IMG/VR virus record: IMGVR_UViG_3300021254_000021 | Coordinates: 128,001 to 192,000 of that record | From: a virus | Lineage: Duplodnaviria; Caudoviricetes | Direction: 5' to 3' (one strand) | DNA: 64,000 bases | Shown: positions 1 to 64,000 of the stretch, in pieces | Position numbering within the stretch: position 1 is the stretch's first letter | Layout: the number at the start of each line of letters is the position of its first letter | Notes under the pieces: model-generated | What the model saw: the letters and a program-made list of their open reading frames with translations, nothing else | What the model was told of the DNA's origin: nothing | The model's database searches: none | Translations under genes and position numbers: made by a program

Positions 1-2
1 AA

Positions 3-287
3 GAGCAAGATCGTCTGCGTACACACCCATATAATGATCCATATATAGCGAACTTGTCTTGTGAAGGTTATAAACAAGTAATGGCAGATATATTTCAGTT
101 TGGTTGGGATGAGGAAAAGAAAGTGTGTGATGCGTTAGAATTAACGGATTCCAGAAAGAGAACGTGGCTTTGTGAGATGGCTAAAGAGAAAATGGCAACC
201 ACATGGCCTTCTTTCCTTTCTACGGCGAAATGGTCTTGGAGACACACCAGTGCTTTTGGTAAATTCTGGGAGATAGACGAATTTTAA
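3..287 (+). CDS. Hypothetical protein, 5'-truncated by the window edge
   Basis: Frame is open from nt 3 (EQDRLRTHPYNDPYIANLSCEGYK...) to TAA at 287, so the TTG start at 54 is probably internal. Confidence 0.6.
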   Translation, partial: EQDRLRTHPYNDPYIANLSCEGYKQVMADIFQFGWDEEKKVCDALELTDSRKRTWLCEMAKEKMATTWPSFLSTAKWSWRHTSAFGKFWEIDEF

Positions 288-374
288 ATAGGGGGGGGGT
301 TAAAACCAACTCTGTTTTCCCCTCACACCAATTTTACAAAAATTTTTGACCAACTTTTAAAGGAGACTCAAAGT

Positions 375-980
375 ATGCTGTACTTTAATCTGTTTGTTTA
401 TGGCACATTACTGCATCAATTCAGAGGCAAACAATTCTTTAAGGGTTTAGTTGCAACAGAAGGGAAGATAACTGGGAATCTTTACCATCATTCCTCTGGT
501 GTACCTGTGATTGAGATTCCAGATAATCCTCATTCTGTCTCAGGTTCAACCCAATACACCATAGACATAGAGGCACAAGACTCTATGCAAGACTCTGTAA
601 AAATGAATTTCCTTCCTCTTAACATTAAATATGGAAGGGTATATGGGGAGCTATATAAGATTCCCTATACGGATGGAGAGATAAATAAAACATTGGATCG
701 GTATGAGAGGTTTAATCCTAATGCTAACAGCTTATATAAGCGTTCCCTTGTTCCCGTCCAGACTAAAGAAGGAATAGTCTGGGCATGGGTGTATCACATG
801 GAGACAATTCCAGATAAGAGTATTCGTATTCTTACGGGGGATTGGAGAGACTGTTTTTACCCTAATGCAGTAAACCACATACAGGAAGCACTAAACGAGG
901 AATTAGACAAACTGGATGAGGAATACGAGGATGATGAATACGATGAGGAGGAATACGATGAGGAGGAATACGATGAGTAA
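375..980 (+). CDS. Gamma-glutamylcyclotransferase (GGCT/AIG2-like) family protein with acidic repeat tail
   Basis: LFVYGTL, VYGELY, LDRYE, Y-K-R and AWVY...GDW motifs typical of the GGCT-like fold; AAGGAG RBS. Confidence 0.85.
   Translation: MLYFNLFVYGTLLHQFRGKQFFKGLVATEGKITGNLYHHSSGVPVIEIPDNPHSVSGSTQYTIDIEAQDSMQDSVKMNFLPLNIKYGRVYGELYKIPYTDGEINKTLDRYERFNPNANSLYKRSLVPVQTKEGIVWAWVYHMETIPDKSIRILTGDWRDCFYPNAVNHIQEALNEELDKLDEEYEDDEYDEEEYDEEEYDE
915..977 (+). repeat. Tandem GATGAG(GAG)GAATAC repeats encoding (DEE[E]Y)n
   Basis: About four imperfect 12-15 nt units are directly visible at the 3' end of the GGCT gene. Confidence 0.85.
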
Positions 981-1524
981 TAACGACATTATCCGAGAAG
1001 CTGTTAAGCGAGTATGGAGAGACTATATTCTTGAGCCTAAAGATTGGAGAGAGGATTTTGGATTAGCCCCACAGAACATTTACAACTCTTTATTTTGTCC
1101 AAAGCATAACCTAGGTGGGGAGACATTCCCCATTAGTTATATCATGCAGAATTACAGTAGAGAGGTGGATTGTTTGCTTGAGTGTGGTAATGCGGAATAC
1201 CTAAGAAAGATTTTTAACTTTATTAAAAAGAGGCTTAGTAGTGACATTAAGGAACTTATAAATAAAGGTCTTAAAGGCAATAACATTTGTATCTCAATTG
1301 TTCCTGCTGACTCTATACGAAACTTAAATAAGGAAGCAATGGAGAATGGAAACTCTTTGCACATTGTTTACAATGGTCTGGATGATTACATAGAATCAGA
1401 GGAAATTGCGGACTTACTACGATTTAAAGAGCTATCCTATTTCCCTGTTATTTTAAGCTATTATGGTTTGGGTAGAATAACAAACATGATACCTTGTGCT
1501 AAGGTACAGGTATCTTTCACTTAA
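973..1524 (+). CDS. Hypothetical protein
   Basis: Likely start is ATG 973 (MSNNDII); the extension to 916 is an off-frame read of the repeat. Confidence 0.65.
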   Translation: MSNNDIIREAVKRVWRDYILEPKDWREDFGLAPQNIYNSLFCPKHNLGGETFPISYIMQNYSREVDCLLECGNAEYLRKIFNFIKKRLSSDIKELINKGLKGNNICISIVPADSIRNLNKEAMENGNSLHIVYNGLDDYIESEEIADLLRFKELSYFPVILSYYGLGRITNMIPCAKVQVSFT

Positions 1525-1537
1525 AGGAGAATAAACA

Positions 1538-1945
1538 ATGGAACATGAAGAATACAAACCTAAGTGCTGTAAGTGTGGGGCAACTTATGATGTCACCTTT
1601 TATCACATGGACGGAGTAAGAGGTTTTGATGACCGTATCCAGTGTCTTAAAGAGAATAAAGATGAACCAATTTTTATCTGTGATGATTGCTTAGAAAAGG
1701 TATTGGGGGTTAAAGCATTCGAACTTGGAAGATGTGAATGGTGTAAGGAATATATAAACCCAGAACTTATTTACACACAAGATGATATGCAGTTTTGCTC
1801 GTTAAAGTGTATAGCTTATTATTATGGTTTTAACTGTCTGGATGATTTGGATGAGGAAGATGAGTATTATGCTTCTTTAGATGATAGTGATGAGGATACT
1901 ATATTTGAAGAAGAGGGCGATGAGGAAGAGGATATAGATCTGTAA
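1538..1945 (+). CDS. Cys-rich (Zn-ribbon/TRASH-like) protein with acidic tail
   Basis: CxxC pairs CCKC, CDDC, CEWC and FCSLKC; RBS. Confidence 0.65.
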   Translation: MEHEEYKPKCCKCGATYDVTFYHMDGVRGFDDRIQCLKENKDEPIFICDDCLEKVLGVKAFELGRCEWCKEYINPELIYTQDDMQFCSLKCIAYYYGFNCLDDLDEEDEYYASLDDSDEDTIFEEEGDEEEDIDL

Positions 1946-1957
1946 GGAGAGAAAGTT

Positions 1958-2344
1958 ATGGTAGAATTTGTTTCATACGATGGGGAATACCCCAATCTTT
2001 GTTCGGGTGTATTGGTGTTAAAGATTAACGGTATCACACACTGTTTTATACAGTATAAAGATTATGATGGTTTTTGTACGAGAGAAGTGAGAGCAAACAG
2101 GAATAAACTTTATTCTGATCCAGAGGTAATTAAGGTGTATGGTTATTCTATGGAATCAGGCGGATGTGCAGGTGTGGATGATAACTGTGATGAGTTTATA
2201 GAGTATGGGTATTGGGGTGTAGATTTAAGTGATTGTACTTATGAAAATGATGTCCCATTTATTTGTAGTGACTCTTTAAAGAAAGAGATTGTAGACTGTG
2301 TAAATGCGAATGTTGAGCAGGGTTGCTGTGGAGGCTGTATATGA
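1958..2344 (+). CDS. Phage hypothetical protein (YPNLC...GCCGGC type)
   Basis: ORF with RBS; YDGEYPNLCSG start and GCCGGCI end. Confidence 0.7.
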   Translation: MVEFVSYDGEYPNLCSGVLVLKINGITHCFIQYKDYDGFCTREVRANRNKLYSDPEVIKVYGYSMESGGCAGVDDNCDEFIEYGYWGVDLSDCTYENDVPFICSDSLKKEIVDCVNANVEQGCCGGCI

Positions 2345-2751
2345 AAAAACTGATAGACTTTTATAGGGGAGAATTGAATGTTGAATTTTACAACATTCTG
2401 AAATCTTTAGAGAAGGTGGAGAGTATATTCTTAGAATTTTACTCAAGGGACTCCGAGGAATATGATCAGTTAGACACTCATTTAAAAGAGTTTTTAGACT
2501 GGCTGACACGGTTAAAGACAGATATTGACAACTATGATGAGGGAAAAAAGAATAAGTGTCATATCTGTGGCCGAGATGCCCACAATCTTCTTTACTATAC
2601 TAAGAATAACAAGACATATTGTGTGCTTTGTGTATTTGACTTTGTTAAGGAACAAATAGAAAAAGAAAAGGATGGTACTTCGGACAGTCTTACGATAAAG
2701 CAAGCATTCGAGAAATATGGATTCATACAAATTGAGAAAGAACCTAGCTAG
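2341..2751 (+). CDS. Hypothetical protein with C-terminal Zn finger
   Basis: ATGA overlap at 2341; CHIC...YCVLC. Confidence 0.6.
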   Translation: MKKLIDFYRGELNVEFYNILKSLEKVESIFLEFYSRDSEEYDQLDTHLKEFLDWLTRLKTDIDNYDEGKKNKCHICGRDAHNLLYYTKNNKTYCVLCVFDFVKEQIEKEKDGTSDSLTIKQAFEKYGFIQIEKEPS

Positions 2752-2781
2752 GGTTCTTTTCTCTTATCTAGGGGCTGTATT

Positions 2782-3297
2782 ATGTGTGACCAAGTATTAG
2801 AATCAAACAAACGAACTTTTATAAACTACTTATTCCCTATGGTTATTCAACTGTTATTGGACATAGAAAAGATTGTCACAAACTTGAATAACAAGACATA
2901 CCAAGACCGTATTACAGTTACCGAGGAACAAAGGAAAGGTAAAACGGTAAAGGTGCATTCCGTCATTCCTCTAACTAAAGAGCAGATAAAAAATGAATTA
3001 GAGAGTCATAATCTTTCCATGACCATTTCATTCATTAAAGAAGGGTTAAAGCAAATTAACCATCAAACCATAGGTATTGATGAGATGTTTGAGTGTCTGG
3101 AAAATGTGTATATAGAAACATATTATTTTAAAGGATGTTGTGAGAATTGTAATGATATAGGTCTTTACATTATAGACATACTTGGTGCAATGCGTATAAG
3201 TATGGGAATAGGTTATGGTAAACCTGAGAAGTATAATAATATTTTTGCTTTCTTAGCTTTCCATACTCTTACTCTCTTTGATTTATTAGGGGTGTAG
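2782..3297 (+). CDS. Hypothetical protein
   Basis: 171 aa ORF in the + strand run. Confidence 0.6.
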   Translation: MCDQVLESNKRTFINYLFPMVIQLLLDIEKIVTNLNNKTYQDRITVTEEQRKGKTVKVHSVIPLTKEQIKNELESHNLSMTISFIKEGLKQINHQTIGIDEMFECLENVYIETYYFKGCCENCNDIGLYIIDILGAMRISMGIGYGKPEKYNNIFAFLAFHTLTLFDLLGV

Positions 3298-3299
3298 TC

Positions 3300-3539
3300 A
3301 TGCAAGTAGGTATAGATTTCGACGGTACGGTAATCCGTTATGCCATTTGTGCTAAACAGATAGGTGGAGACGGACATACCATAATAACAACAGAAACTTT
3401 AGAAGGAGCGAAACACGAATTACAGATTATTTTAAATCGTGCAAAGAAAAAGAAGCGTCCCACAGACATAAAGTATTGGATTTTCAACTACCCACGGTCT
3501 AAAGACCGTTGGATTGTAGGCAACTGCAACCCAAGTTGA
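3300..3539 (+). pseudogene. Small phage gene interrupted by the IscB element; its apparent C-terminus is element-derived
   Basis: The ORF runs into TTCAACTACCCACGG at 3483; codons after ...KYWI belong to the element end. Confidence 0.6.
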
Positions 3540-3745
3540 ATAGCCTAAGTTTTTTGAGAACTACGTTACCCAAGAATATATAGGTACTTTAGGATGTAGT
3601 ACCAAGTCCTAAACACTACGGCTTATGGTTAAACAATTCTGAGAGGTAGGAATAGTGCTGTAAGCATAGAAACCTTGGAATAACATTGGCGATGGTACAC
3701 AAACCACTCTTCGGAGTGAGTAATTAACTTTTAAGTAAGTTAAAA
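3483..3745 (+). ncRNA. IscB omega-RNA (HEARO-like) scaffold
   Basis: About 260 nt structured region directly 5' of iscB with characteristic segments (ACTACGTT, TAGGATGTAGTACCAAGTCCTA, AACATTGGCGATGG, ACTCTTCGGAGT hairpin). 3' limit approximate. Confidence 0.8.
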
Positions 3746-3758
3746 AGGAGACGGATTT

Positions 3759-5000
3759 ATGGTTTACGTCATTAGTAAAAACGGACAACCTTTAATGCCT
3801 ACGGAAAATTATGCGAAAATCCGTGTTCTATTAAAGAACAAAAAAGCAAAGATAATTAAAAGATGTCCGTTTACAATACAGTTAGCTTATGATAGCAAGA
3901 ATTATACGCAGGATATTACGTTAGGTGTGGACGCAGGAAGCAAGCATATCGGACTTTCAGCTACTACAAAAGACAAAGTATTATTCGAGTCTGATGTAGA
4001 GTTACGAAATGATATAGTAGATTTACTTTCTACACGCAGACAAAATCGCAGAACCAGAAGAAATCATAAAACCAGATACCGTAAACCACGCTTCAATAAT
4101 CGCAGGCGAAAAGACGGATGGTTAGCCCCTTCAATTCAGAATAAAGTAGATACACACCTAACGGTAATCCGCAGAGTACATGAGATACTTCCGATTACTA
4201 AAATTATTGTAGAAGTAGCATCTTTTGATATTCAGAAGATAAAGAATCCTACAATAAGTGGGATAGAGTATCAACAAGGCGAACAATTAGACTTTTGGAA
4301 TGTCAGAGAATATGTATTATTTAGAGACGGTCATACTTGTCAGTGCTGTAAGGGTAAGTCAAAAGACAAAATCCTAAATGTACATCATATCGAAAGCAGA
4401 CATACAGGTGGTAATGCACCTAACAATCTGATTACCTTATGTGAAACGTGTCATTCAGGCTATCACAAAGGCATAGTAAAACTACCCAATACAATAAAAC
4501 GTGGTATGTCTTTTAGAGATGCTACCTTTATGGGAATCATGCGTTGGTATTTCTATAATAAGCTGAAAGAGGCATACCCAAATGTAAGCCTTACTTACGG
4601 ATATATCACAAAGAACACTCGTATAGAGAATGGTTTATCCAAAAATCACTATATTGATGCCAGATGTATAAGCGGCAATCCATTAGCTGTATCAGATGGT
4701 ACGGTATATTATCAAAAGAAAATAAGATGCCATAATCGTCAGATATATAAGAATACCATTCTTAAAGGTGGTATTAGAAAGCGCAATCAAGCAGACTACG
4801 AAATCAAAGGCTTTAGACTGTTCGACACCATTAGATATAAAGGTAATACATATATTATTTTTGGTAGAAGAAACAGTGGATTTTTTGATATTCGCACTCT
4901 TGATGGTATAAAAGTAAACAATGGTTCTGTAAGTTGTAAGAAGATGCAACTTATTCAGCCTAACAGTAACTATTTGATTGAAATTCGGAAATGTGCATAG
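3759..5000 (+). CDS. iscB: RNA-guided endonuclease IscB
   Basis: N-terminal PLMP motif, RuvC-I GVDAG, Arg-rich bridge helix, RuvC-II IVE, HNH (CQCC...HHIESR...GGNAPNNLITLCETCH) and RuvC-III HYIDA. Confidence 0.95.
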   Translation: MVYVISKNGQPLMPTENYAKIRVLLKNKKAKIIKRCPFTIQLAYDSKNYTQDITLGVDAGSKHIGLSATTKDKVLFESDVELRNDIVDLLSTRRQNRRTRRNHKTRYRKPRFNNRRRKDGWLAPSIQNKVDTHLTVIRRVHEILPITKIIVEVASFDIQKIKNPTISGIEYQQGEQLDFWNVREYVLFRDGHTCQCCKGKSKDKILNVHHIESRHTGGNAPNNLITLCETCHSGYHKGIVKLPNTIKRGMSFRDATFMGIMRWYFYNKLKEAYPNVSLTYGYITKNTRIENGLSKNHYIDARCISGNPLAVSDGTVYYQKKIRCHNRQIYKNTILKGGIRKRNQADYEIKGFRLFDTIRYKGNTYIIFGRRNSGFFDIRTLDGIKVNNGSVSCKKMQLIQPNSNYLIEIRKCA

Positions 5001-5091
5001 TGCTAGGAACACTTATAGGAATGCCTCTGAAATTTATGAACAAGATATGAGGCTTGCAAGAGGATGGTAATTAAGAAATAAGAGGTAGAAT

Positions 5092-5331
5092 ATGGATTTT
5101 GATGAACCAATTGGAATTGAGGACACTAAAGTGTATTCCGTTAGTCTCAGTCACCCAGAGGGTTATAGAAAACCCTTAAAGTGGAAAAAGGTTGAGCGAT
5201 GTATAAAGAAAATCCAGAATGGATTTGATCAAGATCGTGATCATATAGAAAGATCAGGAACATTTGAGCTTGTAGGTATTGATTTTGAGGAATTTGTTAG
5301 GAGATTAAAGAAGTATGCAGAAAGTAAGTAA
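5092..5331 (+). CDS. Hypothetical protein
   Basis: ORF with GAGGT RBS. Confidence 0.6.
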   Translation: MDFDEPIGIEDTKVYSVSLSHPEGYRKPLKWKKVERCIKKIQNGFDQDRDHIERSGTFELVGIDFEEFVRRLKKYAESK

Positions 5332-5569
5332 TGAATTAGCATGGCATGAAGGGAAAGAGACACCAAGTATGTCCTCTGGCAGTTTCCTTATTCTCACTAC
5401 ATTAGGTGATATAGCAGAAGCGGAATATCACGATTATGGTGGTAGTAAATATTTTCATAATTATAGTGGCCCTTATTGGCTACAATACAGATGGTCTTCA
5501 CCAATACACCCAAACAATGTGGTAGCTTGGTGCAGACTAAGAGACATTAAATTACCAGAAGGAGAATAG
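5315..5569 (+). CDS. DUF551-like small phage protein
   Basis: W-H...P...L-I-L...V-V-A-W pattern. Confidence 0.55.
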   Translation: MQKVSNELAWHEGKETPSMSSGSFLILTTLGDIAEAEYHDYGGSKYFHNYSGPYWLQYRWSSPIHPNNVVAWCRLRDIKLPEGE

Positions 5570-5571
5570 TC

Positions 5572-5793
5572 ATGCAGGCGACATTAGAAATATTATCAGA
5601 CAAATCCGTTCGATATATGAATTATGACTTAAATAGAATTTGCGAAACCGCAGATTCTATTTATTGGACACTTGTACCAAAAGAAGTACTAGCAATTTGG
5701 AATATTCCATATTTAGTTCGTTTGCATAATGGTGATACAGTTGTGCAAGAACAAAAAGTAATGCTATGTAAAATGAGTAATTGTGTAGAGTAA
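5572..5793 (+). CDS. Hypothetical protein
   Basis: ORF with AAGGAG RBS. Confidence 0.55.
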   Translation: MQATLEILSDKSVRYMNYDLNRICETADSIYWTLVPKEVLAIWNIPYLVRLHNGDTVVQEQKVMLCKMSNCVE

Positions 5794-5803
5794 GGGAATA
5801 ACT

Positions 5804-6181
5804 ATGTCTGGCTACATCTTTACTAACCCAATCTTTAAAACCAAAGTGCTTACTTACGAGAGACTAGCTTTCCGTACAGATGATGTTTGGTTTAGAGAAT
5901 ATCATGTCTTTGCTTCCGAAGCAGAAATAGAAGAGGATTTAGCTCATTATAAAGGGAGTGTGAACATTCGTAATGCCGAAGTTTATGATGTTATTATAGA
6001 TCTTACTAAGCCTATAATGATGCAGACTTTACCGACGAGGACGTGTAAAGGTTGTGGAGAAAAAATAGACGGAAATAATAAAGATAAGCGACCAACGATT
6101 TGTGATAACGACTGGTATTGCGATTATGACTGTTATTGCAAGCATAATCCAAACAAAGTTAAAAGGCTGTTAGAGACATGA
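5804..6181 (+). CDS. Hypothetical protein with C-terminal TRASH-like Zn finger
   Basis: CKGC...YCDYDC. Confidence 0.6.
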   Translation: MSGYIFTNPIFKTKVLTYERLAFRTDDVWFREYHVFASEAEIEEDLAHYKGSVNIRNAEVYDVIIDLTKPIMMQTLPTRTCKGCGEKIDGNNKDKRPTICDNDWYCDYDCYCKHNPNKVKRLLET

Positions 6182-6633
6182 AAGCAGATAACAAATATAA
6201 AGTCTTTGTACCTAAGAATCCGAGATTGAATTTTGACTTTGAGGAAGTTCAGACCGTCTATTTTCGTGGCTATACAGATTTTTTAGATGGTGATGATTAT
6301 ATAGTCAACCGTAATACACGAAAAGAAGGCTACCTAGTTTCCTATTCCTTTGAATATTGGGGATTGGGTTATGAAGAACCTGATTTCGGCGAGGGTGATA
6401 TAGCCACATTCAGTTCTTTTAAATCTGCATTAGAGTGGATTAACCGTCATGGTGTAATAGGTCATAGAGTTAATTCCATGTCTTACATATATCTTATTGA
6501 ATCAGATAAGTATGTGTACACGGCTTATAACATACTGAAATCCACTAAGCGTTCAGAAAGATTCTATAAAGAGGAAGTGTGTAAGATAGAAAAGGATAGT
6601 CTCACTTTGGATGATGATTTAGATTATCTATGA
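6178..6633 (+). CDS. Hypothetical protein, partial paralogue of 38627..39130
   Basis: ATFSSFKSALEWINRH aligns with AYFTKFKSALNFVNRY. Confidence 0.6.
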   Translation: MKADNKYKVFVPKNPRLNFDFEEVQTVYFRGYTDFLDGDDYIVNRNTRKEGYLVSYSFEYWGLGYEEPDFGEGDIATFSSFKSALEWINRHGVIGHRVNSMSYIYLIESDKYVYTAYNILKSTKRSERFYKEEVCKIEKDSLTLDDDLDYL

Positions 6634-6682
6634 TAATGTGGTGTATTATTCACCTTTAAATTTATTAGTAAGGAGACATAAA

Positions 6683-7573
6683 ATGAGAGAGTTAAGACGC
6701 GGCAGAGTGGATGAAAAAATTCAAGGTGTAGATGAGCATGACAATAGTGTAAAGATGGTGACGTTCGCTCAAGCCAATAAAGGTCTTTCAATGGAAGACT
6801 TTATAAAGAAGGCGGGTAATATATCATGGATTAAATCCCTAGGTGATACAGATGCACAATGCCTGATTGCCTTGGGGTGTGTTGTATTAGCTAAGCTCAA
6901 TGATACATCTCGTTTAAATGTATGGGACACCATCTTTGGGGTAGGTAAAGAAGATGGGTTACTTACGGATAAGGAAGCACATAGAATTATTTTAAATACC
7001 TACTATGATAAGAAATCCCCAAAATCTGCATTAGAAGGTGTTGTGTCTGGCCTGTACCATTTCTGGCATAACACTCCAATGTATCCTGCAATCAAAGATA
7101 CCTATAGTAGAACACAGTCAAAGGATGCGGCGTATGTCGCAGGTGTTTGTGGTGCAGGTAGTGAATTGGATGATGAGGGTAATCTGCACAGTAGTTCTGG
7201 TGATGTGTTAGATTTTGACACCATTTCTAAGGATGGTTCTCTTAAACGTAAGAAGAAATCAGAGTCTTTTAAATCAGGTATATTCCCAGAGAATGATTCT
7301 TATTCTAAGACAGATTTTGACTCGGATTTTCGTTGGCTTCATAGAGCATTTATTAGTAATATAGGTACATTAGAAGATAGATTAAGTATAGAAACTAAAG
7401 AGGATATAGAGTTTCTTATAGAGTATATGGAGAGAATGCTTAAAAAGATAGACTCTTTTGATATAGCAGGTAAAGAACATTTAAGGCAAGATCTATACAG
7501 TCAGATAGAAGAATTAAATAAATTATATAAGGAATACTCTATAGGGGAGAGTAGAAAAGGTCAACTACGTTAA
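6683..7573 (+). CDS. Hypothetical protein, possible virion internal protein
   Basis: AAGGAG RBS before ATG 6683; basic leader MRELRRGRVDE; internal KKKSES junction. Confidence 0.65.
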   Translation: MRELRRGRVDEKIQGVDEHDNSVKMVTFAQANKGLSMEDFIKKAGNISWIKSLGDTDAQCLIALGCVVLAKLNDTSRLNVWDTIFGVGKEDGLLTDKEAHRIILNTYYDKKSPKSALEGVVSGLYHFWHNTPMYPAIKDTYSRTQSKDAAYVAGVCGAGSELDDEGNLHSSSGDVLDFDTISKDGSLKRKKKSESFKSGIFPENDSYSKTDFDSDFRWLHRAFISNIGTLEDRLSIETKEDIEFLIEYMERMLKKIDSFDIAGKEHLRQDLYSQIEELNKLYKEYSIGESRKGQLR

Positions 7574-7585
7574 AGTAACGAAATC

Positions 7586-7617
7586 AAGCCCTAGCCAATC
7601 ACTAGGGCTTTTATTTT
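7586..7617 (+). terminator. Intrinsic terminator
   Basis: AAGCCCTAG-CCAATCA-CTAGGGCTT followed by a T-tract. Confidence 0.8.
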
Positions 7618-7801
7618 GCTATTACCTTATCTCTCCATGCTACTACACCACGGATAGCTAAATAGACTGCAAAATTACCCATAGCTTTTCGTATATGGTA
7701 TTTAGCTTATTTAAGCTAGGAGTAGTTATACACAGATGGTGTATTAACAATAACGGAAATACCCAAAGAGGAACAAACAGCTTTAGAATGCAGGAGAGTG
7801 G

Positions 7802-8611
7802 GTGATGGGAATGTTTGATTTTAAAATGGCTGTGGTGGTTGTAAAAGACACAGAGAGTAAAACAAGGGATGTTTATATCACTAGACCTTTTAAGTATATC
7901 CCAGACCGCTCTCAATCCGATTTTATTAAATTCATAGACAACAGTATGTCTGCTTGTATTCGTGAGAAAAAGAAGGATAAAGAGTGGAGTCCTGTAAAGG
8001 GTATAAATGATTTACTAAGATTGGAGATGAGTGATAATGGTTTCCAGTATTTTGTTATAGAGAAGCATGGAGATAATATTTCCTTAGAGAACGAAATCAA
8101 TCTTCTCAAACAGTCCAGAATCTTTATCTTAGACTTTAGTAATCCGAATTATTATCATGCTTGGTCTTATGATTATTTAGAACCACAGAGATCTAGGAGT
8201 AGAGGTTATCTCTTAGTGGATGAGGATGATGTTATTAAGAATATGCAGATGATTAGTGATAATGTTACTTCATCCTGTATTAAACATTATCCAGAATCCG
8301 CCCATAAGGTAACGGATTATTCCTTAGAGATAAACGATTTACCAGAATTAGGAACTGGTATTCTTTCCGTATCCTGTATGATAAAAACAGGTATTATTTC
8401 AATATCGGGCACATGGTTTGTGGATGATGATAAAAGAAAGCTAATAGATGTGTTACCATTAGACACTAAGCACTATATTAAATTATATCGTCATATAGAC
8501 AGTAAGCCTGTGTATGAAGGGGAGATGGAAGTAAGTAAAGTAGAACTGGGTTTAGATGCTTATAAAGCTGAGGGTTATGCTACTATGTCCATAGTATTTG
8601 AAGGTGTTTAA
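7802..8611 (+). CDS. Hypothetical protein; C-terminal beta-rich domain possibly tail-tube-like
   Basis: 269 aa ORF; the fold suggestion is by eye only. Confidence 0.55.
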   Translation: MMGMFDFKMAVVVVKDTESKTRDVYITRPFKYIPDRSQSDFIKFIDNSMSACIREKKKDKEWSPVKGINDLLRLEMSDNGFQYFVIEKHGDNISLENEINLLKQSRIFILDFSNPNYYHAWSYDYLEPQRSRSRGYLLVDEDDVIKNMQMISDNVTSSCIKHYPESAHKVTDYSLEINDLPELGTGILSVSCMIKTGIISISGTWFVDDDKRKLIDVLPLDTKHYIKLYRHIDSKPVYEGEMEVSKVELGLDAYKAEGYATMSIVFEGV

Positions 8612-8614
8612 ATT

Positions 8615-8815
8615 ATGCGTAAACGTAAACCATACACAGTATTAGTAGTAGAGGGTAATAAATTCCGTTATGTGGATGCTGACACAGAGATTGAAGCGAT
8701 AGACATTGTGAATGAGGAATTGTCTAAAAAGGCTACAACGTGTATCGCATATTATTGGAATCCTAACTGGAATGGTTATTCCCATCTTTTAGAAAAGAGT
8801 AAGGAGAATATGTAA
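8615..8815 (+). CDS. Hypothetical protein
   Basis: Short ORF tightly packed between neighbours. Confidence 0.55.
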   Translation: MRKRKPYTVLVVEGNKFRYVDADTEIEAIDIVNEELSKKATTCIAYYWNPNWNGYSHLLEKSKENM

Positions 8816-9063
8816 TGGTTTATTACACCATTAAGTTCATTCGTTGGGACGATAATAACCGAGCTGTATTTGTGGCAGAGCCAATAGACGGTTGTATTGA
8901 AATTAAGGCAGGGAATCTCGAAACTGAAAACACTTTATGGAATGTCGCCAAAGGATGTTACTCATTCTGCATTAAGGATGATATGACAGGTAAACAGGGT
9001 GTGCAGATTGTGGATAGCATAGCTATAAGAAAATCGGAAAACATTATTGAGGGTGAAGAATAA
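8815..9063 (+). CDS. Hypothetical protein
   Basis: TAATG coupling with the upstream ORF. Confidence 0.55.
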   Translation: MVYYTIKFIRWDDNNRAVFVAEPIDGCIEIKAGNLETENTLWNVAKGCYSFCIKDDMTGKQGVQIVDSIAIRKSENIIEGEE

Positions 9064-9065
9064 GC

Positions 9066-9188
9066 ATGAATTACGGTTCTACGGGAATAGCCTGTCTAAA
9101 CACAAATCGTAAATCCATAGGTATAGAGTTAAACGACAACTATTTCGATGTCGCAAAGCAACGAATAGAAAATCACACAGGAGACTAA
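9066..9188 (+). pseudogene. 40-aa C-terminal remnant of an N4/N6 DNA methyltransferase
   Basis: MNYGSTGIACLNTNRKSIGIELNDNYFDVAKQRIENH matches GSCGEACLNTGRKFIGIELDTTWFNFAKERIENH of the 10420..10629 ORF. Confidence 0.75.
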
Positions 9189-9190
9189 GT

Positions 9191-9853
9191 ATGGGACTTG
9201 ACGTACATTTCTATAACAGAAAAAAGATAAAGCCAGAACATAAAGTGGATGGCATAGATGTATTAAAAGAAGTGTCTGAATTATCTGCTGACACTGAATT
9301 ATTGCAAGCACTTAAGCGTCTAAAAGAATATACCTTACTATCAGAGGAAAGACTTAATGAATGCTTAGTAAAAGCAATAAATCAATTTGTAGAACGGGAA
9401 TCCGATTTCTATGATGATAGGCATTGTGAGGTAGCCTATTTCCGTAAATTCTGGTGGGTATTAAATTTCTTTGAATATACTGATTCGGATTATGCCAATG
9501 ATAAACCAGTATCAAAAGAGCAAATAGAAGAGGCTAGAAACCTTGCAGAGAAAACCATTAAAATGGTGATGAAACACTTTACCGATAAAGGATTTGAGAT
9601 TGAACATTCACCACTTGAATATACAGGCCAAACTTCTAGGTGGGGTGGAAAACAACCAGAATATCTAACTTTCAAAAATGGTATTCTGTCAGGCGAGTTA
9701 GAGCAAGAAGCAGATTCTATCTGTTCTGATATATTTGACTGTGAAGATACTTTCCTATTTTGTAAGGTATGTGAGTTATACACTCAATTTACAAATATTC
9801 TAAATGAGACAGACTGGGACTACGAGCAGATAGTCCTTAATGCAGACTGGTAA
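9191..9853 (+). CDS. Phage hypothetical protein (MGLD...YFRK type)
   Basis: 220 aa ORF with RBS; MGLD start and EVAYFRKFWW. Confidence 0.7.
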   Translation: MGLDVHFYNRKKIKPEHKVDGIDVLKEVSELSADTELLQALKRLKEYTLLSEERLNECLVKAINQFVERESDFYDDRHCEVAYFRKFWWVLNFFEYTDSDYANDKPVSKEQIEEARNLAEKTIKMVMKHFTDKGFEIEHSPLEYTGQTSRWGGKQPEYLTFKNGILSGELEQEADSICSDIFDCEDTFLFCKVCELYTQFTNILNETDWDYEQIVLNADW

Positions 9854-9856
9854 AAG

Positions 9857-10629
9857 ATGGATCATATTATAACTAACTCTTATTCTTTATTTAATGGTGA
9901 TTGTTTAGAGATTATAAAACAAATACCAGACCATTCTATACAGCTTTGTCTGTGTGATCTTCCTTATGGTGTATTAAACAAATCAAATAAATCAGCACAA
10001 TGGGACAAACCAATAGATTTGCAACTTCTATGGAGTGAGTTTAGAAGAATAGGTAAGGAAAATTGTGCTTATGTTTTCTTTGCATCAGGATTATTCACAC
10101 ATGATTTAATAGAAAGTAATCGCAAGGATTTTAAATATACTTTAGTATGGGACAAAAAGTAGTAACAGGATTTCTTAATGCTAAAAAACAGCCTTTACGT
10201 AGGCATGAGGATATATTAGTATTTTACCAGAAGCAATGTGTTTATAATCCTCAATTTACAAAGGGGAAACCTTCTCATATTCGTGGTGAAAATGCTAAGT
10301 CTTGTAATAAGCTATGGGGATCTACTGAAGTAGAAGCACAGAAAATAGTAAATGTTAAAAAATATACAGATGATTAGTACCCGACATCCATATTACAGTT
10401 TGAAAAGAATATTCATGTATTGAATCATCCAACTGAAAAGCCAGTGTCTATACTAGAATACTTAATAAAAACTTATTCTAATGAAGGAGATGTGATATTA
10501 GATCCAACAATGGGAAGTGGAAGTTGTGGTGAAGCATGTTTAAATACAGGTAGAAAATTTATTGGAATTGAGTTAGACACAACTTGGTTTAACTTTGCCA
10601 AAGAAAGGATAGAAAATCATGTACAGTGA
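9857..10629 (+). pseudogene. Beta-class N4/N6 DNA methyltransferase with a -1 frameshift (~10155) and an in-frame TAG (10375-10377)
   Basis: GDCLE, DLPYG (motif IV), [32 protein letters not shown] and DPTMGSGS (motif I) are spread over three collinear ORF pieces. Confidence 0.85.
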
Positions 10630-11065
10630 TTTAAGAAAGGTATTTAACAAGTATAAAGACTATGATTATATAGACCCCGATTTTGCCACCTACTTCATTA
10701 AGTCACCAGAGGAATTTGATGAACAGCATGGTGGAATATGTTGGGACTTTGTAGTAGCCATAGCTAATGAGCTAAACAAATATGACATTCCTTATACCTG
10801 TTATTTCTCTGAGGTACAGAAAAGGGATAAAACGGTTGCTACGCATACCTATATAATTGCAGATGGTTATTGGATAGAGTGTAGTTGGCAGAAGTATAAG
10901 GGTATTAGAATGGTGGATTCTTTTACCAATATAGAGAATCTTTTATTAAGGTATTACAAGTGTAATGAGGTACATACAGTATCTTATAACCCTTTAAAGA
11001 CTGTTGGCAAGACGGATAACCAATTCTTCTTTCACCTTAATGAGTATGGGAAAGAATTATCCTAA
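10619..11065 (+). CDS. Transglutaminase/papain-like fold protein
   Basis: GGICWDF...THT...WIE gives a candidate Cys-His-Glu triad. Confidence 0.5.
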   Translation: MYSDLRKVFNKYKDYDYIDPDFATYFIKSPEEFDEQHGGICWDFVVAIANELNKYDIPYTCYFSEVQKRDKTVATHTYIIADGYWIECSWQKYKGIRMVDSFTNIENLLLRYYKCNEVHTVSYNPLKTVGKTDNQFFFHLNEYGKELS

Positions 11066-11086
11066 AATTAAAAGAGAAAATATAAT

Positions 11087-11350
11087 ATGGTGAATATAGA
11101 AGATTTAGAATTAGAAGAAGGAACAATTGTCTTAGAACCACAATCATCCTATAATAAGGCAATTATAGGTGTATCCATAGACTCTAAGCATATCATTTAT
11201 AGTTATGACCTATTACTTTATACTCTTGTAGAAGGTGGTATGTCTTATGAGGATGCTATGGATTGGTTAGAATATAACACTTTTCGTTCTTTAGCTTATA
11301 TGGACGTAGAGTATAGACCTATAATAATTAGGTCTATAGAGGAGGAATAG
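11087..11350 (+). CDS. Phage hypothetical protein
   Basis: AIIGV...YSY...MSYEDAMDWLEYNT pattern, recurrent in phages. Confidence 0.65.
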   Translation: MVNIEDLELEEGTIVLEPQSSYNKAIIGVSIDSKHIIYSYDLLLYTLVEGGMSYEDAMDWLEYNTFRSLAYMDVEYRPIIIRSIEEE

Positions 11351-11351
11351 A

Positions 11352-11573
11352 ATGCAATATCTTTATTCATACAGATTTAAAGTAACTACAGATCCTAATG
11401 ATAAAGACTCTATTTATTTTCCTGATTTAATTGGCGCACAGTTAGGTATAGAGGAAGCTAAGGATAATATTAGACAATTCTTAGAGCGAGAGGAAACTAA
11501 AATTCAGAAAATAAAGGATGATATTCCTAATATGATCAATTTAATTAACGCTTACTTTGGAGGTAAACAATGA
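11352..11573 (+). CDS. Hypothetical protein
   Basis: GAGGAGG RBS; ATGA overlap with the next gene. Confidence 0.6.
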   Translation: MQYLYSYRFKVTTDPNDKDSIYFPDLIGAQLGIEEAKDNIRQFLEREETKIQKIKDDIPNMINLINAYFGGKQ

Positions 11574-13561
11574 GTGGCGGACACTTCGATTACCAAGACT
11601 CTCGCATCTATGACTTTGCAGAATATGTTGAATATTTTAAACCGAAAAATATTAATGATAAGACAACAGTATTAGAACATACATCAAAACTAAATAGATT
11701 ATTACATGACAATGGTATTCCTGAAAAACTTCGTAGTCAATTCGTAGGTACATGTTTGTTGGCTTTAAAGAATAATTTAACCTATAAAGGACTTAATACC
11801 AGTCAAATTATCGCTGGTATTAAGGATGTATTAGGAAGCCTTCTTGAGGGTAGTGTAGACAAGGCAGATAAAATAGCAATTTTACACACACAGATATTAC
11901 AAAGTCAAAGTGTAGAAAAGATTAAGTCGGAAAATTTTGAAAGGTTACTACTATTTATTGAGACTAACATTGTTCCTTATATTAACGAGTCAAGTAATGA
12001 AGGACATGATATTTTAAGTTATTTTTTTACAACATTTAATAAATATGTAGCCAGAGAAGATAAGAATCAAGCATTCACTCCAAACCATATTGCTCAGTTC
12101 ATGGCTACTGTTGCGGGTATTTATAGAACATCACGAATTTTAGACCCAACATGTGGTTCTGGAACATTTCTTGTGCAAGCTATGACTCAAGCACTTAACC
12201 AATGTGATACCAATGAAGAGCGTGATGCCATAAAAAGAGAACAAATCTATGGTATAGAGTTCGATAGAAATGTGTATGGATTGGCAACAACAAATATGCT
12301 AATTCATGGTGATGGAAACTCAAATATTCGATGTGGATCATGTTTTGATTTAGGTGATTGGATAAAGAAAAGTAATGCGGATGTTGTTTTAATGAATCCA
12401 CCATATAATGCGTCAAAGAATCAGGTAACAGATAGATTTGCTTCAACATGGAGCAAAACGAGTACAGACCCATCAAAGGGGTTTAGTTTTGTTGAATTTG
12501 TTGCTGATAAGGTTGGGAAAGGAAGATTAGTAACACTTTTGCCTATGGCATGTGCAATTCAAACAGATGGTGTAATCGGTGATTTTAAACAAAAGATGCT
12601 TGAAAAGCATACGTTAGATGCGGTATTTTCATTTCCAACTGAAATGTTTTATCCTGGGGCTAGTGCTGTTGCGTGTTGTATGGTTTTCGATTTAGGAAAG
12701 CCACATAAACCAGACAAAGAGACATTCTTTGGATATTTCAGGGAAGATGGTTTTGAAAAGCGCAAAGGTGTAGGTCGTGTTGATGTGTATGAAACATGGG
12801 AAACAATTCAAAAGGATTGGCTACACTTATATAATCATCGTTTAACAGTTGCTGGTAAGTCGATTAATCGTCATGTGAAAGCAACGGACGAATGGTGTGC
12901 GGAAGCATATATGAAAGCAGACTATTCTAAACTTTCAAAAAAGATGTTTTTGAATACAGTGCGAGAGTATATATCCTACCTCGTTAAAGATAATATGACC
13001 TTATCATTTCTACCCACTGGCCAAAATAATGGTGCATTAGATTGGATTAACGATTTAATTTGTAATTTGTCTGAACGTTCAATTAAAGATTCTTCGATTG
13101 ATACATCCTCTTGGGTGGAAATTGAAATCCAAAAATACTTTAATGTTAAGGCTGGAAAATACTATTATTCTTATGAGTATGACAATGGTGATACTCCTTA
13201 TTTATCGGCTTCAAATGAAAACAATGGGGTAAAAGAAAGAATTAGTATTCCTCCTGATTTTGATGGTAATTGTATTGTTACAGGAAAAGTAGGGTGTACA
13301 TCTTTCTACGAACCTTTTTCTTTTTGTGCTACAAGTGATGTAAATATTTTACTACCAAAATTTCATCTAAATGTAGAGATTGGTCTTTTTATAGCTACCA
13401 TAATTAACTTTAACGAAAACTTTCGATGGAATTATGGACGACAATGCCGTGTAGGTAATACACAGAGAATTAAGATCTTTCTTCCTTCAAAAAAAGGAGA
13501 ACCAGACTGGCAGTTTATGGAGAATTACATAAAGTCGCTCCCATACGGAGACAGGATTTAG
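11570..13561 (+). CDS. N6-adenine DNA methyltransferase with fused C-terminal TRD (type IIG/HsdM-HsdS-like), no nuclease domain
   Basis: AFTPNHI (motif X), LDPTCGSGTFL (motif I), NPPY (motif IV); C-terminal TRD ending LPSKKGEPDWQFMENYIKSL. Confidence 0.9.
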   Translation: MSGGHFDYQDSRIYDFAEYVEYFKPKNINDKTTVLEHTSKLNRLLHDNGIPEKLRSQFVGTCLLALKNNLTYKGLNTSQIIAGIKDVLGSLLEGSVDKADKIAILHTQILQSQSVEKIKSENFERLLLFIETNIVPYINESSNEGHDILSYFFTTFNKYVAREDKNQAFTPNHIAQFMATVAGIYRTSRILDPTCGSGTFLVQAMTQALNQCDTNEERDAIKREQIYGIEFDRNVYGLATTNMLIHGDGNSNIRCGSCFDLGDWIKKSNADVVLMNPPYNASKNQVTDRFASTWSKTSTDPSKGFSFVEFVADKVGKGRLVTLLPMACAIQTDGVIGDFKQKMLEKHTLDAVFSFPTEMFYPGASAVACCMVFDLGKPHKPDKETFFGYFREDGFEKRKGVGRVDVYETWETIQKDWLHLYNHRLTVAGKSINRHVKATDEWCAEAYMKADYSKLSKKMFLNTVREYISYLVKDNMTLSFLPTGQNNGALDWINDLICNLSERSIKDSSIDTSSWVEIEIQKYFNVKAGKYYYSYEYDNGDTPYLSASNENNGVKERISIPPDFDGNCIVTGKVGCTSFYEPFSFCATSDVNILLPKFHLNVEIGLFIATIINFNENFRWNYGRQCRVGNTQRIKIFLPSKKGEPDWQFMENYIKSLPYGDRI

Positions 13562-13631
13562 GTAGTGAAATATCTCAAAACCAAGTACAGTTTGCACTAA
13601 ATCGCATATCCAAATGGAACAAGGAGACAGC

Positions 13632-14261
13632 ATGAAGATTATAGAACCATATTATGAGATTCTTACACCTATTAATGGTAAAGAGGCTCTGCAAACAATA
13701 GAGTATTGTGCCCGCACTTGCTACCAGTCTTACGATAAACAGACGGATGATTCCTGTTTCCAGTTTGTAAAGATGCTTATGGGGAGAAACCATGAATCAT
13801 GTTTAGAACACTATTCATTCTCTGTTAAATTTGTAGTAGACAGGGCTATTCAGAATGAAATAGTGCGGCATAGACTTAGCTCATTCTGTTGCTCAAGTAC
13901 ACGTTACTGTAATTATTCTAAAGATAAGTTTGGTAATGAGATAACAGTCATTCGACCATTCTTTTATAAAGATGGTACAGCGGAATTTGAGTTTTGGAAA
14001 AAGGCGATGAAGGATGCAGAGGCTTATTACTTATTCTTAGTGTCACATTCCAAACCAGAGGAAGCTAGGTGTGTATTACCGCTATCACTTAAAACAGAAT
14101 TGGTTATGACAGCTAATATTCGAGAATGGCGTCATTTCTTAAAGTTGAGAACGTCGGCATTTTCCCACCCACAAATGCGTCAAGTCACTATCCCTCTTTT
14201 AAACGAGCTTAAATCTTTAATACCTGTGGTGTTTGATGATATAGAAGGTGAAGTAGAGTGA
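13632..14261 (+). CDS. thyX: FAD-dependent thymidylate synthase
   Basis: ARTCY, HES-LEH, RHR-x7-STRY, EEAR-LP, NIREWRHFLKLR and HPQMR; RBS before ATG 13632. Confidence 0.95.
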   Translation: MKIIEPYYEILTPINGKEALQTIEYCARTCYQSYDKQTDDSCFQFVKMLMGRNHESCLEHYSFSVKFVVDRAIQNEIVRHRLSSFCCSSTRYCNYSKDKFGNEITVIRPFFYKDGTAEFEFWKKAMKDAEAYYLFLVSHSKPEEARCVLPLSLKTELVMTANIREWRHFLKLRTSAFSHPQMRQVTIPLLNELKSLIPVVFDDIEGEVE

Positions 14262-15037
14262 TGAGAAGTCCGATTAAGTACTTTGGGGGTAAAATCTATA
14301 TGCAGGGAGAGATTCAATCTTGTTACCCGTCAAATCTTTATGATTACACTTTTGTTGAGGGTTTTGGTGGCGGGGCTTCCGCTTTATTTGCCAAACCCCC
14401 ATTTGGGGTAGAGGTGTATAATGACTTAGACGAAAACCTGTATGCTTTATTTAAGGTATTGCAGGATAAGGAATTATTCGCAGTCTTTAAGTCTAAGTTA
14501 GACCTCACACCTTATTCCAAACAAATCAGACAGGAATTTAAGGACAGCATAAAGCAGGATAACATTGACCTAGTTACCCGCGCCTTCATGTTCTTCTACA
14601 TTAACCGAACATCCTTTAACGGGGTAGGTGGGTTCTGCACTAATTTAAGTGTACGCAGGAACATGAGCAAGGCTGTTTCGGATTATCTGTCTATGGTGGA
14701 TTACCTTCCAGAGATACACGACCGCATTTCTAGAGTGATCATTGAAAAGGTGGACATTCTGGAACTGTTAGACAAGTATAATAAACCCTCAATTTTCTTT
14801 TACCTTGATCCACCCTATGTTCACTCTACTCGAAAATCCACGGCTCGCTATAACGTAGAGATGACGGACGATCAACACCGATCCATGATAGAGGCCATCA
14901 TTAACCATAGTGGAAAGTTCGTGATTTCTGGTTACGATAATCCCATCTATGACCCCCTGTTGGATAACGGGTTCAATAAGAAAAACTTTAAGTCTCCCTC
15001 CTCTGAATCCATAGAGACAGTTTGGTTTAATACTTGA
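14258..15037 (+). CDS. D12-class N6-adenine DNA methyltransferase (Dam-like)
   Basis: YFGGK, FVEGFGGGAS, EVYND and YLDPPY. Target sequence cannot be determined by eye. Confidence 0.9.
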   Translation: MMRSPIKYFGGKIYMQGEIQSCYPSNLYDYTFVEGFGGGASALFAKPPFGVEVYNDLDENLYALFKVLQDKELFAVFKSKLDLTPYSKQIRQEFKDSIKQDNIDLVTRAFMFFYINRTSFNGVGGFCTNLSVRRNMSKAVSDYLSMVDYLPEIHDRISRVIIEKVDILELLDKYNKPSIFFYLDPPYVHSTRKSTARYNVEMTDDQHRSMIEAIINHSGKFVISGYDNPIYDPLLDNGFNKKNFKSPSSESIETVWFNT

Positions 15038-15218
15038 GTGTGTCACCTGAATGAAAAGATTAAAGAGTTAATTTAAGGTATGGAGTCCTCGGGTTAAACC
15101 TTCTTAGAAAGGTTGCCTAAATTTTCGTATTATGGTATGCACTAGTGGGAGAGGATTTAGTAGGTGAATCCCCTGAGACCAATTTTACAAAAATTTTCCA
15201 AACTCTTGGAGGGTTGCT

Positions 15219-15875
15219 ATGATGCTTAATACGGATGTTATTGTTAAGCTGAACTTTGATCTGAGTGGTAACTGTGCTAGTTTTTTGCTAGCCTCTTACT
15301 TGGATATTAAACAGTTTATGCTTAATTCACTCTCAAAACAAGTTCCCTTCCTTGTTGACTTTTTACTCTGGCACAATTCACACAGCATTGAGGCTATCAC
15401 ACAGAAAAGCACGGAGTCTTACATTACAGAGCTTTATTCGACTAAGGCAAAGAGCTATGCTGATGTCATTCGTTCCTACCTACGTTCTTTTTGTGCATTC
15501 CTTTCCAGTAAAGAGATAATCCCAGACATTTCTTTTGACACCCGTCCAAAAGGTAAAGCAGAAGACCCAACCAAACTCCATAAGGTATTTAATTATTATA
15601 AGTATTTGGGTATCTCTAAGAGGGCTGACCTTTCAGAGATAAAAAAGGCGTATCATAACAAAGCCCGTACACTTCATCCAGACATGAATCAGGATGATCC
15701 CAATGCGACTAATCGGGTTATGGCTTTAAATAAGATGTATGACATTCTTAAAAATGAATCAGATAGGTTGGCGTATGATGTGGCTATGGGTTATTCTGAT
15801 TATGATGATGATTACTTGGACTCTTTAGAGGGTATATCATGGCACGATAAAGAGTTCTACTTCATTTGGATTTAA
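15219..15875 (+). CDS. C-terminal J-domain (DnaJ-like) protein
   Basis: NYYKYLGI...EIKKAYH...LHPDMN...LNKMYDIL...RLAYD. Confidence 0.85.
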   Translation: MMLNTDVIVKLNFDLSGNCASFLLASYLDIKQFMLNSLSKQVPFLVDFLLWHNSHSIEAITQKSTESYITELYSTKAKSYADVIRSYLRSFCAFLSSKEIIPDISFDTRPKGKAEDPTKLHKVFNYYKYLGISKRADLSEIKKAYHNKARTLHPDMNQDDPNATNRVMALNKMYDILKNESDRLAYDVAMGYSDYDDDYLDSLEGISWHDKEFYFIWI

Positions 15876-15953
15876 CCAATGCCTCGTTAAGGGGCTTTTC
15901 CTTTCCTTCATTTTCCATCATACCAACTTTCAAAAAATTTGGAGCAAAAAACT

Positions 15954-16514
15954 ATGAGTAAAGAGAACAAAGAGACCGTGGCAATTAAAGGGACAGTTAA
16001 AGTTAGACGTAACAAAGAGATTAAAAAAGACTCAATACGTATTCAGCAAGACCAGAATATGTATGAGGAGAATAAGCCAAAACAAGATAAAAATGGGCGT
16101 AACTGGATTGGAAACATTGTTAAAGACCTTCCACCTATAATATCACCAGAGGAATATTGGGCAGGTGTGCGTAAAGAGATTTTGCCAGAACACTTAGCTT
16201 TATTTGACTCAACTCAATCTACTATAGTTAAAGAGGTGTTAAAAGAAGTGAACGGTGTTTTACCAGAATACCGTTTTCAAATTTCCTTGCTCCAATTCAA
16301 GAAATTAACTGAGCAAGATTTTTTATCCCTCAAAGAAATAACAGACCACATTAAGATTCGTGCCTGCGATGCAGGAGACATCCTTAAAGCAATCTTATAT
16401 AAGAAAGAAGTAGAACATTATTCTTTAGACTTTAAATTCTCTGGTCAGTCTATAAAGGACATCTTTGGTACTAGTTGGGAACACTCTTTTTACACCCTCT
16501 ATCTAATCGGATGA
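15954..16514 (+). CDS. Hypothetical protein
   Basis: GGAG RBS before ATG 15954. Confidence 0.6.
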   Translation: MSKENKETVAIKGTVKVRRNKEIKKDSIRIQQDQNMYEENKPKQDKNGRNWIGNIVKDLPPIISPEEYWAGVRKEILPEHLALFDSTQSTIVKEVLKEVNGVLPEYRFQISLLQFKKLTEQDFLSLKEITDHIKIRACDAGDILKAILYKKEVEHYSLDFKFSGQSIKDIFGTSWEHSFYTLYLIG

Positions 16515-16537
16515 TCTTTTCTACTAAGGAGGGAATT

Positions 16538-16780
16538 ATGGATTTATTACCTATATTAGAAAATATTTCTGGCGAGATTGATGCAATTAAGCTGTACACA
16601 AAAGCCATAGAACAGAGTACTGATCCAACTGTAGTAGAGGTTTTAACGTCTATTAGGGATGAGGAAAAAGTTCACGTCGGCGAACTTATGTACCTAGCTA
16701 TGAAGGTGTCACCTGAATTAGCCTCTAAATTCCTTGAAGGGTGTAAAGAGGTTAAAGAGCTAGTTGGAGATATGAATTAG
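16538..16780 (+). CDS. Small ferritin-like (rubrerythrin/EncFtn-like half) protein
   Basis: EIDAIKLY...IRDEEKVHVGEL (E...ExxH di-iron ligands); AAGGAGG RBS. Confidence 0.8.
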   Translation: MDLLPILENISGEIDAIKLYTKAIEQSTDPTVVEVLTSIRDEEKVHVGELMYLAMKVSPELASKFLEGCKEVKELVGDMN

Positions 16781-16805
16781 AAAGCGGCGGTTATGCCGCT
16801 TTTTT
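16781..16805 (+). terminator. Intrinsic terminator
   Basis: AAAGCGGCG-GTTA-TGCCGCTTTTTT. Confidence 0.8.
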
Positions 16806-16856
16806 AGTCTTATTCGTATTATAGAGCTGTGTATTTATTCTAACAAAGGATTAAGA

Positions 16857-17387
16857 ATGAGGTATCATAGAAAAGCACCTAGGTTAAAAGGATGCAGAAT
16901 CCACAAGAAGCATTACTGGGATATTTTTGAGGCAATTAAAAACTACCATTACTGGATGTTTACCGATAGTGATGTAAGCAGGGTGGAGATTCTTCCACCT
17001 ACTTTAGACAACCTTAATTTAATGAAGGAGAGTCATTTATGGTGGGTCGTTAAAGGGTTTAAAAATCCTTTGGAGTTTAAAGTATGGGATAATCTTAGAA
17101 TAGAGCAAGGTGTCTATTCAATGCTGTATGCTTCCCGATCTGTGGGTAATGAGCTAATCTTTCGAGCTATAAATGCTATGTTAAATGAAGAACCTCTGCC
17201 GTCTAAAACAGAAATAGACCAGTATGTAGAGGCTAATAAACTCATTCCTATAATGGATGCCAAATCGGAGAAAAGAATCAAAGAGAGAGAACATTATAAA
17301 AGACTGTATGAGAAATATTCCATTCTTCTGCATAGAAGAATATTCCGTCTTATAAAGCAAGGTAGAGTCGGGTTAATTGAACAATGA
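16857..17387 (+). CDS. Hypothetical protein
   Basis: 176 aa ORF with RBS. Confidence 0.6.
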   Translation: MRYHRKAPRLKGCRIHKKHYWDIFEAIKNYHYWMFTDSDVSRVEILPPTLDNLNLMKESHLWWVVKGFKNPLEFKVWDNLRIEQGVYSMLYASRSVGNELIFRAINAMLNEEPLPSKTEIDQYVEANKLIPIMDAKSEKRIKEREHYKRLYEKYSILLHRRIFRLIKQGRVGLIEQ

Positions 17388-17752
17388 GTAAAGAGAACTT
17401 AAGAGAGCTGTATAATCAGCCCATTATGGCCGATGTATTAGACTTTATTCAACGCCGTTTCCAAACGGCGAAAGATGACCCACAATGGGTATCTGGAAAC
17501 TGCTTTTATTTTGCGGCTATTCTTAAAGTACGTTTCCCACAAGGGTTTATCGTTTATGACGTAATTAAAGGTCATTTTCTTTTCCTGTATCACTCTTTAT
17601 TGGTGGATGCTGTGCATCACGAATACTTGAAAAAGAAAGTTGTTCCATCCAAAGACTCTTTTATGGTAACTTCCAATATTGTTGTTTGGGATTTTTTCCC
17701 ATTCTACGATAACCTTCAATACAGAAGAATCCTTCGAGACTGCATAGAATAG
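17384..17752 (+). CDS. Papain/transglutaminase-like fold protein
   Basis: GNCFYFA...GHF...VDA gives a candidate Cys-His-Asp triad. Confidence 0.5.
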   Translation: MSKENLRELYNQPIMADVLDFIQRRFQTAKDDPQWVSGNCFYFAAILKVRFPQGFIVYDVIKGHFLFLYHSLLVDAVHHEYLKKKVVPSKDSFMVTSNIVVWDFFPFYDNLQYRRILRDCIE

Positions 17753-17762
17753 GAGAGACATT

Positions 17763-18461
17763 ATGTTTGCACTCAACATTTCACAGAACGGAAAAGACTA
17801 TAAGGCTTATTTTCAGAATGGACGTTTGCGGAGATACAAAGATTTACCACTAGCTAAGAATGCCTCTAAACAGCTTTTAAATAACACTAAGAATAACATT
17901 CATACTGTGGAGATTTTCCAAGTAGAGGATAACACCCCCATTATGTTTGTTACTAAGGAATCCACTAAGATTGTAGAAAGTAAATACAGCCCTTGTGTAA
18001 AAGACATAAATATCCCCGTTACTAAGAAAAGAGAGAATACCGTACCTTTAGAATCCTTAATTGAAAAGAAGGATATTCCTATTAAGAAGGAAGCACCTAA
18101 AAATAATACTGATAATGCTCTAGCCCTTGTACAGCAGGAGCGTAAAGACAGAATCCAATTCCTTAAAGACTGTCACGAAAAGCATAAAAAGAAGGTGGAA
18201 CAGAGACAGCAGGTAAATGTAGCCAACTCAATCAATAATCTGACAGATCCAAAAGTCTGGGAAAAATCCAAAGCATTCCTTAATTCATTTACGGCAAACG
18301 TGCTAGAAATAGCTATTAAGGATAATGATTATAAAACTCTGTTTAATACAGAAATTATGTTAGCTCAAAAAGGTTACTCTTGGTATCCTGATGAGAATAA
18401 CAATATTCAAATAGCCCCGACAGAAAAGGTGTTGGAGATAATCAATAAAAAAAATGAATAG
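17763..18461 (+). CDS. Hypothetical protein
   Basis: 232 aa ORF with AGGAG RBS. Confidence 0.65.
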   Translation: MFALNISQNGKDYKAYFQNGRLRRYKDLPLAKNASKQLLNNTKNNIHTVEIFQVEDNTPIMFVTKESTKIVESKYSPCVKDINIPVTKKRENTVPLESLIEKKDIPIKKEAPKNNTDNALALVQQERKDRIQFLKDCHEKHKKKVEQRQQVNVANSINNLTDPKVWEKSKAFLNSFTANVLEIAIKDNDYKTLFNTEIMLAQKGYSWYPDENNNIQIAPTEKVLEIINKKNE

Positions 18462-18852
18462 GAATACCTTTGAAAGATATATCCAAGAGTTGTGTGAGGA
18501 TTTAGCATTAAAGCACAACTCGTATGCACACAGGCAAAAGCACGCCTGTGTGCTAACATATAACAATGCTGTTATAGCTACGGGGATAAACATTAACTTA
18601 AAGAATGATTTTACTCGTGTGTATAATGACCTTAAATGTCTGCACGCCGAGGCTGTAGCTATAATGAGAGCTATTCCTAAACACCATAATATACTGCATA
18701 AGACAGAATTGTGGGTATGTAGGAAGGGGAAGCTAAACAGTTACTCAAAGCCTTGCCCAATGTGTCAAAAGATAATCAGGACATTTAACATTCCCATTAT
18801 CCATTACACAGATGAAGTAGGAAACTGGATAACAGAATCCCTTTATTCCTAA
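18454..18852 (+). CDS. Zn-dependent cytidine/dCMP deaminase-family protein
   Basis: HAE and SKPCPMC motifs. Confidence 0.85.
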   Translation: MNRNTFERYIQELCEDLALKHNSYAHRQKHACVLTYNNAVIATGININLKNDFTRVYNDLKCLHAEAVAIMRAIPKHHNILHKTELWVCRKGKLNSYSKPCPMCQKIIRTFNIPIIHYTDEVGNWITESLYS

Positions 18853-18921
18853 TATCAAATTGTATAGCTCTTTATAAACCCTTACTACGGGTTTAACTCT
18901 CATAATATAAAGGAGAATATC

Positions 18922-19749
18922 ATGGTTAAATTAAAGAAAGATGAAAAAATGTCGAATAAGATTCTCTCTAAAGTTGGCCTAAAAGGCAAAAAACTGACTG
19001 AGGATGAGTTTACTAAGAAAGCTACAGAGGAATTAAAAGCCCTCTCTAAACTAACACCTAATGGTTGGGAAGCTAACTTAGAACTGAATAGTCATAATAA
19101 AAAAGATTCCCTTCAACACCGCCTGTATATGCAGGATAAAAAAGCACCTGATGATAATTATATTGTTATAACATTTGCTTGGTGGAAAGACTGGGATTAT
19201 GATGAATATGATCATACAGTCTATTACAAATCCAGTATAGATGGAAAAGAGGAAGAAGATGATATTCTACTAGGGTATGAGGGTAAATGGGATCTCTCTA
19301 AACTGAATACTTGGTTAAATGGCAAACTTGCCGAGATTAAAAAGAATACCAAACCAGAAAGCAGAGTGATTCGTAGAGAGTCTATCGTCACTGGGCATGA
19401 TTTAGATATGGTTTTAATGGATTTAGGAAATATTATAGAGAATTTAGATTATATAGAACAGCGTTATGATGTACCACAAGAAGTTTCTCGTTGTATCTCT
19501 TTAGCAGAAAGTTTATCAGAAGCTATTTCAAGTATAGTAAAAATGAATAATGGGGACTTTGAAAAATCTATACGGGATGATAGATTAAGAGGTATTCGAG
19601 GTATTATTGTTCGTTTTGGTAATGCCGCTGAGAAAGTTTTAAGGATGTTACATGACCCTATGGGAGATACATGGACAAATCATAGTCAACTTAAATACTT
19701 AGAAAGAGATATAGAAAATATCTTGAGTACATTAAGTAAAATAGGTTAG
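18922..19749 (+). CDS. Hypothetical protein with MVKLKKDE leader (putative internal head protein)
   Basis: Shared N-terminal motif; internal PESRVIRRES junction. Confidence 0.65.
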   Translation: MVKLKKDEKMSNKILSKVGLKGKKLTEDEFTKKATEELKALSKLTPNGWEANLELNSHNKKDSLQHRLYMQDKKAPDDNYIVITFAWWKDWDYDEYDHTVYYKSSIDGKEEEDDILLGYEGKWDLSKLNTWLNGKLAEIKKNTKPESRVIRRESIVTGHDLDMVLMDLGNIIENLDYIEQRYDVPQEVSRCISLAESLSEAISSIVKMNNGDFEKSIRDDRLRGIRGIIVRFGNAAEKVLRMLHDPMGDTWTNHSQLKYLERDIENILSTLSKIG

Positions 19750-19753
19750 TTAG

Positions 19754-19783
19754 AAAGCCCCAACTAAGGGGCTTTTCTTTTTT
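19754..19783 (+). terminator. Intrinsic terminator
   Basis: AAAGCCCC-AACTAA-GGGGCTTTT followed by a T-tract. Confidence 0.8.
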
Positions 19784-19795
19784 ATAGGAGACAGC

Positions 19796-20266
19796 ATGAC
19801 AGACCGCATTTCATGGGATTCCTATTTCATGTCCATAGCGTATATAGCTTCATTGCGTAGTATAGATCCTCATACTAAGGTTGGGGCAGTATTAGTAGAT
19901 TCAGAACATCATATAGTAGGTACGGGGTATAATTCATTTGTGAAGGGTATAGATGATTCACAATTACCTTTATCCAGAGAGGGAGATTTTTTATCGACGA
20001 AATACCCGTATATTGTACATGCAGAGATTAACTGCATTCTTAATTCAGTTACACATTCTCTTACTGGTTCTACTTTATTCTGCACTTTGTTTCCATGCAA
20101 TGAGTGTATGAAGGCGATAATCAATAAAGGGATAACCGAGATTGTTTATCTTAATGAGCCTTCTACTAAAGACATATACATCGCTTCCAGACGGCTAATG
20201 GAACTATCTAATACCAGTTGTCGTCAGCTCACTAACTTTTCCATACATACTATTCTAAAGCAATGA
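19796..20266 (+). CDS. dCMP deaminase
   Basis: WDSYFM, RS-DP-TKVGAV, GYN, HAE-N and FPCNEC. Confidence 0.92.
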   Translation: MTDRISWDSYFMSIAYIASLRSIDPHTKVGAVLVDSEHHIVGTGYNSFVKGIDDSQLPLSREGDFLSTKYPYIVHAEINCILNSVTHSLTGSTLFCTLFPCNECMKAIINKGITEIVYLNEPSTKDIYIASRRLMELSNTSCRQLTNFSIHTILKQ

Positions 20267-21012
20267 GAATAACAGCTATATCCGATATTCATGGTGACTT
20301 AATTCAAATAAAACCAACTGATTTACTGATTATAGCGGGTGACTGGTCTCCATTAGAGATACAACGAAACCCATTCTTTATGCGGGAATGGATGAATGAT
20401 TGTTTGCTAGAATGGTTTAAAGAGATTCAGGCAGACAAGATCATCTTTATCGCAGGAAACCATGACTTTGTATGTGACCCAAACTATATCAATATGGGCT
20501 TTACAGAGCTTCAATTCCTTCTTAGTTTTGAAAAGGATTTCTTACAGCCTTTACTAAGAAAACATAATCTTACAAACAAGGTGAAGTATCTGTGCAATTC
20601 CCTTACTGTATATAAGGGTTATAGAATATATGGTTTTCCTAACGTAGAAGGGTGTCATGGTTGGGCTTTTAGTCAGGCTGAAATAAGACAGTCTTTTAGG
20701 CTGATTAAAAAGTGTGATATTCTGATTACGCACCAACCACCTTTATATAATCGTATAGGTAGAACGGTAGTGAACAAGCAGGATTGTGAATTTGGTTCAT
20801 ACCAATTGTTAGATGTCATTCAAAGGAAAAGACCGCAGTATCTTTTCTGTGGTCATATCCATGAGGGAGATCATTCTAAAACAGTATATAATCATCCCGA
20901 GGGCGGATTTACAGAGATGTATAATTGCTCTATAAAGGATGAGGAATACAATGTCTTTTTTAAACCACAAGTCGTAGAAATTCCAAACCGTACAGGAGAG
21001 AACAATGCTTAA
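20263..21012 (+). CDS. Calcineurin-like metallophosphoesterase
   Basis: SDIHG, AGD, GNHD, THQPP and GHIH. Confidence 0.9.
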   Translation: MRITAISDIHGDLIQIKPTDLLIIAGDWSPLEIQRNPFFMREWMNDCLLEWFKEIQADKIIFIAGNHDFVCDPNYINMGFTELQFLLSFEKDFLQPLLRKHNLTNKVKYLCNSLTVYKGYRIYGFPNVEGCHGWAFSQAEIRQSFRLIKKCDILITHQPPLYNRIGRTVVNKQDCEFGSYQLLDVIQRKRPQYLFCGHIHEGDHSKTVYNHPEGGFTEMYNCSIKDEEYNVFFKPQVVEIPNRTGENNA

Positions 21013-22237
21013 TCCAAAGACAAACCAAAGAGAATTAGCTTATATTGTAGAGGTGGCGGAAACAAAACCCTTAGAGGGATATGACAAGGTACATTATATC
21101 AGGATAAATTTATGGTGGGTGGTTGCCACAAAGTCTTTAAATACAGGTGATAAAGCCATCTATTTCGAGATAGATTCTTTATTGCCAGAATCGGATAAAC
21201 GTTTTGCGTTTATGGCTAAAAAGAAATTTAGGGTGAAAACACAAAAGATGTGTCGTGTCACTTCTCAAGGATTAGCTTTACCTATAACGGAGTTTCCAGA
21301 ACTTAAGAATGCAAAAGTCGGAGACTTCGTTACCGATAAATTGAAAGTCTCTTTATATGAGCCAGAAGTTAAGGATTATAAACCACAATCTAAGGTATCT
21401 CCTTTCCAGAAAGCAATGGACAGACATAAAACCTTCTTTAGATTCCCACCTGTTAAATTTATGCTTCGCTTTAACTGGTTTCGATCTTTAATGAAAAAAG
21501 TCTTTATCCATAAGAAGGATAAGATTGTTTGGCCAAGTTGGCTACCTAAAACAGGTTCAGAGAGAATCCAGAATCTACCACACTTATTAGACAATTCTAC
21601 AATAACAGAGGTAGTTGGAGATAATGAGATTGAGGTAAAGGAAAAATCCCCCATCTCTTATGTATGTAGTGAAAAGGTGGATGGAATGAGTTCCAGTTAT
21701 ATACTGGATGAAAAGAATGTGTATTATGTGGGTAGTCACAATGTGATTGTGTATTCCTCTAAGGATAAAGATTCTAAGAATATTGCCGACGGTAATGCGT
21801 ACATTAAGAATAATATCTGGATGGATATGGGGGAGAAATACAATCTTAGAGATAAGTTAAAACAGCTTAAAGAAAAGCGTAAGGTAAAGACTGTGGCTAT
21901 ACAGGGAGAGTCTTACGGGTCTGGTGTACAGAAAAGGACATATTCTAAAAAGCATGGGGAGCAGGATTTCGTTGTTTTCCACATTTGGTTTGATGGCAAG
22001 CGTATTCCGATGCAGGAAATGACACATATCTGTGATGAAACCTATTTGCCTCATGTAAACATATTTAATTGGGATTATCATTTACCTTCTACGGTTGAGG
22101 AGATTATAAAAGACATAGACTCTAAACAGTCTGCAATAGATGGCGGGGATATTGAGGGATTTGTCTTTTATTCTCAAGACGGGCAACAGAACTTTAAGTG
22201 TGTTTCCCCCAATTATCTAATGAAGTATCATGGTTAA
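21005..22237 (+). CDS. RNA ligase (Rnl2/DRB0094-like, with N-terminal OB domain)
   Basis: YFEIDS and SQGL in the N-terminal domain; EKVDG (motif I), QGE, FVVF, EGFV and FK. Confidence 0.85.
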   Translation: MLNPKTNQRELAYIVEVAETKPLEGYDKVHYIRINLWWVVATKSLNTGDKAIYFEIDSLLPESDKRFAFMAKKKFRVKTQKMCRVTSQGLALPITEFPELKNAKVGDFVTDKLKVSLYEPEVKDYKPQSKVSPFQKAMDRHKTFFRFPPVKFMLRFNWFRSLMKKVFIHKKDKIVWPSWLPKTGSERIQNLPHLLDNSTITEVVGDNEIEVKEKSPISYVCSEKVDGMSSSYILDEKNVYYVGSHNVIVYSSKDKDSKNIADGNAYIKNNIWMDMGEKYNLRDKLKQLKEKRKVKTVAIQGESYGSGVQKRTYSKKHGEQDFVVFHIWFDGKRIPMQEMTHICDETYLPHVNIFNWDYHLPSTVEEIIKDIDSKQSAIDGGDIEGFVFYSQDGQQNFKCVSPNYLMKYHG

Positions 22238-22278
22238 GTTAAATTAACCATAAGGAGACATAAAAAGGAGAAACAGCA

Positions 22279-22791
22279 ATGGAAGTAAAGCGTGAATTAG
22301 ACTTTGATGATCTGGACAGCTTCTTTTGGTCTGGTGCTAGAGATCGTTGGAATGATGCAACAGATGATCAAAAAGAGCGTGTATGGGATTTAATCCAAGA
22401 AGTCTTTGCAGAGGAAATACCTACGGAAACAGAGGTAAACGACTTTGTTTGGTTTGAATGCGATGACATCTTTAATGAAAAAGATGAAGATGAGGAAAAG
22501 GATGAGTCCAGAAAGGTTGAAGTAAAACAGCCTCGTAAACTCCCAAGAAAGAATGCCCGCTGTGAAGCGGTTGATATGAATAAACCTTTATGGGAAGGTT
22601 GGTCGGCACAGAATTATGCTGATGAGAATGAAAAATTAATGGATATGATCATGTCAGGTCGTACTTGGCGTGACATTCCAAAGACTAAAGCGGAATTAAA
22701 AACTACCATAGCTAATGCTTGCCTCCCAAATGTTCCCAAACTCCAGAGAGCCGTTGTGGATTACTTCGCTAAGAAGTACGGCCTTAGATAA
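22279..22791 (+). CDS. Two-module hypothetical protein
   Basis: WSGA...TEVNDFVWFE module, an acidic/ES linker, then a second module. Confidence 0.65.
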   Translation: MEVKRELDFDDLDSFFWSGARDRWNDATDDQKERVWDLIQEVFAEEIPTETEVNDFVWFECDDIFNEKDEDEEKDESRKVEVKQPRKLPRKNARCEAVDMNKPLWEGWSAQNYADENEKLMDMIMSGRTWRDIPKTKAELKTTIANACLPNVPKLQRAVVDYFAKKYGLR

Positions 22792-22916
22792 GTTAATTTA
22801 ACTTTTAAAGGTTGGGTGTGTCACCTAAATGAAAAATGGGAGACATACTGAGTATAAATATAGAGCCGTGACATGACGTTGCGGCTTTTCTTTTACCATT
22901 CTCAGGACTTGTAACA

Positions 22917-23159
22917 ATGGATTACACAAAAGAGTTTGCACCCAATTCTTCTTATGGCATTTTCAATTACCAAACCGATAAGATGGAAGTAATAAGGATA
23001 AATTCCAGAAAGGGGGTTTGGGTAAATGTAACTCTGAACAATAGGACGTTTGATGTGCGTGTTACAACGATTACCAATCCTAAAGCAGAATCTTTACTAA
23101 TCGAAAATTATTGCCCAGTTTATTCGTATCAAAAGGAGATAGCAAATGAGTACAACTAA
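22917..23159 (+). CDS. Hypothetical protein
   Basis: 80 aa ORF. Confidence 0.55.
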   Translation: MDYTKEFAPNSSYGIFNYQTDKMEVIRINSRKGVWVNVTLNNRTFDVRVTTITNPKAESLLIENYCPVYSYQKEIANEYN

Positions 23160-23598
23160 AATCGACTACACACAATACCCAGATGCCTCTATTCCTGTTT
23201 ATTATTCTACTCCTAAAGGATATATCACTTATACAGGCCAGATCATTCCACGCCATTGTCAAAGTAAGGTGTATTTAATGACACCTAAAAGGGCGTCTAA
23301 GGTATTGGATTTAATACCATACCAAGAATACTTAGATGGAGATATAACCAAAGAGGATAAATTTATACATGAAGAATATGGCAAAAAGATGAACTTTACC
23401 AAGCTCAATAGAGCTATACAAACATCTTTACACTTAGAGACAGGAAAAGACAGAGACATCCACACCCTGTTTAATAATCTAATTAAGAACTTTCCATATA
23501 CGGTTAAAGAGAAGCCTAAGAAGGTAGTTAAGCAGGAAGCAGAGGAAGCTAGGTTTAAGACAGATTTACAATATCGTTTTGATTTAGACTATGACTAG
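23146..23598 (+). CDS. Hypothetical protein
   Basis: AAGGAG RBS; 150 aa. Confidence 0.6.
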   Translation: MSTTKIDYTQYPDASIPVYYSTPKGYITYTGQIIPRHCQSKVYLMTPKRASKVLDLIPYQEYLDGDITKEDKFIHEEYGKKMNFTKLNRAIQTSLHLETGKDRDIHTLFNNLIKNFPYTVKEKPKKVVKQEAEEARFKTDLQYRFDLDYD

Positions 23599-23600
23599 AA

Positions 23601-23635
23601 GAAAAGCCCTATCTATTACGGTAGGGCTTTTCTTC
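23601..23635 (+). terminator. Intrinsic terminator-like hairpin, similar in sequence to 52646..52682
   Basis: GAAAAGCCCTATC-TATTAC-GGTAGGGCTTTTC. Confidence 0.7.
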
Positions 23636-23648
23636 TATGGAGATAACT

Positions 23649-24206
23649 ATGAGAGTTAAAAAAGAGGTATTTGGTATTGGAAATTCCAATATGGACATAG
23701 ATCCTAAAGATGTTATAAAACAACTCCCCACATTGCTTAAAGTGAATAATAAAAAGATTAACCTTGACTGGGAGTTGGATAAATATGGCAAACCAACTAT
23801 CACATCCAGTCTTTCCATTCCTTTAAGGGATGGTAAAAAGGGTTCTTGGATTCAACTAATTACAGTATTGTCTTTAGGTCTTAAAGACAAGCTCTTTTCA
23901 CTAAAGCAGAGGCTTTCAATCGTATTGGATCATAAAGAGCAAATTAAGCAGGACATCCCCTTATTCATAAATGAGAAATTTAAGTCTTTAAAAGACTTGG
24001 TAGATAAGGTTAAAGATTCTCTAACATCATTCTCTACCACCAAACTAAAAGATATAATGAAAAAACTAGGTCTTACTAAGGAGTCTTTTACCATGCATTA
24101 TATGACAGAAAAAGAGGAAGGTGAAAGGACGGATGTAATTGTAAAGGTGGGGAACAAGTGGCGGATAAAAGGACGCAAAGTACATTTAAAAAGGAGTCCT
24201 ATATGA
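23649..24206 (+). CDS. Hypothetical protein (MRVKKE leader); last module truncated
   Basis: Ends in TDVIVKVGNKWRIK, a partial copy of the N-terminal module of 24959..25456. Confidence 0.6.
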   Translation: MRVKKEVFGIGNSNMDIDPKDVIKQLPTLLKVNNKKINLDWELDKYGKPTITSSLSIPLRDGKKGSWIQLITVLSLGLKDKLFSLKQRLSIVLDHKEQIKQDIPLFINEKFKSLKDLVDKVKDSLTSFSTTKLKDIMKKLGLTKESFTMHYMTEKEEGERTDVIVKVGNKWRIKGRKVHLKRSPI

Positions 24207-24949
24207 ATCAGAAAGAATGGAGAAAAGCTAGATATTCAATAAAAGATGGAGATAGAAATTCTTTCTTTTATTTTAGGAATTTGGCTTCTCAATTATTAGG
24301 TTTAAAGAAAGGTTATGTAATACATCATTTACGAGATTCTGAAGAAGCTAGGACATTTAATGATACCTATTATGAACGATGGGGAATAGACTTTGATGGT
24401 GTTTGTAAATATTGTATTTTAATGACTGAAGATGAACATAGAAAATATCATTCTTTTTCTGAAGAAACTAGAAAGAAAATTGGAGAATCTAATAGGATTA
24501 CTAAAGCTAAGAAAGAATATAAGGATAAAGTATCTGGTAAGAATAATTATATGTATGGAAAAAAGAGAGAGTTTACTGATGATCAGAAAAAAAGAATTAG
24601 TGAAAAGAGAAAATTATATCTAGCTGATCCTGAACATAGAAAGCAATTAAGTGATAGTAGAATTAGGTATTTTAAAGATCATCCTCTTACAGAGGATCAG
24701 AAGAGGACTATATCTGAAAAAACTAGAGAGGCAATGAAAGATCCTAAGATAAGAGAAAAGTGTAGTAGAGGAGTAAAGGGTAAACCGAGTCATCATAAAG
24801 GTAAAACATTATCTGCTGAATCTAGGAAGAAGATTAGTGAATCGAACTTTTCAAGAGAAGCGTCCCTTCTATATAAAGAATATAAGCGTAATGGTGGATT
24901 ACTAAACTGGAATAATTGGCAAAAAGCACATTATCCAGAGTATGATTAG
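24203..24949 (+). CDS. Free-standing homing endonuclease (HNH-like domain plus NUMOD3 repeats)
   Basis: VIHH...LMTEDEHRKYH, then SEETRKKIGE, GKNNYMYGK and KGKTLSAESRKKISE; RBS before ATG 24203. Confidence 0.8.
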   Translation: MNQKEWRKARYSIKDGDRNSFFYFRNLASQLLGLKKGYVIHHLRDSEEARTFNDTYYERWGIDFDGVCKYCILMTEDEHRKYHSFSEETRKKIGESNRITKAKKEYKDKVSGKNNYMYGKKREFTDDQKKRISEKRKLYLADPEHRKQLSDSRIRYFKDHPLTEDQKRTISEKTREAMKDPKIREKCSRGVKGKPSHHKGKTLSAESRKKISESNFSREASLLYKEYKRNGGLLNWNNWQKAHYPEYD

Positions 24950-24958
24950 GAGGTTTAT

Positions 24959-25456
24959 ATGATAAAATTAAAAAGATTAGTAGAAAACGATGATACTGGT
25001 GTGATAAGGAAGGTAGGAAGTAAATGGAGGATTCTTAAAAAGAATCGTAAAGATTATTGGAATGCTAAATATGACACCAAAGCTGATGCACAGGCCGCAT
25101 TAAGAGCATACTGGGCGAACAAGCATGAATGTCTTAATCAGAATAAACCCATTATACTTGAAGGGTTTAATACCTCTATCGGTAGAGACCTTTTAAAGAG
25201 TATTCAAAGTTTCCTAATTAGCATCTTTGGGCACACTCTTTATTTTGATCATGTCACAGATAATAAAGCAGACCTTTATTATCACGGGGATGAGGTAGCC
25301 GAGTTGTTATATGATAATACCACAGAGGAAGTGGTAATTATGCCAGAGGATAATTCTCTAGCCCCAGTATCATTCTATGATACATCAGAATACGAGATAA
25401 AGGATTACCTTTCTGATTTAATCCTTGGTGATTTAACCCCTCAATATGCCTATTAA
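24959..25456 (+). CDS. Hypothetical protein with MIKLKRLVE leader
   Basis: AGGAGG RBS; shared N-terminal motif. Confidence 0.65.
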   Translation: MIKLKRLVENDDTGVIRKVGSKWRILKKNRKDYWNAKYDTKADAQAALRAYWANKHECLNQNKPIILEGFNTSIGRDLLKSIQSFLISIFGHTLYFDHVTDNKADLYYHGDEVAELLYDNTTEEVVIMPEDNSLAPVSFYDTSEYEIKDYLSDLILGDLTPQYAY

Positions 25457-25461
25457 CCATT

Positions 25462-26064
25462 ATGTTTGATCTCTTTTGTAAAGCAATACTATCAGGAATA
25501 TTTATCGCCGTGGGCGGAGTGATAAACTTGAAAATTGGAGGGCCATTTGGAGCTTTCCTATTTTCTTTTGGTTTACTTTCCGTTGTACATTACTCTTTAC
25601 CTTTATTCACAGGTAAATCAGGTTTTTGTAAATATTCCCAAGACTTCAAAACACTACCTTTAATTCTGTTAGGGAATATCGTCGGTACATTCATTATCGG
25701 TGTTTGTACGCACCTAGCTTATCCAGAGTTAATAGAAAAGGCTAATACTATTACTATACACCGTCAAGAAGCAAGTGTCTTTGTAGCCCTGTTTTCATCC
25801 TTTATGTGCGGGCTTATAATGACTACGGTAGTAAAGTTCGCAAGACAAAAGAAATTTATACCACTCTTAGTCGGCGTTCCTTTATTTATCCTAGCGGGGT
25901 TTTGGCATTCAATAGCAGATGCTTTTTATTATTCTGTCTCATGGGATATTACACCATCTTTTTGGTATATTTACATCATAACCGTACTAGGTAATTTTAT
26001 AGGTTGTAATACCTACAATTTACTGGTAAACAAAACATTTAAACTAAAAGAAGAAGGAGAATAA
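25462..26064 (+). CDS. Formate/nitrite transporter (FNT) family channel
   Basis: About six hydrophobic segments; AILSGIFI, LFTG, GNIVG, GFWHSIAD and GNFIG match FNT signatures. Confidence 0.85.
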   Translation: MFDLFCKAILSGIFIAVGGVINLKIGGPFGAFLFSFGLLSVVHYSLPLFTGKSGFCKYSQDFKTLPLILLGNIVGTFIIGVCTHLAYPELIEKANTITIHRQEASVFVALFSSFMCGLIMTTVVKFARQKKFIPLLVGVPLFILAGFWHSIADAFYYSVSWDITPSFWYIYIITVLGNFIGCNTYNLLVNKTFKLKEEGE

Positions 26065-26066
26065 AC

Positions 26067-26771
26067 ATGGTAAAATTAAAACGGTGCAATGAAATTTCTG
26101 ATTATGATTCTTGGGTTAAGTATGATTCCAATCCATATTGGAATGAAGATTGGAGGGAAGATGACGAGGACTCTGATGATTCAGAAGTATTAGTAGAAGC
26201 TACGCATACTTCCTCTGCACATTTTTATGATTCTTATGTTGATTATACTGATAGTATAGACTTAGAATATAATAATGGTGAGAAAGACAATAGATCTGAA
26301 AGTGTTAAAATAAAGTATGTAGATTTATTACCTGAGATAAAGGTACTGGATAAGAAAAAACTACAGGATTGGATTTCAAGAATTTCTAAAGGAGAGGAAG
26401 AAGGATTACTAGAGGACAATAAAGGTGGTTTTGATTACATTATATGTAGTTTCTTTAAAGGGATAGTAAAGAGAGGAGTTATTACTAATGAGTACAAATA
26501 TTCTTGGTATAATGATACCTCTAGTACATGGTTCCATGATGTTGGTTGGACTAAAGCAGACACTTTTGATAAAAATAAAGCTGCTGACATTTTCCTTGTA
26601 GATATAATGGATCCCGTTTTTGATAAACTTAAAATAGACTTTTCAAACTTAACTTTTGACGATTTCTGTTATTATATAGAATTTGGTCAGGGTAATTTCC
26701 ATAATCCAGAAGTGACTATAGTAAGTGAAGCTACTCAAGAAGACTTAGATTATATAGAAAGAATGTCCTAA
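26067..26771 (+). CDS. Acidic hypothetical protein with MVKLKRCNE leader
   Basis: AAGGAG RBS; shared N-terminal motif. Confidence 0.65.
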   Translation: MVKLKRCNEISDYDSWVKYDSNPYWNEDWREDDEDSDDSEVLVEATHTSSAHFYDSYVDYTDSIDLEYNNGEKDNRSESVKIKYVDLLPEIKVLDKKKLQDWISRISKGEEEGLLEDNKGGFDYIICSFFKGIVKRGVITNEYKYSWYNDTSSTWFHDVGWTKADTFDKNKAADIFLVDIMDPVFDKLKIDFSNLTFDDFCYYIEFGQGNFHNPEVTIVSEATQEDLDYIERMS

Positions 26772-26877
26772 ATACTATATTTTCTTCTTGATTATATAGA
26801 AGAAAATTTTTAGTCTAAGCTATAAACAAGTATCTAAAAAATGAACCATGTAGGTATCTAATAAGTGCTAAATTGAT

Positions 26878-26901
26878 GAGGCGTCCAAGAGACGCCTTTT
26901 T
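26878..26901 (+). terminator. Intrinsic terminator
   Basis: GAGGCGTC-CAAGA-GACGCCTTTTT. Confidence 0.7.
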
Positions 26902-26944
26902 GTAACCTATACTATACCTAACTGAATGGACAGGGAGTAACATC

Positions 26945-29071
26945 ATGGTTCAGATTCGTAAAAAGACGGGATTGGTGCAAGCATTTGATTCTAATAAAAT
27001 AATAGAAGCTGTAAAAAAGTCGGCGGATAGAGTTAATGTAGAGATGCCACCCACTAAAAATAACCGTCTTATAGAACTTGTCTTAGAAGCTATACAGGAT
27101 AAGGAGATTATAGATGTTAAAGACCTTCACAAATATGTTGAATTAGCTTTGGATGAAGTGGATCATGATGTTGCTAAATCATATCGTGAATACCGTAATT
27201 ATAAAATGCAGTTCGTAAAAATGTTGGATGAGGTATATAGAAAGAAATTATCTTTAAATAATACACAGGATGCGTCTAATGCTAATGCTGATTCCGCTTT
27301 GGTTACAACACAAAAAGCTATCACTTATTCAGAACTGAATGGTGAATTGTATAGAAGATTCTTTTTAACAGATGAAGAAGAAAAAGCTATGAAGGATGGT
27401 TATATATACATTCATGATCGTGGATCTCGTCTGGATGCTAGTAACTGTTGCCTCTTCGATATGAAATCTGTTTTAACAGGTGGCTTTGAAATGGGGAATA
27501 TGCACTATAATGAGCCTAAAAGTATAGGTGTTGCATTCTCTGTTATGTTAGATGTTATATTTAATGCAGGATCTAGTCAATATGGTGGCTTCACTGTATC
27601 AGAAGTTGATAAGTTACTAGCGCCTTATGCAGAAAGGTCTTATAATGAATATATTAAAGAATATGAAAGTATTAAAGGAATGGATGACCTTAAAGGTGCT
27701 GATGAGTATGCTACTAAGAAATTAAAAAGAGAGATTGAACAACATGTACAAGCTATGGAGATGAAGCTAAATTCATGTGAGACCTCTCGTGGCGATTATA
27801 TCTTTACCTCTATTTCTTTTGGTCTTTCTAAGGATCGCTTTGGGCAAATAATATCCTCTGCTATACTTAAAGTAAGAAAAGAAGGACAGGGTAAAGATGG
27901 TTTTAAACGTCCTGTGTTATTCCCCAAACTTACTTTTATGTATGATGAAAATCTACATGGTGAAGGAAAAGAATTAGAGTGGTTATTCTTAGAAGCGGTA
28001 GATTGTACTATGAAAGCACAATACCCAGACTTTCTTTCTATGACAGGTGATGGGTATGCACCTTCTATTTATAAAAAGTATGGTGTTACTATTAGCCGTA
28101 TGGGATGCAGAGCCAATCTATCCCCGTGGTATGAGAGAGGTGGTATAGAGCCCGCAGATGAAAATGATAAACCTGTTTATGAGGGTAGGTTTAATATGGG
28201 AGCTATCTCATTGAATTTCCCAATGATAGTAGCAAAGGCTAAAGAGGAAAGTAAAGATTTCTTTAAAGTATTGGAGTATTACTTAGATCTTTGTCGTAAA
28301 ATTCATCTTCGCACCTTAGAATATTTCTCACACAAAAAAGCAGGTATAAATCCATTAGCTTTCTGTCAGGGAGGCTTCTATAAAGGTCATAAAGATCCTG
28401 ATGAAGAATTAGGAAAAGATTTTCTTAAACCTTGTACAGTGTCTTTTGGTATTACAGCTCTTAATGAAGCTACAGTAATGTATAATGGTAAATCAATATA
28501 TAAAGATAAATCAGAGTTTGCATCTCAGGTTTTACAGTTTATAAATGATTATGCAAATAAGCATAAAAAAGAAGATGGCGTACTATATGCTATTTATGGA
28601 ACTCCCGCAGAATCATTAGCTTCATTACAAGTAAAACAATTCCGTAAAAAGTATGGTGTTATTAAAGGTGTATCTGATAGGGAGTATATGTCAAACTCTT
28701 TTCACATGCACGTATCCGAGGATATAACCCCAATAGAAAAGCAGGATGCAGAATACAAATGTTTCCATCTTTGTAATGGCGGAAACATAATGTACAATAG
28801 GTTTACTTCCGAATATAACAAAGACTCTTTTGTAGCTTTAATTCGTAGAGCTATGAAACTAGGGTATTACTATGGATGTAATCAATCAAAAGATTATTGT
28901 AAAAATTGCGGTAAAGAGTTTATTGATTTAGACCAATGTCCTAATTGTGGTAGTGAGGATATTGTGCGTATAGAACGTGTTTGCGGCTACCTAGGGATGT
29001 CCAGAGTAGGTGATAAAACAAGAATGAATGATGGAAAATTAGCAGAAATAGCAGATAGAAAATCTATGTAA
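26945..29071 (+). CDS. nrdD: Anaerobic (class III) ribonucleoside-triphosphate reductase
   Basis: N-terminal ATP cone, YIHD, NCC, MGCR, TPAESL, SNSFH, CxxC...CxxC and the glycyl-radical loop RVCGYL. Confidence 0.97.
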   Translation: MVQIRKKTGLVQAFDSNKIIEAVKKSADRVNVEMPPTKNNRLIELVLEAIQDKEIIDVKDLHKYVELALDEVDHDVAKSYREYRNYKMQFVKMLDEVYRKKLSLNNTQDASNANADSALVTTQKAITYSELNGELYRRFFLTDEEEKAMKDGYIYIHDRGSRLDASNCCLFDMKSVLTGGFEMGNMHYNEPKSIGVAFSVMLDVIFNAGSSQYGGFTVSEVDKLLAPYAERSYNEYIKEYESIKGMDDLKGADEYATKKLKREIEQHVQAMEMKLNSCETSRGDYIFTSISFGLSKDRFGQIISSAILKVRKEGQGKDGFKRPVLFPKLTFMYDENLHGEGKELEWLFLEAVDCTMKAQYPDFLSMTGDGYAPSIYKKYGVTISRMGCRANLSPWYERGGIEPADENDKPVYEGRFNMGAISLNFPMIVAKAKEESKDFFKVLEYYLDLCRKIHLRTLEYFSHKKAGINPLAFCQGGFYKGHKDPDEELGKDFLKPCTVSFGITALNEATVMYNGKSIYKDKSEFASQVLQFINDYANKHKKEDGVLYAIYGTPAESLASLQVKQFRKKYGVIKGVSDREYMSNSFHMHVSEDITPIEKQDAEYKCFHLCNGGNIMYNRFTSEYNKDSFVALIRRAMKLGYYYGCNQSKDYCKNCGKEFIDLDQCPNCGSEDIVRIERVCGYLGMSRVGDKTRMNDGKLAEIADRKSM

Positions 29072-29084
29072 ATAGGGAGACTTT

Positions 29085-29567
29085 ATGAACTATCATAACA
29101 TTCTTCATTGTAATGAGAATAATGGTACTGGGTTACGTGTAGTATTATTCGTATCTGGCTGTTCTCATAATTGTAAAGGCTGTCATAATCCACAAACACA
29201 TGATCCTTGTTCTGGAATACCCTTCACTGAGGAAGCTAAGAAAGAAATATTCCAAGAATTAGAGCAGGAATGGTGTACTGGATTAACACTAACAGGTGGA
29301 GATCCTTTATTCCCTGATAATCGACCTATTATTCTTTCCTTAGTAAAAGAAATAAAAGAGAGATTCCCTAATAAAACCATTTGGATTTATACTGGTTATC
29401 TTTATGATTCCATTAAAGAATGGCTTGGAGTAAAGGAAATTCTAAAATACTGCGATGTTATTGTAGATGGCCCATTTATAGAGGAACAAAAAGAATATGG
29501 GTTACAATGGCGCGGATCAAAAAATCAACGTGTCATAGAATTAAATACAGGTAATTCACTCGTTTAA
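29085..29567 (+). CDS. nrdG: Class III RNR activating enzyme (radical SAM)
   Basis: NGTGLR, CSHNCKGC, GGDP, DG-F and RGSKNQ. Confidence 0.95.
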   Translation: MNYHNILHCNENNGTGLRVVLFVSGCSHNCKGCHNPQTHDPCSGIPFTEEAKKEIFQELEQEWCTGLTLTGGDPLFPDNRPIILSLVKEIKERFPNKTIWIYTGYLYDSIKEWLGVKEILKYCDVIVDGPFIEEQKEYGLQWRGSKNQRVIELNTGNSLV

Positions 29568-29579
29568 ATAATCCCCCTA

Positions 29580-29629
29580 AAGGCTAATAACCACCTTTCT
29601 AAATAAGATGGTTATTAGCCTTTTCTTTT
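29580..29629 (+). terminator. Intrinsic terminator after nrdG
   Basis: AAGGCTAATAACCA...TGGTTATTAGCCTT followed by a T-tract. Confidence 0.75.
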
Positions 29630-29847
29630 ATATGGAGGTATTCATGCAAACATTAAGAAAAAGTGTGGACAAAGACCCGACACACCCATAACACTTATGT
29701 TCACACAACGTAGAACAGTACCGATTATTAAGGGGTAGAATATATTAACCATCTTATATGATTCTATACTTTCAGTTAATTACCTAAGAATATACACACT
29801 ATAAAATTCAAGGGTAATTAGAGTATAGTTTCAGAAAACACTGAAAC

Positions 29848-29888
29848 GACCCAGTGGGAAACCATCTTCCACTGGGTCTTGTTTTTTA
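29848..29888 (+). terminator. Strong hairpin/terminator
   Basis: GACCCAGTGG...CCACTGGGTC followed by TTGTTTTTT. Confidence 0.75.
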
Positions 29889-30106
29889 CTCAAAAAACGC
29901 CCTCAAACCCGCACCACATCTAAGAATCCGAGTGATTTTAAAAATTTGAAAATTTTGATCATTTTTTGTGTTACTATTGCAGGTGGGAGAGATACAGTAG
30001 TTCTAGGTAAATATACCTGAAGTATTGGGGTATTAATCCTGATGAGGTTGAAGGTATAGACAACCTAAAGTTATTCACGTTATAGAGGACTGGGGAGACA
30101 GCTTTT

Positions 30107-30490
30107 ATGAGTAATTCAGCAAGAAAAAAAGAAACAGAATTAAAAACCATTCATACACTTTCTTATGAGGTAATGGATTGTAGAACACATCTTGTGTCAG
30201 AGACAGTGGCAACGTATCCTAGTTATGATGCTTGTTTAGACAAGTTCTATGCTATACTCAATGAAGCTAAACATGCTAAAATTGATTTGGTTGTTCGTGA
30301 TGGATTAGGAACGCCTATATTTAGAACATCTCTTTTGGATATGAGTTTTGTTGATAGAGATTTTAAAGGTCAACTCTATAGTGATCCTTATGGTTGGTTT
30401 GGCACTCCATCTGTCTATAATGCTGATTATAAGGATGCACCTAATAGTGGTTATGAGTTTTACACAAAACCAACTAAACAATGGAGTTAA
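30107..30490 (+). CDS. Hypothetical protein
   Basis: 127 aa ORF with RBS. Confidence 0.6.
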   Translation: MSNSARKKETELKTIHTLSYEVMDCRTHLVSETVATYPSYDACLDKFYAILNEAKHAKIDLVVRDGLGTPIFRTSLLDMSFVDRDFKGQLYSDPYGWFGTPSVYNADYKDAPNSGYEFYTKPTKQWS

Positions 30491-30560
30491 TTAATAAGGT
30501 AGGTGGGTAGTTCACATAAATCCCCACAGACCAACTTTACAAAAATTAAAGGAGTTAGTT

Positions 30561-31271
30561 ATGGCAGGAATAGACAAAATATATTTAAAAAATTATACTG
30601 AGTATGAACATCTTAAGATTTTCTTAGAGAGATGTGATTCTGAGTTCTTAAAGGGATATAATTATAGCTTGTTCGGAATGTTATATGAGTTAGGCAGTTC
30701 TTATTTTAATGGGATTGATGAACATCCAGTCTCGAATTTCTCTCTAGCGGCTGATGTGTTTATTATTCATCACTTTTTAGATGAAGATATTAGCTCTATG
30801 CCTAATGTGTGGAATAGATTAAAAGAACAGTATGGTGATGATTTTGAGTTAATTAGAAATCACACTTCTTGTTATGATAAATATAGAGTAGATTTATCAG
30901 GATGTAAGATTAAATTAGTGAAGTCTTCTAATAATAAGACACTTAGACACATCAAACGGGAACATTGGTCACATTGTTCTATTCATTTTGTCGGAAATAA
31001 GACTGCTTTTAAAAAGAAAATAATCATAACTTATCCAGAGTTTAATTATTTCTATAGATGTTTCTATGATTGGGGAAATGGATGTAAGTATGACAGATAT
31101 GATCCAGTAAACAACAACTGCTTTTGTGAAGAAACGTCTATGAAACAAATTATTAAATATATAACAAATTCAGGTTTAAAGAAAGATGATACTATTCTTG
31201 TTCATTGTTGGGACTTAAATAATGATGGAGAATATGAGAAAGAAGCCGAGTATGAGTTTATTGTTGTTTAA
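30561..31271 (+). CDS. Hypothetical protein (MAGIDKIY type)
   Basis: AAGGAG RBS; 236 aa. Confidence 0.65.
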   Translation: MAGIDKIYLKNYTEYEHLKIFLERCDSEFLKGYNYSLFGMLYELGSSYFNGIDEHPVSNFSLAADVFIIHHFLDEDISSMPNVWNRLKEQYGDDFELIRNHTSCYDKYRVDLSGCKIKLVKSSNNKTLRHIKREHWSHCSIHFVGNKTAFKKKIIITYPEFNYFYRCFYDWGNGCKYDRYDPVNNNCFCEETSMKQIIKYITNSGLKKDDTILVHCWDLNNDGEYEKEAEYEFIVV

Positions 31272-31318
31272 GGAATTATCTTTGGTTAAAACACACCAAC
31301 TAAACAAAGGAGTTAGTT

Positions 31319-31552
31319 ATGCTTCATTATCCAACTCTGCCGAAACATAAATCCAAAAGAAAACTAAAGAAATATAGCCATTCTAAATTAAGAAAAGATA
31401 AAGCATTCTGTGGCAGGAAGGTGTACACCTATAATATTGGAGATTATTGCTACCTCACATCAAATCCAAAACAAAAAGGAGCAAAAGCATATCCCTATAA
31501 GTATGCTTTGTGGTTAATCAGATATTACAATGGCGTTATGGATAGGAGATGA
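31319..31552 (+). CDS. Small basic hypothetical protein
   Basis: Same AAAGGAGTTAGTTATG RBS as 30561. Confidence 0.6.
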   Translation: MLHYPTLPKHKSKRKLKKYSHSKLRKDKAFCGRKVYTYNIGDYCYLTSNPKQKGAKAYPYKYALWLIRYYNGVMDRR

Positions 31553-31554
31553 TT

Positions 31555-31744
31555 ATGGATGAAATGATAAAATTAAGTGATGAAGATTTTGAAGAATATC
31601 GTGAGATATTTCAGGATGTCCTAGCATTGCGTGGAGATTTTAGATTACCAAGAATTATCTGATGCCATATATGATATTCAGGAACCGTTAGATGCACTCT
31701 TTAAGGCTTTAAAGAAAATAGTTATTGATCAGAAACAAAAATAA
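31555..31744 (+). pseudogene. Small frameshifted gene
   Basis: MDEMIKLSDEDFEEYREIFQDVLALRGD continues as LDYQELSDAIYDIQEPLDALFKALKKIVIDQKQK if one T is removed from GATTTT. Confidence 0.55.
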
Positions 31745-31801
31745 AAAATAACAAAAACTGATTGCAAAAATCGAAAATAAGCTGTATAAAGAATAAAGAG
31801 A
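31719..31801 (+). repeat. ~80 bp direct repeat, copy 1, containing a sigma70-like promoter (TTGCAA-17-TATAAA)
   Basis: Aligns by eye with 32952..33032. Confidence 0.8.
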
Positions 31802-31891
31802 GTGATGGTTGACGTTATCTTCGAGAAACACAATCATCGTTTGAAACTAACTAATCAGTAATGGTGCTGATTAAACTAGGGAGATAAAGGT

Positions 31892-32992
31892 ATGAGAGAA
31901 AGGAAAGAGTTAGAAGGTGTAATTTCTTGTTGGAATGAGATATATCCAAATAGGAAAAATCAGCCAACTTTGTTATTTGTAACAGATACAATATTACAAA
32001 GCATTGCTAAGGATTTAGGGTTTGTAATATGTGAAGAAAATGATAAAACACTTACATTTAAGTGTTTGAATTTTCCTTTAATCGGTGAGCTAGACCTTAA
32101 TAAGAAAGCGAAAAATTTATCTCTATTTTTCGATCTTAATCCATATTCTTTAGTTATAAATGGAGAAGAGAGAAGTAGAGAATATACGATTACTGCATTT
32201 AAGTGTGACTTGAAGCATCGTGTAGCAGAGTTTGTATTTCTACATTATGTTGATTTACAGAAACAATTAATATCTTTACAGAAAGCATATTTAGGGTTTA
32301 GTATACAAAGTATGTATATGAATCATGTAGACACAAAGTTTGTATTAGATTTTAATGGTATGTTTAATAAAGCAGAGTTGCTATTAAACAATATACATAT
32401 ACATCTAAGTAACCTTATAGGAACATCTTATTTTAGCAATTCAGTTTATAGCTTAACAAGTAATTTTAGATGTGTACCAAAAGTATCATCTGATGGTTCA
32501 TCACACAGCAATATAACATTATGTGTAAATGTTATTCCTGTTGTTGAAAAGTTAGAAAATAGAAAATGCTTTGATGCTGTTCATTCTTTTGTGAAAGAAA
32601 GACTAAAAGAACAGTATAAGGAATATTCATTAAAGGATTTAGAAAACAGAAAAGCGAATATTTCTTCCACAGATACTAGGTGTGTTTCATTTCCAGATAC
32701 ACTTATTCTTAATGAAACGACATTTAAAAATGTATTTCCAGACAGGCTTTTACCTGAATGGAGTTTAATGTGGGGTATGTGTTCTATATATATTACTGAA
32801 GATATATCAGATGGTCATATATTATTTATTAGTTCTTCTGATGATATGCGAAACCCTATCTGCATTGATAAAGAAAATAATAGGTATTATGTAAATGAAA
32901 CAAGTAGAGATATTCTCGCTTTTAATGTTTCTATTAAAAGTAAAGATGAATTAGTTATTGATCAGAAACTAGTAGAAAATAATAAAAACTGA
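31892..32992 (+). CDS. Multi-module hypothetical protein
   Basis: 366 aa ORF flanked by the two repeat copies. Confidence 0.65.
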   Translation: MRERKELEGVISCWNEIYPNRKNQPTLLFVTDTILQSIAKDLGFVICEENDKTLTFKCLNFPLIGELDLNKKAKNLSLFFDLNPYSLVINGEERSREYTITAFKCDLKHRVAEFVFLHYVDLQKQLISLQKAYLGFSIQSMYMNHVDTKFVLDFNGMFNKAELLLNNIHIHLSNLIGTSYFSNSVYSLTSNFRCVPKVSSDGSSHSNITLCVNVIPVVEKLENRKCFDAVHSFVKERLKEQYKEYSLKDLENRKANISSTDTRCVSFPDTLILNETTFKNVFPDRLLPEWSLMWGMCSIYITEDISDGHILFISSSDDMRNPICIDKENNRYYVNETSRDILAFNVSIKSKDELVIDQKLVENNKN

Positions 32993-33032
32993 TTGTAAAA
33001 ATCGGAACTAAGCTGTATTTAGAATAAAGAGA
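32952..33032 (+). repeat. ~80 bp direct repeat, copy 2, with promoter (TTGTAA-17-TATTTA)
   Basis: TAGTTATTGATCAGAAAC...AAAAACTGATTG-AAAAATCG...TAAGCTGTAT...AGAATAAAGAGA is shared with 31719..31801. Confidence 0.8.
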
Positions 33033-33104
33033 ACCTGTTTGGTTCTCTTTTTGTTACTGGATGGTATTCCAGACTCCCGTTGGAGACTCACATTTGAGGT
33101 AAGT

Positions 33105-34325
33105 ATGCGTGTTGCAGTAAAGAACATGAGTGGTGTATTTATACATTCCACCACTCCACGAAAAGCTAGGCTTCTTCTAAAAGAGAAGAAAGCTGTCATA
33201 GAATCAAACAATCCTTTCACTATTCGTCTTTTGTTTTCTAAAAGTGAATGTGGATTAAAGGATTCTGAATCATTAAACAGACTTAACGCAGGCTTATTGT
33301 CTGAAAAGGATAACACTATGTGTGATGATAGAAAAGAAATAGAAGAATTGCACAATGCTTATGGCGACTACATACAACCAAGTCTAAATGTTATAATGGC
33401 TAATCCTAAGAACAAAAGGATAAAATGGTGTAGTAAAGATAGCAATTCTGCAAACGGTGAGAATAGTTCTGAATCATTTGTACAAACCTTATATGATGCT
33501 TGCACCATGTTATATCAGCAAACAGATGGCCGATATTATGGTAACTTTGTACATATTGGTAAAAGAGGATTTGAGCTTTTACAAAGACTTGACCCTAAAA
33601 GATTCTGGAAAATGGATAATTGGGTAGGAATTGATGATGCTATAAAAGTACACTATATCGCGACTATGCCAGAAAACAATTTTATTGTAAGTATAAATAA
33701 TAATTATTTTAAGGATCGTGATAAATTCATTGTGGGGTCTATAGTGGATGAAGAATGTTCTGAGAAAAGTGAATCAGAGGAAGCTATTAAACAACAGGAA
33801 CAGTCAGACAATAATAAGTCTGAAAAGGAAAGCATTATGAGTAATGAAATACATATCCCCAAAACACATCTTATTTTTGGTGCAGTAGGATGTGGTAAAA
33901 CTACGCTATTAGCTAAACTGGTTAGAGATAGGCTAAATAATGGTGAACAAGTTGCACGTGTTTTATATAATAAAAATAAAGACGTACACTCTAAACTATT
34001 TCATTCAGAGAATGGAGGGTATTGTACTTTGATTGAATTTCATGGGAAAGACGCATATTCACCAGTTGAAGCAAGTTATCATCTGATGAAAGCGTGTGAA
34101 TTTCCAGCTTCTATTACAACAATAGTGTTAGATGATATTAATAAATTTTTAATACACGGTGATTACGATCCTCAGGAATATTTCCGTGAGTTCTCTAGGG
34201 TATGTCGTGAGAACAATATAGATTTCATCTGTACTTTAGGTGCTGATTCAGATAAAAATGAGGTCTATCACAAACTTCCAGAAATCTATGAACGATTCTC
34301 TGATATTATAACTGTTTTGAAATAG
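33105..34325 (+). CDS. Fusion protein: IscB-type PLMP/RRXRR N-terminal domain, central module, C-terminal P-loop NTPase
   Basis: First 44 aa align with the IscB N-terminus (K.R.LLK.KKA.I....PFTI.L); Walker A GAVGCGKT and Walker B IVLDD; GAGGT RBS before ATG 33105. Confidence 0.75.
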   Translation: MRVAVKNMSGVFIHSTTPRKARLLLKEKKAVIESNNPFTIRLLFSKSECGLKDSESLNRLNAGLLSEKDNTMCDDRKEIEELHNAYGDYIQPSLNVIMANPKNKRIKWCSKDSNSANGENSSESFVQTLYDACTMLYQQTDGRYYGNFVHIGKRGFELLQRLDPKRFWKMDNWVGIDDAIKVHYIATMPENNFIVSINNNYFKDRDKFIVGSIVDEECSEKSESEEAIKQQEQSDNNKSEKESIMSNEIHIPKTHLIFGAVGCGKTTLLAKLVRDRLNNGEQVARVLYNKNKDVHSKLFHSENGGYCTLIEFHGKDAYSPVEASYHLMKACEFPASITTIVLDDINKFLIHGDYDPQEYFREFSRVCRENNIDFICTLGADSDKNEVYHKLPEIYERFSDIITVLK

Positions 34326-34394
34326 TGCTTATAAGGGAGATTCATTTGTTAGGAATCTCCCTGTAACCAACTTTAAGAAATAAGGAACACTATT

Positions 34395-34604
34395 ATGAGA
34401 TGGAATTACACAGTTTTCTCTGAATACCCGCAAAAACGAGCGCTTTGTTTCGTCGAAATAGGTATTAATCATTATAAATTATTATGGTTTCAGAAGGAGG
34501 ATAAATGGTGGTATGACTATGATACATACAAACCTTATGCAGAGAGTACCGAACATTTAAAGTGGGTGTACTTAGACGACATCTTAGAAAACATTGATAT
34601 ATAA
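34395..34604 (+). CDS. DUF551-like small protein
   Basis: W-N...P...C-F-V...K-W-V-Y pattern. Confidence 0.55.
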   Translation: MRWNYTVFSEYPQKRALCFVEIGINHYKLLWFQKEDKWWYDYDTYKPYAESTEHLKWVYLDDILENIDI

Positions 34605-34631
34605 CCAACAAACTACAAAGGAGAACAAACA

Positions 34632-35795
34632 ATGACAGAGAAACATACACTAACAGTCATCATTAATGTATTTGATGAGAAGTATTGCGACGTTTATTTC
34701 TTCACACCAGAACATAAGAAATGGTGTGCAAATTTAATGTGCAGTAATACCTTCACATCTTTTGTAATAGACTCAATGTACTATCCTCTGTTTAACACAA
34801 AGCATGACAACCCAGAAAGAGATTTAAAAAGTCTGGTTAGAATATATTTAAATGCTCAGTTTAGTAGAGTTCACGATATGAGCATTCATTCATACTTTGA
34901 CTTCCCACAGTCTTATTCTTTAGAGCCTGCATTTGATATAGATGACTGCGTGATGGATGAAGTCTATGTTTGCGAGTACCGTATTGGGAAATTGTATAAC
35001 CTAGATTCATTCTATAACAGAATACCAAGCCTATATAGAGCAGATGAGCTTGTTTGTGATGAGGACTGTACTTTTCATCTTTTACAAGAGAATTTAGACG
35101 ATGTAATTTCTACGGTGAAACGATGTGGAGATGGGTTAGAAACTTTTGCAGAATTGTCATTATATGCAGTCAAAGATGATAGAGGAATTGAAGTATGTCC
35201 ATTCTCAGTCGGCAATAAAGATTACTTTGTACAAAAGGCTAGAGAATATGCAAATGATAAAAATTACTTAACACATAAAACCTATGTTTATGAATATAAA
35301 AATGGTAAAACAAACAAAATATATGGATGTTGTAAATTTAATGAGGCTAGTAATGTAGTGGCACTTAATTTAGAAAAAGAGGATGATTGTAACAAAGAAG
35401 ATAATTCAATGCAATGTTGTGCAGATAAAGATAAGAGAGATACTATAAATAAGAGATATGAGGCTTTTAGAGCAGACAACTTTAATCTTACGGTAGATGA
35501 TGTAGAGGTTCTAAGTAGCTATTGTACAGAGGTGTTTGTGTCATATCAAAAAGGAAAAATCATTGTAAAAGCTAAATTTTATTGTAACAAGGCTACACGG
35601 AATGTTAGCACCAGTAATGCCTTTAATATTGGCTCAAAGCATAGCTTGTATTTAACAGCCTTTAATGATGATCTTAACGAGCATGAAGAATTATTATCGT
35701 TGACAACATGCGTCCTAACAAAGAAATCATATTGTTTAAATAAAAAAGGAGTAGACGATCCTTTAGAGTTTGAATTAGTATTTGAAGCAGAGTAG
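34632..35795 (+). CDS. Multi-module hypothetical protein; C-terminal tail-tube-like module
   Basis: 387 aa; last ~115 aa begin YEAFRADNF, resembling YECYRTNHF of the 42144 ORF. Confidence 0.6.
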   Translation: MTEKHTLTVIINVFDEKYCDVYFFTPEHKKWCANLMCSNTFTSFVIDSMYYPLFNTKHDNPERDLKSLVRIYLNAQFSRVHDMSIHSYFDFPQSYSLEPAFDIDDCVMDEVYVCEYRIGKLYNLDSFYNRIPSLYRADELVCDEDCTFHLLQENLDDVISTVKRCGDGLETFAELSLYAVKDDRGIEVCPFSVGNKDYFVQKAREYANDKNYLTHKTYVYEYKNGKTNKIYGCCKFNEASNVVALNLEKEDDCNKEDNSMQCCADKDKRDTINKRYEAFRADNFNLTVDDVEVLSSYCTEVFVSYQKGKIIVKAKFYCNKATRNVSTSNAFNIGSKHSLYLTAFNDDLNEHEELLSLTTCVLTKKSYCLNKKGVDDPLEFELVFEAE

Positions 35796-35806
35796 GAAAA
35801 TATACA

Positions 35807-36199
35807 ATGAGTGCAAATCATAAACCTAGTGACATTGAACGCATGAAGGGAAAGGCTTATGATCTTTTCTACAGAATGCATGTTTGTCGTCTCATAACAA
35901 GTCAAGCAATGGAACTGCATAAGTTATTCTGTAATAAAGAAAGGTATGATACTTTTAGAATGACAGAAATAGAGGGTTATCAAAAATTACTAAACAAAGT
36001 GTGGATGAAATTAAGAGAAAAAGAGGATCTTCTTATTCAAGAGATGATAGACTTAGATTTTAACAGTTTGGATATTCAATCTGTTATGTCTTATGCAGAA
36101 CCTAAATATACTGATGATTATGCTATAATGGAAACGTATGGCATAGTCATACGTGATTTTGAAGGTAATGAACGCAGAATAAACTCTCTAAGATGGTGA
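35807..36199 (+). CDS. Hypothetical protein
   Basis: 130 aa ORF. Confidence 0.6.
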   Translation: MSANHKPSDIERMKGKAYDLFYRMHVCRLITSQAMELHKLFCNKERYDTFRMTEIEGYQKLLNKVWMKLREKEDLLIQEMIDLDFNSLDIQSVMSYAEPKYTDDYAIMETYGIVIRDFEGNERRINSLRW

Positions 36200-36228
36200 G
36201 GGTGGCGCTAATATAGGTAGGTGACTAT

Positions 36229-36954
36229 ATGATATGGTGGCATTTGATTGAGACGGGGCATAGACCCAAGCATGGTGCATCTGTAATTTGCTTATTCTTT
36301 AATGGAGATGCAATAGAATGTCATTATGATAGGTCTGATGATACGTTCATTCCATACGATCAAGAGTGGGATATGTATCCGTTTGACGCAACAGAGTTTA
36401 AAGCATGGTGTTTCAGCCCTTCTATTTGTTCTGATCTTTTTCTTTATTGTGCAAGTGCAGACTTCTTGGAGTTCTCAGAGACACATACGTTTCCACCGTT
36501 AAAAAAGAAAACACATACAAGACAGTGTGCAGATGACTTTAGTCTTATAGCAAGAGAATTAAATTCAAAAGAGATTAGACAGTGCAGTAGGATTATCCTT
36601 GAATCAAATACAAAACATTTTGGTCTTAAATGTTTAAGTTTTGAGTTTGAGTGTCAAAGATATTTCATTGATAAGAATTGGTCTAATCCACATGATCACA
36701 ATAGTGTTTATGCTGAACTTTCTTTAACACCAGAAACATTAGAGTGGTTTAATACAAACAAATCTAAATCAAATTATTCTAAACTAACTTTGTTTGTTCG
36801 TATTAAATTTTGTGATTCTGAACATAATGTACTTTCCTCTTTCAGAGTACAGTTTCTTCGTACTATTTATAATAGACGTTGTTGCTTGCCAAATAATAGA
36901 CCTTTTAAATGTATAGCAAATGACAAATTTGTGGTGCAGTTTCGTTTGATTTAG
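36229..36954 (+). CDS. DUF551-like N-terminal module plus a second module
   Basis: WH...RP...VIC...FKAWC. Confidence 0.55.
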   Translation: MIWWHLIETGHRPKHGASVICLFFNGDAIECHYDRSDDTFIPYDQEWDMYPFDATEFKAWCFSPSICSDLFLYCASADFLEFSETHTFPPLKKKTHTRQCADDFSLIARELNSKEIRQCSRIILESNTKHFGLKCLSFEFECQRYFIDKNWSNPHDHNSVYAELSLTPETLEWFNTNKSKSNYSKLTLFVRIKFCDSEHNVLSSFRVQFLRTIYNRRCCLPNNRPFKCIANDKFVVQFRLI

Positions 36955-36964
36955 GTGACAGGTT

Positions 36965-37546
36965 ATGGACACTAGAGAAGATACTTTTAATTTCATGGTT
37001 GGGCAAATAAGAAACTTTATTATTCATTGTCTAGGTTTCCAACCAGATGATATGACAGGCGGTGAGTTTAATAATCGTTTCATTTGGGAAACAAGTAATT
37101 CAGAGTTTGAAATAATCGCTTATTATGGTTGCCCTAGGGATGAAAAACCATATTACTTTGACTATTATTTAACAATAGATGGACAAAGAACAAGTGGTAC
37201 GTATTCTTTTGGTACACAGCTAACTTGTGAAGATGAGAATGCAATAGCAAAAATAATCCAACCATTTAAAAAATCCGTTGTTAATAAAGCTACTCTAGGT
37301 GTAACAACCAATATAGAACGATCACCTTACTTCAAATGGTATTACATTATTCAGGCTTTCAAAGATTGCCATTGGCAGGATGTATTATTTAGTCGTGGTG
37401 ACATTTCTACAGCAGAAAAGAAAGCAAGGCATTATCGTAACAAAAATGATTGTGATACCAGAGTAATTGGAGTAAAAGAGAATGTGATCTATTCCTATGA
37501 TTATGAGTTGGTCACAGAGTATAGCAAAAAGGAGGAAAATTTATGA
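36965..37546 (+). CDS. Hypothetical protein
   Basis: 193 aa ORF. Confidence 0.6.
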   Translation: MDTREDTFNFMVGQIRNFIIHCLGFQPDDMTGGEFNNRFIWETSNSEFEIIAYYGCPRDEKPYYFDYYLTIDGQRTSGTYSFGTQLTCEDENAIAKIIQPFKKSVVNKATLGVTTNIERSPYFKWYYIIQAFKDCHWQDVLFSRGDISTAEKKARHYRNKNDCDTRVIGVKENVIYSYDYELVTEYSKKEENL

Positions 37547-37740
37547 AGTATCTTGACAAAATGGATCATGCAAACATAGCTATGCAATATTGGGAAACTT
37601 CAATGAAAATTGATAGAGTGAAGTCTGTATTAAAGAAATTAAAAAAAGAATTAAAAGGTTATGAGAATGCTATAAGGGCAATAGAAGATAGAAATGACGG
37701 ACAACCAAAACATTGGTACATGTTCAGGAAACTGAATTGA
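37543..37740 (+). CDS. Small coiled-coil hypothetical protein
   Basis: AGGAGG RBS; ATGA overlap. Confidence 0.55.
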   Translation: MKYLDKMDHANIAMQYWETSMKIDRVKSVLKKLKKELKGYENAIRAIEDRNDGQPKHWYMFRKLN

Positions 37741-37757
37741 ATTAAGGAGATACCTAT

Positions 37758-38420
37758 ATGAATATGCACATTATAAAGAACGAAATAACATCTCTGTTAC
37801 TAAGAACTGTTGATAGATTTAATACTATTAGAACACAATTAAAACACATAAGGAATATTGAAGATAAAAACAATGTTTCTGGATGTTTAGACTTGGTAGA
37901 TGATTTTATTGAAATTAATATAGAATATGAAAAAGAGGATTTTAACAGATTACTTGAATCTTTAGAAGAAACAGAGATTCAAGAAAAGAATTTAGTCTAT
38001 AAGTACTTCTTGATAACGATTAGAGACAATGATTTTTATAGGTCACTAAGTACACTAGGTGACATCTTTGTTAGGACTTTGGGTTATGAGTTTACGTCCG
38101 ATAGATTTGACTTTGAGAAATTTAAAACCTCTCTACCAGACCTAGTTTGTTCCATATTTTCTATTTGTCAGAGTGGACATTCAGATTATGTTCGTAAACA
38201 TTTGAAAATATGCTATACCCCAGAAGAAATAAAGGATTTTATACAGAAGTACGGAATGTGTGCTTGTGAAGATTACGAGAACCCGTTGTTCAAAGATGAT
38301 CCTGTGTTTGCAGATGTCGTTCATTGTGACTGTGATGCTGAAGCATTAATCATTAAACTGGTATATGATAAAGAGAATAATGAGTATATAGAAGAAAAGA
38401 GTGATTGGCTTGTTATTTAA
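37758..38420 (+). CDS. Hypothetical protein
   Basis: 220 aa; AAGGAG RBS. Confidence 0.6.
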   Translation: MNMHIIKNEITSLLLRTVDRFNTIRTQLKHIRNIEDKNNVSGCLDLVDDFIEINIEYEKEDFNRLLESLEETEIQEKNLVYKYFLITIRDNDFYRSLSTLGDIFVRTLGYEFTSDRFDFEKFKTSLPDLVCSIFSICQSGHSDYVRKHLKICYTPEEIKDFIQKYGMCACEDYENPLFKDDPVFADVVHCDCDAEALIIKLVYDKENNEYIEEKSDWLVI

Positions 38421-38441
38421 CATGTGCTTTGGAGGACATTT

Positions 38442-38600
38442 ATGAAGAAGCGGAAAATAACTGTTAAAAAATTAAACGTGAAAGAATGTTTGCAAAGAGC
38501 AAACAGAAATAGAGATAATTTCCTGAGCCTTTACGATGCTGTTAAGCAACTGGTCGATGACGTAAAGTATAACCATTACCCATATCCTAAATCATTATAA
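38442..38600 (+). CDS. 52-aa hypothetical protein (below the ORF-track cutoff)
   Basis: GGAGG RBS; MKKRKITVKKLNVKECLQ...YPYPKSL. Confidence 0.5.
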   Translation: MKKRKITVKKLNVKECLQRANRNRDNFLSLYDAVKQLVDDVKYNHYPYPKSL

Positions 38601-38626
38601 AGTTCACGGTTACAGGAGTATTCGTT

Positions 38627-39130
38627 ATGGATAAAGATTTAACAGATTTTTTCTCAGATTCAGAAATTAAATATAACAAACCCCTTTCCAAAGTAGAGAA
38701 CTTATTATGGCATAAGAAATATAGAGTCCGCAGGAAGAATCTGAAGCGTATTGATCCACATAAATTCTCTATTGGTGATGAGATTTATTATTACACTTTT
38801 TATTTGTTTACTAATTACTCATTAATAAATAATGAATCTGATTATTATGAGGATGATGTGGCTTATAAAAAGTATTTTTCTACTAAACGATGTAGAACAT
38901 GTTATGGCCCAGCAATGGATGTAACATGGGGAAACTACATAATAAGTGGTAGAAAATTTCGTAATTATGTAGCATTGTTTGATCCTTATAAAGGATGTGT
39001 CGCATATTTCACTAAATTCAAATCAGCATTAAACTTCGTGAATCGTTATTGTTCTGTAAACGATGAGTTTTATGACTATTTTATTATAGCAACAAAAAAT
39101 AGTGTATTTAGAGTTTGGAATCAATACTGA
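38627..39130 (+). CDS. Hypothetical protein, partial paralogue of 6178..6633
   Basis: Shared F..FKSAL...NR segment. Confidence 0.6.
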   Translation: MDKDLTDFFSDSEIKYNKPLSKVENLLWHKKYRVRRKNLKRIDPHKFSIGDEIYYYTFYLFTNYSLINNESDYYEDDVAYKKYFSTKRCRTCYGPAMDVTWGNYIISGRKFRNYVALFDPYKGCVAYFTKFKSALNFVNRYCSVNDEFYDYFIIATKNSVFRVWNQY

Positions 39131-39149
39131 TTCTATTTTAGGAGTACTT

Positions 39150-39410
39150 ATGAAATGGAAAGATTTTAGAGCATGGATGAACGAATACTTTGATGATGAA
39201 GATGATATTCGCATCACTGTTGCAAACGAATATTCAGAGCTTAATGATGATATTAAAGATATTTATCCTGTTATCACTATTATTACACCAGAAGAATCAG
39301 AGGATGATGGAGGTTATCCTATTTTTGTAGCATCCGATCTAGAAGAAAGAGAAGAAGGTTACTTTGCTTGGTCACATGAGGACATAATAAACTTTGTTAA
39401 AAACAAATAA
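39150..39410 (+). CDS. Small acidic hypothetical protein
   Basis: AGGAG RBS before ATG 39150. Confidence 0.6.
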   Translation: MKWKDFRAWMNEYFDDEDDIRITVANEYSELNDDIKDIYPVITIITPEESEDDGGYPIFVASDLEEREEGYFAWSHEDIINFVKNK

Positions 39411-39422
39411 GGAGAACAAACT

Positions 39423-40007
39423 ATGACACAAATTAAAATTAACTCTGTTAATACCACTCATGGAAACATTGAATTTGAAAAATCTGATAATCCAGTTATA
39501 TCAGACTTCATACAACAAAGTAGAGAGCAACCAAATTACAAGTATATTGTTCAGATAATCCCAGATTATAATTCTTCTGTTATTGTGAAGGATTGGCGAG
39601 ATTATAAGGAATGTCTATGTTACGAGGGTGCAGAAAAATGTATAAAAGAAATTGTAGATGATCCGAGACAGCATAAAGCTAAGAGAGTTAGGATTGTTGT
39701 TGAATACATAGACTCTTCTTTAGAGGAGTATATTAAAGATCATACTGATAAGAAAGGAAACCTTAAACCTAAATCAGTTACACTATCTCCAGAACATATA
39801 GGTAAAACAATAACTTGTGCAGGATGTAAGGATACTATTCCTTATGGAAAACCTTTTGCATATTATGGTCAATCAGCATATTGTTCTAAGAAGTGTTGTG
39901 TAGATCATATCTGGGATGGGGATAATAATAGATTATTTGATGTAAGTCCTGATAAAAGTCTTGAAGAATATGATAGAGAGTTTTTAAGGTATTATTCACA
40001 TGAATAG
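39423..40007 (+). CDS. Hypothetical protein with TRASH-like Zn finger
   Basis: CAGC...YCSKKC. Confidence 0.6.
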   Translation: MTQIKINSVNTTHGNIEFEKSDNPVISDFIQQSREQPNYKYIVQIIPDYNSSVIVKDWRDYKECLCYEGAEKCIKEIVDDPRQHKAKRVRIVVEYIDSSLEEYIKDHTDKKGNLKPKSVTLSPEHIGKTITCAGCKDTIPYGKPFAYYGQSAYCSKKCCVDHIWDGDNNRLFDVSPDKSLEEYDREFLRYYSHE

Positions 40008-40344
40008 TTATGAAAGACATAAACAATCGGTAGAACAACAACTCTACTTGTATTATTCTACCAAAGAAATATTTGGAAAACCTGTGAAAAGCAGGCTGTT
40101 TAAAAAGTGGCATCATCGTTATATGCGAGAAAGAGATAGAGACATTAAACGCCTTGGAAAACAGAATCAAAAAGAGAATAAAATATACTTTGGTAGAGTT
40201 GTTTACACCTATTGCTTTCAGCAGTGTGGTGATAGTAAGTTAGCATTTACGTGTAAGCCTAGATGTAGGCATTCACATCCTTTTCCACTCAATTATGCTA
40301 TTGAGGAAATGAGAGGTTTTTATGAAACACAAGGTTGTTTATAA
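40000..40344 (+). CDS. Basic hypothetical protein
   Basis: 114 aa ORF overlapping the upstream stop. Confidence 0.5.
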   Translation: MNSYERHKQSVEQQLYLYYSTKEIFGKPVKSRLFKKWHHRYMRERDRDIKRLGKQNQKENKIYFGRVVYTYCFQQCGDSKLAFTCKPRCRHSHPFPLNYAIEEMRGFYETQGCL

Positions 40345-40347
40345 TGA

Positions 40348-40629
40348 TTGACTAAGCAGTTTATAGCTCAAAAGAGACTAGAAGCTAATGAGAAAACAAT
40401 AAATGATAGTACCAAGATCTTTTATGTCATGGGTGCTCTGAGATATTTTTTAAAAAGGCATGACCCAGATTTGATTGCCGTTGTAGAAGCTCTAGGTAAA
40501 GATGTTAATGGTACTTTCTCTGACTTAGCTATTGGAGAGATAGACGGAGATAAGTATTATATAGAAGAGTATGATGGTAGAGAAACAGTTGTAACTCCAG
40601 AGGATATTTGTTGGACAGTTATATCATAG
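40348..40629 (+). CDS. Phage hypothetical protein (RHDP-L...EEYDG-E type)
   Basis: RHDPDLIAVVEALG...IEEYDGRE, a recurrent phage motif. Confidence 0.6.
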   Translation: MTKQFIAQKRLEANEKTINDSTKIFYVMGALRYFLKRHDPDLIAVVEALGKDVNGTFSDLAIGEIDGDKYYIEEYDGRETVVTPEDICWTVIS

Positions 40630-40642
40630 GTACAATCATTTT

Positions 40643-41176
40643 ATGTCTAAAACATTCTTTATTGCAGATACACATTTTAATCACGAACGCATAATTTCTA
40701 TCTGCGAGCGTCCATTCTCAGATGTAGAAGAAATGAACAAAACATTAATAGAGAATTGGAATAGCATTGTTGAAGACGAAGACATTGTGTGGGTTTTAGG
40801 CGACTATTTTTATTTTCCAGAACCACTAAAAAGCAGTGTACCACTGTTAGTATGCAGAGAAATTACAAATAATCTTAAAGGAATAAAAAACCTAATTATA
40901 GGAAATCACGACACACAAGATCCTGAATACTATAAATCATCTGGATTTGAATTTGTCTCACCATATCCGATTATTTATGACGATTTCTTTATCCTATCAC
41001 ACGAACCACTACTTCTATCTAATACTACTCCATACTTTAATTTATACGGACATGTTCATAGTGATCCCAGATTTGGAGACACTTCAACTTCAAAATGTGT
41101 TTCAGTTGAGAGAATCAACTACACTCCAGTTTCATTAGAAAAAATAAAGTTTGAAATTGAAACATGGATATTTTAA
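40643..41176 (+). CDS. Calcineurin-like phosphoesterase
   Basis: DTHFNH, LGD, GNHD, SHEP and GHVH. Confidence 0.9.
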   Translation: MSKTFFIADTHFNHERIISICERPFSDVEEMNKTLIENWNSIVEDEDIVWVLGDYFYFPEPLKSSVPLLVCREITNNLKGIKNLIIGNHDTQDPEYYKSSGFEFVSPYPIIYDDFFILSHEPLLLSNTTPYFNLYGHVHSDPRFGDTSTSKCVSVERINYTPVSLEKIKFEIETWIF

Positions 41177-41202
41177 CCAACAAACAAAGGAGATAATTAA
41201 TA

Positions 41203-41496
41203 ATGAGTGGTGGACATTTTGATTATCAGGATAATCGCATTGATGACATGATGGATATAATTAAGCATGATATTAAATACAATGATGTAGAATGGAATTA
41301 TAATACTGAGACTGGTGAATCTGTAGAAGATTATGGGTTTCAGCATTCTAAAGAAACCATAGCTATTTTAAAGAAATTGCTGAAAGATATGAAGAAAGTA
41401 ATGAATGTTTTACACGCATACGACTGGTATGTATCAGGAGATACCTGTGAGGAAACATTCTTAAAAGAAGCTAGTAAGTATTACAAAACAATATAA
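41203..41496 (+). CDS. Phage hypothetical protein (MSGGHFDY...DW-SGD type)
   Basis: AAGGAG RBS; N-terminus shared with the 11570 methylase. Confidence 0.7.
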   Translation: MSGGHFDYQDNRIDDMMDIIKHDIKYNDVEWNYNTETGESVEDYGFQHSKETIAILKKLLKDMKKVMNVLHAYDWYVSGDTCEETFLKEASKYYKTI

Positions 41497-41507
41497 AGGA
41501 ATCATCC

Positions 41508-42119
41508 ATGAGTCTAGAATATCTCAAGTGGAATATTACTAAAGAGAGTGGACGACCCGTTATCTTGGATGAAGATAAACCAGACAAAGAAACAAGAAAA
41601 TTATGTCTGGTTAAAATGACAAACACAGAAGATTTAAAGAATCTGTGTAATGTTACAGAGTTTGAAAGTGTAGAACATAAGCTAGGATCAAACATCCGTA
41701 TCCTTTGTTACGATGCTGAATACGAAGCATGGTTTGATGAGTCCGATGAGAATATTGGAGATTTCTACTCTGTCTATGCTTGGTATCCGCTGTCCTATAT
41801 TACAGATTACTTAGACGGCAAACCTGAACCAATGAATTGTTGGGAGTTTGGTTGGTTTACAGCAAAGCGTTCAATCCCTGCATTAGCTAAGTGGATAGAG
41901 AAAGGTGTTAGTTATCATCCTTCAATGTCACCAGACGCATGGAAAGAAATTCTAACAAAGATAAAACAAGGATTTGAAGTCTCTTTGTCTGATTTAGGTG
42001 GAGATTTAGATGATATTGTTAATCTGGATGAAAGAAAGCGTATATTAGAAGAGCATGATGCTATACGCAAAGAAGCATTTGCACTTATGGCAGAGTATTA
42101 CTTAGATTTGTGGGATTAA
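41508..42119 (+). CDS. DUF551-like module fused to a ...EYYLDLWD module
   Basis: KWN...RP...VYAWYPL, then WKEILTKI...AFALMAEYYLDLWD. Confidence 0.6.
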   Translation: MSLEYLKWNITKESGRPVILDEDKPDKETRKLCLVKMTNTEDLKNLCNVTEFESVEHKLGSNIRILCYDAEYEAWFDESDENIGDFYSVYAWYPLSYITDYLDGKPEPMNCWEFGWFTAKRSIPALAKWIEKGVSYHPSMSPDAWKEILTKIKQGFEVSLSDLGGDLDDIVNLDERKRILEEHDAIRKEAFALMAEYYLDLWD

Positions 42120-42143
42120 GAAGCAAGACTTAAAGGAGGATTT

Positions 42144-42530
42144 ATGGTACAGAATAACTCTGAAAAATGTGAGCTTAACAATAAGGATTATGAGTGTTAT
42201 AGAACAAATCATTTTGAAGTTAGCCTAACAGATTATGATAATGGTTTAAGAGAAGTAGAAGAATTAAGACTAGCAACAACTAAAGCAAAACTGGATAAGT
42301 TTTCTGGTGATCTTACACTCTATGTCTATGCCACTAGATCTGTTTTAGAATATATGGAATCTCTGCATAAAAATCACCTATTTCATGTCAAATACACTCT
42401 ATACAGTCCTGATGCTGAACACAATTTTGTTGTTTTAAACAGGATGATGAAGCTAACTGAAATCTCATTTGAATCTTATTCTAAATCGAGTGACGGAGCT
42501 TTAGTGAGATTAAATTTTTGTTATGTTTAA
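42144..42530 (+). CDS. Hypothetical protein resembling a degenerate T4-gp19-type tail tube protein
   Basis: YE-R-NHFEV, LRLA, LYSPD and terminal V-L-F-Y pattern, by eye. Confidence 0.45.
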   Translation: MVQNNSEKCELNNKDYECYRTNHFEVSLTDYDNGLREVEELRLATTKAKLDKFSGDLTLYVYATRSVLEYMESLHKNHLFHVKYTLYSPDAEHNFVVLNRMMKLTEISFESYSKSSDGALVRLNFCYV

Positions 42531-42533
42531 AGG

Positions 42534-42743
42534 ATGTATGAGATGTGTAATAAATTATTTTTAACAAAGGAAACCGTAAGAAAACTAATAGAGAAGCATG
42601 TGAGCAACTATATTAATTTCTCTATTGTGAACATGCAGTACACAAACTTCGATACACTGGAAGTACTCTTTAAAGTAAAAAATAAAAGTAATAGATTATT
42701 TGCCGTATACTTTAGTCAAAAGGAGATAGAAGGAGAGCTGTAG
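42534..42743 (+). CDS. Hypothetical protein
   Basis: 69 aa ORF. Confidence 0.5.
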   Translation: MYEMCNKLFLTKETVRKLIEKHVSNYINFSIVNMQYTNFDTLEVLFKVKNKSNRLFAVYFSQKEIEGEL

Positions 42744-42800
42744 AACTCCTTCTATCTACATTTAAGTCATTCCTAGAGTCCTTTTAAAGGAGGTATAGAT

Positions 42801-43760
42801 ATGTCCTATCCGTATAGCTTAGATTTAATTTTTGGTTCTGAGAAAGCTACAGTAGACCCTTTTGGTAGATTAAGTTTTGGTAGTGGTGGAGATTCCCCTA
42901 CACCTGAACCTACGGAATCTTATTGGAGAACATCATCTTTTAATATTACAAGTATGTTACATGATTATGCGGGGGAGGGTTTAGGTACGTTTAAATCACC
43001 TATAGTTAGGTTTTTTGCTGAAGATTGGCAAGAGTTAAGAAGCTATATTTATTATGTAAAAATATGGTGTTATGATGATGTTGAAGTAGATCCTAGTAGG
43101 TTAGAGCAATATAAAGAATGGTTATCACAATCCACAATATCTATAATCAAGGATGATTCTGATGAAGAGAAAGTAATAATAAATGGGCCGTCTTCTCATA
43201 GTGAGTGGAATGTAGACCAACCCATAGATTCTTTAGGGTTTTTCCAAGTGGATGTAAATGCCCCAACTCCATCTGATTTATCCGAATTTTCCCTTTATTT
43301 TATTTTAGCGGATGAAAACGGAGTACTAGACCCTATGGATGGTGAGAGTATGTCTATGCTTCAGATAGAAGATCCCGTATCGTTTACCCCTACTCAAATC
43401 TCTAATAAAGAAGTGGTCTCTTGTTATTATAAAGTAGATATTCTTTCTGGTAATGATATGGATACCTATTTACAATCAGCTACACTCTCTTCTTTTGGTG
43501 TAGGTGGTTCTAATGAAGTATCATCCACAGAATCCGATATTATTGGTAATTTAGATTTTCCAGATGGAGAAGATACTAATGGTAAATTAGAGTCTTTAGA
43601 TTTAATAAATTCGTTTGACGTAGATATGTATGAAAACTTTGAGAGTGAGAATATTGTAGCTAAACTACGTTTTACTTTAGTAATAGATGGTGATGTAACA
43701 CCTTTCCCACCATTCTTTACTGTAGACGAAGAAGCATTAACTTTTGAAAAAGTTGAATAA
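42801..43760 (+). CDS. Acidic beta-rich hypothetical protein, possibly a virion decoration protein
   Basis: AAGGAGG RBS; short N-terminal segment followed by a GSGGDSPTPEP linker. Confidence 0.6.
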   Translation: MSYPYSLDLIFGSEKATVDPFGRLSFGSGGDSPTPEPTESYWRTSSFNITSMLHDYAGEGLGTFKSPIVRFFAEDWQELRSYIYYVKIWCYDDVEVDPSRLEQYKEWLSQSTISIIKDDSDEEKVIINGPSSHSEWNVDQPIDSLGFFQVDVNAPTPSDLSEFSLYFILADENGVLDPMDGESMSMLQIEDPVSFTPTQISNKEVVSCYYKVDILSGNDMDTYLQSATLSSFGVGGSNEVSSTESDIIGNLDFPDGEDTNGKLESLDLINSFDVDMYENFESENIVAKLRFTLVIDGDVTPFPPFFTVDEEALTFEKVE

Positions 43761-43842
43761 AATGGAGTAAAAGCTAGGACTACTAATATTTCTTGGGATA
43801 ACTATTTTATGTCCATAGTAGTCTTATGAAAGGATTGGGATT

Positions 43843-44271
43843 ATGAGCAAGGTACGATCTAAGATTAACTATGATGAAGAGAGCAAAACTTTTCTGGATG
43901 CTTCTGCGCCGAAAGAATCACAGACGTTTGAGGCTAAAAAAGAGTTGGTAAAAGAGATGGTATCTTTATTATCAGAGTTTAGAGATACCTTGCCGCCCAT
44001 ATCACAGAAATATCACAAGGCTTTAACATCCATTATACTGTCTCTGAATACCTATATAAATTATGAGGAAACACATACAGGGATATGGAATGGTTTTGAG
44101 CATTTGTGTATGGCTCATACACATTATTCTTATTTGATGTATTGTACACATCCTAAGAATCCAAAGAGGGATTCAAAGATACAGGTTAGTCTTTATGAGT
44201 TTTTAAAAGAGTTAAACCGTCTTTGGGTCATTCTGCTTAGTCAGTATCTTGATTATTCATCCAAGCACTAA
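43843..44271 (+). CDS. Hypothetical protein
   Basis: 142 aa ORF. Confidence 0.6.
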   Translation: MSKVRSKINYDEESKTFLDASAPKESQTFEAKKELVKEMVSLLSEFRDTLPPISQKYHKALTSIILSLNTYINYEETHTGIWNGFEHLCMAHTHYSYLMYCTHPKNPKRDSKIQVSLYEFLKELNRLWVILLSQYLDYSSKH

Positions 44272-44285
44272 TGGGGTGTAGAAAT

Positions 44286-44810
44286 ATGCTTAAATTAAAG
44301 AGGGTATGTGAAGCAAAGCAGGTAGGTGACATCTACCATTATTGCACATTACAAATAGCTGTGAAATATATCATTCCTAATGATACTTTATCACCTTCTG
44401 GCAAGTGGCCAAACCGTTTAATCGGTTCATCCAATGTATTATCTTTTACTAGGGACAAGCGATATATTGTTGATATTCTTAGAAAAGATCCCATTCTTGT
44501 ACAGTTTAAGGTAGATGGTGACAAGGTATCGGAGAATCATAAAGTCTTTCCTTATAATGATTATTATGATCCTGATTATGATGTTCCCGAGTATGAAGAA
44601 GAATTGGAAAAAGAGGAAGTTGTAGTTGGCAAACTTTCCCCATTCTCAAACTTCATTAAGTCGATTAAGGTTATTTTAAACAAGCCTGTAAAAGATTTAA
44701 ACCCTCTATACATTCAGTCTATGCTTGAGGATATAGAGGATTATGCACAGTCTCATTCGATACCTTTAGAGATGGATAAGGAATTAAGAGAGATATTAGA
44801 GGAGGGGTAA
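44286..44810 (+). CDS. Putative ADP-ribosyltransferase-like protein, paralogue A (MLKLKRVCE leader)
   Basis: YH...SFTR...EKEE pattern; clear paralogue of 52694..53596. Confidence 0.55.
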   Translation: MLKLKRVCEAKQVGDIYHYCTLQIAVKYIIPNDTLSPSGKWPNRLIGSSNVLSFTRDKRYIVDILRKDPILVQFKVDGDKVSENHKVFPYNDYYDPDYDVPEYEEELEKEEVVVGKLSPFSNFIKSIKVILNKPVKDLNPLYIQSMLEDIEDYAQSHSIPLEMDKELREILEEG

Positions 44811-44813
44811 TTT

Positions 44814-45983
44814 ATGGTTAAATTAAAGAGGGTGAATGAGAATCAGTTGGATTTATTTAGTTGGAAACCTAAAGGCGGTAATGCCGTAGATACCGTCTAT
44901 GATGGTTTATCTGATACGGATGATAAAGACTGGTTTAATGTCTCATATCTGTATAAAAAATATGGTGAGTATAATCGCAGATTTTTTAACTCTGCTTTAC
45001 CCGAGTTACCTTTGTATATAAAGACATACAAACACGCTTTGGGTGTCTGTATTTCATTAGGCAGTAAGTCAAGGAATGAAATCAATCTCAAAGAGATTTG
45101 TATTTCCAAACTTAAATTTAACAACAGATTCTCTATGGAGCAAGTCCTTGTCCATGAGATGTGTCATGCCTACCAGATTCATATATTGTGTGATAATTCC
45201 CTTACTCGATATTCTATGGATGCCAAACAGGGATCAGGTAGTCAGGGACACGGCCCATTATTCTTTAAAGCGGCTGATTTAGTGAATAACTCTCCAGAAA
45301 ATAAAGAAGGGTTTAAAATAACACAGTATAATGAGGATATTAACACGGCGCATAGAATAGGCGGTAAATCCACCTCTGGTTATTGCTATATTAAACCAAC
45401 CCTAGAAGGTCTTTTTGTCTATACCATAGCCGACACGCCATCTAATAAAGAGAATATAGACTATCTTAAACATTATGAGCCTGAGTATATGTACAGCTAT
45501 AAGGATGCAGAAGCAAAGAGTATCTGTACCACTCATTTTGGCCGTACCAAAGGTTATATTTATCCTTGGCAGAAAATCATAGAGAGTATTTGTAATAAAA
45601 TCATTAATGGAGATCTTATCCCTCTGGTAGAAGATAATAAATTAGAGAAAAAGTATATTATATACAAAGATGATGTTGTTTCGGTCTCTATGGTAGAGCC
45701 TTTTGGTAAAGAGATGAAAGAGGTGGTTATGAACAAGCCATATTCCATATTCCAGAACAGAATGAGTAATGAATGTACAATTCTATTAAAAGATAGAACT
45801 AATAAGGAAACCAAACGTTTTTTGGAAGGTGTAAAAATGGGTGTATTCTCTGGTGTAGAAGGAATATATAATAAGAATGAGTCTCTGTCTATTCAGGATG
45901 CTAGTGACATCATAGAGGATGCAGAAAATACGTTAGAGGTTAAAGAAATATCGGATGAGGTAGAGGAGATCATTATAGAATAA
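44814..45983 (+). CDS. SprT-like zinc metalloprotease (MVKLKRVNE leader)
   Basis: YNRRFFNSALP...VLVHEMCH...HGPLF. Confidence 0.8.
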   Translation: MVKLKRVNENQLDLFSWKPKGGNAVDTVYDGLSDTDDKDWFNVSYLYKKYGEYNRRFFNSALPELPLYIKTYKHALGVCISLGSKSRNEINLKEICISKLKFNNRFSMEQVLVHEMCHAYQIHILCDNSLTRYSMDAKQGSGSQGHGPLFFKAADLVNNSPENKEGFKITQYNEDINTAHRIGGKSTSGYCYIKPTLEGLFVYTIADTPSNKENIDYLKHYEPEYMYSYKDAEAKSICTTHFGRTKGYIYPWQKIIESICNKIINGDLIPLVEDNKLEKKYIIYKDDVVSVSMVEPFGKEMKEVVMNKPYSIFQNRMSNECTILLKDRTNKETKRFLEGVKMGVFSGVEGIYNKNESLSIQDASDIIEDAENTLEVKEISDEVEEIIIE

Positions 45984-46666
45984 TGGATACCTTCCTTACA
46001 CAAATCCCTATCCCCAATTTCCCTAGTCTATACTTAACTGAGATTGATTTGGATTCCACCTATTTCCCTCTATCACCTCTGGCGGATATTCTTGGTTATT
46101 CTACACCTTACTCTTTAATTCAGAATATCCCGCCAGAGTTAAAAATTAGTGTGTCAGAGCTTTACTCTTTATATACCTTATATCTCGACCAATTCTACTC
46201 ATATATACCGATGAATGAGAGAGTATTTAAAAAAAGTTTAGTTAAATATAAACCTCTATGGTTTACGAATAAAGAGGGTATTGTTTACATCCTTAGTAAA
46301 AATACCTTTACTATACCTAGATTGAAGGAAAGCATTGCTAAGGTTTTAGGTCTTTCCACAATAGCTCCGCCGCGTAAAGAATCTATCTTTTATGATGCTT
46401 TATATTCCATGCTTAGAGATACGGGAATAAAGATTAACCGACATCTCTATCTTGCGGGGTATTTTGTGGATATAGAACTATACCCCATTCATGTGGTTGT
46501 GGAGTATGATGAGAATAACCATAAGTATTACGACAAAGAAAAAGAGGATAAGAGAGAGAAGGTTTTAAAGGCATTAGGGTATAGTATAATAAGAACAGAT
46601 GATTCTGTACCTCCCATAGAGTCCGCAACGGCTGTATTTAAACAAATCCTACCAATGATCCAATGA
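45983..46666 (+). CDS. BRO-like N-terminus plus DUF559/Vsr-like endonuclease domain
   Basis: LADILGY; YFVD...VEYDENNH...DKRE...GYSIIR. Confidence 0.7.
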   Translation: MDTFLTQIPIPNFPSLYLTEIDLDSTYFPLSPLADILGYSTPYSLIQNIPPELKISVSELYSLYTLYLDQFYSYIPMNERVFKKSLVKYKPLWFTNKEGIVYILSKNTFTIPRLKESIAKVLGLSTIAPPRKESIFYDALYSMLRDTGIKINRHLYLAGYFVDIELYPIHVVVEYDENNHKYYDKEKEDKREKVLKALGYSIIRTDDSVPPIESATAVFKQILPMIQ

Positions 46667-47166
46667 ATGCCTCACTTTCTTTCCAACTTTCCGTCATAGA
46701 CTTTTACACAACCTTTCAATACCTCTTACAATATAGAAGTTCTGATTATATTGAGTTAAATCCAGACTCTTACATTCCCGATACCACAGTGTTTTGCCCT
46801 TTCCATGAGAATAAGGAAACGAAAGCGGCTAAACTGTATGGGAAAAATAAAGAGGATCAAAACCAGTCAGAAAAGCTGTATTGCTTTGCAGAAAATAGAC
46901 TCTATTTCCCTCATTCTCTTTTATCCCCACCAAAGAATGTGGTGGATAAATCTGTATTATTCCAATTTAAATCCATTATTCCCTATGACCCAAATTGGGT
47001 ATTTTCTGCAATTTGGAATCACCTTCCCGATACAGAGAAGGATTACTGGAAACAAACAAACCCCTCTTTATCCATTGGAGAACCTGTTAAGAAATATGGG
47101 GGTTTATATAGGGAATACAAAGAGGGTAAAAGAGACTTATTTTCCATTCTAAAAGAATTGAGCTAG
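46663..47166 (+). CDS. CHC2-type zinc-finger protein (primase Zn-binding-like)
   Basis: FCPFHE...K...YCF; the fourth ligand appears degenerate. Adjacent to the polymerase. Confidence 0.55.
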   Translation: MNASLSFQLSVIDFYTTFQYLLQYRSSDYIELNPDSYIPDTTVFCPFHENKETKAAKLYGKNKEDQNQSEKLYCFAENRLYFPHSLLSPPKNVVDKSVLFQFKSIIPYDPNWVFSAIWNHLPDTEKDYWKQTNPSLSIGEPVKKYGGLYREYKEGKRDLFSILKELS

Positions 47167-47179
47167 GTCGTATTACACA

Positions 47180-47216
47180 AGGAATGTTGCACATAGACAA
47201 CATTCCTTTTCTTTTT
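47180..47216 (+). terminator. Hairpin/terminator upstream of the polymerase
   Basis: AGGAATGTTG-CACATAGA-CAACATTCCT followed by a T-tract. Confidence 0.7.
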
Positions 47217-47247
47217 GGTAATCCTTTAGCCAATAGGAGTAGATGAA

Positions 47248-50200
47248 ATGGCTAGTACACCATACAAGCACTTTGTTCCACCTGTACCTTTAAATCCAGA
47301 CTATGACAAAAACTTTACCTATGTTTTAATAGAGACCTTAGACCAATTAAAAGACTCTTTTCAAAAAGGTGTAGTGATAGCGTGGGATACGGAAACAACA
47401 GGATTGAATCCTGTTGAGTCTGAGATAGTTGGATTTTCATACTCTTATGATGGACAGACAGGCTATTATTGCCCTGTAAAGCACTTTGATCTAGCTTTAG
47501 GAAAACCCGCATTAGACTTATTCTACCAAGCCTTAAAAGACGCCAAATTACAGCTCTTATATAATGCAAGATTTGATATTCGCATGATGGAGTATTCTGG
47601 CTATGATATGTCTTTTTTATATCCGAAAAACCCAGATACTAATTTGTCGCAAGCTGTTTTCATTGATGTAATGAATCAGGTATGGTTGGCAGATACCAAT
47701 ATTCCACTACCCTCATTAAAATCCTCTACCCTTCACTTTTTAGGCTATCAGCCACCAAAATTTTTAGAGACTTTGGGGGATGAGCAAAACTTTAAGTATG
47801 TACCCGCCAAAGATGCTTATCGTTATGCCTGTTTTACAGCAGATACGCTAATTCAGACTAAACATGGTCTTAAACAGATTAGTGAATTAAAGCCTAACGT
47901 AGATTTAATTAAAACATCTGATGGCTATCACCGACTCCTTAATGTTTTGGATCAAGGTGTGCAAAAGGTGATTAGAGTAAGCACACCTATTGGCACATCC
48001 TTTACCTGTACCCCAGACCATAAATTTGCAATGGAGATAGACCATTGTATTTGTTGGGTAGAGGCCAAAGATCTTGATAAAATCTCTTTTCATAAGAGGT
48101 ATTGTGGCGGGCAGTCTCTTTATGAAATAGAGAAATGCTACACACCGTCACCTATGGTAATGGATGACGGGAATGCGTGTAAAATAGAGTATGTGGATGA
48201 ACCACAACCCGTATTTGATCTTACTATTGAAGATGAGCATAATTTCTTTTTACAGTGTGGTTTAATAGCACATAACTGTCTGGATGCTATTAACACAATG
48301 AATCTGTTTAAAGTTACGTATCGCTTTTATAAAGAGTCTGGTAAAGCCGCACAGTTGGATAATGCCTGTGTGTACATTATTGGACAGTTGGAAAAAACAC
48401 CTCTTAATATTGACACCGATTACTTGGTAGATCTTAGGGATAAGGTTTATAGCCGTGTATTAGAACTAGAACAAGAGATTTATTCCATTGCGGGACATCC
48501 TTTTAAGATCGGTTCTAACAGAGAACTTACTTTAGTTTTCCAAGAACATGGAATTGATACGGGGGAGAGAACAAAAGCAGGGGATATGAAAACGGGGATA
48601 GAATTATTAAATATGTATCTTCGTAATCACCCAGAATGTACACTGTTAAAGCTACTAATAGAGTACAAAGAGCAATTCAAGTTCTACAACTCTTATCTTA
48701 AAACCCTTGTAGATATTGCCAAAAAGCAAGACACTGTTCCACCTAGATTCTCTTATAAATTACAATCTGTTCCTTGTTTGACAGAGAACAACTTGGTTTT
48801 AATTAGGGATAAAGGAATAACCTACATACCAGAGGTAAAGGAGCAAGACTATATCTGGACGCAGTATGGATATAAAAGAGTTTTATGGTGTAATAGCCAT
48901 AAAACAGAGGATGTTTACCGCGTTACTTTTGAAAATGCGGTATTTATAGAGGGTACTGCGCATCACCCAGTCTTAGTAAATAAAGGGACAGAGATAAATC
49001 CAGAGTTGGAGTGGGCTACTTTGGAATCATTAAAAGAAGGGGAGAGGGTAATATTTAATCATCATACTCCACCTTTGCAATACTCTGATGATCCTAAAGA
49101 AAAAGAGCTGTCTAAGTATTTAGAATATTTAGGTTATTTAATAGCCGTGAATATTGAGCCTAGCGTGCAATATCAGGTAGATTGGATTGAGACAAGGGAT
49201 GATTTGTTTAAACAGGCTTCTAACGAGTTTAGGCAAATGACTCATACAATCACGTCAAATCCCGGCTACCTGTTTGATTTAGTGATTAAATCTAAGCCAT
49301 ATCAGTGGATTCATTTCTTACAAGGAATCTTTTTCTCTGTATTTGAAACACCCGTAGCACAAACATGGAATAACTCTAATATGGATGAGTTTATTCTAAG
49401 ATCACAAACGCCTTTACTATTAACCTTCTTAATGAATATCCTTAGTTACTTGGGTATCCCAACATCCCTAGCCTATGATGATGATTCCTTCTTTATTATC
49501 TTTAATACATCGCAGTCTCTAACACTTTTAAAGACATTGATTATAACAGACTCTAACTCTCATTATCTCAAATCCTTATTCCAGAACTATAATCCATTCA
49601 ATTATTTTATAGAGTATGCTGATTCTAAGGTAAAAGCAAAAGAGAAAATGGAAGGGGAGCATACTGTCTATGATATTGAAGTAGAGGATGTGCATGAGTA
49701 TGTGGCCAATGGTATTGTCACACATAATACAGGCAGACTTGCTACTGGTAAAGATGGCAAGAATACCTACTTTGCACCAATTAACCTTCAATGCTTAGAA
49801 GAAAATACATTGATTAAAACGGAGCGTGGTAATATACCTATTAAAAATGTGACAGAGAAGGATCTTGTTTGGACAGGTACACGTTTTGTACCTTGTAAAC
49901 CATTAGGAAGTAAACAAAAAGAGTGCTTTAAAATAAAGACTTTATGGGGAGAGATTGAGGCTTCCTTAGAGCATAGATTTTTAACCATTAATATCTATGA
50001 CGACTATAAAATAGAGTGGCATACTCTAGCAGAATGTATTTCTCGTAAACTACCCTTAGTAAAAGATCCACAATCATTAGGTATTCAGTTTGACGATCTT
50101 TATAATCACCCCACGTATTCTGTCATAGGAAACCTAAGAAAAGAGTTAGACCTAGACCGTTATCGTAAAGTTGCCGAGTTTTACAAGTCTTATAAATTTG

Positions 50201-52626
50201 ACATTATCATAGAATGTCCGTGGCAATTCTGGAAACCTGATTTATACCCTTTCCCAGAATTAACAAAGACTGTCTATGACCTCTATGTTCCAGAGTATAA
50301 CCAGTTTACAGCTAATGGGTTTATTGTACATAATTCTTTGCCCAAGCCCAAGTCTATAAAGTGTTATGCCAGAAAAGCTACTCCCGAGGAAATAGAAAAT
50401 AAACAGGATGTATTAGGATGGATGTTTTCACCTAATCACCCTGAGTGGAGTCCCGGGAAAGTAGTAGAAGGAATGGATCAGAATCTTAATGTTAGAGCCG
50501 CATTTCTACCAGAACATCCAGAAAACGGAGATTATGTGGTGTCTTGCGATATGTGCTTAGAGGCGGGATCTCCTGTACAAACAAAACGTGGTTATTTAGG
50601 TATATCAGAATTAAAGGTTGGTGATGAAATATACTCGCCTCAAGGATGGGTGGAAGTTATTCGCGTAATGCAGACAGGTATAAAGAAACTCATTAAGGTA
50701 TTACCTGATAATGGTGGGCAAGCCCTTTATTGCACAGAGGATCATCATTTCCCTATTGATAGTAAAAAGATAGAAGCTAGGAATATTAAGGCTTCTTTAC
50801 CTTCTATTTCGTTTTATAGCTATAATGAAGAAATTGAAAAGCGTGGTTTGACTGAAGCAAAACTGTCTATGCTTAAAATGTGTAAGACACCCAAAGAAAA
50901 AGCAAATTATATAATAGCTAATAACCTAAAAGATTTCTTTATTTCATCCCTTCAAAAATATACTAGGGCAAACATAGCTCGATGGACAGGTACAAAAGTT
51001 TCGAGCTTTGGGCATATTTTAGACTACTTAGGTATTCATAAAACGAATAAGAGATATGCTTTTAAAGTAGATCGCTTTTATAACAATCCTTTCATAGATT
51101 CTAGTAATCCAACTTCAGCTTATCTGTTTGGTTATATTTTAGGTGATGGTAATATACATGAAAGAAAAAGTGGTATATCTACGTTAAATATTACTTCTAA
51201 AGATAAAGCACATCTCACACGTATCATGGAAATCTTTGGTAAAGATACAAAAATGCGTAAGCATAGTAGAGATGATAAAGAATGGTGGTCTATTGATATA
51301 ACAGATCAAGGTATTTGTAAACGTCTTAAAGAGTTAGGCATTAGTATGCGTAAGTCCACAGAACCTAGTTATGTAGATTTTACTTGGATTGGAGAGAACT
51401 TTAGACATTTTATTCGTGGTTTATTTGATTCAGATGGTTATGTTCGTATTAGTTCAGGTTTGGATTTAAGTTTTGTAGGACACGATTTATATATTAAGGA
51501 AATACAAAAAAGAATTGATGGAGATTGGGGATATAAATATACCCAATCCTTATCTTATTTATTTTTGCATGGTAGATTAGAACAAAAGAAGTTTATTCAT
51601 GCTTACTTATATCAAGGTGCAACTATTTGGTTACAAAGAAAACGAGATATTATAGAGCAATGGTATTTAGAACATTTTGGAGATATTATATGGCCTGTAT
51701 GGAATTGTACGGTAAATACACCAGAACACCTATATTATGCAAATGCTATATCTACTTCAAACTGCGGCGAGGAACTAAGAGTAGTAACAAATTTATTTAA
51801 AGAGGATTCTTGGGCTAGGATTATAAATTCTGGTGGAGATTTACATCATGCTAATTCTGATGCTATATATGGAGAAGAAAATTATACTAAAGAAACAAGG
51901 AAGAAAGCTAAAGGGGCAGCATTCGGAATGCTCTACGGCCAAGAATATAGAGGGTTTCAGCGTAAATTTCCCGATATGTCTTTAGATGAAGCAAAGGAAT
52001 TTATGATAAAGTTTAAACGTACAATACCACATATTGTACACGGTCAAGAGAGAATGATTAAAGAAGCAAGACGTACTGGGACATTTTATTCTGGTTTTGG
52101 TCGTCCGCGTAGAGTTAAACATTATCTAACATCACCTGATTATAAGGATGTAGCATTTGGTGAAAGAACGATCAAAAATGGCCCGATCCAAAGTACAGCC
52201 GCCGATGTTTTAAAGTTGGAATTAATAAGATTATGGGATAACCTATTTACCGTTTATCCAGAATACAAGTTTATTGTTACTATACATGACGAAATAGATG
52301 TTAGTATACCAAGACACCTAGCTAATGAGATTATCCCTAAGATGATTAGATGTATGACTGTACAAAGACCCTCTGATCTTGTACCTCTTGACTGTTCATT
52401 GAGTTGTGGCCCCACATTGGGTGCGCAATATGAAATGGTATATAACTTTGAGACAAAAGAATTTGAGCCCAAATGGGAAGAAGATAAACGTATAGAAACT
52501 CAAGAAAGTACACAAGAGGAAACAGAGAATAATGAATTGGATGAGGAAAAAGAGAATATAGATGATTCTATTTCTTATGAGGATGATTTAGTAGAGGAAG
52601 TAGATTCAAAGATGTTTGATTTTTAG
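47248..52626 (+). CDS. polA: Family A DNA polymerase with 3'-5' exonuclease and four inteins (about 741 aa mature)
   Basis: ExoI DTETTG, ExoII YNARFD, ExoIII YACLD after splicing, TGRL, NLQ, motif A SCDMCGEELRV, motif B RKKAKGAAFGMLYG, motif C IHDEI. Confidence 0.95.
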   Translation: MASTPYKHFVPPVPLNPDYDKNFTYVLIETLDQLKDSFQKGVVIAWDTETTGLNPVESEIVGFSYSYDGQTGYYCPVKHFDLALGKPALDLFYQALKDAKLQLLYNARFDIRMMEYSGYDMSFLYPKNPDTNLSQAVFIDVMNQVWLADTNIPLPSLKSSTLHFLGYQPPKFLETLGDEQNFKYVPAKDAYRYACFTADTLIQTKHGLKQISELKPNVDLIKTSDGYHRLLNVLDQGVQKVIRVSTPIGTSFTCTPDHKFAMEIDHCICWVEAKDLDKISFHKRYCGGQSLYEIEKCYTPSPMVMDDGNACKIEYVDEPQPVFDLTIEDEHNFFLQCGLIAHNCLDAINTMNLFKVTYRFYKESGKAAQLDNACVYIIGQLEKTPLNIDTDYLVDLRDKVYSRVLELEQEIYSIAGHPFKIGSNRELTLVFQEHGIDTGERTKAGDMKTGIELLNMYLRNHPECTLLKLLIEYKEQFKFYNSYLKTLVDIAKKQDTVPPRFSYKLQSVPCLTENNLVLIRDKGITYIPEVKEQDYIWTQYGYKRVLWCNSHKTEDVYRVTFENAVFIEGTAHHPVLVNKGTEINPELEWATLESLKEGERVIFNHHTPPLQYSDDPKEKELSKYLEYLGYLIAVNIEPSVQYQVDWIETRDDLFKQASNEFRQMTHTITSNPGYLFDLVIKSKPYQWIHFLQGIFFSVFETPVAQTWNNSNMDEFILRSQTPLLLTFLMNILSYLGIPTSLAYDDDSFFIIFNTSQSLTLLKTLIITDSNSHYLKSLFQNYNPFNYFIEYADSKVKAKEKMEGEHTVYDIEVEDVHEYVANGIVTHNTGRLATGKDGKNTYFAPINLQCLEENTLIKTERGNIPIKNVTEKDLVWTGTRFVPCKPLGSKQKECFKIKTLWGEIEASLEHRFLTINIYDDYKIEWHTLAECISRKLPLVKDPQSLGIQFDDLYNHPTYSVIGNLRKELDLDRYRKVAEFYKSYKFDIIIECPWQFWKPDLYPFPELTKTVYDLYVPEYNQFTANGFIVHNSLPKPKSIKCYARKATPEEIENKQDVLGWMFSPNHPEWSPGKVVEGMDQNLNVRAAFLPEHPENGDYVVSCDMCLEAGSPVQTKRGYLGISELKVGDEIYSPQGWVEVIRVMQTGIKKLIKVLPDNGGQALYCTEDHHFPIDSKKIEARNIKASLPSISFYSYNEEIEKRGLTEAKLSMLKMCKTPKEKANYIIANNLKDFFISSLQKYTRANIARWTGTKVSSFGHILDYLGIHKTNKRYAFKVDRFYNNPFIDSSNPTSAYLFGYILGDGNIHERKSGISTLNITSKDKAHLTRIMEIFGKDTKMRKHSRDDKEWWSIDITDQGICKRLKELGISMRKSTEPSYVDFTWIGENFRHFIRGLFDSDGYVRISSGLDLSFVGHDLYIKEIQKRIDGDWGYKYTQSLSYLFLHGRLEQKKFIHAYLYQGATIWLQRKRDIIEQWYLEHFGDIIWPVWNCTVNTPEHLYYANAISTSNCGEELRVVTNLFKEDSWARIINSGGDLHHANSDAIYGEENYTKETRKKAKGAAFGMLYGQEYRGFQRKFPDMSLDEAKEFMIKFKRTIPHIVHGQERMIKEARRTGTFYSGFGRPRRVKHYLTSPDYKDVAFGERTIKNGPIQSTAADVLKLELIRLWDNLFTVYPEYKFIVTIHDEIDVSIPRHLANEIIPKMIRCMTVQRPSDLVPLDCSLSCGPTLGAQYEMVYNFETKEFEPKWEEDKRIETQESTQEETENNELDEEKENIDDSISYEDDLVEEVDSKMFDF
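47830..48276 (+). mobile_element. Intein 1 (149 aa mini-intein) in ExoIII
   Basis: CFTADT...TPDH...FDLTIEDEHNFF...AHN followed by Cys. Confidence 0.9.
48775..49728 (+). mobile_element. Intein 2 (318 aa) with a degenerate LAGLIDADG region
   Basis: CLTENN...TAHHP...YDIEVEDVHEYVANGIVTHN followed by Thr of TGRL; YLGYLIA and FLQGIFF lack the acidic catalytic motif. Confidence 0.9.
49792..50334 (+). mobile_element. Intein 3 (181 aa mini-intein)
   Basis: CLEENT...SLEH...YDLYVPEYNQFTANGFIVHN followed by Ser. Confidence 0.9.
50554..51762 (+). mobile_element. Intein 4 (403 aa) with LAGLIDADG endonuclease, in polymerase motif A
   Basis: CLEAGS...TEDH; GYILGDG and RGLFDSDG; ends YANAISTSN followed by Cys. 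Confidence 0.88.
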
Positions 52627-52645
52627 CCCTTCTTTCTGATTAGAG

Positions 52646-52682
52646 GAAAAGCCTATCTATGTTCACGATAGGCTTTTCTTTT
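52646..52682 (+). terminator. Intrinsic terminator
   Basis: GAAAAGCCTATC...GATAGGCTTTTCTTTT. Confidence 0.75.
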
Positions 52683-52693
52683 ATGAGGTTATT

Positions 52694-53596
52694 ATGGTTA
52701 CGTTAAAGAAATATGTCACAGAGGCAAAACAGGTAGGAACAATTTATCATGTTTGCTCTTTATCCGATTTGGAATACCTCATTCCTAAAGACACTTTATC
52801 CAGTTCGGGCTCATACTATAATAAGCTGTTAAAGACAGATAAAGCTATCTCTTTTACCAGAGATAAGAATTTCTTTGTCGATGTACCTAATATAGCCAAT
52901 GCACCTATTCATGTGCAGTTAGTTGTAGATGGGGACAAGCTATCCGAGAATTACAAAGTCACTCCATACAATGACTTTTATACAAGGGGTGATTCAGACC
53001 CTAATGTGTATGCGCCTAAGTCACCTAATAAAATAGACCCGATGTATTTAGAAAAAGAAGAAGCTGTTATTGGCCCGATTAAGAAGTTTTCTAATTACCT
53101 AAAGTCTATAAAGGTTATTGTTAAATCCCTGCCTTATAAAGAGTTGGATGATATTCAATATATCATTGAGGATTTAATATCATACACTACTAAGAATAAC
53201 ATTCCTGTGGAGTTGGAGATAAAGGATTCCTCACTAAAAGGAAAAATTAAGAGCTTGAATGACATTCTCTCTTACAACCCGTATGATCTCACATCTATTA
53301 CGGATATAGAGGATGCTATCATACCTTTATTCCAAAAGGTAAAAGACCCAACCTCTTTTAAGAAGTTGTCTGACTATATCCACTCCCTACTTACTAATGG
53401 AATAACATTAACCTATAAGTCACCTATAACCAATAAAAAGAGCAAGAATGCAGATATAGATTTATTAAAGGATGATTTAGAATCCGTGGATTATCAAATA
53501 AACCAGTGTGAGACGTATATAGGTAGTAATGTTCTCACAGTAGCATTTAGACTGCGTGGTTACTCTGATTATGGGTATATGGAAATCCTTTTGTAA
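52694..53596 (+). CDS. Putative ADP-ribosyltransferase-like protein, paralogue B (MVTLKKYVTE leader) with an extra C-terminal region
   Basis: EAKQVG.IYH...SFTRDK...DGDK.SEN.KV.PYND...LEKEE is shared with 44286. Confidence 0.55.
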   Translation: MVTLKKYVTEAKQVGTIYHVCSLSDLEYLIPKDTLSSSGSYYNKLLKTDKAISFTRDKNFFVDVPNIANAPIHVQLVVDGDKLSENYKVTPYNDFYTRGDSDPNVYAPKSPNKIDPMYLEKEEAVIGPIKKFSNYLKSIKVIVKSLPYKELDDIQYIIEDLISYTTKNNIPVELEIKDSSLKGKIKSLNDILSYNPYDLTSITDIEDAIIPLFQKVKDPTSFKKLSDYIHSLLTNGITLTYKSPITNKKSKNADIDLLKDDLESVDYQINQCETYIGSNVLTVAFRLRGYSDYGYMEILL

Positions 53597-53610
53597 TAGG
53601 GGAAGGAATA

Positions 53611-54324
53611 ATGGACATTAAGCCTTTTTTGAAGTCGCTGTTTGAATCTACTTTAGTTAAGCTCCATGCTTCTACACCTGATGCTTTACAAAAGGAAATA
53701 GCAGAGGGTTTTCTCACATTCTTTGGTCTATTCAAAGACGGGGAACTGTTTATCTTAGACAATGCCAATATGTCTAAACTTTCCGCCTATGAGTTGTCAG
53801 AGGAATTACCTTTTACTGAAAGGGAAATAGAGGAATATCTTTCATTCATTAAAGGGATTAAATTAAACACTCAATTTACCTATAATGAAATCTATGTCCT
53901 GCCAGACAACCATTGGGCTATTGGTGGTATATACTCTATCTTTAAAGACTTAATTTTAGGCAAGGTTACATTTTTTACATTCCCTTTGGAGTTGGAATGC
54001 GTGCCTAATATAGGTGTTTCCTACGTCTTTTCTATCACCTTATCTAACATAAAAGGTGAAGGGCTTTATCTTAAAGTAAACCCTGAATATAGCGTCATAG
54101 AAAAGAGTGAAGTTAAAAAGAAATATAGCGGTTATTACGCTTCGGCAGACGGTACAATGGATGCAGAGGTAGTAATAAACAAGTTTGATCTTAACTTCAA
54201 TCTTGGTAATGTGTTAAAGTACATTATTAGGGCGGGTAAAAAAGACCCTTCCAAACACATAGAGGATTTGGAAAAGGCTAGGAAGTACATAGACTTTGAA
54301 ATAGAGAAGCTAGAAGGTGAATAA
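53611..54324 (+). CDS. Protein with C-terminal DUF3310-like domain
   Basis: FNLGNVLKYIIRAGKK...EDLEKARKYI. Confidence 0.75.
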   Translation: MDIKPFLKSLFESTLVKLHASTPDALQKEIAEGFLTFFGLFKDGELFILDNANMSKLSAYELSEELPFTEREIEEYLSFIKGIKLNTQFTYNEIYVLPDNHWAIGGIYSIFKDLILGKVTFFTFPLELECVPNIGVSYVFSITLSNIKGEGLYLKVNPEYSVIEKSEVKKKYSGYYASADGTMDAEVVINKFDLNFNLGNVLKYIIRAGKKDPSKHIEDLEKARKYIDFEIEKLEGE

Positions 54325-54388
54325 TAAAGGTGTCTATCTACTTAATTGTTTGGTAGTCACTTCGACTTTATTTGAAAGGAGAAATAAA

Positions 54389-54670
54389 ATGAATCGTGAA
54401 GATGATCTTAAGAACCTGTGGAAAGAATTACGCGAAATCTCTGAGGCCAAAGATGATGCCGAGGATAAAGCAGAGGAAGCCCCTGCCCCCAAAGAGACAG
54501 TAGAACTGGATGCTTTACTGTCTCGCTTAGAGGATATTGTTTCCCGCTTAGAAGAAGCATACGGGAAAAAAGACGATAAGAAAGAGGATAAAGAAGAATC
54601 TAAAGATGAAAAGAAAGAAGAGGAATATGTTCCCCGTCGCATTCGTCGCCCATTAAGAGGGAGAGAATAA
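54389..54670 (+). CDS. Highly charged small protein (scaffold/core-like)
   Basis: AAGGAG RBS before ATG 54389; E/K/D-rich coiled coil with a basic C-terminus. Confidence 0.55.
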   Translation: MNREDDLKNLWKELREISEAKDDAEDKAEEAPAPKETVELDALLSRLEDIVSRLEEAYGKKDDKKEDKEESKDEKKEEEYVPRRIRRPLRGRE

Positions 54671-54672
54671 TT

Positions 54673-55401
54673 ATGATTAGGAATGAGGCAATACAGAAAA
54701 CTGCATTAACTAATGCCGTTTGGGATGTGGTTAGAACACATCTTAGTGGAGTTTTGCCTTTCCCTGATGGTGAAGATTCTTTCATCTTTAAAGCCACTTA
54801 CTTTAAGTTTAAACCCGAGGAAATGGACATAGCTCTTGGTGCGGATGTAAAGGTAACTGTGGATGATTCCTCAATTACCCTTTATATCAACCGTAACTGT
54901 GATCCTAATGGTGGTTTTTCTCAAGTAATGGTTGAACCTGTCTCGCCAGAAAATCCTTTTGCCAAAGCTATTATAAACGTTTTAAACGTAATAGTAGAGG
55001 AAATACAAAAGCATGGTAAAGACTGGTGCAGAATAGGGAATTACAAAGCTCTCGTAATTCAGTCACCTTACATAGACAGACTAAAGGCTTTCTGTATGCA
55101 GAATCCCGATGTCAAAATCCCAATGGTAGCAAATGATCAATTATCCGCTGTTAAGGATGATTCCCCAGAGGTTTTGAGAACATTGAATGCCATGAATGGT
55201 GAGTCTTTACCAGAAGCTAAGGTGGATAAAATTAACGCGGAAATCCCTGATGGTGTTAAGCCACGTGTTAGAAAAGTTGCACCTGATAAGCCTATGTCAG
55301 ATCGCCAAAAGAAAAGACAGTTAAATAAACTTTTAGCGGTGGGTATTGGTGGTGGTAAAGATAAACCTAAACCGAGTAACCCTCGCGTTAGAAGGGGATA
55401 A
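54673..55401 (+). CDS. Hypothetical protein (MIRNE leader)
   Basis: 242 aa with RBS. Confidence 0.6.
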   Translation: MIRNEAIQKTALTNAVWDVVRTHLSGVLPFPDGEDSFIFKATYFKFKPEEMDIALGADVKVTVDDSSITLYINRNCDPNGGFSQVMVEPVSPENPFAKAIINVLNVIVEEIQKHGKDWCRIGNYKALVIQSPYIDRLKAFCMQNPDVKIPMVANDQLSAVKDDSPEVLRTLNAMNGESLPEAKVDKINAEIPDGVKPRVRKVAPDKPMSDRQKKRQLNKLLAVGIGGGKDKPKPSNPRVRRG

Positions 55402-55737
55402 ATGATGCTTGAGATTCATTCAAACTACTCTACCCAGTTTAATGAATACCTACTCAAGAAGATTAAAGCCGACCTTAAAAAGTCGGCTTTTTTCTTTAAT
55501 TCTGTATTCCTTTTCCACGGTAAAAAGTACACACTGAATCAGTGCATAGAATCTTTGTGTGTAGAAAGAGGGGTAATTAAATTTAATCTTTATTTGCCTA
55601 TTAAGCATTTAGTGTATAATAACCGCCAACTGTTTTGGGTGAATGTGATTAAACGATATAGTGATAACCTAGACAAGCTATATCTACTATGGAAGGGGAA
55701 AATACATAACCGTAAAACGATGAGCCGTAAAGTATGA
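55402..55737 (+). CDS. Hypothetical protein
   Basis: Abuts both neighbours. Confidence 0.55.
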   Translation: MMLEIHSNYSTQFNEYLLKKIKADLKKSAFFFNSVFLFHGKKYTLNQCIESLCVERGVIKFNLYLPIKHLVYNNRQLFWVNVIKRYSDNLDKLYLLWKGKIHNRKTMSRKV

Positions 55738-56216
55738 ATAACACTGTCTCTCTACTACCTTCTAATAATGAGTATAACCTTCAATTAACTATGATTGACG
55801 AGGCTATGCGGTTACTAGGCTTTCAGTGTTTACTCATAGACATAAAAGACATAAATATGTATTTGGATGATCGTACATTGGATCATGCCTTTGATTATCG
55901 CATTCTTTTACAGGAATACATAGACAAGAAAATACTAGCTAACTTATCTTGGCAGAATGTGGAAAAGCAACAGCAAGGACAGGTAGCTTTTGCCCCGATA
56001 CAATGGGGAGGCCGCCATTTCTCTGTTGTAGAGAATATGGTAATTAAGTTATTCAATGGAGATCTTTGGCAGATAAAGGAAGTCAATAGAACCTACTTAG
56101 TAGGTCTATGGTATGTTATAAAGATTGTTCCTTATGTCCCAGAGAAGGATCGTCCACGTGAAGAAAAACAAATGAAATCACAATTCTTTGACCCACTTCG
56201 TCAAGAAGTTTTTTAA
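55734..56216 (+). CDS. Hypothetical protein, possibly neck/head-closure-like
   Basis: EYNLQ..MIDEAMRLLG weakly resembles gp14-type neck protein N-termini. Confidence 0.45.
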   Translation: MNNTVSLLPSNNEYNLQLTMIDEAMRLLGFQCLLIDIKDINMYLDDRTLDHAFDYRILLQEYIDKKILANLSWQNVEKQQQGQVAFAPIQWGGRHFSVVENMVIKLFNGDLWQIKEVNRTYLVGLWYVIKIVPYVPEKDRPREEKQMKSQFFDPLRQEVF

Positions 56217-56242
56217 CAATTAAGTAATAGGGAGATTTTATA

Positions 56243-56455
56243 GTGAAAGAGGAAGGAATACAGCTTGAGGGTACAGTAGTAGAGGCTTTCCCAAATGCTA
56301 TGTTTAAGGTAAAATTGGAAAACAATGTAGAGGTCTTAGCTTCTATATGTGGAAAAATTCGCAAGTTCTCTATCCGCATATTGCCACAGGATAAAGTAAT
56401 TGTAGAGCTGTCACCCTATGATTTAACCAGAGGGCGTATCCTTCGTAGATTATAG
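56243..56455 (+). CDS. infA: Translation initiation factor IF-1
   Basis: [17 protein letters not shown]...GK-R...[21 protein letters not shown]. Confidence 0.95.
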
Positions 56456-56650
56456 TCAACTACCAACCGCCTAAAGGCGGTTGGCTTGTAACTGACCCGT
56501 AGCTCTTGATCGAGTTTTTGAAGCTCTACTACGTTTTTTACCAACTTTCTTTTCAGAGTGTTGGCTGTCGTTACATCGTGGGGTGATTGACTGCACCCCT
56601 GTTTGAAGAGATATGCTCTCCGAACATTCTGTTTGCTCTTTAATCCAGTT
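56455..56650 (-). ncRNA. Predicted TnpB omega/reRNA scaffold overlapping the tnpB 3' end
   Basis: Follows established TnpB architecture; scaffold ends at ...GGTAGTTGAC. The 5' limit is approximate. Confidence 0.6.
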
Positions 56651-57742
56651 CAGACCAAGATTAAACAGATTCATTGCTCCTATTCTATCGTCATTTGAAC
56701 GATAACCACAATTCTTACAACAGAAACAATGGAGCTTCTTGTCTCTATTTGACTTTTCAATATGCCCACATTTCGGGCAACACTGGCTTGTATAGCGTGG
56801 GTCAGCATTGATTACCAAACAGGAGTTTCGTTGTGCCTTGTATTTCAGCTTTTGTTCAAGGTCATAATACGACCAACTAACTGAAACATAACGGTCTTTT
56901 CTTTTGACCTTTTCCGTTGCACCACGAATCCCTTTCAAGTTTTCAAGCACAAACAAAGTTTTTGAAGGATTACTGGTTATGAGTGCCTTCGATACACAAT
57001 GGTTTACATCGTTCATCCAACGGTTTTCTCGTTGCCCAATCTTCTTCAAACGTCTTCTACTTGATGATGTACCCCGTTTTTGAAGTTCTGTTCTTAATTC
57101 TTTGTACTGCTCCCTTTTATGCTTTACTTTTCCTCCGTTAAAGAATGTTGATTTACCTTTTGAATCATAACTTACTGCTAAGAAATTTATACCACGGTCA
57201 ATGCCAACCACGTTGTAAATTTCAGAAACCTCACAATCCTCAACTTCTGATGTGACTGGGATATGTAGGTAGTATTTACGTTTTGAGCAAACAAGTCTGG
57301 CTGTACCGAACTTGAATCTGTCTTTGTCGAAATACTGTTCCATTCCTTTAATGTCGAATGGAGCTTTAATTCTACCGTCCAAAGTATTTACGCTGAAAAC
57401 GCCCTGAACAAGAGAATAATCCCTATTCCATACAAGGTCTAATTGAGGTTTTCTGAATTTCGGCTGAATCCATTGATGCTCTTCTGCAAGGATTGTCTTG
57501 TATTTGGCTATCACTGTAATAATGGCAGAGCAAGCCATCTGAGATTTTAGACCAAATTTGTCACGCAATTCGTCATAAAGATCATTATGGATCGTTTCTC
57601 GTTTGAGACATTTGTTTTCAAAGCAATAAGCCGCAATTCTGTCACAGGCAATGGAATACTGCACCATTGAACGGTCAAGTATTTTACGAACTGACCGTTC
57701 TGGGTGTATCTGAACCTTAGCTGTGACAACGATTTTCGACAT
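56471..57742 (-). CDS. tnpB: RNA-guided endonuclease TnpB
   Basis: RuvC-I GIDRG, RuvC-II VLENL, YTSQ-CPKC...CKNC Zn ribbon and RuvC-III DDRIGAMN. Confidence 0.95.
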   Translation of the reverse strand: MSKIVVTAKVQIHPERSVRKILDRSMVQYSIACDRIAAYCFENKCLKRETIHNDLYDELRDKFGLKSQMACSAIITVIAKYKTILAEEHQWIQPKFRKPQLDLVWNRDYSLVQGVFSVNTLDGRIKAPFDIKGMEQYFDKDRFKFGTARLVCSKRKYYLHIPVTSEVEDCEVSEIYNVVGIDRGINFLAVSYDSKGKSTFFNGGKVKHKREQYKELRTELQKRGTSSSRRRLKKIGQRENRWMNDVNHCVSKALITSNPSKTLFVLENLKGIRGATEKVKRKDRYVSVSWSYYDLEQKLKYKAQRNSCLVINADPRYTSQCCPKCGHIEKSNRDKKLHCFCCKNCGYRSNDDRIGAMNLFNLGLNWIKEQTECSESISLQTGVQSITPRCNDSQHSEKKVGKKRSRASKTRSRATGQLQANRL

Positions 57743-57772
57743 TATTCTACCTCAAAAAGAAAGCCAAACAAA

Positions 57773-57801
57773 TTGACTTTCATTAGAGTAGATAGTATAA
57801 T
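57773..57801 (+). promoter_or_regulatory. Near-consensus sigma70 promoter for tnpA
   Basis: TTGACT-17 nt-TATAAT. Confidence 0.75.
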
Positions 57802-57836
57802 CAAATTTGTTGAAAGTCAAGTGTTGAGAGGTAAAG

Positions 57837-58241
57837 ATGATCAAAAGGTACACGCGCAAAAACCGCAGGAAGTTCAGCCTAAAAGTACATCTGATTTTCG
57901 TAACCAAATATAGACGACCTATTTTAGTCGCTGGGTTGGATACTTGTGTTAAGGACAAGATTACTGAACTGTGCTTGAAACATGAGTGGGAGATTGTGGC
58001 TATGGAAACAGATAGAGATCACATTCACTTACTCTTGAATTATGATGCCACTGAGAGGGTTTCAGACATAGTGCATTGCCTGAAACAAGAGACTACATGG
58101 GAATTGTGGCAAAATTTCTATTGTTTTCTGCGTCCTAGATATTGGAAAAAGCACATATTCTGGTCTGATGGATATTTTGCTTGTAGTGTTGGAGAAATTT
58201 CTACCGAAACAGCTAGACATTACATAGAGAATCAAGGGTAG
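57837..58241 (+). CDS. tnpA: Y1 HUH transposase TnpA
   Basis: HLIFVTKYRR, DHIHLL (HUH), FWSDGYF and YIENQG. Confidence 0.95.
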   Translation: MIKRYTRKNRRKFSLKVHLIFVTKYRRPILVAGLDTCVKDKITELCLKHEWEIVAMETDRDHIHLLLNYDATERVSDIVHCLKQETTWELWQNFYCFLRPRYWKKHIFWSDGYFACSVGEISTETARHYIENQG

Positions 58242-58396
58242 TTTGGTTGCTCGCATTCCTCCCACGGGCTAAAGCCCGTGGGTTTCCTGCTCGCGGTTCT
58301 TATGAAAGAAAAAGAAGTATCCTGATCTCTAATTAAACAAGCAAAACCCCCTTGAATAATCTATTATATAGTAGCCTTTTCAAGGAGGGTTTTATT

Positions 58397-60016
58397 ATGA
58401 GAAAGTTGAAATGTGAAGCAATTAAGGGTGATGCTCAATCTTTACAGCCAATGATTGACGCACTTAAAGAGAATCCATCCAGAATAAAAGAGCCGGGCGC
58501 ACAGCCAATAAACTCTGATATATCAGATGTCGTAATTAACTTTCTGAATGAGTGTTGCTCTTTTGATGGTATCGAATTTCAAAATGCTATGGGTGTATTT
58601 GGCCGTAGCACAACAGGCAGACGTTTATTTGATTCCTTATCCTCTTTGGATATTGTATGGTATTTAAATAATGAGCCTTTAAGTAATAAAGGTTGGCGGG
58701 AAATGATTAACACTAAACTTGCCCAACCAAAACCTCGTTATTTTGAAGTTGAGATGCCTGCTATGCTACGCTTCAACGTTAAAGGCTATACAATTGTCGA
58801 ATATACAGGTACATTTAAAGTTAGTGGTTCACCAAGACAGCCTGATAAAACAATGTATGGGTTGACATTTAAAATTAACATGACTTTAAAATATGCACAG
58901 GCTGATGATTTCTGGACAAAACTAAACCCACCCTCTGATGATTATTATAGTGGGCTTGATATGGATGATGAACAATACACAAAAGAGTATAGCAAGGTTA
59001 CCCATGTTCCATTCACCTCTTTATTCAAAGATGGCAAGGATGTAGATTTATTTAGAAGTGTTAATAAATCATTTAAGGCAGATACATTAGCCTCATTAGT
59101 TCTATTGGCAAATGGGAAATCTTTAATTAACGGCGATAAAGGCGTAAGAGGAGAGGGCAAAAAAACGGATATTTGGTTTAGCCAGACCCACTCTTATACC
59201 AGAGTTGAAGTGGAAGGGTTTGTTGTCTATGATGGTAAAAAAGATGATTGCCCAGAACGTCCAAGACTAATGAATTTAATTAAGGATGAGGTAAACTCAT
59301 TGCCAGAGGCAGACTCATATTTATCTGCTGAATATGATATTCAAGTTTTTGTCTATGATAGTGATGATGATTTATCCTATAAGCAGATGGCAACATTAAA
59401 AATGACAAAGATTAAGAATACTTATTGTGGTACAATTATAAATGAAAAGCAGATGATTCCTGTTTCCAAACCAAAAATGATGGACTTTGAAAGATTGGAA
59501 CGTGACAATACCATAGTCAAAGATATTCAAAAAGACTTTGTAGATGATTTAGAAGTAAAAGATACGCTAGGTGTGGACACAAGAGATCCATTCTTTTCAG
59601 ACCATATTCTTAGCTTCATTCGTTCCTCTAAAGACTCCATTCTTAGTGATGCCACATTAACTCGTGACTTCATTCTCTCTGGTTATTTAGAGGAAACAAG
59701 ATACGATCTTTTCCGTATTAAGACATTGAAGGATATTCCTGTATGGAATGATTTTCTGGATGAATTAGAGAAGTATGATTATAAAGCCTCTACAACAGAG
59801 GAGTTTGTATTTGATCTTAGCTTTAGTGTTATGCTGAAAACATTAAAAGGAAAAGAGGAAATACTGCAATATCACGGCACATTGTCTTTAGAGCTTGAAA
59901 GCCCGATTAGAACACACGTAAGAATCTCTATGAAGTCAAGGAAAACAAATACAGATATTCCGCGTGATTATTTACCAAAACCTTTGGTAAATCGCTATTC
60001 CAACTTAGATTTTTAA
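58397..60016 (+). CDS. Large hypothetical protein (MRKLKCE leader), probable virion protein
   Basis: AAGGAGG RBS before ATG 58397. Confidence 0.65.
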   Translation: MRKLKCEAIKGDAQSLQPMIDALKENPSRIKEPGAQPINSDISDVVINFLNECCSFDGIEFQNAMGVFGRSTTGRRLFDSLSSLDIVWYLNNEPLSNKGWREMINTKLAQPKPRYFEVEMPAMLRFNVKGYTIVEYTGTFKVSGSPRQPDKTMYGLTFKINMTLKYAQADDFWTKLNPPSDDYYSGLDMDDEQYTKEYSKVTHVPFTSLFKDGKDVDLFRSVNKSFKADTLASLVLLANGKSLINGDKGVRGEGKKTDIWFSQTHSYTRVEVEGFVVYDGKKDDCPERPRLMNLIKDEVNSLPEADSYLSAEYDIQVFVYDSDDDLSYKQMATLKMTKIKNTYCGTIINEKQMIPVSKPKMMDFERLERDNTIVKDIQKDFVDDLEVKDTLGVDTRDPFFSDHILSFIRSSKDSILSDATLTRDFILSGYLEETRYDLFRIKTLKDIPVWNDFLDELEKYDYKASTTEEFVFDLSFSVMLKTLKGKEEILQYHGTLSLELESPIRTHVRISMKSRKTNTDIPRDYLPKPLVNRYSNLDF

Positions 60017-60034
60017 TATACAGGAGATATAACA

Positions 60035-61717
60035 ATGCGTATAAGAAAAGAATCGCTATCACAAAAGTTGGATTTATCTGCTTTTGAAAACATATTTACA
60101 GATCCATTAACCTTTAATGTTAAAGACTCCCATTTCTCTGGACAGGAAGTAGTAACCAACCTTATTTCTCATTATGGAGCTTTATCAGGTGGGAACTATT
60201 GTGTATTTGAACAGGGACATTGGGGTCAAGGATCTGTTAGTACAATATCGGATAAATCCCGTCTATCAGAAGGACTTTCCGATCTTTCTGTACAGTCAGC
60301 AATAGAATGTGGGGCTTATTCTTTAATGACATTAGAAGGTGACACACTTGTCAATGGTGATTCCCTTTCATTATCTTTGAGAAAACCCGTAGCCCGCATT
60401 GAGGATGAAATAACAGAGATTACACATACCACACACGCATTCTATGATTTGGAAATGAGTATTTTTACTAAGGACAAAACCAAAGTATTTACTTGTCTTA
60501 ATGAAGTAGAAATATCGCTTAGTGGTGATGATTACAAAGTACAGGTAACTAATAAAAATAAGAAACGTTTAAATCAGGATAAATTAGATCGTTATTCCTC
60601 TTTGGATATGAGGGACGAACCACCTATCCAAAGAGATAAACACCTTCCAGACGATAAACGTTTTGACGATTTAGACATTCCACAGAGAAAGAAAAGAGTG
60701 CCTAAACCTAAAGATGGTTATATGATGAATCCTGCTGATCTTAAAGGTAATGACCCAACCATAGCCAATAGAATTAGAAATTTGGATATGAATAGGTATT
60801 CCCGAAAGAATGAAGAAGAATTAAAACTTATTCAACAGCAAGACATTTCAACAGATACCGTTTTAGGACAGAACCTTGCAAAGACGGCTACGCAGAAATT
60901 AGGGAAACAGAATATTGCTACACAACAGCAAGTCTCCCCTTCTATTCAAAAGCAAGCCGATAAAATGTCCTATGCACAGGCTTATGAATATGTCAATGAT
61001 GTAAATAAGGCTTGGGAAGATGCAGATCCATATAATCAATTTGCCGATACCATAAAACTTGTAGATCAATGGTATAAACAGGATTCAGCAACACTTATAA
61101 ATGATTCTCTAATGGGTGCTTTTAAGTATATAGATGATCTTTATAAAGCCTCTGAATTAGCCCGTAAAATAAGTAAATTAGAGGATGATATATCCAAGAC
61201 AAAATCACGCTCTGAATTAACTAAGTTAAAAAAAGAGCTTGTACAAGTTAGAAAAGAGTTTGATGATACAATGAGTCTTATTACTGCGGGCAGAGGTAAA
61301 ATTTCACAAGGTAAAGAAACATTGGATGCCTCTGCTTCTAAACTTGAAGCGAGTTTAGAAGAATACCTAGATGATTATATGAGCAATAATGCCTTGTGGA
61401 AAACAGTTAAAGGTAAAATGGAAAAGATGGCTAAACAGGTAGAGATGATGGAAGCATTAAAGAATAAGTATGCTTCTAACTTAGATCTACCGCCTCTTTT
61501 GTACAGGTACAAGGATTTAATGGCTACACCTACGCCGTCGATTATAGACATAGAGAGCTTAAAGATAAATGATGTCGATGTGCTTTATAAGGCTTGGTAT
61601 GCTGATATGATGCAGTATCGTAAAACACTTGAGAGTTTTAATGATTCATTCCAAGCTAATTATGATGCTTTAGCCAGAATACTAGGTGTTAAAGCAAAGA
61701 CACGTTCCCTATTCTAA
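60035..61717 (+). CDS. Large coiled-coil hypothetical protein (MRIRKE leader), probable virion protein
   Basis: 560 aa; AGGAG RBS; helical C-terminal half. Confidence 0.65.
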   Translation: MRIRKESLSQKLDLSAFENIFTDPLTFNVKDSHFSGQEVVTNLISHYGALSGGNYCVFEQGHWGQGSVSTISDKSRLSEGLSDLSVQSAIECGAYSLMTLEGDTLVNGDSLSLSLRKPVARIEDEITEITHTTHAFYDLEMSIFTKDKTKVFTCLNEVEISLSGDDYKVQVTNKNKKRLNQDKLDRYSSLDMRDEPPIQRDKHLPDDKRFDDLDIPQRKKRVPKPKDGYMMNPADLKGNDPTIANRIRNLDMNRYSRKNEEELKLIQQQDISTDTVLGQNLAKTATQKLGKQNIATQQQVSPSIQKQADKMSYAQAYEYVNDVNKAWEDADPYNQFADTIKLVDQWYKQDSATLINDSLMGAFKYIDDLYKASELARKISKLEDDISKTKSRSELTKLKKELVQVRKEFDDTMSLITAGRGKISQGKETLDASASKLEASLEEYLDDYMSNNALWKTVKGKMEKMAKQVEMMEALKNKYASNLDLPPLLYRYKDLMATPTPSIIDIESLKINDVDVLYKAWYADMMQYRKTLESFNDSFQANYDALARILGVKAKTRSLF

Positions 61718-61807
61718 AAATTTAATTCCTTTCGGTATATAAAGAGAGGCTTACATAAGTCTCTCTTTTTGTTTTAGAGAGCGCCGTCACATATAATAAA
61801 GGAGACT

Positions 61808-62653
61808 ATGATGGACGAGGAAATTAAAGACACTGTTATTGAAGCAGAAACAGAAATTAAAGAGGATCAAAAAGAAGCACCAAAGGGTGAGGATATTTAT
61901 GTAGAGAATGATCCCCGTGATTTAGAAAGAATGCTAGGTATTGCACCATCTGATATGGATGAGGATGATACAGATGAATCCGAAAATGAAGAATCGAATG
62001 ATGTAAAAGAAAGTGATGGTGATGAAGAAAGTGATGAAGAAAAAGAGGAGATAGAAGATGTAGAGGAAATGGTTGAGGAAACAAAGCCTATCCTACTTTC
62101 CGATTTCATGTATGAGGATAAAGACGCTTTTACTTATCTTAGCCATGATGCAGGATCATACCAAGTACTATCCATTCCAATGGATGATAAGAAAGGTATT
62201 AGACAGGCCGTGAAAAGCTCCGCCTACATTTTCCGTTATCCGAAATTCTTATTAAAAGACAAAGTTTTAGGATTTACACAGACGGCAGAGACTACGGATA
62301 TTCTATACAAAGTCTTTTTCCCAGAATATTCTCTTTCCTTCAAAGTAGATGATAATTACATGAAGTCGTCATACTCTGAATCTTTTAAGGAATATTTTGA
62401 GGATTTAGTTACCCGAACACGTCCAAAAGATATAGTTATTGAGAAATACAAATCCTCAATAACCATTAACTCTTTGAAGGTAATTGAAACAGGTATCTTA
62501 GAGGTTTCTACGGATAAGGGTACAAAGCACCTTCTTTTAAAGAATGCTAACGTATCTTTCCACTGTATATTAGATTATATTAGGGAATTATCAGACCAAG
62601 GAGAGGAAACCTTAACATTGAAGCTCCTACCTGAGTTTTTTGTAGAGATATAA
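61808..62653 (+). CDS. Hypothetical protein with very acidic N-terminus
   Basis: AAGGAG RBS; first ~90 aa are D/E-rich. Confidence 0.65.
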   Translation: MMDEEIKDTVIEAETEIKEDQKEAPKGEDIYVENDPRDLERMLGIAPSDMDEDDTDESENEESNDVKESDGDEESDEEKEEIEDVEEMVEETKPILLSDFMYEDKDAFTYLSHDAGSYQVLSIPMDDKKGIRQAVKSSAYIFRYPKFLLKDKVLGFTQTAETTDILYKVFFPEYSLSFKVDDNYMKSSYSESFKEYFEDLVTRTRPKDIVIEKYKSSITINSLKVIETGILEVSTDKGTKHLLLKNANVSFHCILDYIRELSDQGEETLTLKLLPEFFVEI

Positions 62654-62739
62654 TCTACTTAGTAGCTAGATTCTTATGTGAAGGGTGTTATAAAATACAC
62701 CCTTTTTCTTTATATTCTCAACAGGAAGGGGAGAGTTTT

Positions 62740-63408
62740 ATGTTAATTGCGGTAGAAGGATTGATAGGTGCATCTAAAAGTACAAACAGTCAGGCTTTAG
62801 TAGAAGCGGGGGTGTGTGATAAATATATACCAGAGCCAGTGCAGGATAACCCGTATCTTGAGGAGTATTACGCCTTCCCAAAAGAAACGTCGTTTAAAAT
62901 GCAAGTTTTTCTTTTAAATGCTCGTTATAAATCCTTTCAAAAAGCACAGTGGGAATCTTTAGGAAATCCAGATATTAAAATAGTTGCGGACAGATCTTTT
63001 TATGGGGACTTTGCTTTTGCTCGTGTGCAAAAAGAGGAAGGTTTAATGTCTGCTTTGGATTTTCAAACATACCAAGACCTTCACCTTACTTATCAAATGT
63101 CCCTTTTATTCCCAGAGTTGATTATTTACCTTAAATTATCACCAGAACAGGCTTTAGAGAGAATAAATAATCGCGGGCGTGGTTGTGAGTCTGGAATATC
63201 TTTATCGTATTTAAAAGACTTAAATGAAGCGTATGAGGATTTAATGAATGAGCTATCCCAAAAGACTAATGTCCTTACAGTGGATGCTTCCCGTTCCAAG
63301 TCGGATGTTTTGCAAGACTGCATACAGACTGTAAACAAGGTATATGCTAAGATTCAGGACAATCGAATGAATGGGAGATTCGCAGGTTACATGGGCTCTT
63401 TTGTGTGA
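62740..63408 (+). CDS. Deoxynucleoside kinase
   Basis: IAVEGLIGASKST P-loop, EPV, MQ-F-L--RY, DRS and RINNRGR--E. Confidence 0.9.
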   Translation: MLIAVEGLIGASKSTNSQALVEAGVCDKYIPEPVQDNPYLEEYYAFPKETSFKMQVFLLNARYKSFQKAQWESLGNPDIKIVADRSFYGDFAFARVQKEEGLMSALDFQTYQDLHLTYQMSLLFPELIIYLKLSPEQALERINNRGRGCESGISLSYLKDLNEAYEDLMNELSQKTNVLTVDASRSKSDVLQDCIQTVNKVYAKIQDNRMNGRFAGYMGSFV

Positions 63409-63506
63409 TTGCTTTTTTAAGTAGAAATAATAACACTTTTATGGTATATAGGGTTATAGGGAGTGTGGTATTCCCTATAACCCTTTTCTTTTTGTGCAGG
63501 AGTGTT

Positions 63507-63800
63507 ATGATGTCTAAGGCGGATGATTTAAACAGAGGTATTACGCAATGCCTACGAAACATTGAATGGATGGAAGCTCAACTTTCCTTACTTAGGGTTA
63601 TGAAGTTCACACAAGCTCAACCTTTTCTGGATCAAATAGGATATAATTGGGCACGAGTCAGAGAGATGCTTTCTGAGTTAAATTCTTTGGGTATTCGGTA
63701 TAAGAAGGATAGGACATACTATATATCTAAGCCCGATATAATATCGAAAGTTTGGAATTACACAGAGATGATTCAGAAGTCAACTACCCACGGGCTTTAG
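63507..63800 (+). CDS. Hypothetical protein; C-terminal STTHGL is contributed by the mini-element
   Basis: AGGAG RBS before ATG 63507. Confidence 0.6.
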   Translation: MMSKADDLNRGITQCLRNIEWMEAQLSLLRVMKFTQAQPFLDQIGYNWARVREMLSELNSLGIRYKKDRTYYISKPDIISKVWNYTEMIQKSTTHGL

Positions 63801-63829
63801 CCCGTGGGTTTCCTGCTCACAATTTAGAA
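63779..63829. mobile_element. 51-bp single-hairpin IS200/IS605 derivative (PATE-like)
   Basis: GTCAACTACCCACGGGCTTTAGCCCGTGGGTTTCCTGCTC...; joins both ends of the 56455..58301 type of element; followed by ATGAAAG. Confidence 0.85.
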
Positions 63830-64000
63830 ATGAAAGTCAGACTTTTAAAAGCAAGTAATCTTTCCATAGCTTATAATAAACAACCCATTCTCGCCAACAT
63901 TTCTTTTGAGATAGAGGAAGGGGAATGGGTTTTGATACAGGGTTTTAATGGAGAGGGCAAGACTACACTAATTAAAACCCTGTTAAATCTACATCCTTAT
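63830..64000 (+). CDS. ABC transporter-type ATP-binding protein, 3'-truncated by the window
   Basis: MKVRLLKASNLSIAYNKQPILANISFEIEEGEWVLIQGFNGEGKTTLIK (Walker A); not in the supplied ORF track. Confidence 0.8.
   Translation, partial: MKVRLLKASNLSIAYNKQPILANISFEIEEGEWVLIQGFNGEGKTTLIKTLLNLHPY

What the first reader, a model, noticed from the sequence alone, without database searches (positions are those of the whole stretch)
33105..34325. IscB PLMP/RRXRR domain exapted onto a nuclease-free P-loop ATPase fusion
Seen: the N-terminus MRVAVKNMSGVFIHSTTPRKARLLLKEKKAVIESNNPFTIRLLF aligns with this window's IscB N-terminus MVYVISKNGQPLMPTENYAKIRVLLKNKKAKIIKRCPFTIQLAY, with PLMP replaced by FIHS. No RuvC or HNH follows. 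Instead there is a central module and a C-terminal NTPase (GAVGCGKT, IVLDD). Established: in IscB/IsrB the PLMP domain contributes to the omega-RNA ribonucleoprotein. Inference: a domesticated OMEGA RNA-binding module wired to an ATPase. It could be an RNA-associated regulator, a decoy for omega-RNAs, or an autoregulator binding its own leader. This is my best candidate for an undescribed system here.
Basis: partly seen in the sequence, partly recalled or inferred. Interest (0 to 1): 0.82.

Follow-up and report, generated by a model that had tools for sequence, protein, structure and literature searches.

The report
Self-limiting RNA-binding tag on phage chimera
Large phages of the ruminant gut reuse the small RNA-binding front end of the IscB genome-editing nuclease, together with three tiny RNA hairpins that cover the gene's own ribosome-binding site. 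This looks like a switch by which the protein limits its own production, bolted onto swappable pieces of capsid protein and a cut-down ATPase fold whose job is unknown.

Summary
Residues 1-55 of ORF 33105-34325 are a true PLMP/RRXRR domain (Pfam; VIA Z 8.5, rmsd 1.8 A to TbaIscB) with no RuvC or HNH. It is not a scar: about 70 phage proteins carry it, under purifying selection (dN/dS about 0.15). Its leader is three A-linked hairpins with compensatory changes, the last of which masks the Shine-Dalgarno (SD) site. It precedes nearly all PLMP-bearing loci checked, is absent from PLMP-less alleles and occurs once per genome. Its hairpins resemble the SD-containing terminal omega-RNA hairpin that PLMP contacts in IsrB. 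There is no guide or omega-RNA scaffold. The central module is an old (27% identical) copy of the axial domain of the phage's own gp23-type capsid protein. The C-terminal domain is a RecA/KaiC-fold core that stops before the arginine finger, so nucleotide binding is likelier than motor ATPase activity. Modules sit between SD+ATG repeats and recombine as deeply split alleles. Best reading: a portable translational-feedback cassette capping expression of conflict-type cargo (binding inferred, not shown). The scan noted a PLMP-plus-leader gene and capsid-fragment genes on other DNA before (unchecked); I found no paper describing this family.

The parts
32973..33032 (+). 60-nt repeat holding a promoter-like pair (TTGTAA 32993-32998, 17 nt, TATTTA 33016-33021); second copy at 31742-31801. 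Marks the left edge of the cassette in several strains. Promoter function is inferred.
   Evidence: not listed by the consensus scan
33026..33050 (+). Optional 5' hairpin H0 (terminator-like here; U-tract not conserved; absent in L003, L011, L047)
33057..33072 (+). Leader hairpin H1 (C-G closing pair, variable stem with compensatory changes)
33074..33085 (+). Leader hairpin H2 (CUCC/GGAG), similar in form to the terminal SD hairpin of many omega-RNAs
33087..33100 (+). Leader hairpin H3 (33087-33098), which pairs three bases of the SD GAGGT (33096-33100)
33105..33260 (+). PLMP/RRXRR domain, residues 1-52, basic helix TTPRKARLLLKEKK, purifying selection
33299..33328 (+). Junction repeat copy 1: SD-like AAAGGA plus in-frame ATG (Met72 at 33318)
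   Evidence: (D5)
33384..33737 (+). Optional module, residues about 94-211: diverged paralog of the axial (A) domain region (residues 317-439) of the phage's own gp23-type major capsid protein
33818..33847 (+). Junction repeat copy 2: SD-like AAAGGA plus in-frame ATG (Met245 at 33837)
   Evidence: (D5)
33837..34325 (+). RecA/KaiC/thymidine-kinase-fold P-loop core, residues 245-406 (Walker A 259-266, Walker B Asp343; most conserved surface D353-C367 and FSD 398-400); ends before the arginine-finger region
34334..34362 (+). 3' hairpin after the stop codon; similar hairpins follow most relatives

Best explanation
The leader plus PLMP domain form a portable translational autorepression cassette. 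PLMP binds the base of the short C-G-closed hairpins in its own mRNA leader and holds H3 shut over the Shine-Dalgarno site, capping synthesis of whatever is fused downstream. This would reuse the PLMP/terminal-hairpin contact of IscB/IsrB without any guide or nuclease. The cargo is a shuffled set of pieces (an optional capsid A-domain copy or other inserts, then a nucleotide-binding RecA-fold core) that most likely act by protein binding in a phage-host or phage-phage conflict and are costly in excess. SHOWN here: domain identities, selection on the protein, leader structure and covariation, co-occurrence, single copy, module shuffling. INFERRED: RNA binding, repression, use of the internal starts, and the cargo's role.
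For: PLMP fold and profile. Basic residues R19, K20, R22, K29 and R41 are invariant or nearly so; dN/dS median 0.15, maximum 0.29, over 76 pairs from 13 loci. The three-hairpin leader sits directly before the ATG in 12 loci despite different upstream genes: 93.8% of cells paired, 5 pairs with two-sided changes, 0/500 shuffles as high on three of five measures, slid controls at most 49% paired. Held-out L018 adds further compensatory changes and G-U pairs. There is no leader before PLMP-less alleles (L173, L185/L187) and one copy per genome in G000 and G001. An ACUC(C/U/A)-loop-(G/R/U)GAG SD hairpin ends 19/59 SD-bearing IscB leaders against 1/147 phage genes (the IscB leaders are related, so not independent). 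In IsrB, PLMP binds the terminal tandem hairpins and contacts the SD, and the authors propose expression control (PMC9581776). Leader plus solo 59-aa PLMP occurs (L003), and PLMP is fused to other C-termini (P0070, P0072). Fourteen of 16 combinations of the main middle and C-terminal allele classes occur; dS differs by module (0.3-0.5 against 1.5-3.9, saturated).
Against: There is no binding or expression data. The leader is only marginally more stable than shuffles on its own (z about -1 for the window). L169 keeps a near-intact leader although most of its PLMP is deleted, and L171 has a PLMP with H2/H3 remodelled, so the coupling is not absolute. The PLMP motif itself is replaced, and in IscB that strand packs on RuvC as well as on RNA (PMC9640706). 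The full leader model does not hit omega-RNAs. The sampled leaders are related, so covariation counts are not independent events.
Confidence: 0.6

Rival explanations
1. An integrated RNA-associated or nucleotide-sensing regulator: the P-loop core (with or without A-domain oligomerisation) switches PLMP's RNA binding according to ATP/ADP or a partner, so the fusion works as one machine.
For: 57 of 70 PLMP-bearing proteins end in the RecA-fold domain, and most of the rest look like contig-edge fragments; PLMP+core without a middle module is a common allele; Walker A is intact in 77/82 and the Walker B Asp in 79/82. A-domains form capsomer interfaces (PMC8346489), which could give avidity for three hairpins.
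Against: Core alleles only 20-54% identical swap freely under near-identical PLMP domains. The core exists alone (L185) and PLMP exists alone (L003). There is no conserved catalytic Glu (7/38). Walker A is lost in P0063-P0065 while the leader and PLMP persist.
Confidence: 0.17
2. A trans-acting decoy or repressor of OMEGA elements: PLMP binds omega-RNA 3' hairpins of resident or host IscB/IsrB and blocks their translation or assembly.
For: Many IscB leaders end in a similar SD hairpin; this phage carries an intact IscB with a HEARO RNA.
Against: G001 (95% complete) has the PLMP gene and leader, and no IscB was found there. A private covarying leader is not needed for a decoy. The capsid and P-loop cargo have no part in this model.
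Confidence: 0.08
3. PLMP has lost RNA binding and serves as a protein-interaction or folding tag; the leader is a host- or phage-factor-controlled riboregulator, or DNA hairpins of a non-autonomous IS200/IS605-type end.
For: The leader survives PLMP deletion in L169; its left edge is often TAC/TTAC, which recalls IS608 target tetranucleotides (my knowledge); a TnpA-like gene lies at 57837 (named from its sequence, not tested).
Against: G-U pairs and SD overlap fit RNA function; there is one copy per genome; the basic helix is conserved; the AC at the left edge is the same junction that links the hairpins.
Confidence: 0.1
4. An inert IscB scar that merely supplies a start codon.
For: Truncated IscB remnants are common, and the solo PLMP in L003 could be such a remnant.
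Against: dN/dS about 0.15 with dS up to about 1.2; a distinct group of about 70 proteins; compensatory changes in the leader.
Confidence: 0.05

Closest known systems
PLMP domain of IscB/IsrB with the terminal omega-RNA hairpins (OMEGA systems; Pfam PF14239; PMC9581776, PMC9640706)
   Same: Same fold (Z 8.5, 1.8 A), up to 62% identity, the basic helix, and a hairpin that overlaps the SD just before the start codon.
   Different: No RuvC, bridge helix, HNH or TI domain; no guide or 200-400-nt scaffold (intergenic space 68-200 nt, no Rfam hit); three small hairpins in tandem; PLMP motif replaced; foreign cargo fused.
Domesticated OMEGA proteins such as TldR (bioRxiv 10.1101/2023.11.30.569447; review PMC13565253)
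   Same: A transposon-nuclease part kept without cleavage and used for gene regulation, also in phages.
   Different: TldR keeps the whole TnpB body and a guide RNA and represses transcription on DNA; here only a 52-aa RNA-binding domain remains, unguided, probably acting on its own mRNA.
Translational autorepressors (T4 gp32, gp43 and RegA; MS2 coat-operator; ribosomal-protein leaders; from my own knowledge)
   Same: A protein binds a hairpin that overlaps its ribosome-binding site.
   Different: Different fold and RNA; here the repressor is a detachable N-terminal tag on variable cargo. Works-like comparison only; repression is untested.
Family 4 A-domain encapsulins (PF08967, PDB 2PK8; PMC8346489)
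   Same: An excised HK97 A-domain of about 100-120 aa used outside a capsid.
   Different: Those are cellular, free-standing and linked to enzyme operons in thermophiles; this one is a phage gp23 paralog fused between PLMP and a P-loop core. No DUF1884 match was seen.
RecA/KaiC/DnaB/thymidine-kinase fold P-loop proteins
   Same: Core fold (KaiC Z 13.3, thymidine kinase Z 13.0, T7 gp4 Z 12.1), Walker A and Walker B Asp.
   Different: No family cut-off is reached; the domain ends before the arginine finger (T7 gp4 R522, KaiC R226/R459, from my knowledge); no conserved catalytic Glu; no zinc lasso of thymidine kinases.

Membership tests
IscB/IsrB (OMEGA) | N-terminal PLMP domain | tested here: met
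IscB/IsrB (OMEGA) | Split RuvC with bridge helix (plus HNH in IscB) | tested here: not met
   RRXRR match stops at profile position 45/174; no HNH; the rest maps to capsid and RecA folds
IscB/IsrB (OMEGA) | Full omega-RNA with guide upstream | tested here: not met
   The only Rfam hit in the window is HEARO at 3483-3704; intergenic space is 68-200 nt in relatives
IscB/IsrB (OMEGA) | Terminal SD-containing hairpin as at omega-RNA 3' ends | tested here: inconclusive
   Motif enriched in IscB leaders, 19/59 against 1/147, but the leader model does not hit omega-RNAs
Translational autorepressor | Conserved structured operator overlapping its own ribosome-binding site | tested here: met
Translational autorepressor | Protein binds the operator and lowers translation | not testable with these tools
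   needs EMSA and reporter assays
gp23-type HK97 capsid protein | Homology to the A-domain region | tested here: met
   HMM E 1e-17 to MCP residues 317-425; hhalign 98%, E 2.6e-13; the MCP is Pfam Gp23, E 4e-37
gp23-type HK97 capsid protein | P-domain, E-loop and N-arm needed for a shell | tested here: not met
   Match limited to about 120 of 481 residues
Family 4 A-domain encapsulins | PF08967 match and enzyme operon in cellular genomes | tested here: not met
RecA/KaiC/DnaB ATPases | RecA-type core fold with Walker A and B | tested here: met
RecA/KaiC/DnaB ATPases | Catalytic Glu after strand 2 and arginine-finger region | tested here: not met
   Glu in 7/38; structural matches end at KaiC 208/441 and gp4 503
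RecA/KaiC/DnaB ATPases | ATP hydrolysis | not testable with these tools
   needs an assay

The most novel reading that the evidence does not exclude
A new kind of OMEGA domestication: the PLMP domain and a triplicated omega-RNA terminal hairpin form a roughly 210-nt plug-in feedback module that sets the dose of any protein fused behind it. Here it doses arrays of virion- and replisome-mimicking domains (capsid A-domain, RecA/DnaB-fold core) that titrate host immune sensors or exclude rival phages, with allele classes kept by balancing selection.
Probability: 0.3. Interest if true: 0.88.

Novelty: new variant of a known kind. Interest (0 to 1): 0.7.

Why it matters
The IsrB structure paper suggested, without a test, that the PLMP/terminal-hairpin contact regulates expression of OMEGA nucleases. 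This family isolates just that pair (52 aa plus about 45 nt) under purifying selection, which makes the idea directly testable and, if right, gives an unusually small protein-RNA feedback part. The cargo also gives a clean test of whether phages keep excised capsid domains as decoys: capsid proteins are known triggers of CapRel, Thoeris and CBASS defences (PMC13728456), and here natural alleles exist with zero, one or two A-domain copies.

Tried and rejected
- Donor: the window's own IscB is rejected (33% identity; it sits elsewhere on the tree). The tree has 54 columns and no outgroup. It shows the family as one side of a branch (92/81, not starred) next to the free-standing plasmid-type protein P0084 (99/90), and cannot give the direction of descent.
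- Named relatives: none in the GenBank phage collection. PHROGs, PADLOC and NCBIfam give only P-loop-level or PLMP-level hits.
- Parent of the RecA-fold core in the phage's own genome: none found (only a weak E 2e-4 hit to window 2782-3297).
- Other inserts (P0037, P0063-65, P0070, P0072, P0094): no family, and my guess of tail-sheath fragments was not supported.
- Trans-targets of the leader: none in G000 or G001. A second triple hairpin in L011 (about 9550) precedes an unrelated gene and was not followed up.
- A loose hairpin test did not separate IscB leaders from controls (31/83 against 58/233); only the strict motif did.
- Complex prediction of the A-domain module with the capsid protein: no answer, not evidence either way.
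- Expression: no RNA holder listed.
- Literature: searches for PLMP or RRXRR with phage or exaptation terms found no description of this family; the 2021 Science OMEGA paper is not held, so a mention of such fusions there cannot be excluded.

Full report
Setting. The window lies in a 252-kb, 94% complete phage record with a gp23-type capsid gene and prohead protease at G000 50210-52891. Relatives sit on contigs up to 315 kb; two of the runs laid here are recorded as goat and bovine gut metagenomes. The gene lies in a variable accessory region. In three other runs the stretch from about 32952 to 34386 is kept (90-99% alike) while the flanking 366-aa and 69-aa genes are missing or replaced, and one contig has 301 other letters between the promoter-like repeat and hairpin H1.

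Observation. The 406-aa ORF starts with a PLMP domain: Pfam RRXRR matches residues 5-47, and the model superposes on TbaIscB 1-52 (Z 8.5, 1.8 A). Nothing else of IscB follows. A profile of the domain finds 72 proteins at E <= 6e-23, then a gap to IscB-like hits at 3e-13. On a short, unrooted tree the family forms one group (92/81) and the window's IscB is distant. Codon comparisons over 13 loci give dN/dS of 0.15 (maximum 0.29), so the protein sequence is selected.

The leader. Directly before the ATG, 12 loci carry three short hairpins, each closed by C-G and separated by one A; the third pairs part of the SD. H1 pair 2 is U-A in five loci, A-U in five and G-U in two; H1 pairs 3-5 and H2 pairs 2-4 also change on both sides. 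On ten aligned leaders 93.8% of cells pair; no shuffle of 500 reaches the percentage paired, the two-sided cells or the covariation score, and slid structures pair at most 49% (related sequences, so not a probability). L018, left out of the model, scores weakly at the expected place (E 0.05) and pairs fully by inspection. The leader is found once per genome in G000 and G001, is absent before PLMP-less alleles (L173, L185/L187), and is kept in front of a solo 59-aa PLMP gene (L003). There are two exceptions: L169 (leader kept, most of PLMP deleted) and L171 (most diverged PLMP, H2/H3 remodelled). There is no room or Rfam signal for a guide or an omega-RNA scaffold. H2/H3 have the form of the SD hairpin that ends many omega-RNAs: 19 of 59 SD-bearing IscB leaders against 1 of 147 phage genes. 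In DtIsrB, PLMP binds the two 3' hairpins, stabilises the base of the terminal one and contacts the SD, and the authors suggest expression control (PMC9581776); in OgeuIscB this contact is mainly sequence-independent (PMC9640706). The inference is that leader plus PLMP is an operator-repressor pair.

The central module. It is a paralog of the phage's own major capsid protein, residues 317-439 (tblastn E 1e-7; family HMM E 1e-17; hhalign 98%). That region follows the long backbone helix and aligns to T4 gp23, that is, the axial domain (assignment from knowledge of the HK97 fold). Identity to the resident capsid is 27%, lower than the 44.5% between the capsids of G000 and G001, so the copy is old or fast-evolving. 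It is optional: absent in many alleles, doubled in P0004 and P0094, replaced by unrelated inserts in P0063-P0065.

The C-terminal domain. A confident model (pLDDT 87.5) matches the RecA/KaiC/SF4-helicase/thymidine-kinase fold with no clear winner (Z 12-13.3). Walker A is intact in 77 of 82 and the Walker B Asp in 79, but there is no conserved catalytic Glu, and the matches end at KaiC 208/441 and T7 gp4 503, before the arginine fingers (positions from my knowledge). The invariant residues lie on the helix after Walker B (Y354, E358, E362, C367), with the FSD strand nearly invariant; none is in the P-loop, and they persist in members that lost Walker A. This points to a nucleotide-binding protein-interaction module more than a motor. 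It also occurs as a separate gene (L185).

Architecture. A 30-nt direct repeat with an SD-like AAAGGA and an in-frame ATG stands before the capsid module and before the core (anti-SD pairing -5.6 and -5.8 against -6.9 kcal/mol for the main start). Recombination between such repeats would explain loss, gain and doubling of modules, and internal starts could give nested products (inferred). Five middle and twelve core classes at a 60% threshold occur in 14 of the 16 main combinations; dS between the window and L011 is 0.47, 0.35 and 2.5 for PLMP, middle and core, and 0.29, 3.9 and 1.5 against L014. Old, freely recombining allele classes under a constant regulatory head are typical of conflict genes (inference). 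Capsid proteins trigger CapRel, Thoeris and CBASS defences (PMC13728456), so a decoy or exclusion role is plausible, but nothing here tests it; I give it about 40% among cargo roles.

Verdict. This is not an IscB, not an RNA-guided system and probably not an RNA-dependent ATPase. It is an undescribed phage gene family headed by a selected PLMP domain and a covarying SD-masking leader, most likely a translational feedback cassette (0.6), carrying shuffled capsid-derived and RecA-fold cargo of untested function. It works like known translational autorepressors and is a different route of OMEGA domestication from TldR. Earlier scan notes on other genomes report a nuclease-free PLMP protein with a duplicated folded leader and several capsid-fragment genes; I did not check these and do not count them as support.

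Noticed in passing
G000 genome-wide; window 317, 15168, 30520: 28 same-strand copies of an element (C-run, ACCAA, TTTACAAAAA, then SD) just before start codons of accessory genes; probable phage promoter or recombination spacer.
   Followed up: partly
window 31892-32992 and 34395-34604: Genes between repeated promoter or RBS elements that are absent or replaced in other strains; the 366-aa gene has no convincing family match.
   Followed up: partly
window 3483-5000: Intact IscB (RRXRR + HNH) with an upstream HEARO/omega-RNA.
   Followed up: partly
window 56471-58241: TnpB (Pfam) on the minus strand and a divergent TnpA-like gene: an IS605-type element.
   Followed up: no
L026:5001-5189 (P0084): Free-standing 62-aa PLMP protein in a conjugative-element region (TrbL, ArdC, secretin genes), sister to this family on the tree but without the triple hairpin; the ESM Atlas holds several clusters of 58-64-aa RRXRR proteins.
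   Followed up: partly
L011:9550-9608: A second A-linked triple hairpin before an unrelated 491-aa gene; may be chance.
   Followed up: no
G000:226370-232789 (outside the window): ORFs whose N-termini look like type I-E Cas7 and CasA to me; impression from sequence only, not tested.
   Followed up: no
window 2782-3297: 171-aa ORF with a weak match (E 2e-4) to the C-terminal core profile but no P-loop; possible degenerate paralog.
   Followed up: no
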